Positions 1 to 64,000 of a DNA stretch of 64,000 nucleotides are shown one piece after another; position 1 is the first letter of the stretch, and every line of letters starts with the position of its first letter. The stretch is from Octopus vulgaris (Eukaryota). The position numbers and the translations under genes were made by a program. Below the pieces are notes generated by a model. The model did not search any database. It was not told where the DNA came from and saw nothing but the letters and a program-made list of their open reading frames with translations. The stretch spans positions 4,464,001-4,528,000 of the forward strand of contig OX597821.1 of NCBI GenBank assembly GCA_951406725.2, given 5' to 3'.

Positions 1-269
1 TCGTATCGAAAATGAACAGCAACAGATATGTTCATGTGTTGTGCTTATCGTTCTCTTATTTGTCGTAGCGCTAAGTTAGACGGCATATCACAAAGCAACG
101 TGGTATCAAACTCAGAAATGATACGGAAAGAGACATGCAAGCTAACACGCACACACATACATGTACACTTACTCAAACGTGTGCGACAACAGGAAAATGG
201 TCACGAGTTTTGGGAAGAACTAAATCTAATGTTTTTATTCAGGAAGGACACATCTTCACTCTTAAACTA

Positions 270-654
270 GGCGCAGATGTAGCTGTGAGGTAAAAAGCCT
301 GCTTTCCAACCACATTACCCCGATTTCACTCATGGCTCGTAGCACTTTCGTAAGAGTATTTTCCTGTAAACTCGGACCGGCCAAAGCCTTGTGACAGAAA
401 CTGAAGTAACTTTGCTATGTATATATATATATATATATATATATGCACGAGTGAAATAACATGAAAAATCACAGACTAAGGACTATGTATATTTAAGTCT
501 TCATGGCAAAAGTATTCAATAATATTATACAAAATAAGATTTTTTCCTTCTAACCAAAATAACCGGTTCCCTTGGCGCTTTTCAGATTTTGAGAGCGAGA
601 TACAATTGGAAATGAGAAATTTTTAACCACATCAATCACCAACCATACATACTA

Positions 655-694
<40 letters not shown>

Positions 695-975
695 AGAGAT
701 AGAGAGAGAGAGGGGGGAGAAAGAGAGAGATAGAGAGAGACCGTGAGAGAGAAAGAAAGAGGTTATGTAGGTATGTATGTATGTGTCCCTCTGTTTTCCT
801 CGACCAGGTGTTGGTCGGTTAACATCCATAGCAACATAACGACCGGCAAAAGAGACGGATAGAATAAGTAGAACAAGTAGAATTAATTATTGGAGTCGAT
901 TCGTTCCACTAGAATTGAACAAGGTATTGCTCCAGCATGGCCGATGTGCTATGACATAAATAAGAAAGATAAAAA
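270..975 (+). mobile_element. tRNA-derived SINE (family A, internal microsatellite), degenerate and interrupted
   Basis: The 5' part (270-415) and 3' part (780-975, GGCAAAAGAGACGGATAGAATAAGTA...GCTCCAGCATGGCCG) match the better-preserved copies at 16220-16635 and 42895-43280. The middle is (TA)n/(GA)n plus extra sequence. Confidence 0.65.
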
Positions 976-1057
976 GATAAATTAATATTTTTTGAGAAAT
1001 CTCATAAGGGGTAGGGCAAGGAAATAACTAATCACTGCACAGACCGATATCATACTT

Positions 1058-1195
1058 TATTTACATGATTTACATTCGACGGATATTCGTCCACATCTTG
1101 TTTGTTGTTAACAACGTTTCGGTTGATATACCCTCCAGCCTTATTCAGATGTCTTGGGGAAATTTCAAACCTGAGTTCTCATTCCTAAGGTATTA
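1058..1195 (-). mobile_element. Penelope-like repeat tail with degenerate minimal hammerhead motif (family H1)
   Basis: The minus strand reads GACAT-CTGAATA-A-GGCTG-gagggtatat-CAACC-GAAAC-GT-T. A second copy of the family lies on + at 38914-39016. Confidence 0.55.
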
Positions 1196-1196
1196 C

Positions 1197-2298
1197 TTAT
1201 TATTTTTTTTTTTTTCTTCTTTCAAATTTTCTTCCATTTCTTGCCGAGTGTCTTCCCGACTCCTAGGGCAAAGAAACTCATAGTGTATATTGGTAGGCCA
1301 TTAAACCAAACTCAGTAGTTCGTTCATTTTTTTTTTTTTTTTTTAAAGTTAAATTAAAATACATGAGCAGCAACAGTTCTCACATCGACAATGCTCTTCT
1401 CAATACGTGTGATGTACCAGTTAAGACAATCTTTTGCACTTCTTGCAGGGATGGTAAGCCAGGGATCATTCTCATATAATTTTCGGTTCCCTTCTTGATC
1501 ATTCCTAGTGCTCCTACGATCACTGGTATTGTAACCGCCTTGAGATGCCACATTTTCTCAATTTCAATGAGTAGGTCTTTATATTTTCTGAGCTTGTCAA
1601 ACTCTTTCGCTGAGATATTATGATCACAGGGGATGCTCATGTCGATCAATAAGCAAACTTTATTGTTTTGGTCTTTCACAACAATATCTGGTTTATTGGC
1701 CTTGATGGGTCGGTCTGTATGTACTGGAAAGTCCCACAGAATGGTTACATTTTCTCCTTCAGTTACAGCCTCAGGGTGGTGATTATACCACTTGTCGGCA
1801 GCTTTGATATTGTAATGCCGACTTATTAGCCAGTAGAGATATTGGCCAACTCTGTCATGTCTTAATTTATACTCCACTGGTGCTAAGACTTTACATCCAG
1901 AGATTAGGTGGTCCACTGTTTCAATCATGTCGTTGCAGAATCGGCATTTTGGGTCTGCTCCATTTTTCATCACATTGGCCTGGTAGTTCCGGGTTAATAG
2001 GCTTTGGTCTTGAGCAGCCAGGATGAAACCTTCACTCTCTGCTTTTAGCCCTGAGCTCCGCAGTCACTGATGGGTTTGCTTCTGGTCAACATCAGCTTGT
2101 TTGCTGCGGGTCACATATTTGCCGTGCAGAGGTTTCTCCTCCCACCTGTCAGCCAATTGCTCGTGCGCTTTTTTCATTGCCATCATTTTCACCTTCTTTG
2201 CAACACTAGTTGCCGTACTTCCCTCGGGTTGTTCAGTTTGGGTATCCTGCACGAGATCAATAGCAAATTTTTTGCTTTCCTTGATGATAGAATGAAGC

Positions 2299-2300
<2 letters not shown>
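1197..2300 (-). mobile_element. R4/Dong-clade non-LTR retrotransposon, subfamily A, 5'-truncated
   Basis: ORF 2064-2300 (WEEKPLHGKY) is broken by one TGA, then continues in frame (LRSSGLKAESEGFILAAQDQSL) into ORF 1380-1973. That ORF has a CCHC knuckle (CRFC..ETVDHLISGC), RHD, KPDIVV..LLIDMSIP..KLRKY (restriction-like endonuclease, RLE). The 3' UTR runs to about 1197, and the 5' end abuts (TAA)n. Confidence 0.92.
1380..1973 (-). pseudogene. C-terminal zinc knuckle plus restriction-like endonuclease domain of a Dong/R4 ORF
   Basis: CCHC, RHD and PD-(D/E)-type motifs are present in the ORF track translation. Confidence 0.9.
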
Positions 2301-2357
<57 letters not shown>

Positions 2358-2360
2358 CAT
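2300..2360. repeat. (TAA)n microsatellite, Dong target site
   Basis: Near-pure ATT repeat between two Dong copies. Confidence 0.95.
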
Positions 2361-2885
2361 TCAGTAGTTTTATTTTTATAGCGTGCTTTCACGTCACTAC
2401 CGAGCGCAGCTCTGTGTGCCTTGGGTATGTGCTGTGATTTGTTGTGATGCTCTGATGGTTATTGTATGGAAAGTGTTCTGCGTAGGATGTGTGCAGTGCC
2501 TAGTAGTGCAATTTTCTGTATGTTATATGTGTTTGTAAGTCCTGGTGTTTTTGTTATGTATTTGTCTGAATATTTTTTTATCATGCCTAATGCACCTACT
2601 AGGATAGGAATAGTTTCTGTTTTTAGAATCCACATTCTGGTTACCTCTATTTCCAGGTCTTTGTATTTTGAAAGTTTCTCCATTTCTTTTGGAGAAACGT
2701 TGTCATCTGCCGGTATTGATACATCAATTAGAAAGCATTTCTTTCTTCATGATATCTGACAACTATATCTGGTCTGTTGGCCTTAATTTCTCTATCTGTG
2801 TGTATCGGCATATCCCAGAGTATGGTTGCTTTCTCGTTTTCAGTGACCTTTTCTGGTGTGTGCTTATACCATCTTTTTTCTGTTG

Positions 2886-2890
<5 letters not shown>
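2361..2890 (-). mobile_element. R4/Dong subfamily B, 3' segment (RLE domain plus 3' UTR)
   Basis: The minus strand encodes WYKHTPEKVTENEKATILWDMPIHTDREIKANRPDIVV, then a frameshift near 2740, then FLIDVSIP..KLSKYKDL..HILRRTLSIQ*. The 3' UTR ends ATAAAACTACTGA followed by (ATA)n. Confidence 0.92.
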
Positions 2891-2956
<66 letters not shown>

Positions 2957-2958
<2 letters not shown>

Positions 2959-3205
2959 TATTTTTATAGCGTGCTTTCACTTCACTACCGAGCGCAGCTC
3001 TGTGTGCCTTGGGTATGTGCTGGGATTTGTTGTGATGCTCTGATGGTTATTGTATGGAAAGTGTTCTGCGTAGGATGTGTGCAGTGCCTAGTAGTGCAAT
3101 TTTCTGTATGATATATGTGTTTGTAAGTCCTAGTGTTTTTGTTATGTATTTGTCTGAGTATTTTTTTATCATGCCTAATGCACCTACTATGATAGGAATT
3201 GTTTC

Positions 3206-3207
<2 letters not shown>
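2957..3207 (-). mobile_element. R4/Dong subfamily B, short 5'-truncated copy
   Basis: Near-identical to 5509-5767, with the same truncation point (GATAGGAATTGTTTCTA). Flanked by (TAA)n on both sides. Confidence 0.9.
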
Positions 3208-3254
<47 letters not shown>

Positions 3255-3255
3255 G

Positions 3256-3288
<33 letters not shown>

Positions 3289-3324
3289 GTTATTGCCGGT
3301 ATTGATTATTATTATTATTAAAAG

Positions 3325-3355
<31 letters not shown>

Positions 3356-3513
3356 GTCATTTGGCTTTTAATTTCTGCATATTTGATGCAATCACTTGCC
3401 GGGGCACAACCAGTGCCCAGAGTAAGGTTAAGCTTTTGTTTTCTGTGACCTTTTCTGGTGTGTATCTCCATAATACAACACAAACATTTACATTGTTGGG
3501 TTATTCTAAGGAT
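3356..3513 (-). mobile_element. R4/Dong subfamily C 3' end, mosaic with subfamily B sequence
   Basis: Matches 5917-6100 (CTGCATATTTGATGCAATCACTTGCCGGGGCACAACCAGTGCCC) but carries a B-type patch (GTGACCTTTTCTGGTGTGT, compare about 2843-2861). Confidence 0.7.
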
Positions 3514-5430
3514 GTTGGCATAGCTTCCAATGTATGTAGGTTCCAACTCTGTCATGTCTGTGAATATATTCCTTCTTAGCCAGGACTGGGCAGCTAGAGA
3601 TAATATGATTTATTGTTTCTTGTCCATCTCCACATATTCTGCAGTTACTTGTAATATTTCTTTTCATTACATGTTTTTGGTAATTTCTGGTGGGGAGGCT
3701 TTGGTCTTGTGCTGCAATTAAAAATCCCTCTGTCTCTGCTTTGAGTCCTGAGCTTCTCAACCATTGCTGGGATTTTTCTTTGTCTATTTCTTTTGCGTTT
3801 AGTTTAGTGCAGTATTTACCATGAAGGGGCTTTTCTTGCCATCGTTTTATCATGGTTCGTTGCTGTTCTGTTTTTAGTTTGGATTTCATTTGTTTTATAG
3901 CTTTTGTTGTTTCTTCATCTTCTTCTTCTTCTTCATGTTTATTAGGTGGTATGATTTCTTGTTTGTATTTGTCAGCTTCCTTAAATACTGAGAACAGTTT
4001 TTTGTTTTGCTCGTGTTTTGCCGCTATCTGGATCAGTTTTCCTTCCTTCTGAAGTAGATATTTTTGCAGTCCTATGGTGGTTATTTTATAGTAGTTTTCC
4101 AGCTGTATAAGGCCTCTACCACCTTCCATACGTTGTATATATAGTCTTTCTATGTCAGATTTTGGGTGATGCATCCTAGATCCTGTCATTATTTTTCTTG
4201 TTTTCCTATCTATTTTGGTCAGTTCATTTCGTGTCCAGTTAAGGATATTGTAGCTGTAACTTATAGCTGGGACAGCTAAAGTGTTGATACCTATTATCTT
4301 GTTTTTAGCATTGAGCTCTGTGTTTAGTATTGATCTAACTCGTCTATAATATTCTTTTTTTATTTTCTCTTTCATTTGTGTGTGTTGTGTCTTATCTAGT
4401 TCATGGATTCCTAAGTATTTGTAAGTTTGGCTTTGGTCTAATTCTTTTATTTCATTGGTTTTATCTAGTGTGATGTTGTTACTCTTAACTAGTTTTCCTC
4501 TTTTCATGGTTACTTTGGCGCATTTTTCTAATCCAAATTTCATATCTATTTCTTTGGTAAATCCATGAACTGTCTTTAATAGTGTTTCCAGCTGTTTGTC
4601 ATTTGCAGCGTATAGTTTTAGGTCATCCATATATAAAAGGTGGCTGATCGTTTTGCCGTAACATTTATATCCGCATCCAGTTCTATTTAGCATATCAGAT
4701 AGAGGTGACAGTGCCAAGCAGAAAAGGAGTGGAGAGAGCGTGTCTCCCTGGAATATTCCTCTTCTAATGGGGATGTCTTTGGTTTTCATGAGTCCCTCTT
4801 TTGTTTGGAGGTGTAGGACTGTTTGCCATTTATTCATAGAGTGCTCTATGAATTTTATGATTGTTGGTGCTACTTTGTTAATGGCTAGTGTTTCGAGGAT
4901 CCATGTGTGGGGGATGCTATCAAACGCCTTTTTGTAGTCAATCCAGGCCATACTGAGGCCTTTCTTCTTTCTGTGGCTGTCTTCAGTTATGGCTTTATTA
5001 ATCATTAGTTGATCTTTACAGCCATATGAGCCTTTGCGGCATCCTTTCTGCTCTTCTGGGAACAGTTTGTTTTCGTCCAGGTGCTTGTTCAGCCTTTGTG
5101 ATATCACTGCAGTAAATGCCTTGAACATAGTAGGGAGGCAGGTTATTGGTCTGTAGTTTTCTGGTTTTTCTGTTTCATTTGATTTGGGAATTAAGATGGT
5201 TTTCCCCTTCGTGAGCCATTCAGGCATTGTCTCTGGCTCTGCTAGTACGTTGTTAAAGTTTTCAGCCAGCTTTTTGTGCATTCCTGTTAGATATTTCAAC
5301 CAGAAGTTGGGGATCTTGTCATGCCCAGGTGCCTTCCAGTTGCTTAGTCTTTGCAGTGCCTGGGTGACCTCTTCAGTTGTTATGGGGGTCCAAAGTTGTT
5401 CAGATGCCGAGTTTGTAATTTTGATACTCC
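3506..5430 (-). CDS. Reverse transcriptase ORF of an R4/Dong-clade retrotransposon (5'-truncated, frame intact)
   Basis: The 597-aa track ORF stays open upstream to about 5430 (NWKAPGHDKIPNFWLK). Motifs include NYRPITCL, WIDYKKAFDSIPH, RGIFQGDTLSPLLF, HLLYMDDLKLY, YKYLGI, GGRGL, LHGKY, the CCHC knuckle (CRIC..ETINHIISSC) and RHD. Confidence 0.95.
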
Positions 5431-5444
5431 TTTTTTTTGGTGGT

Positions 5445-5508
<64 letters not shown>

Positions 5509-5512
<4 letters not shown>

Positions 5513-5767
5513 TAGTTTTATTTTTATAGCGTGCTTTCACTTCACTACCGAGCGCAGCTCTGTGTGCCTTGGGTATGTGCTGTGATTTGTTGTGATGCTC
5601 TGATGGTTATTGTATGGAAAGTGTTCTGCGTAGGATGTGTGCAGTGCCTAGTAGTGCAATTTTCTGTATGATATATGTGTTTGTAAGTCCTGGTGTTTTT
5701 GTTATGTATTTGTCTGAATATTTTTTTATCATGCCTAATGCACCTACTATGATAGGAATTGTTTCTA
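5509..5767 (-). mobile_element. R4/Dong subfamily B, short 5'-truncated copy
   Basis: Encodes ETIPIIVGALGMIKKY..HILRRTLSIQ* and has the complete 3' UTR. (TAA)n on both sides. Confidence 0.92.
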
Positions 5768-5772
5768 TAATT

Positions 5773-6545
<773 letters not shown>

Positions 6546-6557
6546 GTATTGTTATTC

Positions 6558-6640
6558 TTCAGGTCACTGCTTGGAATCGAAATCGGAATCTTTGGGGGAG
6601 TAGTCCGTGCTCTTAACCACTATGCCATATACCCGTGGGC
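6558..6640 (-). mobile_element. tRNA-derived (Pol III) head of a retroposon
   Basis: The minus strand has A box TGGCATAGTGG (6617-6627) and a B-box-like ATTTCGATTCC (6573-6583). It reads directly into the (TAA)n tract. Confidence 0.7.
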
Positions 6641-7994
6641 ATATCATACTTCCTGTCACGTTCGTCCACAAAATCAGCTCGCTACCCTCAAGGTAGTTTG
6701 TTTCATTGCACCCGGAAATATAAAAGACCAAGAGCAGCCTGGGCGAGATTTGAACTGAAAACTTAGAAACTAAACATCATAAACTATAAACAGCAACCAA
6801 TTCTGTTCGCTTCTCCACTGATTCTCTGCGACGATCTATTTCCTGGTTCTAAATATTAATACCGCAGTTCTTTTCTTATTTTTGATTTCTTTTTTTGTTC
6901 TTGATATTAAATCTTATCATTTATAGCCGCTTTTTGTCGTTGGTGTTATTACAGTATTCTATAATTTCTTTCGTTTTCCCTCAACATCCCCATTTCTCTT
7001 TTTCTATCCACCTTCTTCTGTTCCACTTGCTTTACTTCCTTCGCTGCTGCTCTCATTCATCCGATTTTCTTTCACTTCCTTTTTAACTAATTCCCCAACG
7101 CAGTCATCTCTTTCATACCTTTCTTTCCTATTCTCTTGCTCCGCCAGTATTTTATTTATTTTATTTATTTATCTGTCTATTTATTTATTGTTCAATTGCA
7201 AGCACCAAAGCCTCTTTTAATATCATCATCATCAAAATCTTCATTATCATTCTCATCAGGTCTCTCTTTCCTGGTCGCTATAGTCATAAACCGCCTCTGC
7301 TTCTTATTCCCCCGTCATCGGTAGAAACAAAGTAACACTGTTTTTTCTTTGTAGTCCTCCCACTATCCCCCCCATAAATCTGCTACATCTTCTCACATTG
7401 TTCTTGTTACTGTTGCTGTAATTATATTTTCGTTTCCTGTTTCGTTGTCATCATCGTGGTACACATTTGTTCCTGGTGCTGTTGCTAGTGCTGACGCGAC
7501 CGCTTCTGCTGCTTTGATACCTTACTCTTGTTTTATTGGCCCTTTGTATTAAAAAGCACACACACATTCACACATACACACACACACATACACGCACACA
7601 CTATATATATATATATATATATATTGCACTAACATCGTTTCTAATATTATTTTTCCATTCAAGTCTTATTCCGATACGACCACACAAGCACAATGTTGTG
7701 ATCACCAAGACACAAAACTCTGCACAAAACACAGAAATAGAATAATGCCAAATGTAAACACATCAAAACAGAGTTCTCTCACAATAATTATTTCTGTTAT
7801 TTCTTTTATACTTTTTTTATATTTATATACTTTTTGCTTTGTTTTTGACGGTTTTGGTTTTTCAGGTCTTTTATGTTACCATTCTTTCCATCTCCCATCA
7901 GATATTTTGCTAGTGATTCTCTTGACAAATCAAGACAAGAATGGATGTCAGCCGACAGAAAATGTTTTCCTATGGGGTAGAAAATGTCTAAAAT

Positions 7995-8033
<39 letters not shown>

Positions 8034-8889
8034 CGGTGAACGGGGATATATATATTGTTCATTCCTTCAGCCAGATCTTTTCCATATATTTTAGATTCAA
8101 TTCCTAATGGATGACTTTATTCATTGAATGTTAAAACGAAACATATGGAATCCAGCTCAGTTGAACAATATCGTATTTAGACAGTATGTTGTATTCTGCA
8201 GCGTATAAGGCAATTTCCTGTAAACGGATTTAGTGATGCCATTTCAAGTCTCGGTTAAAACCTATCGACTTTGTTTGCTCGTCTATTACGTTTGGTAAAG
8301 ACATCTAAGCTGCAATCTCGTGTTTTCTGATCAAAGGTATATAGAGACATTTATTTCTACTTAAACGAAACGGATATTTTTTTCATATATTACACTAAGC
8401 ATAGTAGGTTACGAAGTATATTTGTCTTTCCAATATAGATTGCGTCCTTGATGTAATAGTTTCCCTACATTTGGAAGACGAATTACTGACACACTCAGTA
8501 ACTTTCCGCGTTCCTTTTCCCAATTGCTGTGAATATATCAAATAACGTATTGAAATATAGCTGTTTTCTCTAAATAGAGCTTCAATTCTGTATTAATTTT
8601 TCGCACGAGTTAACCATAAACGTCATTGAAATAAATTTGTTCAGAAAAGTTCCAAGGATAACAGAATTCAGGGACACCGACCCTCGAGTCTTCCAAATGT
8701 CCAATGTTTCCCTCATTTTATTATGCTTGATACAATAAGATGCCAGTCACAAACTCTAGTTGCTCAAATCGATTATGAATTTCTAAAATAAGCATCCTTA
8801 CGTCTCAGTAGTTTAACAAGGTGCATTTATTGATAAAATCGAGAATTTTCGTTTCTTCTTTTTTTGACAGGTATGTGAATTGTCTTTTT

Positions 8890-9200
8890 TTACCTCAATT
8901 TTCCAAGATGATGTGTCTCGCCAACATTCAAAAAAACTTTAAAGATGTGGACACATCTACACTACAACAGAAATGAAAATGCCCTACATTGATGAAATTT
9001 TCCCAAGCAAATGGATTGCGCAAAAGAGTTCAGTGCAATACCCTTTATGTTCAAAAAAATTCACGCCATTAGACATTTCTTATAGGGATACTCAAACGAT
9101 ACATTTTGCTCCATGAATTGAGGGAAGTCATTTAACGGAGAATGCGCACAAATACAGTATGATATGTGGTCAGTTTGAACACAGGCGTTCATGAGAAAAT
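8890..9200 (+). pseudogene. Decayed Tc1/mariner-superfamily transposase fragment (rosa/DD41D-like)
   Basis: Translates as FQDD.. then YIDEIFPSKWIAQKSSVQYPLCSKKFTPLD, frameshift, FL*GY. This resembles the motif FPGRWIGR..(W/Y)PPRSPDLTPLDFFLWGY. Confidence 0.55.
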
Positions 9201-9292
9201 TAAATTCCGTTTGCAGATTGTATTGAATTCTTAAAATGATACGTATTTTAATTATATTCATATTCATTTAACGAACTTACATTTTCGACTCC

Positions 9293-9294
<2 letters not shown>

Positions 9295-9336
<42 letters not shown>

Positions 9337-9591
9337 GTATATATATAATATATATATATATATACATGCACACACACACATATATATATATGCATATATA
9401 TATATATATATATATTCATATATATATGTATGTATACGCATATATGTATATGTGCGTATGTCTATATATATATATATATAAACACATACACACATATATA
9501 TATTCGTATATATATATAGAGAGAGGAATAGTGAGATAGAGAGATAGATAGACAGACAGACAGATAGATAGATAGATAGATTGATAGATAT

Positions 9592-9684
<93 letters not shown>

Positions 9685-9712
9685 GATATAGATAGATAGA
9701 TAGATAGATATA
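9295..9712. repeat. Compound (TA)n/(GATA)n microsatellite
   Basis: Seen directly. Confidence 0.95.
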
Positions 9713-9892
9713 GGGGGAGAATTCACAAAAAAAACGACGAAGACAGGTGCTGTAGACAACAAACAGATGTATTAGTATAACGCTCGGGAAGCGAAAAATT
9801 CTTTAACGTTTCGAGCCTACGCTCTTCCACAGAAGGGAACGCAGAAAGAGACAAGGAGAGAAAATAAAGAACGTGTGGTGGCTAGCGATCTT
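9713..9892 (-). mobile_element. Dispersed repeat with hammerhead-like motif (family H2, Penelope-like)
   Basis: Reverse-complement homologue of 44694-44875. The minus strand reads CCTT-CTGTGGA-A-GAGC-gtag-GCTC-GAAAC-GT-T-AAAG. Confidence 0.6.
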
Positions 9893-12192
9893 ACATACAC
9901 ACAAACATACAAGCGTGTGTGTCCGTGTGCACGCGCGTGTTTGTGCATATTTGTTTACATCATCATTTACTCAACTCCGTTTTCATATTGATGCATAATT
10001 ATCAACCCCTACATATACCACGTAACACGTGTTACATCCCTGAATGTGACCCGGTGACAAATAAGGGAGAGCATTGCAAATGTCTGTCAGTATTATATAT
10101 CAATAATTTGTCAATAGGCATATATGAAGAGATAAATGGAGTCAGACGAATGCATATATGGTTGATTAGGATGTTTGTCATATCTTTGATAACTAACATC
10201 TAGAAAGCTATGGAGTCTAACACCAAACCAATAACATGTCCCTACATAATCAGTTGATCTGCTAGAAACGGCAGCAAAATATCCCTCAACTTATAAATTA
10301 TTATAATCAAAAAATACATTATGCATCCGATTAATGCAGTCCTATATATTTTATTCTTGGGCCTTCAGATGCATAAGGCTGGTTCCTCAGTTACCTTCGC
10401 ATATAATGAAGGATGCCACAACATTCCTCTTAAGGGAAGGCAAGGTTCACTAGCAGCAATTTTGATGGGTGGACAGAAGACGATTATGTCGAACACAGTA
10501 CTTGAATGGTACTTTATTTTATCCACCCAGAAGGGATGAATGGCAATGTCTGCCTGTGGTGAATTTAATTTTAGAAATTAACACGCCGGACGTAATGCAC
10601 ATAAGCATTTTGTTCGACGATATTATGATTCTACCACTCGATTGCATTTTTTTAAAAACATATTGCCCTTGAAAATAAAACAAAGTGACCTTGTTTTCTC
10701 AATCAATCCTGACTTGGCTCTAAAGATCATCACCAACGACTGCAGATAGTTTACGTTTTGTAGCTTCAACCATAGAAAATACTCTGTCGACTTATTTCTC
10801 AGAGTATTTTAAGGGAGACAATTGGAACTGAAACCGTTTCTCAGTGAGATACCTAGAAGACTAGGGTGCAAAGGAAACGTCTTTGCTCGAGGATTACAAT
10901 GGCTTTAATTTTCTGTTCCAGCTGAATATCATATAAAGCCCAAATCTTTGTGTTGTTGTTGCTGGTGTTGTGATGGTTGTTGATAATCGCAAATAACGCT
11001 GTTGTGTTGTGTATTGGGATTCGAATCAGAGTGTCATCCCATATCCATTCGGATATTGAGAAATGATATATTTGCTTACAATAATACACAATTGGAATAG
11101 GAGAGAGGGAATTATTTATCATGATGAATACTGTTAACGTATTCAAATCTTTTTATTTATTCAAATATAGTAATATTATTTTATTTTATTTCTAGAATTA
11201 TATTTACTTCAACTTGGTAGTTCTATTTCGTTTTGTGCTGTTGCTGTTGGAGATGCTGTTCTAGTTGTTGTTGTTGTTGTTTTGTCATGCTGTGTGCAGG
11301 CATTAACGCATAGATCATACTATTCGCACACATTTTAATCACTGGACAAAGATAGCTCATCCATTCTCCAACCACAAATCATCCGAATGGATTTCACATG
11401 CCAAGCTGTCATGGAAGGCAATATTGATGAACACCGGTCCATTATACAAGTTACTATATATCGCCCTCAAATCGTGTTTATATTCCCAGTGAAAGTAACA
11501 GAGATGGTGAAGTAACATAGACACATGTTAAAGGTTCTTAATGAGAATGCAATTTATGAAGAGAGCTAGATGACAACTGGAATTTATCACAATCTTTTCT
11601 CGTGATACTTCTCAATAATTGGTTTACTATTCAATTTCTTTGAGACGCGAATATCTACTTATCAGTTATGACAATAAAATATTTAAATGATATATCCAGA
11701 GGGTTTTACATTAGTTGCAGCCAGGGAGAGATAGAGATAGAGCCGTAAGGGTAAAAACTGAAGTGGAAGGCTTCAAATACAACATATTGAAATTTATAGT
11801 TTGTACCATCATCAACTTACACAATCACCACGTTTCCTTTCATTAACGAGCAGGAAGATAGGAAACCTATAAAGGTATGATTCTTAAGGAATTCAGAAAC
11901 GGACCTTTGTGCTTATATTATACAGTTTAAATCTAGTGCATGGTGTCCCCAAAGTAACAAGCGCTTTTTCACTATATACATTATCAAACTTTGGACTGTG
12001 AGCATACTGAAATACTGCCTTGTACAGTTACTCGAACTAATTGATCTCACTACTTATTTTAAGTGAGGCAGTTATGCTGTCAGGATCTTTGTCCGAGTTG
12101 CTATGGTAACGATACGTAAACTGAGTCCTGTTGTCAAGCGGTGAGGTACAAACAAAACGCCCCACCCACAAAGAAACAGACATACACTCACT

Positions 12193-12230
<38 letters not shown>

Positions 12231-12293
12231 CTTTTATCGTTATATTGTTTTAGTCATTAGTTTGAGGCCATGCTGGGGCACGACCTTGAAATA

Positions 12294-12342
<49 letters not shown>

Positions 12343-12884
12343 TGTATGTATGTATGCATGTATGTATGTATGTATGTATGTATATATATATATATATATA
12401 TATATACAATTTCAAAAGAACCAGTATTAATCACGAAAGGTGATATTTATCCCGAGTTCAATGTGTGTGCTGTGTTAGAACACACATTACTACGGTATTT
12501 ACTATGGAAGAAGCTGTCACATCGGCTTCCGCTGCATGTACCTTCCCTCATTTACATCGCTAGTGGGAGATAAAATAAATAGACGGCCATCGTCAAAGTC
12601 GAGAGTACCAGGCCACATGATTTTGGCACTCTTTGGACTTGTCAATAGATGTTCGGTCGCAGAAAATATCAATAAATTCTCTGCTAGCTGTGTGTGCTGT
12701 GCCAAACAGGCGCTGATTTTGCGAATAGCCAAATGGCTTATTGAAAAATAATTATTAGCGACAGAAGCAGTATTAATATCAAAAGTTAATATTTATGTGT
12801 GTGTATGCATGTATGTATGTATGAATGTATGTATGTATGTATGTATGTATGTATGTATGTATGTATGTATGTATGTATGTATGT

Positions 12885-13070
12885 ATGCGGGCATATGGGA
12901 ATATACGACAGACTTCTACACAATTTCCATCTACCATATTCCCTCACAAGGTGTCGTGTCAACCCTGGCTTTTAGCAGAAATTACTTGCTCAATGTAACG
13001 TGCAGCAGGAATGAACCGGAGACCATGTCGTTGCGAAGCAAGTGTCTTAACCACACGACCACACCTGCGT
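12885..13070 (-). mobile_element. SINE family A, 5' half
   Basis: Reverse-complement tRNA-like head (GTGGTCGTGTGGTTAAG...CCGGTTCATTCC) running into (TATG)n. Confidence 0.6.
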
Positions 13071-14274
13071 TTCAGTGATCAATACAGGAAATTCTTTAAT
13101 CGAATGGCCTCTAAATGTTTGCTAAATTGGTGATATTTAGCCTATTTTGAAATTCTCAATAAAAATTATTATGCGTCAAGTGAAAGAATGAGGAGCAAGG
13201 GATGAATCATCAAATGGTCTTGAAATAAACCAAACTGGAAAACCATTTGATAGCTTGAATATGGGGAATGCACAGAATGCAGAATGTTGAATGTAGGTCA
13301 CTTCACCTTCGACAAGTCGTAAATATCACACTCAATACATACTGATAAAATTATTTGACTTGTTCGCAAAAGAGAGATTCATAATATCATGTCATTGCCA
13401 TACAGATGTTAGGAGTGAACAGTAACAGAAAACTATCTATGTATGTTACTTATACTTATTTTATTGTTTCCATATATATAAGAATTAAACTCAACACTCT
13501 CTTGATTAGAAAACAGAATATAACTCAGACAGAACACCTATAAATACAACAGGGAATTTTGACTCACTGACAAGTAATTCTTATTTAATCAAGCTTGATG
13601 ACCAGCAATATATGGTGTTAATCGTTTAAATTGACCAATGCCAGTCTGCTAACTTACTTTATTGATCCTGATGAAGGTAAATGCAAAACTTGACTAGTGT
13701 CACTTACTATCAGAACGTACGAAGACATGAGCCTTACGAGAAATCATTTTTGCTGGTGCTTTAATGATTCTGTAGTCACACCACCTCAAAATATTAAAGA
13801 GGGATTTGCAGATGAAGAAAGTATATAATTATAAATAATTGATATTAATCCTCTCAGGGCTGGATGCGACTGTCAAATTTTACCCTACCCCTGGGCCCCT
13901 GAGCAAAGAATAAACATTTACATATACAGCTCCAGAATAACGATTGCAGGCAAACTAACTGACCGAACGGACAACATATTTTCCTATGTGATTTATCCAA
14001 TACTGCTTCAGCAAGTATCCGGCAGAGTAGACGTTTAACCTATTCCACTATTGCGGGAATACGGCGTAAAAGGGTTAAATTTTTCAATTCCAAGCGTTTA
14101 ATCTGAGATTAATGTTCTTCGATTATAATTTCACCTTCCTAACATAATCTCAAAAATATATACAGAACAATTAGATCAACACAGCTTCCCTCAATAATTC
14201 ATTGAGGTAAAATATATATAATTTTTTTTTTGTTTGTATTAAATCAGATCATATTATGTCATTTCGTGCAGCAC

Positions 14275-14420
14275 GGCGAACTAGCAGACATATAATAGTG
14301 TCGGAAAAATTACTTTTTGATATTTGTTCCGACGTTTTACATACTTGAGTCCAAATCCAACCAAGGTCAACTTAGCCTTTTATCCTTTTCTAGTCGATAA
14401 AGTAGCAGTGAAGTACTGAA
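14275..14420 (+). mobile_element. SINE family B fragment
   Basis: GGCGAACTAGCAGA..GAGTCCAAATCC..GCCTTTTATCCTTTTCTAGTCGATAAAGTA, homologous to 40524-40740. Confidence 0.55.
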
Positions 14421-16219
14421 GCTTGTTAAGAATGACAAACACCATATTTGAAAAAAATGGTCTCATGATTATTTAGTTTCGAGTAAGGAGCGTTATTAAT
14501 TAGTATGTATTTGAAATATCAATTTAAAGATATGCTTTAGAATTAAAACATTTCTTCAGTTAATCATTCGTTAACAACAATATCCAATTATCATAAACTT
14601 TGCATTCAATATGATAATTGAATCCGATATTTAATATCAAATACTGCTTAATGGCAACCTAGAGGTCAACCAATGTCAAACATGTCTTCCCCTATAAATT
14701 GTAGCCTTGTGCGAAATTTTAAAATCAATATTTCAGTCAGATTGGAGAGTGGTGGCCTTAGTTTCTTTTGTTCCTTTATATTCGCATATTAAAATATGAT
14801 GGGCAAAACCTTCTCTTTATTCCTTCTCAATTTTAACCCACGTTTAATTCATTTGACCATAACTTACACTCCCGAAAATCTGTGGTCTGATACAAATTTT
14901 AAATCTATGTTAATTTATAATGAATAACAGAAACTATAATCACAAATGATGTACTTTTTGTTGCTATCCTTTCAACTTTGCGCTCAAATCCAGTCTGTGT
15001 CGGCTTGACATGTCATACCGGATGCTATGATAGAATAATGGCTTTTAATTTACGAACAAGGGCATCAGCTGTTTAGGAGAGGTTATATTGATACCGGAGA
15101 CCCAAAGTAGGCTGGTACTACTTTATATCATTGATTCTTTACAGATGAAAGGCAAAATTGTTCTCGATTGTATCTGAATGCAGAATTTAAAGATTAGCAG
15201 TTAATTAACCGTAACAAACACCACCAGTTATTTTATTCCGGAGGTCGCTGCCTGGTAGTATAATAATATAGAATAATTATTACTTACTCATGCCAACGAG
15301 AGACAATTTGCATGATTGATACGTCTACCAGAAGCAGTAACTAAATGCCCCTCAAATCACCAGGACACATAGTTATGTGTCCTAGAAAAAAAAAACATTA
15401 AATAACATAGATACAGATTACTTTCAAAAAATAGCGTTGCCACAGCTGGAACAACTTTGATCATAGGTCGAAGAGGTTCCGCTCTCACCCATGCGCCCTT
15501 CAGGTCTCTTTATTCAAGTCATTAGCATTTAAAGAGACCATATCCGGTTAAAATATTCCACCTGTTTTATATTCAAACCCTCCGAACTAGAACACTTCCA
15601 CCAATCTTACAATATCATTCTAAAATTTAACAGTACATCGTCAACGTCTCAAATTTGCAAGATAAGGCATGATTAACTCACAATAATGTGAATAAATAAG
15701 CATTAATCTTGACAGAATAGTATGAATTCTACAGAGATAAAACAGTATATCATTTGAGGAAGATATGTTTCTTGTTTCTAATAGGTCTATTAAACTTGTG
15801 ATGTAACCTTCGTTGACTTATGAAGCTAATTATATGTAATATACGCATTTCAGTCTAAAGCCTATATATGAACTATTTATTTTTCTATTTTTTAAAGATT
15901 AGATGATTCATATATGATACTTATAGATATGAGTCAAACGATATGATAATTAAAATGACTAATACATAGAAACATTCCCCAATATCGATACGTCTTCAAT
16001 TTTTTCTAACATTACTAAATACATTTCCTCATTGTTTGAGGCGATAGTATTTTTAATGCTTTGCTACTGTTTAAAATAGGTTCACTCCAATTGATAAGAA
16101 TTTAATAGCAGACGTTCCACCCATGACACACACTTTTCTTTTTCTTTTTCTCTCTAAATATACATAATGTAGAACTACTTTATCTAATGCATCATCAGGT
16201 ATTTTATTAACTTGGAGAG

Positions 16220-16635
16220 GTGGGCCTTTGTGGCAAGGCTTGCTTCCTAACTACATAGTTCCTGGTTCAGTCCCACTCTAAGATACATTGAGAAAGTCTC
16301 TCGTATCATAGCCTCGGGAAGACTAACGCCTTGTGAGTGGATTTCTTTGAAGGAAACAGAATGAAGTCTGCCGTATATAAGTATATATGTGTGTATGTGT
16401 GTGCGTGTGTCTGTGTCTGTGTGTGCATGTGGGTGAATGAGTGTGAATGTGTGTCTCAATGTCTGTGTTTGTCCCCTACTACCGCTTCATGACCTGTACT
16501 GGTGTCCTTTCACTCCCGCAAATTAGCCGTTCCGCAATTCACCACTGGAGGGGATTCATTCTATTGAAAATTCTTCAAGTCAATGCCCTAGCATGGCCGC
16601 AGTCTAATGAGTGAAACAAATACAAGATAAAAGAA
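16220..16635 (+). mobile_element. SINE family A, near full length
   Basis: Head with GGTTCAGTCCC, internal (TG)n, and tail GCATGGCCGCAGTCTAATGAGTGAAACAA. Confidence 0.7.
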
Positions 16636-16888
16636 ACTTGATAGAATAATACGTGAAGAAATTCCGGTAGATTATCAAGTCTTGTACTGATGTTGCCGTT
16701 TTCTTTCACCGATTGGCTAAGGGGACATAATCAAACCTACACCGGTTATCAATCAGTGTGGTGGACAATCACATAACAAAACACACAACTATACATACAC
16801 TCTTACATATAGATATACTTAGACAGACAGACAGATGGCTAGATAGATAGATAGAAAGATAGAAAGATAGATAGATAGATAGACAGAT

Positions 16889-16991
<103 letters not shown>

Positions 16992-19900
16992 CAGATACAG
17001 GTGTATCAAATGTATTTCATACAACTGTATTTATCTTTTGAAATAAAATTTAAGTTAAAATCGCTGATATTTATATATCTGTGAAGGCATCAGACATCCG
17101 ATAATCATGTCCTTTTTGATATCAAATAAAAGCTAAATATATTTTCTCTATACAAGGTTACGTATAAAAAAATATACGTTTCTATGCACATATATCCGAC
17201 GCAAGTCGAATGTAATTAGCTAACGAAATGTTAGCCACTTATAAGATATCCTCACTTAAAAAGGAGTCCAACGGCGTATTCAAATTGGTTGCGGGAGCCA
17301 TTTCAGTAGGGGTCCTGCCACCTTCCACAATGGTTATAGAGTGGTTTGACTAAATGAATTGCGACTCATAATATTATTGTCAATGTGGTTGAGTATTCTT
17401 CAGATACGTGTATTTTCTGACAATTATCCGGATTTACTACCAACACGAATAGCAATAACAACAAAGACACTAAATCAACAATAAAGCGTCTAGGCCGAGT
17501 TCAGTGAGGACAACGAGCGTGAAATAACAGTCATTTGCTTCTCACGTGATACGCTATCTCCTCAAAAGGGAAATAAATCGTATATCACAATTTGACAGAC
17601 AGGCACCTCGAATTTCTGAAAGATAAAGAGAGTAAGAGAGGGAAGGAAAGAAAGAAAGAGACAGAGTGAAAGGGTTGGAGGGAGAGAGAAAGACAGACGT
17701 ATCAATCCTACTATTAAACAGGCACTTTATAAACCTTGAAATAATAAAAAATATAAAGATGTGCTTTGAAATGTGAGCGTTGAAATGAATTCGACGTGTT
17801 ATGATGGCTGACACGCTGATCACTGCCAAATCGTCGCCTTGGAAATTCCCGCTGCAGCTATGAACACTAAACACTAAAGTAGCTTTGCCAGCACCTTTAT
17901 TGACTAACCTCACTGTTCTTCAACGTGTATATAAAGATCGAATCTGTTAAATAATTCATAAATCTTCTCCTGCTTCATCTTCTTCCCCCCTTTCTACCCC
18001 GCCTCTCTCTCTCTCTCCTTTTCCCTTCTTGTTGCATTCTCGAAACGAAATTATAAATGTAACATCACTTCAGACATTGCAGCAAACTATAGTTCTTTGA
18101 ATTTACGCATTCCGTTCTTTGATGACGCACACGATCACAACTTGTGCTAGCAAGTGAACTCACGTGAATAGGTCTCAAAGAAAGGAAAGAAAATGAAGCT
18201 TATGCTTTCTCTCCAACACACTTCCAACATTAATGATGAAGTTATCTTTCAGTGACCTCAATAACCTACCAGACACAGGTACATTCTTTAATAGTAGCAG
18301 ATATGTCCATTCCAATTTTCTTGTGTTATATATCTTATTGTTATACATGATGTTTAACACGGACTCCAACAGCAGCATGTTGTTCTTCTCGTCGCGTAAA
18401 TATGCTATTTATCACTAACCACTTCAATTTTTAGCAGAACCCCACATGGGAAAACCAATGTCAAAGTATTCATATACCTTGCTGCACAATATTGGAAGCG
18501 GTCAAAAATGAAATTCGAATGTGAGAAAATTCAATAGAAGGTAAATCGGAGCATAGAATTAGCAAGGGATGGCTATTAACTTCCGGGTCGTCCGCTTGCT
18601 CGTAAATCAATGTAAATTCTATTCTGTAACTTCTTATTATTCAATATATCCGTTTATCTAACAGCAGGTTTGTTTTATTTAGATTGCTCATGTATAGTTT
18701 CTATATTCCATTTTTATTTGCTTTTAGTTTCGTTGCTCTTTCGTCCACATCTTCATCGATAATTTTAGCAATGCATTTATGAATAAATAAAATTATGCAA
18801 TAATTGTTGCCACTAACATATTGAACATTTGACTTGCCAATAACATTTCATTGTACATACATTTGCAGTCGTAGTGCAACTCACGTCACTGTTGCACATT
18901 ATATTCAAAAGCGGTAAGCATGTTATTTTCATTAAGTTAGCCGATTCGTCTACGAGGACAAATTACTTGACAACTCCCAAGATTTATTACCTCAATTTAG
19001 ATGGTTCACATATCTGAATAGTCATTATATGCGGTTTTATGTACGTGTGTGTGTGTGTTCCGCCTCATACAGACGTTCAGAATTAACGAAGATGAATTTG
19101 GTTTTCATTATTTCCTTAATAGTGTCCAATTTTCTAGGTTCGTCGAAAACTGTGTAAATTGGACAAGCAGACGTTAGAATGATTTCGTATTAGGTGAGTT
19201 AAATCGCACAGGTAATGAAGATGAATGGAATTTTTCAAATGTTAAACACAATTGTGGCACTTTATATATACAAAATGTTACAAATATTTTCACTAAATGA
19301 ATACCAGTCTAATAGTTCTTAGAAATAAATGTTGCATTAATTCGTTATTGTAGAATCATTATTTTCATAAATTTAATTCATTTCTCTTTAATTATGGTTA
19401 ATGTAATTTAGAACTGTAAAAGTATGAAATCTTTGCCGAGAAATGAATTATGAATTATGAATAGCTAATAACAGGAAAAAAGATTAATTCTTTACCTTGC
19501 TTTTTACGTACGTGTTTTATAGTTCAATAAAGCAGCAACTTATTCTGAAAAGAAGTTTTGAAAACGTATTGAAATTTTGATATTTCTCTTTCAAGTATCG
19601 TATTGTTCGCAACGTTACTTTATAAGCACCGAATAAAATTGAATCAAAGGGACATGCATTACATTAATTCAATGATATTTTGCTACATAATTTAAGTGCA
19701 GTAGGCAAATGTAAGCTGAGGCATAATGTATACGTTCTTTATGCTAACCAGTAGTAGTTACTTTTGTTGCTGACGATAACGTCATCATCACCATCACCAT
19801 CATCATGATTAAAGCGACGTAGTTCCTAATCAAGGAGCCGTTTATTAAAAGCCGTTGAATCCTTGACTATTTCGTTTTTTTTTTGTGTGTTTTTTTTTTG

Positions 19901-20452
19901 TTTTTCATATTTCAAACGGAATGAAATTCTACTCAGTCTTTCTGTTTGGATACTAGGGTGTATATAAGGAAGGGTTGGTTGTACATTCAGTAGAACTACC
20001 GAAAGAGTAGATGTGCTTATGACGGAGTGTGCGCTTTTTTCAATTTCATACTACGAAAAATGTGATGCAACCCATTTTACATCATAGAACCGTTGTTGGA
20101 AGTAACGCACAATACTTACGAGAGAACATGAGGTGTCTATATTATGTACGTACATCATAACCAAGAAAAATATCCATTCGATACAAAATATTCTTTTAGT
20201 AATTTCTCTATACTAATTCTCCGAAAAGGAAATTCAGTTATAAACTTCCGTTTGGTCGAGGAATGTCATAATTATAATCACTATTACGATATCATTTTGT
20301 CACAAATATTTATTTGCACCGGAAATTTCGTGAAGAAAAACGGGGCTGCAATTTCGAATGCATACTAAATGTTTATTTCACATGTATAAAGGGTATGTCG
20401 ATAGAAGAGTTGGCCATACCTACGTATATGCATATATGAATACGCGCTAACG

Positions 20453-20565
<113 letters not shown>

Positions 20566-20738
20566 AGATATATATGTGTGTGTGTGTGTACTTTTTAATT
20601 GTTTCAATCATTAGAACAGTACGCATTCTATCTAGGTCCTTTACAACTTCCACACATACAAACCCGCAAGCACAGACGCACACACTCACAAATATATTTA
20701 TATGTGAATGTATGTATGTATATATATATATATATACG

Positions 20739-20779
<41 letters not shown>

Positions 20780-20782
20780 TCA

Positions 20783-21603
20783 CAGAGTGTGATGGGTAAA
20801 TTTTTACCACTTTATTTTTTTAAATTTAGAGCATGAGCATTATTTATTATTGGTTGTGTCTATTACACAGTATTTTAGGGTCAGTTGGGCGCCGTCTGTG
20901 AGAAAAAAGGCACCATGACGCAATTTACTCTGACAGAAATTTGGAAACGACATGCTCTACTGCTTGAAATCCAGGCCGGAATCTCCAATATATTCATTTC
21001 AAAGTGTTTGGGCGGCAATCTCAGGGACGTGTAGTCTGAGAAAATATACCGAGAGTGGTAAAAAAATCAAACATGCATTCAACATCAAGTTTGGAGTGAT
21101 CACTAGTGTTATGCCTAAATTCAACTTCCCATAGGGCTTCAGGCTCAATACGGAAGCCTACATCGAGTGCCTCGAGGAGGTAGTGCTGCCCTGGGGAAAG
21201 AGGGCGGCTGCTGGAAGACCCTATGTCTGGGAAGTAGACTGCGCCATATCACAAAAGCAGGCTGTCAGACACTTTCTGCAACCATACCACCCCTAACTTC
21301 TGACACGTACTGCAACCCTTTGATTATTATGTGTGGAGCACCAGTGACCAATAAAACTCCTTGTAACTCCAAATATGAACAGAAGAGACGAACTATGGCA
21401 AAATGCACCAGCATATACAAGGGAAACATCCACAAGAATTGCAGGTGTTTCGGAAGTCATCTGGCTATTTTATTGATTAAATTTACTCTTTAGTATTTCA
21501 AGATATTCTTATGAAAATTTGGTAAATAGATATGTCAAAAGGATATGTCGGCGTCATTTTCATTTTTGCGTATTTGAGACGAAAAATAATTATCCGCACC
21601 CTG
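20783..21603 (+). mobile_element. Tc1/mariner-superfamily element, maT/DD37D-like, internally deleted
   Basis: Ends are CAGAGTG and CACCCTG-TA. The decayed coding sequence reads KHAFNIKFGVITS..FP*GFRLNTEAYIECLEEVVLPWGKRAAAGRPYVW..CNP/DYYVW. Confidence 0.75.
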
Positions 21604-21702
21604 TATATATGTGTGTATCTATATGTATATATATGTATAGAGAGAGAGAGAGAGAACATTATTAAATCTCTGAACGATATATATATATGTATATATATAT
21701 GT

Positions 21703-21756
<54 letters not shown>

Positions 21757-21956
21757 GCTCACACACACACACACATGCACAAAGACAAACACACACACAA
21801 AGACACACACACACACACACACACACCCACATATATATATATATATATACATATATTATATTGAGGGTACTACTATTCGTAAATACCACACGCTAAAGAG
21901 GGACCAATGCGGTCAAAACTGATCATTTCTTTTAAAGATTTTATCCTCAACTGTTA

Positions 21957-22003
<47 letters not shown>

Positions 22004-22006
<3 letters not shown>

Positions 22007-22186
22007 TGTACATTTAGACACATAAGAGATGACCATCATAGGACACCTGAAACTCTAGAAGGGGTAACCAAAACTTTTTCATTCCCTTCGAAATTTATCC
22101 CTAATAATGTTTTGGATTTTGGCTACTCCTTCTAGCGTGTTAGGTGTCCTATGATGGTCATCTCTTTTGTGTATAAATATACACTC
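22004..22186. repeat. Fold-back element with roughly 70-bp imperfect inverted arms
   Basis: AGTGTACATTTAGACACATAAGAGATGACCATCATAGGACACCT..CTAGAAGGGGTAACCAAAA pairs with TTTTGGCTACTCCTTCTAG..AGGTGTCCTATGATGGTCATCTCTTTTGTGTATAAATATACACT. Confidence 0.85.
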
Positions 22187-22274
22187 TATTTATATGAAAA
22201 ATATATATTCTATTGACTACTTTTCTACATGCGAGGCCACTGTGTGAAATTTATTTAAGTTATTTTTGTTGTTT

Positions 22275-22572
22275 GTACTTTCTCGAGCCACACCTGTCTC
22301 ATAGGGCCGGTTTCCCGGTTTCCTTGGCGTATAGTTTCCCCACCTGGACGGGACGTCGATTCGTCGCAGGTGGGCTGCAAGTTACGGGAAGAGAGAGCGA
22401 GAGAAATTTGTTGCGAAAAATTCAGCAGAAGTTCGCCATTATCTTCTGCCGGAGCTGCGTGGAGCATAGATGTTTCACTCATAAACACACACATCGCCCG
22501 GTCTGAGATTCGAAACCGCGATCCCTCGACCGCGAGTCTGCTGGTCTAACCACTACGCCATGTGTCTCCACA
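22275..22572 (-). mobile_element. tRNA-derived SINE (family C)
   Basis: The minus-strand head has TGGCGTAGTGG (A box) and GGTTTCGAATCTC (B-box-like), followed by a GC-richer body. Confidence 0.7.
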
Positions 22573-22659
22573 GTTTATTTAGGTAGCAGCAAGCAATCGT
22601 TTACCAAAAAGAACTCTAAATGCTGCTAGATATGACTGAAGGCGTTATATCTCTCTATC

Positions 22660-22738
<79 letters not shown>

Positions 22739-22761
22739 GTATCCATGCATGTATGTATGTG

Positions 22762-22806
<45 letters not shown>

Positions 22807-22884
22807 AAATAAAATAAACATATGCATATATATAAACATTTATGTACGTACCTACCTCTACATGTTCATATACACGCATATATG

Positions 22885-23110
22885 AGTACAGGACACCAAA
22901 GGGACATCGAACACAAAGAGAAACGAAAACATAGACAAAATCCAAAGGAACTGGACAATTTTAAACCAAAAAAAAAATAGAGTACAGGACAATTAACACA
23001 AAGAAAAAAACCCTTCTTCAGTCGCTATGGTTTCATCTACTCTACGTTTCGAAGGTGAAAGATAGACGTATCTTCGACAAGAAAATTTCCTTCCTGCGAA
23101 ACGCAAGTCA
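22885..23110 (-). mobile_element. Dispersed repeat with hammerhead-like motif (family H3)
   Basis: Homologous to 63375-63570. The minus strand reads TTC-TTGTCGA-A-GA..TC-GAAAC-GT-A-GAG. Confidence 0.5.
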
Positions 23111-23220
23111 AAGAATGAAGGCTGAGAAAGGGATGGGACAGAAAGGTTAAGAGTGCGCATCAAAGTTAATATCAAGAACAAAACTTGACATAAAGAACAG
23201 TGTGTGTGTGTGTGTATGTA

Positions 23221-23336
<116 letters not shown>

Positions 23337-23660
23337 TTTGCTTAGTACAGCAGCCCCTTCGATGTTTCAGTAAGCCTTACACTTACAATTTCTTTACATA
23401 AATTCAGCGGAGTCATCATATTTGCCTACAAAAATCTTCCTTTCGGTATTTAGTAGAAGCCTCTGCCATGGCTTTATAAAGATTCTTCAGACTGCTGACT
23501 TATTTGTATCTGCATCTTGGCTCAGTGGGGAATTTCTTCACTGAGTCAGCGGAAGTACCTTTCCTGCGCTCATTTAATTATATATTTTGTCTCAGTTCAC
23601 AAACACACTTAAACTTATTTGAAATTGAACACAAATTTAATTGCTACTCACATGTTTGCT

Positions 23661-23697
<37 letters not shown>

Positions 23698-24314
23698 TTG
23701 TGACATACATGTGTATCTATCTCTCTATCTCGAAACGTTTCAGGGAAAATGGAAAATGTGCGTTTTGAAAAGCCTGTGGACTGGCCTTCCGGATTGAGGG
23801 AATGAGGGAATATTGTGAAAAAAGCATGTGATAAGAGAAATAGGGACCGAAAGAGAGACCGAGACAAGAAGGAAACCATAAGCGACAGTAATAATAATGT
23901 AGAAATATAAAATGGTAGTGAGAATGAAATAATAAGACACAGGATGAGAAATGGAAAGAAGAGAAAATGGAATGACCACGGCATGAGGAAAGACATCAAC
24001 AGATAAATGAGATAATTAGAAAACTGTAGGTAATAAAACTCTAAGAGTAAATGGATTGGGGAAGAGTTAAGGGAAAATGGCAACTAAACATAGAAATCTT
24101 CTCATCAGCCATGGCGACCTAGAATCAGTTGTAGTATCGGCACATTTTAAGTCGAAGGATTTTATATTACATGGAGCAACTGCACTGGTAACCCATTAAT
24201 ACGGAATATCTCGAAGATGATGATTGTAGAAGGAATGAATTTGGAAGAAAACAAATATGTGAAACTGACATAAGAAATTACACACGTACACACGCATATA
24301 TTTACATATATTTG

Positions 24315-24740
24315 TTTGGCTAATTCCCAAAAGAAAGGTCAGTTGGAAGGCAACTCTTACGCTCCAACAACAAAACTACAAGACAACATACCCGCTTTAT
24401 TCTGGGAAAACAAAGTATCAGAATTCAGAACCTGGCTTCAGCCCTGCTTCTCTTCCTTTCAAAGTTTTGAGCAAAGTCGATTCCTGCTCCGGGATCAAAT
24501 TCGTGCAAGCATGAATGCACGCTGAATAAACACCGCTCTTCTAAATGGAAACCTTACACGTGATTGTGGTTTGGTGGGACGAAGGAAAGCAAGCCTTGTC
24601 ATCCACTCAAGAAAACGCGTAATACATTTTCCACAAGCAGTCAAGCAAATTCAAACTTTCCCTTGTTTTATTTGCCATAAGGCTCGCAAGGCTCCGGTAG
24701 GCCTCAAGCGAAACATTCGTGTTCATAGAACATGATCAAC
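24315..24740 (+). mobile_element. RTE-like LINE 3' end relic
   Basis: Decayed peptide fragments (SVGRQLLR, YKD-like, QSFEQSR) and a terminal degenerate C2H2-like finger FPCFICHKARKAPVGLKRNIRVHRT*. Confidence 0.45.
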
Positions 24741-24832
24741 GCTACTTTACTGAAACCTCAATTGTCGTTCACTACGAAGAGAATCCACCATCATCATATA
24801 TATCTATCTGCGTGTGTATGTATGAATGTATG

Positions 24833-24866
<34 letters not shown>

Positions 24867-24985
24867 TGTATGTATGTATGTATGTATGTATGTATGTGAT
24901 ATGTTCATATATATATAAATATAAATAAATGTGTGATTGTTTGCTGATATGTATCTGAATATATGTGCCTGAATATGTCGTAGCG

Positions 24986-25017
<32 letters not shown>

Positions 25018-25098
25018 TATGTGCATTCATTCACGCATACTTTTCCTATTTATGCCATTACATGTATGGTTGCCTACATATGTGATTTTATATACGTG

Positions 25099-25143
<45 letters not shown>

Positions 25144-25526
25144 TTAAGCTGCTTGTTAATAGTACTTGTGATAACGCCGTGTTTATATATCAATACTTAC
25201 ATATAAAATTACGTACACATGATATAATTTTTACTAGAAATATTCAGCATACACGGTTGATTTAGATTTTAATTCCTACCAAAAAAATCGATCAAAGAAG
25301 GTGGAAAGTAGTAAATCACAGTGACCTTAATTGCGAATAAAAACTTCAATTTTCACTTAAGTAAAATTAATGGTTTCTTGTTGATTAGGAACGGATTCTC
25401 TGACTTGAAATTGAAGGCTACAGATATTTATAGCATCCACAATAAGATTTAGTATGGAATTGGTGTCAAATTGCCAGACACTTTGCAGCTACTCAGCAGA
25501 AAGAGTCTCATGCAACGAGGGTTAAT

Positions 25527-25774
25527 GTGTATGTATGTATGTATGTATGTACGTATGTATGTATGTATGTATGTATGTATGTATGTATGTATGTATGTAT
25601 GTATGTATGTATGTATGTATGTATGCATGTATGTATGTATGTATGTACGTATGTATGTATGTATGTAAGTATGTATGTATGTATGTATGTGTGTACGTAT
25701 GTATGTATGTATGTATGCATGCATGTATGTATGTATATATGTACGTATGTATGTACGTATGTATGTATGTATGC

Positions 25775-25805
<31 letters not shown>

Positions 25806-25850
25806 TGTATGTATGTATGTATGTATGTGTGTACGTATGTATGCATGTAA
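25527..25850. repeat. (TATG)n microsatellite
   Basis: Seen directly. Confidence 0.95.
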
Positions 25851-25861
25851 TTTACATTTTA

Positions 25862-26088
25862 CATGTTTCAATCATTGGTCTATGGCCATGCCGGTGCACC
25901 GCCTTCAAAAATATTTTAGTCGAATGATCTGACTTGTTTAATTTTTCAGCCTGGTACTAATACATCGGTTGCTTTTTACTGAACCGCTAGTTTGCAGGGA
26001 TGTAAACACACCCGCCCCTTTTCTCAAGCGATGGTGGAGGACAACCACAGACATAACGATACACACACACATACATGCATACATAAAT

Positions 26089-26130
<42 letters not shown>

Positions 26131-26180
26131 TTGTATTCATGCATATATACGGCGGGCTCATATCAATTTCCGTCTACTAA
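25862..26180 (-). mobile_element. SINE family A, 3' two-thirds
   Basis: Homologous to 42895-43160, with the internal microsatellite at the same position. Confidence 0.6.
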
Positions 26181-26582
26181 ATCAATATACACGGCTCAGT
26201 TATTGGGATGTTGGTTCATTTAGTCCTTCGTATCATATTGTATTTTCTCCTCTGTTCATTTTTTCACAGTTTTTCAGTAGTAGACCTAATGTGTCCCATT
26301 GATACGTACGTTTCTCCATAGCTGATTAACGCTTAAAGTATCGAGATTTATTTTTGAGAAGAGGTGATTTTTAGTGAAACACAAACTGTAAGTATCTCTA
26401 GGTGTTGCCCGCCACCCAGGAACCAAGGCAGCAACCGAGCCAGAAATACCAAAATCTCTGATAGCCTGAATACATATGTCACTACTATTAAATCCAGTAT
26501 CTGAGCCTGAAGAAATTTGTATTTTCGCTTTCATACAACATGGACACGCGCGCGCACACATGCAAGCACTTGTGTGTGTGCG

Positions 26583-26647
<65 letters not shown>

Positions 26648-26776
26648 TATCAAGATTAATCAGCCGAAATTGCGAAAATGATCCGGTTCTTGACTGAAGA
26701 TTGAAGGCTTCGAATGTCCCGTCCGTGTTTTTTGTATCGTCTTCTTGTCCCAGTTTGTATTTTTTTACATGTACAC

Positions 26777-26853
<77 letters not shown>

Positions 26854-29800
26854 CAGAGATAGTAAGAGTGAGAAAGAGAGGCAAGCAACAGATAGCCAGA
26901 CCAGTAGATAGATAAATAAATGCCTGAATAGATTAAGAGATACATGCTCACATTACAAACATACATACACACCCATATACACACATGCACACACATACAT
27001 ACAAACATTCATACGTAAGTATATACATACATATACAATCATACATACACGCACATAAACCTACAGCTTTCAGTGGACGATACAGGAGAATGAAAATTTA
27101 TCAGGCTTATGTGTTTTCGATTTAAATTATTCTCATTTTACGTAAGTCACGAAACATGGCTCAATGTTTACGAATTCGGTATCGTAACGGCGCAGTTATG
27201 ATTGAATCTCGGTGCTTGACACATTTACCTGATGACATTAACTATAACTTTAAGCGGAGAAGTGAAATATGGCTGATTGAAACTACGGTAAAGCTCAGTC
27301 GAAAATCTATCTTCCTCACATGCGTTCACCAACAGAACGACTATTTTGTGCACACGCTGTCAGAATTCGATCTAGTTATCTTCTATTAGGTACCATTCTT
27401 CCTTTCTTATACCATACTCGGAGGCCCTGAAATGGTCATTGACACTGTCCATCTTTGTTTAGCTGTGCCATATAAAACTTATTTTCCCTCGCTCAATGTG
27501 TAACCAGTTCTTCTTCACTGTAAAATATCCACGGCGTCTGTTCCATGATTTACAATAAAAAAGAAAACGCTTGTTTTGCGAAATAAAATCTTCTGCATTA
27601 ATATTTAATTCAGCTTCAGCTAGCTACAACTGATAAATAATAAATTAGTGTTCACTTCGTAATAGTATCTTGTTCTTCATGAAAATATAATCTTCTTAAA
27701 ATCATATGACCCTCAAAAACCTAGCAACTTTTATATGTTTTAAAATTACGTGCCTTTATATGAAAACTATAGCAAATAAAGTTTGCCATAAGACGAATTA
27801 TAACATTCTCTTGTATGCCTACCCTTGAAAATTTCATATTCACTTGAAAATTACATGAGCATCATGAATCAACAATAAAGAACACCCAGTCATTTGGATA
27901 GCTAGAACTGAGGTCGGCGCATAGGGGTAAATTGCACCAAGTTGGGTAAAATTGAAATTTTTTAGGTAATTAAGACTCATTTTCTCCTTCTCAAATGAAG
28001 TGGGTAACGTCGGCATAAATAAATATATTTGGGAGTAATTGGTTAAGTTCCCTGACCCTTGATCTAGAAATATAATCTAAATATCCTGTATGTTATTAAA
28101 TGAAATGAACTTATAGCTACATCGTCTGAAACAGAAAAGGCACAATGACTACGGTTCGAGTGACTTTGCAATTAGATTTTCTGATTCAAGTTTAGAATAG
28201 GTTTAAAAAACAATAAGAATAACAGTCATTCAACTTACTGTTTCCTATTCTGAATGGTGTGCACGAGGTTTTATTACACGTATCAACTAAATGAGATTTC
28301 TATAGCAAGAGGAATAGACAACTACAGTAAATAAAAACACATTGCTATAGTTTTGTACTTGACAAATCAAATATATTAATGTTCAATTTTTCCTTTTTTT
28401 CCCCTCATTTTTAAAGTTAGAAACATAATGACATTATCAGTGAGGAAAACGCAAGCGTGTTCAGAGAAAAAATAAGTTGAGAACGAAAGACTAATTCAAT
28501 GATTGACAACATAAAGATAGTTTTCTATGTGAAATAAAATCTTCTTTATCAGTAATTAATTCAATTAATGTTGAGAAAATAAATAAAACATTTGTTTTGC
28601 AGTTCATAAAGGCATCTAGTTCTTCAAAATACAATCTTCTTAAAATAAATACGACCCTTAAAACTAGGCAGCTTCTTTCATTCATATAATAAAAAAAGAA
28701 TATATACGCATGAAAAAAATACAATAAAATCTGGAAGATAATACGGATTACTGAAACGTATTTCTACATGAACAGGATGCGCTGATCCTTCGATAATTCT
28801 TCTTTAATCCTACTGAGATGCAATAGGAAATCTCGCTACGTATTTTCCAAACAGATTATGCTGTCGCATTAATCCCTTGTTATCACTTCTGTTCGGAATT
28901 CTATAAAGGATTATGTATCCATATGTGTTTTGACGAAAAGTAGTCCATTTCTTTGTAGTTACCTAATAAGAAGAAACAGAAATGTGAAACAGTTTATTCT
29001 TCCAGTTCCATATCAACGTAGATTCTGTCTCACAAACGGACATAATCAGTGAATCTCTCGCCCCACAATCCTTTTTTTTTATTACTTCATTTCTTCATTT
29101 ATTTTTGCTGATGTTTAAATCTAAATACACCATCGTGACCATTTTCCATGCTATTTCAACAACTTGTCAATTATTATTAATTTTCGTCACAAGACGAATG
29201 TTGCTGAGAAAATCTTAATGAAATAAGTCGATACCAATTTATAACAATTATCACTTTTAACGGGGGAAATTTCCTTTAACGAGAGGAAATTCGTTTTTTT
29301 TTTCTCTTTTTTTTCATCCTTTGAAAATTGAGCCTACACTCAGAAATTAAATAGAACAAAATGTTCATATATTGCATTTAATTTCTTTACAAAATTTAAC
29401 GTTCTTAACTGCTGTTTACTATTTCTAATTATATATAGATTAACACTAAAATAAATAGTAGGGGACATGGAAATTTTATCTGGGCCTTACTCAAGAGCAC
29501 TGACAAGCGAAATTTATTTTTTGTTTTCTTGACACAACTAGATCTTAGATTTAACGGGTTGGAACCATAGATGAGTGGTTAAGTTACCAGCTTTAAAAAT
29601 ATGAACCAGCTTTGAAAATATAAAAATTAACCCGACTGATTGGTAAGTAAATATATCATAAGATAGCTTCTAACCAAATGCAGTATTTGGGGTAAAATTT
29701 GTTAGACAGGGACTGCTTAAAACATCGATTGTTGCTGATTTGGAGATGGCAGACACGTCTTCTCTTGCGCAAAAAAAACCAACACTTGCATTTCGTTACT

Positions 29801-30099
29801 TTTAACGGAATATACTCCGCTTTTTCCAGTCTAGAAGGGAAGCTATTTTGTATTCAAACTTGAAGGATCTGAAAAAGTGTATAAACTACGTCATTGTCTA
29901 AGACGTGTTATAAATACAAGAAAAATAAGGCAAATTATAAGATTTACATCATATAACGATTCGGTCTGCTCAACAAAAGTTTAAAAAATAAAGAGTTTTG
30001 TAATGAGGAAACTACAGATTCTTAGGTTGTTCACAAGATCGGCAATAATCATCCAATGTAAGGTAATTGACCAGCACAACACAGTGGCTCACATTTTGG

Positions 30100-30310
30100 T
30101 TTCAAATTTTGGCACAAGACCATCTATTTTGAGGGTGTGGGGTAGTCGAATTCGTCGACCCCAGTCCGAAACTGATACTTATTTTAGGAACCCTAAAAGA
30201 TGGAAGACAAAGTCGACTTCCAAGGTATTTGAACCCAGAAAGTAAAAACGACGAAATGGGACAAAGCAGTTTGTTCGGCGTGCTCACGAATCTGCGAAGC
30301 AGTCGCCTTC
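30100..30310 (-). mobile_element. SINE family B
   Basis: GGCACAAGACC..TCGACCCCAG..AAAGTCGACTTC..ATTTGAACCCAGAA, homologous to 40524-40740. Confidence 0.6.
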
Positions 30311-30442
30311 ACTGTAGCTTATATAATAGGTCCTTAACTAGATGGACAATGTTACACTACACTACACTAAAAGTTGTAATACGATCCTCAATACGCTCCA
30401 AATATATGGTTAATTATTTATCTAGATCAGCCGCAAAATCTA

Positions 30443-31686
30443 TTGGATTGAGTCATAAATAATTTCCGTTTTCTGGAAGTAAATTGTAATGACACATTTC
30501 GAAATTCAGGCGTGTAAATCTTAAATGGAAACTACCGTTTTTAAAAGACCCTCGTCTGTCATTCGTATTTAAGCAGTGAAAGTATTCGCATCATAGTTTA
30601 ATATTAAATTTCCCTCCCCTAAAGTGGATAAACTGGAAGTGCGTATTTAATATGTGAGAGGTTAAGTATGGAAAAAACGCCACAGAAAGTGCTAAGAAAA
30701 TGTACAGTATTTATGGCCAAGCTATCGCCACTGACCAGCAAGCGCAAATTTGATTTTCAAAGTTTCCTTCCAGAGATTGTCATTTAGAGATGATGCTCAT
30801 CAGACTTTGCACCAGGACCCTCATCAGATTGTGATCATACTGCTTTAAGAGAATTAGTGGAATTCAATCCTTTTAAAAATACTTGGGACTTAGCAGTTGA
30901 CCTCAACACATCTCAATCCACCATCTGTCGTCAATTTGAAAAAGATAGGAAAAGTCAGCAAGTTGGGTGCTTGGGTTCCCCGTGTTCTTAGTTCGAAGAA
31001 TAGGGAATATCACATGTCCATAGGGACAAGTTTTCTTTGAAGTTAGAAAAATGATCTGTTTCTCAATTATACCATTGCAGGTGTTGGAAATGGAACCTTT
31101 ATGATAATGTTCAATGCAAAAGGCAGTGGACTGACAAGAATAAATCTCCACAGCTTATCTCAACGGCTGAGGTATATGGAAAGGAGATTATGCTATGTGT
31201 AGGATGGAAGCACCTCAGTATTATTCATTTTGAGTTTTTAAACCGCAATCAAACACTGAAGCCGTTATATATTCTCATCAGCTGCAACATGTCAACAGGA
31301 GAAACATTGTGCTTCTCCATGATAATGCAAGACCACATTCAACAAATATCACACAGGATAAAATATTGGATTTGGGCTGGTGTGTTCTACTCCATCCACC
31401 ATATTCACTGGACTTTACACCAACTCATTTCCGTCCTCTTCGCTCTGTGCGAAATGCTCCGATGGGAAAAATATTCTCAAGAAAACCAGGTGAAGATGTA
31501 TGTGGAAAGCTTCTTTGTGTCGAGGGCAACTGAATGTTACTCGGAAAGAATAAAAAAGCTACCTAATAAATGACAAGAGGTCATTCAAAATAATAGCAGC
31601 TATACTGATAATTGAAAATAATTCTCTGTAAAATTCTTTCATGAGTAAATGTATTTAACAGAATCGGAAATTATGACTCAACCTAA
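30443..31686 (+). mobile_element. Full-length-size mariner (DD34D-type) transposon, decayed
   Basis: Terminal inverted repeats TTGGATTGAGTCATAAATAATTTCCG and CGGAAATTATGACTCAACCTAA, with TA on both sides; length about 1.25 kb. Motifs WVPRVL (about 30972), LLHDNARPH and HPPYSLDFTPTHF. Many stops and frameshifts. Confidence 0.9.
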
Positions 31687-31822
31687 TACATGTCAGGTCA
31701 TTTATCTAAATTGACAATACAATATATATACTACGGCAATATATAAGTCGATAATGCAATCAACACATAACGCCATTAACTACGTCAACATTGCAAATTA
31801 TCATGTAGGTCACTATCTAGAT

Positions 31823-32081
31823 CGGTGATGCACAACCAAGGTCCACATACTCCTTGGGGGTCAATAGAGGTTTTTGTAGTTACAACTTGTGTGCACTCAA
31901 CTGTTTATACTTACTTCTACAATTCAAAATTTATGTCAACAATTTTTTCATACAATTCCTAATAATATTTAACTATAAAAAATAATGGGATTTGTTTTCA
32001 AATATTGAATCGCTATTAACATTCATGTAAGTAAAATAGGAATCGAGGGGTCCACAGACAAAAGGTGGTTGAGCACCAGTG
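31823..32081. mobile_element. hAT (Charlie-like) MITE
   Basis: Imperfect inverted ends CGGTGATGCACAACC and GGTTGAGCACCAGTG. The 8-bp flanks ATCTAGAT and ATCTATAG resemble the NTCTAGAN target. Confidence 0.55.
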
Positions 32082-33159
32082 ATCTATAGAGACATTGAAA
32101 CTACGAATAGTACCGTATCGCGTGATAATGGTTTTCTATATATGACTCGCTATCTAACGATATCTTTTCCGCATTTCTAGAGATAAGAGAGTTAAAATAT
32201 CTCCTACTATATAACGCATCCCCCACTTCCAAATGAAAAAAAAATGTTCGCCTTTGGTTACTGCCATTCATTCATAAATGAAAGTGACATTTAAATAGCT
32301 TGATTGATATGGACGTTTCGATTAACCTAAAGCCGTTCTACGAGTATTAAAAAGAAACCATATGAGGTGTACTTATCTGAATAGGTTTCTCTTCGTTTGA
32401 ATATATAAAATTTATTCAAGCATCTATAATGTATTATCTTTCATTAATAATACATTCAAAGGCTTCTATTCCCATTTCATATTCTTATGTATTTTAATCC
32501 ATTTTACTCTATTAATTATTCTTGGCATTATCATTATCTTTAGATATACGAATATTTAAATTATGATAAATTACTGCTGTCGGTATCCCAAGAAATCAAA
32601 TCAATACAAGAGTATTGAGAGAACACAAACCTCCGCCAAGGCAACATGAAAGTCCTCTCAACTATTAGCCTGAGAGGATCTTAACAATGAAAATATCTTA
32701 AATATATTCAATTGGCCCCCTCCTCAAAAATTTCGGACCTTGTAACTAGAGTAGAAAATATATCGGATTCAACTACTAATATGGAAATTTGAGTGTGGTA
32801 TTTCGTTTCTTCTTGTAAGCAGCAAAAAATAATGAGAATGATACTGTACCTGAGAAAGCCGCCATCCTCAGAAACAAAACCTGCTGCTATTAACTTCTGA
32901 GTGAATTTTCAATATAAGTCCTGTGTGTCGTATTTGTGCGTTCATTTTGGATACGTAATTTGCCATCAATAAATCATCTTTAGTAAAATTTGTTTCTGTG
33001 AGGATTTCTATACAGGATGATAGCGATGGTAAATAATATATTGCTATCCAATGGCATTTCTAAAAGGAAACCATTACACCATGTTTTAATAACGAACTTA
33101 TAACATGTCATAAATAAAATCAGCAGCACATTCAGTTACCAGCTTAGATAGACTTACAT

Positions 33160-33760
33160 GAAAAAATGATGCTACACCCAAACAAACTGATTTTATATAG
33201 GTGTAGTCGAAACACTGGGGAAATGGCTATATGACTTCTTACAAGACAAAGGTTAGGAAGTGGTAGCCAATAGCACCCACTCCAAGCAGACAACAGTAGC
33301 GATTGGTGTGCGATAGGGAACTGTGATGGGGCCCCCGGTGTTTCTGGTAAATCTTTCGTACTTGTCGTCAGTGATACAGATAGCCATACTTACTAGCTAT
33401 GCCAACGACACAAACGTTGTACAAGTAGATAAAGAATCTTCCGATGTTAATGTTCTGCAGAGACACCAAGACGCCACATATAATGGGCTGAAGAATATAA
33501 CATGCAATTTAACGCAGGGAATTTCCTAGACCCCTCCCCGGTATCAGTTAGCTAGTGCCTACAATCGCGATAACCATAGTGTGGAACAAAGTGAGCGGCA
33601 ATCCCGGAGTCAAGTATAGAGCGTGATATAAGAATTGATATGAGCCAAAACGCTTCATCTGATATATATGTCACAAAGATGGAGGTAATGTGTAGGTGAA
33701 CGGCCGTATGAATTCTGAGAAGTTTCAGAACAATGCACCAGAAAACACGGCCGTGGAGGT
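33160..33760 (+). pseudogene. CR1/L2-group LINE reverse transcriptase relic
   Basis: GVVETLGKWLYDFL..VVAN..GVR*GTVMGPPVFLV..LTSYANDT, compared with the consensus GVPQGSVLGPLLF..YADDT. Confidence 0.7.
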
Positions 33761-34677
33761 AATGCTCTCAGTTGTGGTCAGGAAACAACGTAAGCTCCTG
33801 ATGTCGAATGTTACAAATGAACCTACATCACGGCAAGAGTCTCAAATGATCTCAGCATTTTGAACTCCCCGCCAAACCAATTTTCCTAATATCGTCAAGT
33901 CATTCAGACCTATTGTCCTCATGTCCGCAATTCCTTATTAGATAGATATTAATGTGGCAGGTATCGAAAACGTTATAGCTTAAGGAAAAGCCAACGCAGT
34001 ATTTGGTCTGCCGCCTAACTTTCTGATTTCGTCTCCACGTTCCATTCTTTCAAGAAAATAATGTAACGGTATCGACTAGACACTTCTTTCAAAACTGCTG
34101 GCCTTGAGCAAGAATTAGAAACAGCTCTTAGAAGACGGTGAGCTGGTAGAATGGTTAAACGTTCAATTCTTCATTTCAGCGTCGATAACAATACATACTT
34201 CACAAGTGTTCAGTTCGACTTATCATTCGACTCAGAATTTGCTGTGTCTACATTTAAAATTAGATACCATTAGTAACTTAGTAAATTTCGATGAAAAATA
34301 CATTGGGTAGCAACAAAACATAAGATGGACTGATAGGTTTGAATTAGTATCAAATTCGGCACACGTTACTAGGCGATAGAGTGATTCATTCCGAAGACTT
34401 TGTAAAGTTTACCAATTACACAAACATAATAACGACTTCACTTCCCTATATACACTGGTGCGTCTTACCATATTTTATAGATTCTATCAATCGATCACTC
34501 GCACGTATATCTTCATACTTATATGTCTGACTAATTGCTACGTTATACACACATACCCATATGTATATACATGTATGTATATATATATATATGTGGTGTG
34601 TGTGTGTGAGTGTGTGTGATTGTCTGTGTGAGTGTATGTGTGTATGTAGGTATATATATATCTGTGTGTGTTTGTGA

Positions 34678-34754
<77 letters not shown>

Positions 34755-34869
34755 CATAAAAATGTATGTATGTCTTTATCTATGCATATATTTGCAGTAA
34801 GACAGAGATGCACAAGATGAGAGAGAGAAAAAGAAAGTGAGATACAGAAAGTAGGAGAGAAAGAGAGAA

Positions 34870-34909
<40 letters not shown>

Positions 34910-35093
34910 GGTGGACATAAAGAGTGAAGCCTTCTGTCTGCGAATATATTGATCCACGACCTATCTTTCAATATATCTATGTATCTGCTTATGTCTCTAT
35001 GTTCATATATGCATAACCTTACATATGTATATAAACAAACACACACAGACACAGTCATCCTTACACACACACACATATAACTGTACGTATGTA

Positions 35094-35138
<45 letters not shown>

Positions 35139-35369
35139 CATCTATACAGGTATATATATATATATATATATATATCCACATTCCAATATGTATACGCGTG
35201 CATATATATTAGTATGCGTACGTAAATGTGTCTGTAGTATCTATGGATGTAAGTACATATATGACTGTTTATAGATAGAAGCAGATATAAATATAATCAT
35301 ACATGCATCCATATATACAAATCTGTCTATAATTTATGTAGGATTATATATGCATACGTACATATATAT

Positions 35370-35434
<65 letters not shown>

Positions 35435-35520
35435 TACACATTCTGTGCCCGTATGTGTTTCTGTTTGTACCTGTTTCTTCCTATCCCATGTCGTTTATTT
35501 ATGTTTACACACACGCACAC

Positions 35521-35558
<38 letters not shown>

Positions 35559-35577
35559 CATTCATTTATACATATAA

Positions 35578-35653
<76 letters not shown>

Positions 35654-35932
35654 TCATGTGGTTAGACATGTTCTTTATTGTTTGTTCCTATCTGCGGTCA
35701 TGTGGCCCTGTCTCTACTTTCCTCAATCACCCATTACGTCTCAGTCATTTATATATCTACGTCATCAGTAAACGGAGTTGAAGCTTAATTCGTCTCAGCA
35801 ACAATCCCTTCTCCACCGTCTACCCGCAGCACGCCACCGCTGCACCATCACCATCTATCACCACTACCTCCACTACCAACGCCAACTTACTACTTTGTAA
35901 TGGTATTAACAGCAGCAGCAGCAGCAGCAGGA

Positions 35933-36191
35933 TGTAAGAGGTTTTAACGATTGGCAATGGTATCTATTTTGGGACTGACGAGACGTCCGACGTTTTACGA
36001 CTGGACATGGCCAACGTGGAATGATTGGTTGAACAATCAGTGGATTGTTAATAGCCAATGACTTTTGGGGAGTAGTGCAGGCTGGGTAGAGCTCTTGTAG
36101 GAACTCGGTACCGCAGTCACATGACCGACTCAACGTCACACGTTGCGTTCTTTCATAAGTACACGTTGCTAGGATAAATACGGACCCTTCA
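35933..36191. mobile_element. Possible solo LTR
   Basis: A GC-richer 259-bp block with TG...CA ends (TGTAAGAGG / CCCTTCA) next to a TA tract. No clear target-site duplication. Confidence 0.3.
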
Positions 36192-36209
36192 TATAGTTTT
36201 CTATATATA

Positions 36210-36290
<81 letters not shown>

Positions 36291-36315
36291 TCTATATATA
36301 TATATCATATATATC

Positions 36316-36353
<38 letters not shown>

Positions 36354-36423
36354 CTATATATATGCACATTTGGGTATATGTATAATGATATGCATATGCG
36401 CATATATATGGATCAATGTGTGT

Positions 36424-36499
<76 letters not shown>

Positions 36500-36846
36500 C
36501 TGCGCATAGAATAATATGCATATTTTGTGCATTTTTGTCTGTGAATTACCTTGTGAATACATCTATGAATATATCTTTATATGAATACTGATGCCGACTA
36601 CTTAATGTAAGTATATTTATGACGAATTTGTGTGAGATTTTATCATTTTCGCCTTTTAATAGACTAACTTAATGTTAAATGTCCCTCTTTATAAAAGCCA
36701 TTCTACAACTTTTTGATCATTACATCCGCTGAACTTTGCTCTTTTGTCATATGCAATGACAGATCAACTATATATATCTCCCTCTCCTCTCTTTCTACTT
36801 ACATTTACATGTGTTTGTGTGTGTGTAGAGAGAGAGAGATGCGTTT

Positions 36847-36885
<39 letters not shown>

Positions 36886-37227
36886 TGTGTGTGTATGTAA
36901 TGTATGCTTCTATATATGTGTGTATACACACACACATATATATATGTATATATATGTGTATATATATATATATGCATATATATAAAGAGCGACAGAAAGA
37001 CAGTCAGACAGACAAACAGACAGATACACAGACACCGAGAGAGAGAAATTGATTCCGGATGTTGGCACGAGGTCAATAAATTCGGGGGACGGGGAAGTTC
37101 AACTACCAACTTGTAATTATTTTACGAGCCCCGAAAGGATCCCAATGGAATTTGAACTCACAAACGATAAAACACTTCCACTTTGCTCAGCTAGTTATAA
37201 TGCCAGCTATCTGCCTTCTATGTAGAT

Positions 37228-37272
<45 letters not shown>

Positions 37273-37273
37273 T

Positions 37274-37311
<38 letters not shown>

Positions 37312-38093
37312 TTGTATAAAATGATAGTTATTTTTCATGACGCCAGTAATTTATGTAAAATGCCAAGGTGACCTAACCAAAATAGTACTATCCATGCCTA
37401 GAAATGCACACCCAGAAATATAAACCTTCTTTAGTAATATCTGCATAAGGTATTATATCAAAAATCACCATGTATATCTTTCCGCACTACTCTCTTATCG
37501 CTTCTCTCTTTCTTGCTGTTTCCGTCTGTTTCAATATGTCTGGTATTTGCAATTCTCTGAATCTCATGCGAGGAAACCTCATAATTTTTAGTCATCTGGG
37601 TTGTTTACCCGTGGTTACTTGAATTCCTACGGGCAACCACGAGGAGAAAAAAATAACCAATAAATTTTATAAAATCCAAAATACACAGAACAATAAGAGG
37701 GAGATTTTCAACAACAATAACACGATCTACAAAAAAAAGTACGAAAACCCCTACACAAAACAGCAACAACAACACAACCAATACTTCCATCAACACCGGT
37801 GGTCAAACGGAGGTGAGTACAAATGCTACCAAAAATACAATGAGTTATACACAGATACATGCATACAAGAAGGCCTCTAGGGATAATCGAGAAACCCCAC
37901 TGTCCGAGACTTCACTGAAAACCCAAGAGCAAGTGCCCTCTCTAATTCTTCCTCTCCGACTCACAGGTCTACACTTAGCGAGGTACAATCCACTCTTTCC
38001 ATTTTTGCAACATTCATCCAGCTTTCAGTAAACAGCACTTCCTTCAAAACTCTCAATTTCATAATACCTCTGGTTGTAACAGCGAAAATAAAG

Positions 38094-40470
38094 ATGGGCC
38101 TGAACAGTGGTTCAGTAAAGATACAGACTGACCACAATTGTCATCCTAATACAGCATCAGCAGATAACGGAGCAAGGAGAAGGAAGTGGGCCAGTGTAAA
38201 AGGCAGGATACTGATACAATGCTACTTAGAAAGTGAACCTAAAGGAAGGGGCTATAGAAAACGGATGTTATCACTTTGGGTAGAGAAGGGTATGTTTAAA
38301 GTAACTGAACAGAGATTAGTTCATCAAGCTAATGCTATTAAGCGTAGAAAGTAGATTAAAGAATTGGAGGCAGAAGGGATCACAAGAGAACTGGAAAAGA
38401 TAGAGCAGTCAGTGGGAAAGACAAACAACAGCAGAGAGATACAGCTCAAACCAAAGAAGAACGTAAAAACAATAATAATAATAGCGCTACCAATAAAAAA
38501 GAGACAACTGGGACTAGCGACTTTAGTGATTTAAGTGAGGAAGATAAGATTCTAGAAGAGTTGCAGGAAGTAATGCATAAAGAAGTCAGAAAAGAATTGC
38601 CAGCATTGCAAGGCACCAGCATAAGGAAGCTGCAGCAAATGACTAGGAAAGTAGATACTTGTATTAGTAGGACAGATACTAAAAATATTAGTGACACGAA
38701 CTTATTGGTCTATGCATGAGGGGTAGTAGTCATCAGAAGATTGAATATCTCACAGAGAAAGATTAATGAAGAGCAAATGTGATAAAGGAGACTACAAAAT
38801 AAAGTTAAAATGTTAAAAGAAGAAAACTTTAAGACAAGAAGACAAAAAAGCAAGAAGAGTTCTATATTTAAGACACGAGGAATTATGTACATTATTTTTA
38901 TTATTTACATTTGACTGATGCAGGCCCGAGAGTATATCAGATTAAACGTTGTGTTAACAACAAACAAGATGAGGACTAATATTCGTGAAATGTAAATACT
39001 GTAAATAATGTAAATAAGAAGGCAAGAAGCCTGGAAAACAAACAAGTTAGGAAAAGCAATATTCAAATTTTCCATTCAGAAATGATACTTTAGTCAAAGA
39101 GAAAGAATTTGGACAGTAATAGAAGAGTTGAAACAGTGTATCATAGCAGTAGCAGGGAAATTTTCCAGATATCAGAAAAGAATAGATCAGTATCAACAGA
39201 GATAGATTAGAGGAGATTTTATAACCAAATAAATAATGGAGAACGAAGTACTGAAGATGTTAAACCTAATGCAGAAGAAGGTAGAAAGTTCTGGAGTCAT
39301 ATTCTGGATAAGCCGGTTAATCATAATGGAGATGGAGCATGCTTAAAAAGGTGAGAGAAAAATAGTCAGTTAGAAGGAGCTAGATCTAAGATTAATTAGT
39401 GCATTAATGGGTAAAGTGTATATGTAGTATAGCAGACAACATAAGAGGATTAGTTAGCTGTAGCATGAAGAAATAGAAAGTGGATCTCTACTCAGGTGAC
39501 ACACTCTTAGGGAAATTTAATATGAACGGAGGAATTTTCCAGATGACTAATTTTGCCTTTTAATATTTGCCTTATGTTTGATCCCCTTCAGTTTAGTATT
39601 AAGGAATGCAAAGGCAGGGTATCAGCTTAGAAATAGTAATATTAACCATTTCCTCTACATTGATGTTCGAATGTTTTTCATTAGGAATGAAAAAAAGATA
39701 GATTCCTTAATATATACTATAAGACGCTTTAGCAAAGATATAGGCATGGAATTTGGCAGAGATAAGTTTGCAATATTAGTCATGAGAATGAGAGGAGTAG
39801 TCAACAGCGAACGCATCCAATCACCAGATGGCCAGACTTAAAATAATTGGAAGAAGTAATAAATATCTAGGAGAATTAGAATGTGACAGAGTATTACCTA
39901 AAGAAGTAAAAACGAAAATTGAGAAGGAGTATATCAGAAGGGCGAGGAAGTTAACGAAATCAAATGTGAAGGATCTGAATCTAGTGAAGGCTGTAAATAC
40001 TTGCCTAGTATCATAACTTAAGTACTCAGCAACTTTTGCAGATTGGACGGAATCTGAATTAGCAATGCTAGACAGAAGAATTGGGACGGAATTCAATATG
40101 AATGGAGGACTTCACCGAAGAGCAGCAGTAGCAAGAATATACCTACCTAGAAAGAAAGGCGGAAGAGGGATACTATCAGTAGAAAGCTGCGTAGACTTAG
40201 CTAGAGTAGATATAGATACCTATGTAGGTAATAGTGAAGAAATTTATTAAAAGCTGCTAGAATCACAACAAGACATGGGAGCCAAAAACCCAAACGAAGT
40301 TAAAAACCAGGAAGAACAGAACTTATCTGACTCACCGGAGAAGGCGTTGCGTGGTAGATTTTCAAATTTAATTGTAGCAGATAGTTGTATTGATACGTGC
40401 TTATATTTGCAGAAAAATAAGCTGAAGATGGAGAAAGAAAGTTTGTTAGTAACTGCGTAAGTTCAGGTAT
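38094..40470 (+). mobile_element. Old decayed R4/Dong-clade retrotransposon including the N-terminal region
   Basis: N-terminal RRKW..LIQCYLESEPKGRGYRKRMLSLW..EQRLVHQ. RT remnants INHFLYIDV..FSKDIGMEFGRDK, KYLG, LHRRAAVARIYLPRKKGGRGI and LKMEKESLL. Multiple stops and deletions. Confidence 0.8.
38882..39016 (+). mobile_element. Family H1 Penelope-like insert with inverted ends, inside the decayed R4 element
   Basis: CTGATGC-A-GGCCC..AAAC-GT-T-GTGTTAACAACAAACAAGATGAGGAC matches the reverse complement of 1060-1150. The first 30 or so bases are an imperfect inverted copy of the last 30. Confidence 0.6.
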
Positions 40471-40523
40471 AAAGGACTTTTGAACTAGCGAAGGACCGTT
40501 TAGTTTGCTATTCACACTGCTAA

Positions 40524-40740
40524 TATTCTTTTCTACTATAGGCACAAGGTCTTAAATTTGTGAGAGCGAGATAATCGATTTCCTCGACCCGAACTGCGTA
40601 ACTGGTATTTATTTCATCGACCCGAAAGGATAAACAGCAGAGTCGACTTCGGCGGAATTTGAACTCAGGACGTAGCGACGGGCGAAATACCGCGAACCAT
40701 TTTGTCTAGCGTGCTAACGCTTCTGCCAGCTCGACGCCTT
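40524..40740 (-). mobile_element. SINE family B (tRNA head plus Meta-domain-like core), well preserved
   Basis: The minus strand reads GAGCTGGCAGAAGCGTTAGCAC..GAGTTCAAATTCC (B box)..TTTATCCTTTCGGGTCGATGAAATAAATACCAG..CCTTGTGCCTATAGTAGAAA. Confidence 0.75.
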
Positions 40741-40982
40741 CGTTGTGCTATATATTACGACCGCCGTTCACTCAAATATCTTCATAACGTTTGCAACCCC
40801 TTAAATCGAAGGCTTGATCGATCATATGATAAAACCACCAGCACATCGGATCCTAGATTAATAATCAAACTCCGTACTTCTCTCTAACATTTTAAATAAT
40901 TCTTGTTATGCTGTAAATCATTTTTCATGATGACCGCCACCTTTACCATTTGCTCTGTTGAGCTTCATGTTAGTCATAAGTG

Positions 40983-41543
40983 TTGGGTAGTCCGGAAAGT
41001 TCGTGCCGATGTATAGTAGCTTAAATTTCGACTTATTTTAGAACATGGTTGAGTCCATAAAATAGAATTTGACTACACCCCAATTTAGAGCACAGTTTAA
41101 TCTATTTTTTGTGGAAGAAGATTTATGTTCCTATAACCTGTGTTAATTAAGTAACCCTTTAAAATGGAAGATAAGAAGTTCATTTTCGGCACTTGGTGCT
41201 TTGGGAACCAGATGAAAATTGCTGCAGCTCGGCTGGGATGTGTTATCTCACCCTCCATATTCACCAGATATTGTTCCTTCGGATTTCCACTTATTCAGGA
41301 CTCTACATGATAGTTTTAATGGTAAAAAAATCAATTCCTTGGATGACGTAAAAAGATACCTTGATGAATTATTTGCCATGAAACCACCTCAATTCTGGGA
41401 AGAGGATATTTTCAAGTTAAAGGAAAAATGGAGACGCATTGTGCCACAAAATGGTTCATATTTGATTGATTAAAAATGTAATGGCAAGTATTTATTGACT
41501 TTTTCTTCCTATAAAAACCGGCATGAATTTCCGGACAAGCTAA
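40983..41543 (+). mobile_element. Internally deleted mariner element
   Basis: Inverted ends TTGGGTAGTCCGGAAAGTTCGTGCCG and CGGCATGAATTTCCGGACAAGCTAA-TA. ORF 41219-41473 (GWDVLSHPPYSPDIVPSDFHLF..W..NGSY) is joined almost directly to the N-terminal MEDK. Confidence 0.88.
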
Positions 41544-41930
41544 TACTTTTATTCTATTAGCTTCTTTCCTGGAAGTTCCGCTCTTTGGAAATAATTACCA
41601 TCATATTCTTTTCCTCGCCTATATATTTAATTCTTTACAATTTCTGTCAAGTGACATCTTTTCAATTTGTAGGCCCCTTACGCGAAAGTACTCTCGTCAT
41701 TTTGTGGGGAGGTTTACTACGACGGACAAGCAGACCAATTAATACATAATCACATAAACAGCAATACAATCCGTGCTTTTAAAGTAGACTCCAATTTCCT
41801 CTCTTATCACAATATGCCACTGGGTATTCAAAAAAAAACTTACAAAGATACTCTGCAAAGCACATAGGTTAACCAGGATGAAATGACGCTGGAACTCTGA
41901 AATCTTGTATGCATTGATTTCAATGTCTCT

Positions 41931-42155
41931 TATTAATCCTTTCTCCCCTAGCAACAAGACCTGGAATTTTAGGGGAGAAGAATAGTCGATAACATCGAAC
42001 CTAGTACTCACTGGTACTTAATTTATAGACTCCGAAAGGATGAAAGTCAAAGTCGACCGACACCGGTGGCGTTTGAACTCAGAACGTGGAGACGAACGAA
42101 ATACCCGCAAATCATTTCGCCTGGCGTGCTAACGATTGTGCCAGCTTGCAGCCTT
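41931..42155 (-). mobile_element. SINE family B
   Basis: Homologous to 40524-40740 over its full length. Confidence 0.75.
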
Positions 42156-42204
42156 GCACTTCACATTAATAACAATATTGTTTACTTCTAGGCAAACTGA
42201 TACT

Positions 42205-42538
42205 CGACTGGATTTTGATGGACGCTGTTTGTGAATGTTGTTTTTAAATGGTAGATAATCCTCCCTATTCTCTTGATTCGGCCTCATCTGATTATCATTT
42301 ATGATCCAACATGAAACAACATTCCGTAGGGAACAAGTGTCACAGTGATGATGACGTCACATCTGCTGTTGATGACTGTCTTAACAAACATGTTAAAAGG
42401 TCCTTTACCAGCGGGATCCAAGTGCTCTTAAACGTATGTACACTGCAAGGGGGACTATGGTGAAAAATAAACACTTTTGCTTACAATTCCTGAGAGTGTC
42501 TTGGTCAGCATATAAATGTTTCGGCCGGCCCTCATGTA
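42205..42538 (+). mobile_element. Mariner 3' fragment
   Basis: VDNPPYSLDSASSDYHL*SNMK..DDDVTSAVDD..GDYGEK*, followed by a TIR-like end. Confidence 0.65.
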
Positions 42539-42646
42539 CTGGGTAACATTATATGAAGTAATCTCTTTCAATATAGATACACACGCATGTATATACGTAC
42601 ATGTGCGTGTGCACGTGCGTGTATCTTTGTTTGAGTTATTATCTTT

Positions 42647-42688
<42 letters not shown>

Positions 42689-42894
42689 GAATATATATAT
42701 ATATATATACATGCATAAATACATATTACATAGATACATATATCGCATACATACGTATTACGTACATACATATGTTGCGTAAAAATATATCACATACATA
42801 CATTCATATATATATATATACATATATATATACAAATATATATATAGAGAGAGAGAGAGTGAGAGAGAGAGAGAGATACTCTTTTACTTGTATA

Positions 42895-43280
42895 CTCTTT
42901 TCATTGTTTCAGTCATTTGACTGCGGCCAGACTGGAGCACCGCCTTTAGTCGAGCAAATCGACCCCATGACTTATTGTTTGGAAGCCTAGCACTTATTCT
43001 ATCGCACTCTTTTGCCAAACCGCTACGTTACTGGTACATAAACACACCAGCATCGGTTGTCAAGTGATGTTGGGGTGAGGGAAAAACACAGACATACAAA
43101 CAAATACACACGCATACATATATACATATACGGGCTTCTTTCAGTTTCCCTCTACCAAATCCAATCACAAGGCTTTTGTCGGCTCGCGGCTTTAGTAGAA
43201 GACACTTGCCCAAGATGCCACACAGTGGGACTGAACCTGAAACCTTGTGGTTGGTAAACAAGCTACTTACCACAGAGCCA
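42895..43280 (-). mobile_element. SINE family A, best-preserved copy
   Basis: The minus strand has A-box-like TGGCTCTGTGG, B-box-like GGTTCAGTCCC, CTTGGGCAAGTGTCTT, an internal (TA/TG) tract and tail CAAATGACTGAAACAA. Confidence 0.8.
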
Positions 43281-44196
43281 TATAATATAAATCAACAAAA
43301 AAACACACAGAAGCAGTGATTTGCTAATAAGAATTATAACTCTAACCATATTACTATCTTGCTGTGTGTCATTTTCATTTATTTTAGTTACAGACGGATA
43401 ATTGACCCATACAAACTTCCTTTATGTTACAATTGTTTTACTATCTTGGTTATGCACTAGACTTTCAACATTTGTGTTCTAGATCCACCTTCTGCATCTT
43501 CCCGGTAAACAGAAGCAGTAGACAACATATATCTTTATATCCCAATTCTTATAAAACTGATAAACCCGTTCTTGTACAATAAAACCAAAATCAATATTTA
43601 CTGAAGTGGAGAAATCTATCTACACACGTCTTACCTTAATATGATTCGTTGACTAAATTTGGAAAATATAGAAATGCAATTTGTTTACATATTTTCTTTT
43701 GGTGTTCAGTAATCAACAAACGCCAGGCTATAGTTTTAAGTAAAGCGGATGAGTTTTCACAGACACAGAATAAATTAAATATTACTATTTCCAACTATAA
43801 ATAACACAAAACTCTAATTATATTTTTGAATAAATAAGGTTGTCACAGTCTCTTACAAAATATTCTATAGTCTTGCTATAAATTTCAGGCTTGCCTTCTG
43901 CATAGCACATACAAAAACGGGTGCGTATTGTATAGGCAATTTATAGAGAGTTGAAAAAATCGCATAACTGATATTATTTGAACAGATAATTAAACAAAAC
44001 TCTTTTTAGGAGTGATTGCGATATTAATGTAACAAACAAGGGAGGCAACTAAAGTATTTCAGCTCATAGAAATTTCTAGACAATCTCAGCAAGACTGATT
44101 GAAAAGAATTTGAACTTTACAGCCACAGGTGTTAAGAATTCTATCTGTCGGACCTATGTTTCTCTCTATATATGTGTGTTTGTGTGTGTCTGTTTG

Positions 44197-44236
<40 letters not shown>

Positions 44237-44440
44237 CAAAATATGCAACAAGGATATCCAGATGTAATGCAGTACGATCGTTTCATGCGACTCCATGTAA
44301 AACGAGCGCACTGCATTACCTCTTGAAATCCTTGTTGCTTATTTTGATTATAATCACCTTATTTTAATGTATATGGATCATACCACACTAGATTTTGGTG
44401 CCTTCAAGTTAAGTACCATATTCATCTGAATCTATATTTA

Positions 44441-44483
<43 letters not shown>

Positions 44484-44519
44484 TCACACACACATATACA
44501 TATATATACATACACACAC

Positions 44520-44877
44520 ACACCTACTCATGCACACACGTACATGTCAACGTCACCATCCCCTTCCATACGCACATACACGCTCCGTCATACATACGCA
44601 TGCGCACCTTCGTGTTGAGATCAACTCTATTTTATTATCTCCCCTTTTTCCTAGTGATCCGATCTGACCTCTCTGTCCGGCTTTCGCCATGTTAGATCTT
44701 TAGCCACTAAACCTTTTTTTCTATTTTCTCTCCCTGTTTATTTCTATGTTCCTTTCTGTCAAAGAACGTAGAGTCGAAACGTAAAAGACGTTCTCACTTC
44801 CCGAGCGTTAAACTAAGACTTCACTTCGTTGTTTATACACCCGTCTTCCTCGTTTGCTTTTTTGTAAATTCTCACGA
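44520..44877 (+). mobile_element. Family H2 repeat with hammerhead-like motif
   Basis: 44694-44875 is homologous to the reverse complement of 9713-9892. CTTT-CTGTCAA-A-GAACgtagAGTC-GAAAC-GT-A-AAAG lies at 44752-44787. Confidence 0.55.
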
Positions 44878-44883
44878 TATATA

Positions 44884-45479
44884 TGGTGTAATTTCGTATA
44901 CTAAGCAGTAAAACGTGTAGCTACATTCAAGTGGCTGATGAATGTTACTGCTAGTTTAACACCAGGCAGATTCTCCGCCAGCTTGTTTTCGGTGCAAGCT
45001 CTGCATCCATTATGTACAATAGATTACTCGCAAGGGGAGTGAAAGCCTACTACCCTCAAACAGCCAACAGGATCGCGGGACCGCCGTGTTACGAGTTATT
45101 TGGCTCACGTCAGCCGCGCGCACCTGCGCAATGGAATGATTAATAAGATACGCTACTGTCAGTGATATAGTGTAATCAAAGTGACCATCGGTCACTGCTT
45201 TGCAACAAGCAGAATAGCCAGTTATATAATCTCCAGAAGAGATAGAGAGGTAGCGTATACTGAATAGTAAAACGAGTAGCCACGTCAAAGTGGCAAATGA
45301 ATGTTACTTCTAGTTTAAGCCCAAGCGGATTCTCCACCATCTGGTTTTCGGTGCAATGCTCTGCACCCTTTATGTATCATTGATCCTGTCAGCTGTTGAA
45401 GGGCAGTAGGGGTTCGCTATCCCCGCTAGCGATGCATTATACATAAAGGGTGCAGAACTTGCACCAAAAACAAGCTGGA
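44884..45479. repeat. LTR- or pLTR-like unit with a partial direct copy and a partial inverted copy
   Basis: 44895-45020 recurs directly at 45254-45380. 44977-45074 recurs inverted at 45382-45479. Confidence 0.7.
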
Positions 45480-45498
45480 TTTACTGTTTATATATATA

Positions 45499-45775
45499 TC
45501 CGGACCGGGCTGCGTGTTGTGTTCTTGAGCAAAGCACTTTATTTCACGTTGCTCCAGTTCACTCAGCTGTAGAAATGAGTTGCGACGTCACTGGTGCCAA
45601 GCTGTATCGACCTTTGTCTTTCCCTTGGATAACACTGGTGGCGTGGAGAGGGAGGCTGGTATGCATGGGCGACTGCTGGTCTTCCATAAACAACCTTGCC
45701 CGGACTTGTGTCTAGGAGGGTAACTTTCTAGGTGCAATCCCATGGTCATTCATGACCGAAGGGGGTCTTTACCCT
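45499..45775 (+). mobile_element. 5'-truncated SINE (family D)
   Basis: GTTGTGTTCTTGAGCAAAGCACTTTATTTCACGTTGCTCCAGTTCACTCAGCTG, a core shared with GTTGCTCCAGTCCACTCA at about 57775. Confidence 0.55.
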
Positions 45776-45789
45776 TTATATACAAACAA

Positions 45790-46170
45790 AACGGCCTCCG
45801 TCCAATGGACGATGATGAGTTGTCAAACATTGAAACCAAATTTTCTCAAAACATCTTGTCCGAATGTCGCATAGGCCTCCCCTTTGAGAAACGCTGATTT
45901 AACATAAATTTTGAAACACCAGCGAAAGAAGAAATAAAGATAGACTTTTTTCTATTCCAAGAAAAGCGATTTTATAAAAGCACGTTTCCACGGTTTTATC
46001 GATCGCATTCTCACCGGGAATCGATTTTTTGTAATTTTTTCAAGACTACATATCAAATCTGAGCGCAATCGGATGGGGGATGCCCGAAATACTAGAAGAC
46101 ACACACAGATAGACAGAACGGTTTTTATATAATATAATATAATATATATATATATATATAGGGAGAGAGA
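45790..46170 (-). mobile_element. Possible non-autonomous Helitron-type 5' end
   Basis: The minus strand has (TC)..TATATAAAAACCGTTCTGTCTATCTGTGTGTG, a layout typical of Helitron-N 5' ends. No 3' hairpin/CTAG end confirmed. Confidence 0.3.
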
Positions 46171-46772
46171 TAAAAAAGAGAGAGACAGATTATTCATGTT
46201 GATTTCCTCTTCGTATCTGATGACAGCTGTCTCATTTTCAGCAGGAGTGCTCTGGTTTATGTTCATTACAATAGGACTATATGAAATACTAATTGAATCA
46301 AGGAATGAAATGATAGCTAGACATATGTACGCCACTTGATTTAATTGACAAAAGCTTGTAGAGCATCTTTCACACGCTCTGTCTTGCCTTAGTAGGTTCC
46401 AGTGACATGCACCGCAAGACGACTGGTACCGTTTGGACTGGAAATTTTATATAAAAGTAACTTTTTATCAGGAATAGTTGCTTTTCCTATAGCTTTCCCA
46501 ATAATAACTGCAGCCTTGTATACTCCTCGGGAATATATTTTTTCCCGTAGGGACACCAGGAGCTACTAGCTGATTAGTATAGAACTGGGAGTGATAATGA
46601 TATCACGCAGCCTACAAATGCATTGCATCCGAACTAGAACCCCACGATCGGACGCAGTTCAATATATATATATATATATATAAACATATATGTAAATACA
46701 CACACGCAGATAAACTTCGGAGGCAGTTTAATATATACATACATATATATATATATACACATATATACATAC

Positions 46773-46815
<43 letters not shown>

Positions 46816-47479
46816 TATATACATACATACATACATACATACATACATACATACATACATACATACATACATACATACATACATACATACATCAATACAT
46901 TCATACATTCATACATACATATGCATGAAAGAAGGTTTGAAAATGCAATTTAAAGATGACTATTCATTTGAACGGTTTCACTTTATTAGAAAAAAGATTG
47001 TCAGAATTAAAATGTAAAGCTTTGTATGAGCTTTGATGTTTTACGTACTGCTCATCACAAAAGTATTAAAATACAGTTATACATTCTTTCATAGTAAGAA
47101 GAAATGTTAAAAACTGTTTACAAGATCTGTGCAGCGGGAACTCGTCGTCGCCGTAAAAGTATGCTATATGGTATTGTAAAATAAAAGGTATATATATATA
47201 GTGGCTGCCCCCTCGTTATCGAGTATGGCCATTGCATGAAGCTTAATCAATTTTGTTATCGTGCAATACTTGTGCAAGAAGATTTTTTTAAAGTAAAGAA
47301 AGGCTGTGCACTGAGTCAATCCTACTCGCTAAGCAACAACATCCATAATCCGAAAAGAAGAACAAGTCAACATCATCGGTAACCACTGAGCTGCAGGTTT
47401 TATATCGGAGTTATCCCAGTTACCTGAGGTACTTTCTCCTAGAAGGATGTATATATATATATATATATACATACAAACG

Positions 47480-47508
<29 letters not shown>

Positions 47509-47514
<6 letters not shown>

Positions 47515-47846
47515 GTGTATATTGGCAGGGCTGGCCTGCTAGGTAGCCGGCCAGAATGCTAGAAATGGGGTTAGTCTTGCGGTTTGCATCTCGAGGACCG
47601 AATGTACTGAAGAAGTCACGGACACTTGAATTATGCAAGTAATTCTTTTGTTAAGACCGAAACCGAGGTATGCATTTAAGTCTGTTTTTATTTAATTTTT
47701 CATATGTCCTTCCCCCCAAATTTGGTTCTGGTGTTCGCTGAATTCTTCCTCTAGAGAATTTCCCTTGTAGTTTGATCGTTTATGATCTATTTCTAGCATT
47801 CTGGCCGGCTACCTAGCAGGCCAGCCCTGCCAATATACACATATAT
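47509..47846 (+). mobile_element. Element with perfect ~58-bp inverted arms enclosing a hammerhead-like fold
   Basis: ATATATGTGTATATTGGCAGGGCTGGCCTGCTAGGTAGCCGGCCAGAATGCTAGAAAT (47509-47566) is the exact reverse complement of 47789-47846. Confidence 0.85.
47576..47668 (+). ncRNA. Putative type III hammerhead ribozyme
   Basis: Stem III CGGT(47580-83)/ACCG(47662-65); cleavage triplet GUU (after 47584); stem I TGCAT/ATGTA; core CTGAAGA (47607-13); stem II (A)GTC/GAC(C); GAAA at 47659-62. Confidence 0.55.
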
Positions 47847-47934
47847 TTGAATTTTCTCTGACTCCTCAGATTTTTTGAATGCTGGACTACTGGTTTTAAA
47901 ATGATATTAAAATTAATATTAATTTATCTCCCTC

Positions 47935-48032
<98 letters not shown>

Positions 48033-48838
48033 TTGTGAGGCTCAATGACCCAGTTTTTGAGCGAAAATACTCCGGCTGTATTTATGCGCTGCAACTTTTT
48101 GTCACTCTTTCTTCTGATGGCCTGCTCGCTTAGCCAGCGAGGTGGCGTCATTTGAAGGCTAAAAAAATGCGAAGCGCATTGTGACCAGCGAGGTGTAGCA
48201 ACATCTGATAGCCTGGTCAGTCACGTGATATCATGTGTTTCATATGATATACATGTATTAGCTGTGTGAAATCCTACTGTACGCATTTTGGGAATCGGCC
48301 TAAGTTCAAGTAATAAGTGGATGAAGCAAGCCGTTAAAACTTATAAACTATATAGTAACTTTGTCGAACCACTGTGTCTATGAATATTGCATAAGCTTTG
48401 AAGAGCTTAGTTCATATAACTCTAAGAAGCTTTCACAATATGTAATTATTCCACGCTTATCATGCAAAAAAAGATACTAAAATTGATGAGCTATTTGTTG
48501 GTTGGTAAAATCTAATTTCAAAACAAAACAAATTGGGCGTGAATAGAGCAAAACCAGAATTGTAGTCTTTCGTCTTTATGTCTAGAAGATACATAAATAC
48601 AATGACAGATACTACACAACAAAATTAACATGAGAATAAAATATATTCATATAAACAAATGTGATTTTATTCCCACCATGCAGACTAGCCATAAACAAAC
48701 AACACTTGGCGGAATTCAAACAGAAACACATTAGAATAGATAAATGCATGCAAGTGTAGAAATTGTTTGAACTACACTGAGTATATATACGTATTCCTAT
48801 ATATATAACTATATATATATGCATATATGCATACACAC

Positions 48839-48901
<63 letters not shown>

Positions 48902-49025
48902 GCAACAATAGATTGCATCAAATAGAAAAGAATTCATTGAAATATAAACAATATATCTTTACACACACGTTTACTTGCAAATTTATAAATTACTTTTGGC
49001 ATGTTTCATATATACATGCATATGT

Positions 49026-49068
<43 letters not shown>

Positions 49069-49343
49069 ATATGCAGCTATAGACGAATATGCATGGACAT
49101 GTATTAATGCATACGTATATGCATGCAAGCAGCTAAAATAACAGATATAATACACCTTATGTTTGAAGTAGATATGCGTTAATATAATCTCATGAATTTT
49201 AATCGCATTTGTTTTACAAGAGACAAAGAAAGCTTTTAAAAGTAGATATACCAGTATTTATTTTCCATCAATTTACAACAAATAAAAAGCCAACAACTAA
49301 ATGTATATCTTTACAGCCATCCTTTTATCTGAAGAATAATATA

Positions 49344-49375
<32 letters not shown>

Positions 49376-50299
49376 AATCGATATATAAAATGAAATAATT
49401 CTTTATAAATATGTATAAAATAAAACCATTACAGTTTCGGAGTAAGTCATGCTTAGAGCATTTAGGAAACAATACCAAATAAAAATAGCATTTAGTAAAT
49501 TCCATTTGGCGCCATAGCGAGACACAGTTCTTAAACAACTGCCTCATATCGCATACGAAATAACGTGGCAATTGCACTATATGCTTGGATTGTGTGTCGC
49601 AACGTAAGCATATTTCTTAGTTGCTTTCACACAAAAGCAGGGCTGTGTTGTGTTTGTTTTTTAGCTTGTTAGTTTCCATGTTATATATAGTTATATTAAC
49701 AGAGATCACGGAATAGCGAACAACTTCCCTAGATAACCGATGCTAATACTAATATATTTTGAAATAACTGTCTTCATCTGATGTAATGGTGGGTATTACA
49801 TATGATTGTCGTGAACGAATGAAACGTAATAGAAAAATAAAACATTACCAAAACCAACGCAACGGTCTTAATGACAACAAACATTCATAGACATTAAAGA
49901 TTTAAGTCACATTTGTAGACTATATATAACGACTACACATTTCCCATTTTGATCAATACCTTTGAGCTGTACTATGTTTAATTGATTTATAAGTGTTTCT
50001 ATCTATCTATATATCTGAAAAAAATTGACGTTGTGTATTCTGCAGAAATCTAAAAAAAGATTCTTGAGATTTCTGGTAACTTCTTGTCAACAATTTTCAA
50101 GTTAGCATAAACTAGTTAACATAAACTGCTAAATAGATTACCATGTGATAGCTTTAAAATGTTAACAATAATGGTTTCATTAATCAAATCAAAAGTAGCC
50201 TGTAACATCGACATCTGTACAAGATATAGCGTGCGCTTGAATTTAAAAAACGTGCAGAAAATAAAGGGACAGAAAGAAAACATTTGAACGTATTAATAA

Positions 50300-50445
50300 T
50301 ACTTCCTACTATGGGCACAAGGCTTGAAATTTGGGGAAAGGGACTAGCCAATTTCATCGACCCCAGTGTTTCACTGGTACTTAATTTATCGACCCCAAAA
50401 ATATGAAAGGTATAGTCGACCGTAGCGGAATTTGAACTCATGAAC
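50300..50445 (-). mobile_element. SINE family B, 3' half
   Basis: TTCTACTATGGGCACAAGGCTTGAAATTTGGGG..GGTACTTAATTTATCGACCCC..GCGGAATTTGAACTCA. Confidence 0.7.
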
Positions 50446-51344
50446 TTATTATCAATAATACTTGTAACGATGGATTTTTTTAAACTATAAAATGAGATTT
50501 GTAGTCTATTTTTCTATATATACTAATCAACAGATTATTAGGTAGTAAATTTCTTCAATATGTTTCGCATTTTTGTGGGGTTATACAATATTTTTAGCAA
50601 TTTTTCTCTCAGCAGATAAATTTAGTTATCGCCAGAAATTCGCACATAGCCTACAAACCAATCAACAATGAAAAATTCCCACTTATACAAAATTTCAACT
50701 GACATCTTAGAACATGTATAATTACGCTCCTTTGGTGCACTTTCTTAAAGAAAAGTGGTACGTATATCTGTGAAAAGAATTGAAACCGGAACCACACAGC
50801 TCACAAAACGAATTTCCTAAACACACACGCACAATCATGCTTTCATCTTTTGATACACGATTCTCAGTAGGGGCCACTATACAAATATTTCTGCTATTAC
50901 AACTTAACTTCTTGTACACCACTCGATGGTGCCGACTACAAAGCGTTATAATAATTTCACCGCTCCAACTATGTTAGGCGACTCTGCAGTCATAATGTCA
51001 ATAAACAGCTTCTTCCCGGAATTCGCCATTCTGTTATGGAATGTTCTAAGAAATGATAAACATCCAAATCTAAATGTTCCAGTCACGTATCAGACAATGA
51101 AACAAACAGTTTCGGAACTAATGCTTCCGTTCAAACCACGTCTTGTGTAACCATTATAACTCGATTTGTTCCGGTTGGATCTCTCCTTCAATAGATGCTC
51201 TCATATTATATTATATTGAATCTAATTCAAGATCTGATCTGCTGACTGTTTTGTTCGCTCTTTTCCCCTCACAAAAGTAGTTTTGTTCTCAAATTACTAA
51301 ATCAAGATCAAGATATAACAGAAAAATGAGAGAGCGAGGGGGAA

Positions 51345-52074
51345 GATGGAGAAGAAGAAGAAAAAGAAGAAGAAGAAGAAGAAGAAGAAGAAGAAGAAGA
51401 AGAAGAAGAAGAAGAAGAAGAAGAAGAAAAATGAAAAAGCAGAAGAAGAAGAAGAAGAAGAAGAAGAAGAAGAAGAATAAGAAAAAGAAGAAGAAGAAGA
51501 AGAAGAAGAAGAAGAAGAAGAAGAAGAAGAAAGGGTGAAAGAGAAAGAGAGAGCAATGAACATACAAATAAAATAAAAGAACTTTGAATCTTTTAAGTAA
51601 TAAATTGGTGAAAATCATTATAAATTCATGACTCGATACAAAAATAAGTTTCGAATGAAAACGTTTAACCGAAAAACGAAAGAAAAAAAGATGGCAAAAA
51701 TAGGGGAAATTACTACAAACAATGAAAGTTTGCTAAGAAGAGAGAAATAACAGCTTGAACGAAAGTGAAAACAATCATGAGAGCACTGAGAGGAGAAGAG
51801 GTAGTAGTAAGAGTAGCAGTAGCAGTGACAACAGCACTAACAGCAAATGAAGGGGAAGGAGAAGAAGTGGAGGTGTAGGAGATGACAGCGATGGAGTTGA
51901 AGAGAGAAACAAGTAGGAGTGTTAGGGGTAAAGGAAGAGGAGAGCTTTATTGTTCTTTTGTCTACAATGAAGACCTCAAATATAATAGGCGGAGGAGAAC
52001 ATGAAGAAGATGAAGAAGGAGAAGAAGGAGAGCAAGAAGCAGGAGGAGGAAAAGGGAAAGAAGAAAAAGAAGAA

Positions 52075-52152
<78 letters not shown>

Positions 52153-52263
52153 CAACAACAACAGCAGCAGCAGCATCGACATTATAAAGATGTGGGCCGA
52201 AAGAAGTAGCAGAAAGGAGAGGGATGTGATATGATGTTGACGGTGAGGGTGTTGAAGATGATA

Positions 52264-52322
<59 letters not shown>

Positions 52323-52646
52323 AAAGAAGAAGAATGAGGAGGAGGAAGAGAAGAAGAAGAAGATGAAGAAGAAGAGAAGAAGAAGAAGAACAACAACAAC
52401 AACAAGAACAATAAGTACAAGAAAAAGAAGAAGGAGAAGAAGAAGAAGAAGAAGAAGAAGAAGAAGAAACAGAAGAAGGAGGAGGAGTGGGAGAAGAAAA
52501 AGAAGAAGAAGAAGAAGAAACAGAAGAAGGAGGAGGAGTGGGAGAAGAAAAAGAAGAAGAAGAAGGAGAAGAAGAAGAAGAAGAAGAAGAAGAAGAAGAA
52601 GAAGAAGAAGAAGAAGAAGGAGAAGAAGAAGAAGAAGAAGAAGGAG

Positions 52647-52680
<34 letters not shown>

Positions 52681-52865
52681 AAGAAGAAGAAGAAGAAGAA
52701 GAAGAAGGAGAAGGAGAAGAGGAGAAGAAGAAGAAGAAGAAGAAGAAGAAGAAGAAGAAGAAGAAGAAGAAGAAGAAGAAGAAGAAGAAGAAGAAGAAGA
52801 AGAAGAAGAAGAAGAAGAAGAAGAAGAAGAAGAAGAAGAAGAAGAAGGAAAGAAGAAGTGAAGAT
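51345..52865. repeat. Purine-rich (GAA)n/(GAT)n/(GAG)n microsatellite cluster
   Basis: (GAA)n at 51350-51530 and 52325-52860; (GAT)n at 52075-52146 and 52257-52322. Confidence 0.95.
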
Positions 52866-53442
52866 ACAGCCACAACGATAATAATGAATACATTTTTTTG
52901 ATTTTTTGGGGTTTTTTTTCGAAAAAATAATAAAAGGGTTACCAACTAATTAGATTTTTTGTTAGAGATTTCTACTCCGATCCGATTGGGTTGGGGGGTG
53001 TTCTTTTGTTTTTGATTTTTGGGGGTTTTTTTTACGTATTTATATACTCATTCCTTTATTTTAGTCGTCCGAAAAAAATTCTCACAACAATAAACAAAAT
53101 AGCAATTGTACTGACAGATTAATAAAATTCAGGAAACACTATATAAAGAATTGTACGAAACTAAACAAACATTCGGAAGACAAGGAAACGAAAGAAAAAT
53201 CACCGAAACGAAAAAAGAACAGAAAAAAATATATACATAAATCCGTGCGTTTTATTGTTAGAAATAGTTAAAATGTAATTAAGGTGAACATAAGAAGAAA
53301 TGTACTGTATTTTTAAAGAAAGCAAAAAAAAAAAAATAGTACGTAAAGCTTATTTGGTATTAACCAATACAAATGTCTTACAGTTTAAAGAGAACATGTA
53401 GTTCTGTCGGGTTGGATTACAAGTTATGTATATATGCATATA

Positions 53443-54493
53443 CGAGGTCTCATCAATAAGTATCCGAACTGTTGCTATAGTAACGAAGCTGAAGCACGCA
53501 GAGTGAAGCTACTTGGCAAAGATTGACCCTGAACTCTGCTGCTGTAAGTTTTAACGTTCTAGCTCACTTCTGCTGTTTATAGCAGTACTTGGAAAGAACG
53601 TGTGTAGTGTGTGATCGTCGCATTGACCATAACAGAGGAAGTTGAAGGGGGCGATCTGGCAGAATCGCTAGCACGCCGGGCGAACTCCTTAGCGGTACTT
53701 CGTCTGACTCTACGCTCTGAGTTCAAATTCCGCCGAGGTCGACTTTGTACCAGTTACGCACTGGATCAATATAATCGACTTAATCCGTTTGTCTGTCCTT
53801 GTTTGTCCCCTCTTATGGGCAGTAAAGAAATAAGAGAAAGTTGTCAAGGTGTTACCTGATCAGAGGCCGACGCAAATTTGCAGAACGTATATGGAGAGGA
53901 GTGTATCTGTGGTTCAGACGTTTCTAAGATGGCTGAAAAATATGCCGATTTTAATGAATTTCCGGAAGACCCGCAACCAGCAGCATTGAGAAAAACATCG
54001 CAACACGCTTGCAACTGTGCGGGGAAATCGTCTAATAACCAGCCGAGGGTGATCAGAGCATGCGCAGATTAGTTACTGTTCAGTTCAGTCTATCATCACT
54101 GAAGATTTGGGTATGAGACGCATGTCTGCCAAGTTTCTGCTAGAACTGGTTTCAGCTGACCAAAAGCAAACTCGCAAGATCTCCTTAATTCGGTTGAGAA
54201 CGATGAAAACGTTTTGAAAACTTTGCGTATGCCTCACAGCAGGTATCGCCGAGCTTTTGGCAAACTTTGATGCAGATTATCCGATCAACTTTCTGTGTAA
54301 TGGTCATTTCCGCGATCACACACTACACACCTTCATTCCAAGCACTGCTGTAAATAGCGGAAGTGGTTAGATCATAAAAATTAATGCGCATGTACAACAG
54401 AGTTGAAGATCAATCTGGGCCAAGCGGTTTCACTCCGCGTACTTTAGCTTCGTTACTATAGAAATTGTCTAGATACTTACTAATTAGACCACG
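53443..54493 (+). mobile_element. Mariner-derived non-autonomous element with long inverted ends and a nested SINE
   Basis: Ends TA-CGAGGTCT.. and ..AGACCACG-TA. 53443-53620 is inversely homologous to about 54310-54493. The interior has transposase N-terminal remnants (LQNVYGEECI; EDLGMRRMSAKF). Confidence 0.75.
53646..53835 (+). mobile_element. SINE family B nested in the mariner-derived element
   Basis: GGCGATCTGGCAGAATCGCTAGCACGCCGG..GAGTTCAAATTCCGCCGAGGTCGACTTTG. Confidence 0.75.
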
Positions 54494-54557
54494 TACATAC
54501 ATGCATACATACAGATAGTTAAATAGGTAGATAGATAGATTAGATATATAGATAGAC

Positions 54558-54601
<44 letters not shown>

Positions 54602-54654
54602 AATATAAATATATATATATATATATATGAATATATGTGTTTCTGTATACGTAC

Positions 54655-54727
<73 letters not shown>

Positions 54728-54876
54728 TGTATGTATGTATGTATGTATCCATGTATCTATGTATGTACGTATGTATGAACGTAAACGTGAGGAGGTTGTG
54801 TGGGTAGGTACCTGAGATCTTATGCATATATATGTGTGTGTATTTATATTCATGTGTGTATGCGTATTTCTATCTA

Positions 54877-55003
<127 letters not shown>

Positions 55004-55096
55004 ATATATAACAAATAGTGAGATATCAATCTGAGCAAAATATTTCATAGGCGCCCTGTTGGAACACCAAACATTATTACTTATGTTAGTATGTAT

Positions 55097-55149
<53 letters not shown>

Positions 55150-55151
<2 letters not shown>

Positions 55152-55518
55152 GCTTGCGCGTGGGTGATTAAACATCGGTATTCGTTAACGGTTACTTTTA
55201 ATACTTTTCTCGTTGGTTTGCTTGTACCTCTCACTTTTTGACATGTGACGTTTTAATTTGGATCTTCTATATAGTTGAAGCTATTTCCTTCGTCTGGCTG
55301 TTTTTCTTTCTATATAGCGATAACTTACATTGAGGGAGTGTTACTTTAACGAGCTGTATTTATTCATCCACTCGAGGAGATACATCTACACCGCCGGATG
55401 CTCCTGAACCCGTTATTGAGTGTCTCACCCCTGAGGAACCGATACTAGATATGACGAAACAATTGTCTTCATTAATAATAAATTCTCGTATATTCAATCT
55501 TCCTTCTTTCATTTCCGG
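55150..55518 (+). mobile_element. Penelope-like repeat with hammerhead-like motif (family H4), between (TA)n tracts
   Basis: TCACCC-CTGAGGA(55431-37)..GAC-GAAAC-AATT-GTC(55467). Confidence 0.45.
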
Positions 55519-55578
55519 TATGTATTTGTATATACATATATATACATTATATGTATATGTGGGTGTGTGTGCCTGTAC

Positions 55579-55669
<91 letters not shown>

Positions 55670-55810
55670 GTCCCGGGTTGAGTCGGGGTTAACCACAGTA
55701 AATAAGGTACTAATACATAGCACATACATAAAGAAATCATCAGGATGCAATTATATATACATTTAGGCAGGTTTAAATGGGTGGTGGTGGGGACTTTTTG
55801 GGGGGTATAA

Positions 55811-55964
55811 AACTGTCATATTAGGGGAGTGGTCAAAGGAATCGGTGGTAAAGTAGATAAAATAATAAAAAATAAAAAATATTTTATTTTTATTTTTATT
55901 TTATTTTATTTTTATATATCTATTTACCACCGATTCCTTTGACCACTCCCTAATAATGACAGTT
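55811..55964. repeat. Near-perfect fold-back (palindromic) element
   Basis: AACTGTCATATTAGGGGAGTGGTCAAAGGAATCGGTGGTAAA pairs with TTTACCACCGATTCCTTTGACCACTCCCTAATAATGACAGTT. The spacer is A-rich then T-rich. Confidence 0.9.
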
Positions 55965-56032
55965 CGTGCACCCAAGTCAGCCTAAATGTATTGGCTGCGA
56001 GTTCTAGTCCTCTCCTTCTATAAAATAAATTA

Positions 56033-56089
<57 letters not shown>

Positions 56090-56108
56090 TATACATACAC
56101 ATACACAT

Positions 56109-56154
<46 letters not shown>

Positions 56155-56378
56155 TTGGCTGCGAGGTAAGTAGCCCCCAACCACATGATTCTGGCTTCTG
56201 TCCCACTGTGTGGTACATTGGGCAAATGTCTTCTACTATAACCTCGGTCCGACCAGAGCCCTGTGAGTGGATTTGGTCGACGGAAACTGAAGGAAGGCCA
56301 TCGTGTATATGTATAGGTGTATGTGTGCCTGTGTTTGTCCCCATTGCATGGCCGTAGTCAAATGACAGAAAGAAGGAG
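56155..56378 (+). mobile_element. SINE family A, internally deleted
   Basis: TGGCTGCGAGGTAAGTAGC..TTGGGCAAATGTCTTCTACTATAACCTCGG..GCATGGCCGTAGTCAAATGACAGAAA. Confidence 0.7.
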
Positions 56379-57696
56379 AAAAATATACAAACACACTCAT
56401 ACAGAGAGCAACGAGGCAGGTGATTAACTTCTTTAGAGAATATTATTAATTGCTAGAAAAAATTAATATTATAAACTAAGCTTACTCTTTCCTTTTATTC
56501 TCTCATCTTATTCTCAACAAGTACTTACTACTCCATAATCTATAATAACACCGTCAAATCCTATGCTAGTTTTCTTTATATACTAACATTCTACATGAAA
56601 ATCAAAAACTAATATTTTGCCACAATTTCTTTGGTATTAAATATCCTTTTCTACTCTAGGAACCAATCCGAAACAACATCATTACAAAAGGAGCTTCTTC
56701 ACGACACAGCCATCATTGCATATGCTTTCTATATTATTTTTTTTTTATATTGTTAGCCAAAGTAGATCGTTGCGGGATTTGAATTCAGTGCAAAGGACCT
56801 CAGTCACAATGCTGTATGACATTCTACACGGACCTCTACAGATTCTATCCATTAACTGTGTAATTGGCCATAGAGATATTCAATCCGAACAATAAATAAC
56901 GAGATCAATTATTGGCACGAGGTGGTCTGCCAATAATGTACCCGGATGGCCCAAATTTGCACTTAACAACCGCACTTTATATAGAATCACAAACATTACC
57001 AATACGTCAATTAGTACACGGTGGAATTATATTTCACTGAATAGAGAGATGGTTCTTAGTTTTATAGATATATCGATCATGGAGAAAGGTGTTGCTAAAT
57101 CGATCTGAAAAGTATTTGGTATCAGATTCTACCGAAGCAACTGTCAGTAGCCCGATATATTTCATCCGGTACATTATGACATCGTGACGCGGAGATCATT
57201 GTGAAAATCAATCGGTATGAATAAAATATATATTGGTTTCTGATCAAGAAATAATATCTTAGAGTAATATTGTAGCATATTCTAATTTATACAACCAAGC
57301 ACTTGTTTGGCACAGCGTTGTATCAACCCCTAAAAGTTCAGAAACAACTTCGGGAGGATTTGAACTCAGAATTTAAATAGTTTGTCCGATATTTTAGTAA
57401 CTTTGCCAACACACTCCTTGATAATTAATTAATGCAATCATCACTGCAGAAAATATGAAAAGTGGATCCGAATATTATGAATTTTGATGGACTCCGTATG
57501 ATCTTATAACTGTAAGCTCAAATCTGTAGACGAGGGCAATTCATTTTAGTTTCGTTTTATTCATCAAAATTAAGTACTGGCTATTCCTAAGACACGCTGT
57601 GTATGTGTGTGTGTGTGCGTGCGTGCTTGTGTTTGAGTGTGTATGTGTATGTGTGTTGAGACAGGGTACTCAATTCCTATGGTGTATATTTTTCCG

Positions 57697-57992
57697 GGTG
57701 AAGGCGCGTGCCTTAATGGTTAGGGGCATTCGGCTAATGATCGTAAGGTCATGATTTCAATTCCCGTCAGCGCCGTTGCTCCAGTCCACTCAACTTGCAA
57801 AAAAGAGTAGTACCTGTTTCTCAAAGGGCCGGCCTTGTCACACTCCATGTGACACTAAATCTCCCCGAGAACAACGTTAAGTGTACACGTGTTTGTGGAG
57901 TGCTCAATCTCTTGCTCGTTAATTTCACGAGCAAGCTGTTCCGTTGATCGTATCAGCTGAGAGCCTCACAGTCGAAACCGACGGAGTGCTCC
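57697..57992 (+). mobile_element. tRNA-derived SINE (family D-related head and core, distinct tail)
   Basis: GGCGCGTGCCTTAATGGTTAG (A-box-like) and ATTTCAATTCCC (B-box-like). A degenerate reverse-complement copy of the tail lies at about 60780-60900. Confidence 0.65.
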
Positions 57993-58746
57993 TTTATATT
58001 TTTCCGGACAATCCACTTGTGTCTGTGGATTGTCAGTCTGTCTCATTGATACTAATATACAGTTGAGAAAACGGGACAAACTTGCAAAATACCATTTGCT
58101 CAAATACACTATGGATTATCCGTTCCGAGAAACGAAACCACGATGTGGTCTACAATAAAACTAAGCACGTGGCTGCGCGCCTTCACTTCCTTATATTGGG
58201 ATCAATAAAATAAGTATCAATCAAATGTTGGAAGCAATTAAATCCACGATATATCCTCAATACAATGATCTTGAGAAAAATCAATATTAGCAACATCGGC
58301 ACTGCATGCTTTCAAAGTTACAAATGAAAACCAGTAAAAATAGTAATAATAAAATGAGAAAAAACAAATTCACTGTACAACAGTATGAAATAAACTATTT
58401 GTATTAGATAAAATAATGGGATGTCCATGAAATATCGCTTAGTCAGACCTAATGTAAATAACAATGACTACATACAATGGCCTTAACTCCGAGACAAACC
58501 TTTCTCGACCAACGCCTTTTAATAAAAGAAGCGTGTAATCCGTGGAATTCTAAACAAATGTCTTCACGTATGTTTTATATTCTATATATACGGGTCTTTC
58601 TATGTTATTTATATATTTCTTCTTTCAGATCGAGTATGTTTACATTTTACTGCGCATGTGTATGTATTTTAATGCCTTCCACGTTCACTGAACGCTTGTG
58701 ACTGTGTGAATATTTGTCAGTATATTTGTTTATTACTGAAGTTTTT

Positions 58747-58766
58747 ATAATGATAATAATAATAAC

Positions 58767-58813
<47 letters not shown>

Positions 58814-58818
58814 CAACA

Positions 58819-58881
<63 letters not shown>

Positions 58882-58903
58882 ATTATTATTATTATTATTA
58901 TTA
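58747..58903. repeat. Head-to-head (TAA)n and (TTA)n microsatellites
   Basis: Strand switch at about 58820. Confidence 0.9.
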
Positions 58904-59840
58904 CATTTTCTTTTTCCTTTTTCCATAATCTCAGTCTATCACTGTCTCATCTGGATATTCGCACGGCACCAACGACCCTCTTTTTAGCAGGTCAAGCAAG
59001 TGTCTTGTTGGTTTTCTAAAATTCTTTTATTTTAGAATTACAGTCTGAATGTGTCAGACTGCATCATTCTTCCTGAGAGAAAAAAAAAAAAACGAATAAT
59101 AATAATAATAATAACAGTAATAATAATAAAGATAATAATTCTTTTAAAAATATGTGCTGCCATGCATATATAGATTAATGAGGTTTCCATGAAAACAAGA
59201 ACTGTAGCAAATATTTGCGCAGAGACTGGTGTGAAGAAGCTTCAATGCGTGTTTATTATCAGTTCACATAAGGCAAATGCAGTGTCAGATTCACCGTCTC
59301 CAAAGCCTCTCGCTTGCATAAACGAATCGGATTAAAAATGGCAGAGGAAAACATGCTTAGCTGAATTTTCTATTAAAAGTTGAAATCTCTTTATCTGATG
59401 AATAATTAAACACACAGAATAAATAGCAAAAGAAAAGAAAATTTAAATAAACAAATGTAAACAAAAGATTAGCGATCAATCTCTGCTAAATCTTTCACAC
59501 TAAATGAAAATACCACCAAAATGGATGGAGAAAAGAAGACAAAGCAAGGCAGAGCAATATGAGGTCACAGGAAAACACTACCTATCAAGCGTTAATTCTT
59601 TTCTACCGAGATAGTTGAAGGTCGTCTATGGTAAAAGACTTGCTCTTTATAACACATCACTCAGATAGTTAATGAGATGAAAATTTTCACCCATCAGCTG
59701 TATAGAAAGCTCAAAAGACCCCTGATTTCCAACCAACATTTCATTTTGCCGATGTCGAAATCGAAAAACCTTTCACTAAACATGTCAAGATCTAGATAAC
59801 AGCATGCCTACAGCGTACACACAGCCCAAGATAGAGGCAA

Positions 59841-59900
<60 letters not shown>

Positions 59901-60125
59901 CAGCAGGAGGGAGAGGGAAACAGAGAGGAAGAGATGAAATGAGAGTGTGGCAAGACTTTATACACGGACATAGACATATACACACCTAAACTCAAACATA
60001 TGTGTGTATGTGTGTGTGTATGTGCGTGTGTTGTGCATGCACACAGACACAGAAACATAAGTATGTATATATATATATATATATATTGGAATAGGCATTC
60101 ACACATACACACAAGCACATAAATA

Positions 60126-60189
<64 letters not shown>

Positions 60190-61204
60190 AATAGCCATTC
60201 ATATCTTAATGCATATGTAAATACGTGTGAGAAAGCAGCATTTGCATGTTTATATAACATAACATTAATCAGAATGCTATGCTAGACTGCCTTGTTTTCC
60301 TTCGTTTTATTCCGTTTTATTTTGCTTCCTTCATTTGCAGCCAACACCACAATGGAATATAACCATACCGAGCAGGATTTATGGAGGGAATGTGTATCGT
60401 TAACATACGAGTAGTTATCTTCACAGTAAACTGCATGTTGCTGAATTAACTCCGCTATCTCTCCGCATCGTGTTTTTTCACCTCCCAGATATGAGTCTGT
60501 TCTACCGTTAAGCATATCTATATGTTAAATAAGTCTGTAAGAACAATGCTTTTAATATAAAGCACAAGAGAATATTGTACATGTTACATAGTTTCCTTTA
60601 GAAATTTGATATAAATCTCATTGAATTTCGATAGTGTACCTAGAGGCGGTTGGTGTGTGTTACCCTTAATGAAGTGAGATATTTATTCACTAGCTTCAGC
60701 GATAACAAATGTATTTCGATTTCAATTTCTGCTTTTAACTCTTCCCAATCACTTGAAATGATATGAGGACGAAGATGGATCTCCGTCGTTCGGCGATGCT
60801 GGATGGGTTGTTTGAGCAACTGAATTACCCGTGCGTTGAATTAGCATGTAAATGGCTGATTATTCGAGAGATATGTGTATTTAAACGTAAATTTCAGACA
60901 AAATATTTCTGAGCAAATGTGTGAAAATGGCTATACTGTTAACTTAAATGTATAATCCATCTGACGTACTCGTATAAACTTGGTGTTTGCCTAACTTAAA
61001 TGGAGATTATGCTCAATCCGAGGCTGTAGAAAATGTCGCTCTTGGTCTCAAAGTGCACTTCTTAACTATTCGGCCTTACTTCGCCTAATTAATCTAATAG
61101 TTGTGAATCTCCTTCAGATTAAAATAAGGAGAATAATATCTTAAACATTTCGGTAGTACTGCACATACTTGAAAAGATATTAGCACTATGAAAGGCATGG
61201 AAAA

Positions 61205-61410
61205 AGCGGTGAGCGAGCAGATTCGTGAGAGCATTGGAAGATAATTCGTTGTGGTATCAATACGTTCTGCTATTAAACTCCACCGAGATCCACTTTCCTT
61301 TCGTGATTTCGGTGTCGAGGAAATCTATAACAGTCGTGTCCTGGGATTGATAAACTGACATACTCCGCTTCATCAAATTTGCTGGCCTCAAGCCAAAATT
61401 AAAAAAGGAT
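61205..61410 (+). mobile_element. SINE family B, degenerate
   Basis: GCGGTGAGCGAGCAGATTCG..CCGAGATCCACTTTCCTTTCGTGATTTCGGTGTCGA. Confidence 0.45.
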
Positions 61411-63374
61411 TATTAAACGTAAGAATGTCAACAGAACCCTTGGTGCTCGCGGAGTCTGTTAAAAATATGAACCAAATATCCTACAATACACCCTCAGTAT
61501 CATCTTTAGCCATGTTGCAAAAGAAATGTATCGTTCGTTTTTTGAAATACATTGGTTTGGTTAATTTTGGCTTCAGGATCCAAAATAAAAATAATAATAG
61601 CAACAAAATGAATATTATGCAGTGTTAAGGAAAACAAGTAGAATCAGTCTATCGTAGGTGAAAACTTTATGTATTATCTATCTTTTTGTTTGTTTCCTGG
61701 CGTCTATTAAATTAGGTTCACTGTCAAAACAATATAAAAAATAGTGGACTATTTATTGAATATTTCAGATACGTATTAATACTTGTCTATAAAGTGATTT
61801 TGTCAACAGCAGTATGTTAAATGAGAAGCGGTTACATTTAACCATCTACAAATACAAAAAGACGATTAATTTGAAAATTCATTATTTTTTCAGATGTCAA
61901 AAGTGTGTCATACAATACAAAACATTTGGCTAACTCAACAGTTTCATAACTAAGCAATGTCAGTGACCATGTCGAAATTGTGCGAAGAAAATTTGAACAA
62001 TTTTCTATTCATATGCCATGCCTACAGGTGTCGGTGAAAATCACTTTCATGTCTTCCTGCCCAACATATAACATGATTAGACCGATACTCTTGAAGGCAG
62101 CTCAAAACCCTATCATCGAACTGCGGTGGTAGTTGAATAATATTCTTAATACCGCAATTTACTCACACGCAGCAAATTTCAAAGCTTGTCGCTAATCCAG
62201 TTCTTGACTAAATTTAAAATTGATAACGTCTCTGAAGACGACTGGTCCCTGGCTGCAACTCGTAGAAAAAAGTTTGCATAAAAATTTTGTAGCAAAGTTA
62301 CAGGAGAGTAAGAAACGCCTCCAGGCAGGTTTAGATCTAAATAATTTTTTTTAAGCAATATATATTTATCTTAGCTTCAATGACAGAAAACGGCATGAAG
62401 AATTTCATAGCTTTGGTATGAAAATGTTGTGAAAAAAATATGAGACAAAAAGTTGGATATAAGTATAATTAGCTTCTATATTTTAAAAAACGAACAATAT
62501 TTTAATTAAACTTAAATGATTCATCTCGATACGAGGAATTTCAAGGTATCTATCTCATGGAATGAAGTTTTAAAAGAAAAAAAGTTATTAGTCTTTCTTT
62601 CTCAAATCTGAGGGTGATAATATAGTTATATAAGAGAGGACTTTTAATATGTATCACCGGCATCATTGAGGTGAGGAAAAAACTATCAACAACACCGCTA
62701 ACTGATATGTTTGACACATTATTAATTTGCATAATACCATAGCCTGCTAAACGCATGGATTTCATGGAAAGATGCGAGCAACAGAAGTAATATTCTGAAG
62801 ATTATAAACCTGGAAAGGTAAAGAACTTGGAAAACTTGAGGACAAGTTATTACATCTTGTAAAGTACAGAACAACAAAATTCTTACTTACAATATTGCAG
62901 CTAATTATAAAATTTGAATAGTAATTTAATTTTAATTTACAAAGTAACATTATAATTAAAAAAGTTACTATCATTTTATTTAAATATTAACACGCTAGAA
63001 TACTATAAAAATGAGAGCCAGACGTACCCATATAACTAAAGTTTTATAGAAAGTAGAATAGTATATTTAGTAGGCAAATTCATTATGTAAAAAGATAGGT
63101 ATTGTGTGATGACTTGTAAATGAAAACACTTGGCAATATCTTAGGCAACAACTCAAGCAAATTTTACTGTGAATTTGTTGTTACTGTAATATAATACCAT
63201 TTGTTTGTATCATTCTACTTATTATACTATATAATTATGTATTTCTATTATTTTTATAAAGATAAAACTTACTTGGAAAAGGATGCGTGGCGTTCGATCT
63301 TATAATAATAGAAATAATATATAAATATATGCATATATACATACATATATCTACATGCCTACAAAAAATGTATA

Positions 63375-63570
63375 TATACAAGGCATAAAAAAACGTTGAA
63401 CACAATGAAAAACGAAATCATAACTAAATCATAGAAACGAACTTTTTCGAACAAGGTAAACAAACAAACAAAGAGAGAAAAGAGACATACAACATAAAGA
63501 CTATTCCCCTTCTTCAATTGTCCCTGTTTCAACTACTCCACGTTCCGAAGGCAAGGACAATACGATTTTC
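63375..63570 (-). mobile_element. Family H3 repeat, second degenerate copy
   Basis: GAACACAATGAAAAACGAAATCATA..CCCTTCTTCA..GTTTCAACTACTCCACGTTCCGAAGG matches 22908-23055. Confidence 0.55.
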
Positions 63571-63823
63571 GAAATCGTATTACGTACTTGAATTTATTCT
63601 TAATTTCGAAGATATTTTTCTAATATTTATGAATAAATTTTCTATTTCAACTTATTTCCGACAATTCGTCGTATATGATAAGTAGACATTATATGCTACT
63701 ACCATATTCCACGTTTCAACATTCTTTCGTTGTGTGTATATACTATCGTATAAAACTATGTAATATTTTGATTTGTTTCAAAATTACGATTCTGGATGTT
63801 GTCGGCAATTGCGACATAATGTA

Positions 63824-64000
63824 AGACCCTTACCTCCATGTGAGGATAATGTGTATTTGTTGATGTGTGTCGATCGCTTTTCGAGATGGCCCGAGGCTTA
63901 TCCGATAAAAGACGTATCTGCAGTAACTATAGCAAAAACCTTATTTACCAATTGGATGTCTAGATTTGGCATCCCAAATACAGTGACAACAGATCGTGGT
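63824..64000 (+). pseudogene. Gypsy/Ty3 LTR-retrotransposon integrase core fragment (runs off the window end)
   Basis: The open frame reads RPLPPCEDNVYLLMCVDRFSRWPEAYPIKDVSAVTIAKTLFTNWMSRFGIPNTVTTDRG, matching the rve motifs GPLP, VDRFSRWPEA and RFGIP..TTDRG. Confidence 0.88.

Follow-up and report, generated by a model that had tools for sequence, protein, structure and literature searches.

Hammerhead ribozymes are mostly of type I in animals and of type III in plants, according to PMC7229834 and PMC6155905. [quoted passage not shown] In PLE insertions, an inverted, shorter pLTR is found with a tail on one end (PMC3846280), and the same layout, together with a bias toward (TA)n, is described in PMC8557442. 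In PMC11167929, a PLE protein cuts and extends both strands of AT-rich DNA, reverse transcription begins at two adjacent starts in an AC-rich stem-loop, which define the tail, and the template is uncut RNA.

The DNA analyzed in this study is a 64,000-nucleotide stretch of Octopus vulgaris contig OX597821.1 (the window). Positions 47509 to 47939 probably represent a young, 5'-truncated insertion of a PLE end (pseudo-LTR plus tail) in a TA microsatellite, with a predicted minimal type I hammerhead that would cut after A47670 as a dimer only. The assignment to PLEs is based on the anatomy of the insertion, by which the locus likely behaves like a PLE end. This likeliest reading is an ordinary one, and animal genomes commonly contain PLE ends that carry a hammerhead and inverted arms; the locus is a clean, young example, and its two 3' ends fit the published two-start model.

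The ribozyme resembles the PLE hammerheads of PMC4209133 in its CUGANGA/GAAA core, the putative extra base after position 9, the enlarged helix II, the very short near-palindromic helix III, and the predicted dimer, and the family resembles theirs in its many dispersed, truncated single copies. The insertion shares a short inverted 3' copy at the 5' end and a forward truncated copy with those of Adineta vaga Pen2/Pen2a (PMC3846280), of PMC8557442, and of Anolis Poseidon PAc (PMC11167929), and it also has the one-sided tail, the two 3' ends, and the AT-rich target of endonuclease-containing (EN+) PLE insertions. On the other hand, the tail has 93 bases here, whereas 30 to 40 are usually reported, and no reverse transcriptase or endonuclease linked to the element was seen in the window. 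Some clades are described as holding the first ORF codons in their pLTR-plus-tail ends, and none were seen here.

Anatomy of the locus and its repeat family

The locus consists of a 58-base inverted copy and a 373-base truncated copy with a 93-base tail, inside a microsatellite. Its parts are as follows.

47450 to 47522, no strand: microsatellite of (TA)n and (TACA)n, flanking the likely target site on the left.
47509 to 47566, minus strand: left arm, a short inverted copy of the 3' part of the element, matching 47789 to 47846 exactly.
47567 to 47939, plus strand: forward copy, truncated at its 5' end, from a high-copy repeat family; it likely corresponds to a PLE pseudo-LTR and its tail, and contig depth in four runs supports it up to 47935.
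47789 to 47846, plus strand: right arm; it stops at the family's inner 3' end, which lies in an AC-rich stem-loop (loose (AT)n ends; predicted fold).
47847 to 47939, plus strand: tail of 93 bases, present on this side only, that leads to the outer 3' end; in four runs its depth is as high as that of the body.
47940 to 48033, no strand: (TA)n microsatellite, a simple-repeat sequence on the right side of the likely target site.

An earlier reading of the letters alone (the sequence-only reading) had described a perfect 58-bp inverted repeat around about 220 bp, and the arms are indeed identical in 58 of 58 bases and flank 222 bp. The fold of the inverted-repeat region has a z-score of -14, with 0 of 100 shuffles equally stable. 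The outward end of the left arm is the family's inner 3' end, and the arm shares T47566 with the forward copy (a 1-base overlap). AT-rich simple sequence that adjoins the (TA)n array makes up 14 of the 58 arm bases. The first bases of the left arm also belong to the left microsatellite, so that the exact boundary and any target duplication are unreadable, which is a further difference from EN+ PLE insertions.

Part of the 47509 to 47939 stretch is contained in 20 of 24 listed sequencing runs; no RNA run is among these listed holders, run X5 being RNA by guess alone. Logan contigs (filtered set) from four of these 20 public runs (X1, X3, X5, and X15) were aligned to 47509 to 47935 with a cut-off of at least 80%, at which 752 contigs were retained in X1 and 659, 286, and 29 in the others. 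The summed contig depth, which does not equal copy number, is high in nearly all bins up to 47935 in the four runs, including 47847 to 47935 past the right arm; single contigs are many times deeper than others of the same run (in X15, 413.9 versus 4 to 7). Positions 47567 to 47939 belong to a high-copy repeat family.

Two 3' ends are found in the family, one at 47846 and one at about 47939, and other copies continue upstream of 47566. Behind 47846, (AT)n follows in at least five contigs (3 in X1 and 2 in X5), while other contigs pass 47846 and reach the (TA)n at 47940; X5 contig 32 spans 47846 with 35 and 62 letters on its sides, in alignments that covered positions up to 47935. Upstream of 47566, different but mutually consistent letters (agreement 0.98 to 1.0) are found in at least 4 contigs of X3, 3 of X15, and 1 of X5; X5 contig 25 has 63 letters upstream of 47566 and is continuous through 47734. 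Since the arm ends at the 3' end of the family and other copies extend upstream, the locus joins a short inverted copy, the left arm, to a truncated copy. The inverted repeat had been taken to enclose the element; instead, the left arm is absent in most copies, and the family runs 93 bases past the right arm.

The inverted junction itself is rare. A single contig covers position 47563 in each of X1 and X3, with depths of 32.6 and 192.1, and the summed depths in the bin 47569 to 47583 are 37,902 and 23,627, respectively, i.e., the junction-bearing depth is below 1%. Both spanning contigs (X1-1 and X3-17) differ from the window by 6 to 7 letters and 2 gaps, and they appear to be more diverged copies with an inversion near 47566. 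The exact junction of the window was not among the aligned contigs of the four runs, of which X1 was read to about 80%, so its absence there is no proof that it is missing. That the inversion lies at about the same place in two diverged contigs is a point against random truncation alone; the shared point may be a truncation hot spot (an RNA start or stall) or mark a sub-lineage moving with the arm.

These junctions bear on two other accounts of the arms. A MITE with 58-bp terminal inverted repeats, a TA target, and a captured hammerhead would explain perfect terminal-looking repeats in TA-rich DNA and a similar junction in two other contigs, but the junction-bearing depth stays below 1% of the neighboring family depth and the family reaches past both arms, which makes such an element extremely unlikely. 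Among the known systems compared, the MITE class was rejected by contig depth, as the inverted repeats do not end most copies. It is also very unlikely that the inverted arm arose from a template switch or arm conversion apart from or after retrotransposition, or that its perfection is a product of assembly or polishing. The missing exact junction and the differences of the two bridging contigs would agree with this; however, similar junctions are present in raw data from two runs, the end of the arm coincides exactly with a family 3' end, and perfect identity is expected at such an age. At 4 of its 373 positions (about 1%; 47711, 47715, 47781, and 47901), the window copy has a near-private letter and nearly all family depth has another, and at 1% divergence two 58-base arms would be identical with a probability of 0.29.

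Within the right arm, a small hairpin is observed at 47800 to 47825. Judged by eye, diverged subfamilies seem to retain it with other letters, and loose ends lie behind 47799 in at least 17, 20, 9, and 2 contigs. This apparent preservation of a hairpin near the inner 3' end despite letter changes suggests a conserved RNA structure.

The hammerhead core and its two candidate partner strands

The core can be paired with a strand on either side, and the elements of both pairings are listed below.

47575 to 47593, plus strand: upstream arm, an imperfect inverted copy of 47599 to 47613, which is either a type III strand (GUU, cut after 47584) or a core-covering hairpin.
47600 to 47606, plus strand: core-proximal strand of helix I, common to the type I and type III folds (pairing analysis).
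47607 to 47614, plus strand: core CUGAAGA and A47614, the latter an extra base between 9 and 10.1 or part of an A-C pair.
47615 to 47658, plus strand: long, interrupted helix II with a GCAA tetraloop (z = -2.6; 4 of 200 shuffles).
47659 to 47670, plus strand: GAAA, short near-palindromic helix III, and GUA triplet, with the predicted type I cut after A47670.
47671 to 47677, plus strand: 3' strand of helix I in the type I fold, forming 7 pairs with 47600 to 47606.

A47614 is opposite C47658, as in the A-C pair at 10.1-11.1 that had been drawn previously, but it is the state of the family rather than a defect. The G at 47614 for which a check had been proposed is not among the variants of at least 5% in the four runs, and A47614 is retained in at least four loose-end contigs of the diverged form. 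It is consistent with the unpaired base after position 9 that is the hallmark of PLE hammerheads in PMC4209133. A canonical G10.1-C11.1 pair, formed by G47615 and C47658, requires C47657 to be bulged, and the folding program prefers G47615-C47657; a bulge in helix II has been reported for D. virilis Penelope. Unlike the PLE hammerheads of PMC4209133, helix II is about 44 bases long here with internal loops. Its distal stem is predicted at 47628 to 47634 and 47639 to 47645, closed by the GCAA loop, in place of the inner ACTTG/CAAGT hairpin proposed earlier, and the family variants suit both forms; A47656G retains its pair as U-G, and C47636T retains a GNRA loop. Variable sites number 3 in the 102 bases of the hammerhead region and 27 in the next 258 (Fisher p = 0.02, a comparison biased by the clipping of diverged ends).

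The downstream strand (47668 to 47677, i.e., the GUA at 47668 to 47670 and seven bases) was overlooked in the sequence-only reading. With this strand, CUGANGA, GAAA, and UH are intact and helix I has at least 4 pairs, as in a minimal type I hammerhead. A relaxed type I descriptor gave three hits in the window, the only one with a perfect core being this element. The unconstrained homodimer minimum of 47598 to 47680, and of 47595 to 47685, is a double type I hammerhead; the homodimer has an energy of -33.2 kcal/mol versus -26.4 kcal/mol for two monomers (6.8 lower), and the predicted intermolecular helix III has 6 pairs around a tandem G-A, a center in which it departs from the dimers of PMC4209133. 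The double hammerhead did not form in any of 500 shuffles of the 3' part and formed with 28 of 256 loop-3 tetramers; 35 of 256 helix III tetramers gave an equally stable duplex. When the upstream arm is included, the homodimer minimum is no longer a hammerhead. For a type I cut, the transcript would then have to begin beyond the arm, on its downstream side, or be assisted by a protein, as found for PAc.

A splice-donor-like motif at 47668 overlaps the type I GUA site, and acceptor-like motifs, recognized as motifs only, lie downstream at 47754, 47770, and 47869. PLE pLTRs can hold introns. A branch and acceptor pattern 60 to 120 bases on was found for 1 of 27 donor-like sites in the window, and no splice joint matching 47668 and the acceptor motifs was among the contig joints listed.

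The upstream arm offers a type III fold, another feature by which the element differs from the PLE hammerheads of PMC4209133. The type III drawing of the sequence-only reading is correct base by base: stem III joins 47580-47583 to 47662-47665, U47584 follows, stem I joins 47585-47593 to 47599-47606, and the core is at 47607 to 47613. Thus helices I and II are closed, helix III is open, and the core is intact, as in a type III hammerhead. All 12 pairs of stems III and I are standard, as are three GTC/GAC pairs, and 3 more lie beyond a bulge. Of 111,934 background positions, 5 allow a 4-bp stem III together with a 5-bp stem I strand, which corresponds to about 0.3% per 60 nt, and 159 of 20,000 shuffles of 47567 to 47598 gave a type III fold as stable (p of about 0.008); by these models, the arm is modestly above chance. 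When forced, however, the type III fold is never the minimum, and its energy exceeds that of the free ensemble by 4.3 to 14.0 kcal/mol in all seven stretches. The long helix II would also place its loop far from the 5-base loop 1.

The arm likely folds as a core-covering hairpin, which among forced folds is 2.4 kcal/mol more stable than type III (-21.1 versus -18.7 kcal/mol), although taken alone it is no more stable than shuffles (z = -0.8). Stem I exists because the arm copies the 5' strand of the core as a hairpin, and stem III nearly follows too, because the core ACUG and the helix III ACCG differ by one letter. It is nevertheless possible, if unlikely, that within the same PLE-type insertion the core uses the upstream arm, as a type III monomer cut after U47584, alone or beside the dimer cut. 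In addition to the pairing statistics above, this would be in keeping with a type III monomer about 1 kcal/mol more stable than the type I monomer (4.9 versus 6.1 kcal/mol above the free ensemble for 47575 to 47680) and with the lack of variants of at least 5% in 47576 to 47598, where the main subfamily has 0 variable sites in 23 bases. Moreover, one X3 contig joins 30 unmatched letters exactly at 47585 and an X15 contig begins there (2 of 32 among the pieces listed). Besides the greater stability of the hairpin, the evidence against it is that one diverged X5 contig has an A-C mismatch at the second pair of stem I, which breaks the stem, that no pile-up is seen at either cut site among the ends listed (47585: 24 of 152 loose ends), and that 18 bases preceding the site are retained in this copy. 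A type III cut, if true, would allow the switching-on of PLE ribozymes to be tested in a simple way.

Also unlikely is a two-way hammerhead, in which one core would cut upstream in cis (type III, 47584, monomer) and downstream in trans (type I, 47670, dimer). Folding, dimerization, or removal of the downstream strand would pick the cut, and a double cut would free an 86-base core. A full-text literature search gave no report of one natural core with both type I and type III topologies. By comparison with plant LTR retrozymes (PMC6155905, PMC7229834), a type III topology can be drawn, but direct LTRs and a hammerhead pair are lacking: there is one core, the GC content is low, the repeats are inverted and without a core, and type III is not the predicted minimum. 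The working form is predicted to be the two-molecule type I that is usual in PLEs, which fits better than the plant-like type III that had been put forward as the working topology.

Proposed origin of the insertion

An inverted 3' copy, a truncated copy, and a one-sided tail in (TA)n together make up the published PLE footprint. The PLE features present are the 5' truncation with an adjoining inverted 3' copy, the one-end tail with two alternative 3' ends, and the AT-rich/(TA)n target at this locus and at no fewer than five loose ends, the last of which is weak alone in a genome rich in (TA)n. From the published PLE biochemistry, we infer a two-primer account of the locus. A PLE reverse transcriptase/endonuclease supplied in trans would cut both strands of the AT-rich target and thereby prime two cDNAs, the first starting at the outer site (373 bases) and the second at the inner site (58 bases). 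Joining of the two cDNA ends head to head would give an inverted repeat with the tail on one side alone. The arms would be identical because the insertion is young, and uncut RNA would have served as the template, as this copy has both candidate cut sites intact. The upstream arm would fold back on the core and likely hold the ribozyme off, the type III fold being a by-product of that hairpin. This account differs from that favored in PMC3846280, where inverted junctions are attributed to self-priming, a mechanism that may apply here as well.

No PLE-type reverse transcriptase or GIY-YIG endonuclease frame linked to the family was seen in the 64-kb window. None of the three forward frames has a start codon in the family state that is open through the tail; the one ATG from which a frame stays open to the end depends on A47901, a position with T in nearly all of the family depth. 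The lack of an ORF start in the pLTR and tail is expected if the family is non-autonomous. In X1, 536 of 752 contigs are at least 95% alike, and with the divergence of about 1% and the protein-free body this bears out the earlier proposal of a young, ribozyme-bearing, non-autonomous retroelement copy; what did not survive of that proposal are the enclosing arms, the lesion at A47614, and type III as the working form.

A short, protein-free element with a type I hammerhead also recalls the animal non-LTR retrozymes, which are PLE-related and have been proposed as PLE derivatives (PMC7229834; bioRxiv 10.64898/2026.07.22.740005). The locus could then be a retrozyme monomer, from tandem units freed by type I cuts, circularized, and retrotransposed in trans. 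The size of about 370 bases, the low GC content, the type I motif, and the absence of an ORF would suit such a monomer, but we consider it quite unlikely. Unlike these retrozymes, the unit is not tandem at 47509 to 47939, where the sequence-only reading had proposed to look for an array, and no joint of the 3' end back to the upstream part is among the joints listed. In addition, the core features are minimal-PLE rather than canonical, and the inverted arm and the tail are marks of a PLE insertion.

Rfam hammerhead models gave no match to the element, even at an E value of 10, and 0 hits at the gathering score over the 64-kb window. The window holds no second copy of the element and no motif from the upstream part of the family. 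A pattern scan of metagenomes gave 13 matches, none similar beyond the pattern (best, 22 bases), which were taken as chance, and the genome and viral collections gave 0 matches to the element. The literature searches listed no paper on the 47567 to 47939 repeat family; the family may already stand in Repbase or Dfam, and close relatives may figure in the alignments of PMC4209133.

Other elements in the window

Non-LTR retrotransposon pieces are located at 1380 to 5536 on the minus strand, with a reverse transcriptase frame of 676 residues (PF00078, E = 5e-33), and (TAA)n arrays surround the C-terminal fragments there; the pieces may resemble R4/Dong elements. A fragment of a Mariner-type transposase is found at 31055 to 31573 (PF01359, E = 6e-10), and imperfect palindromic, MITE-like elements of 120 to 230 bases (77 to 85%) are found at 21983 to 22208, 55811 to 55964, and 44231 to 44352. 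A core-like motif, CTGAGGA...GAAAC, lies at 55431 on the plus strand. A dispersed repeat with two copies (9708 to 9896 and 44689 to 44882; 77%) has a possible decayed hammerhead-like stretch near 44760. In the repeat at 44895 to 45478, 130 bases are repeated directly (82%, spacing 359) and 97 bases in inverted orientation (77%), and a decayed type I hammerhead-like match is observed at 45073 to 45119 on the minus strand (Rfam, 16.7 bits, below threshold); this repeat is possibly an older insertion of the PLE or retrozyme type.
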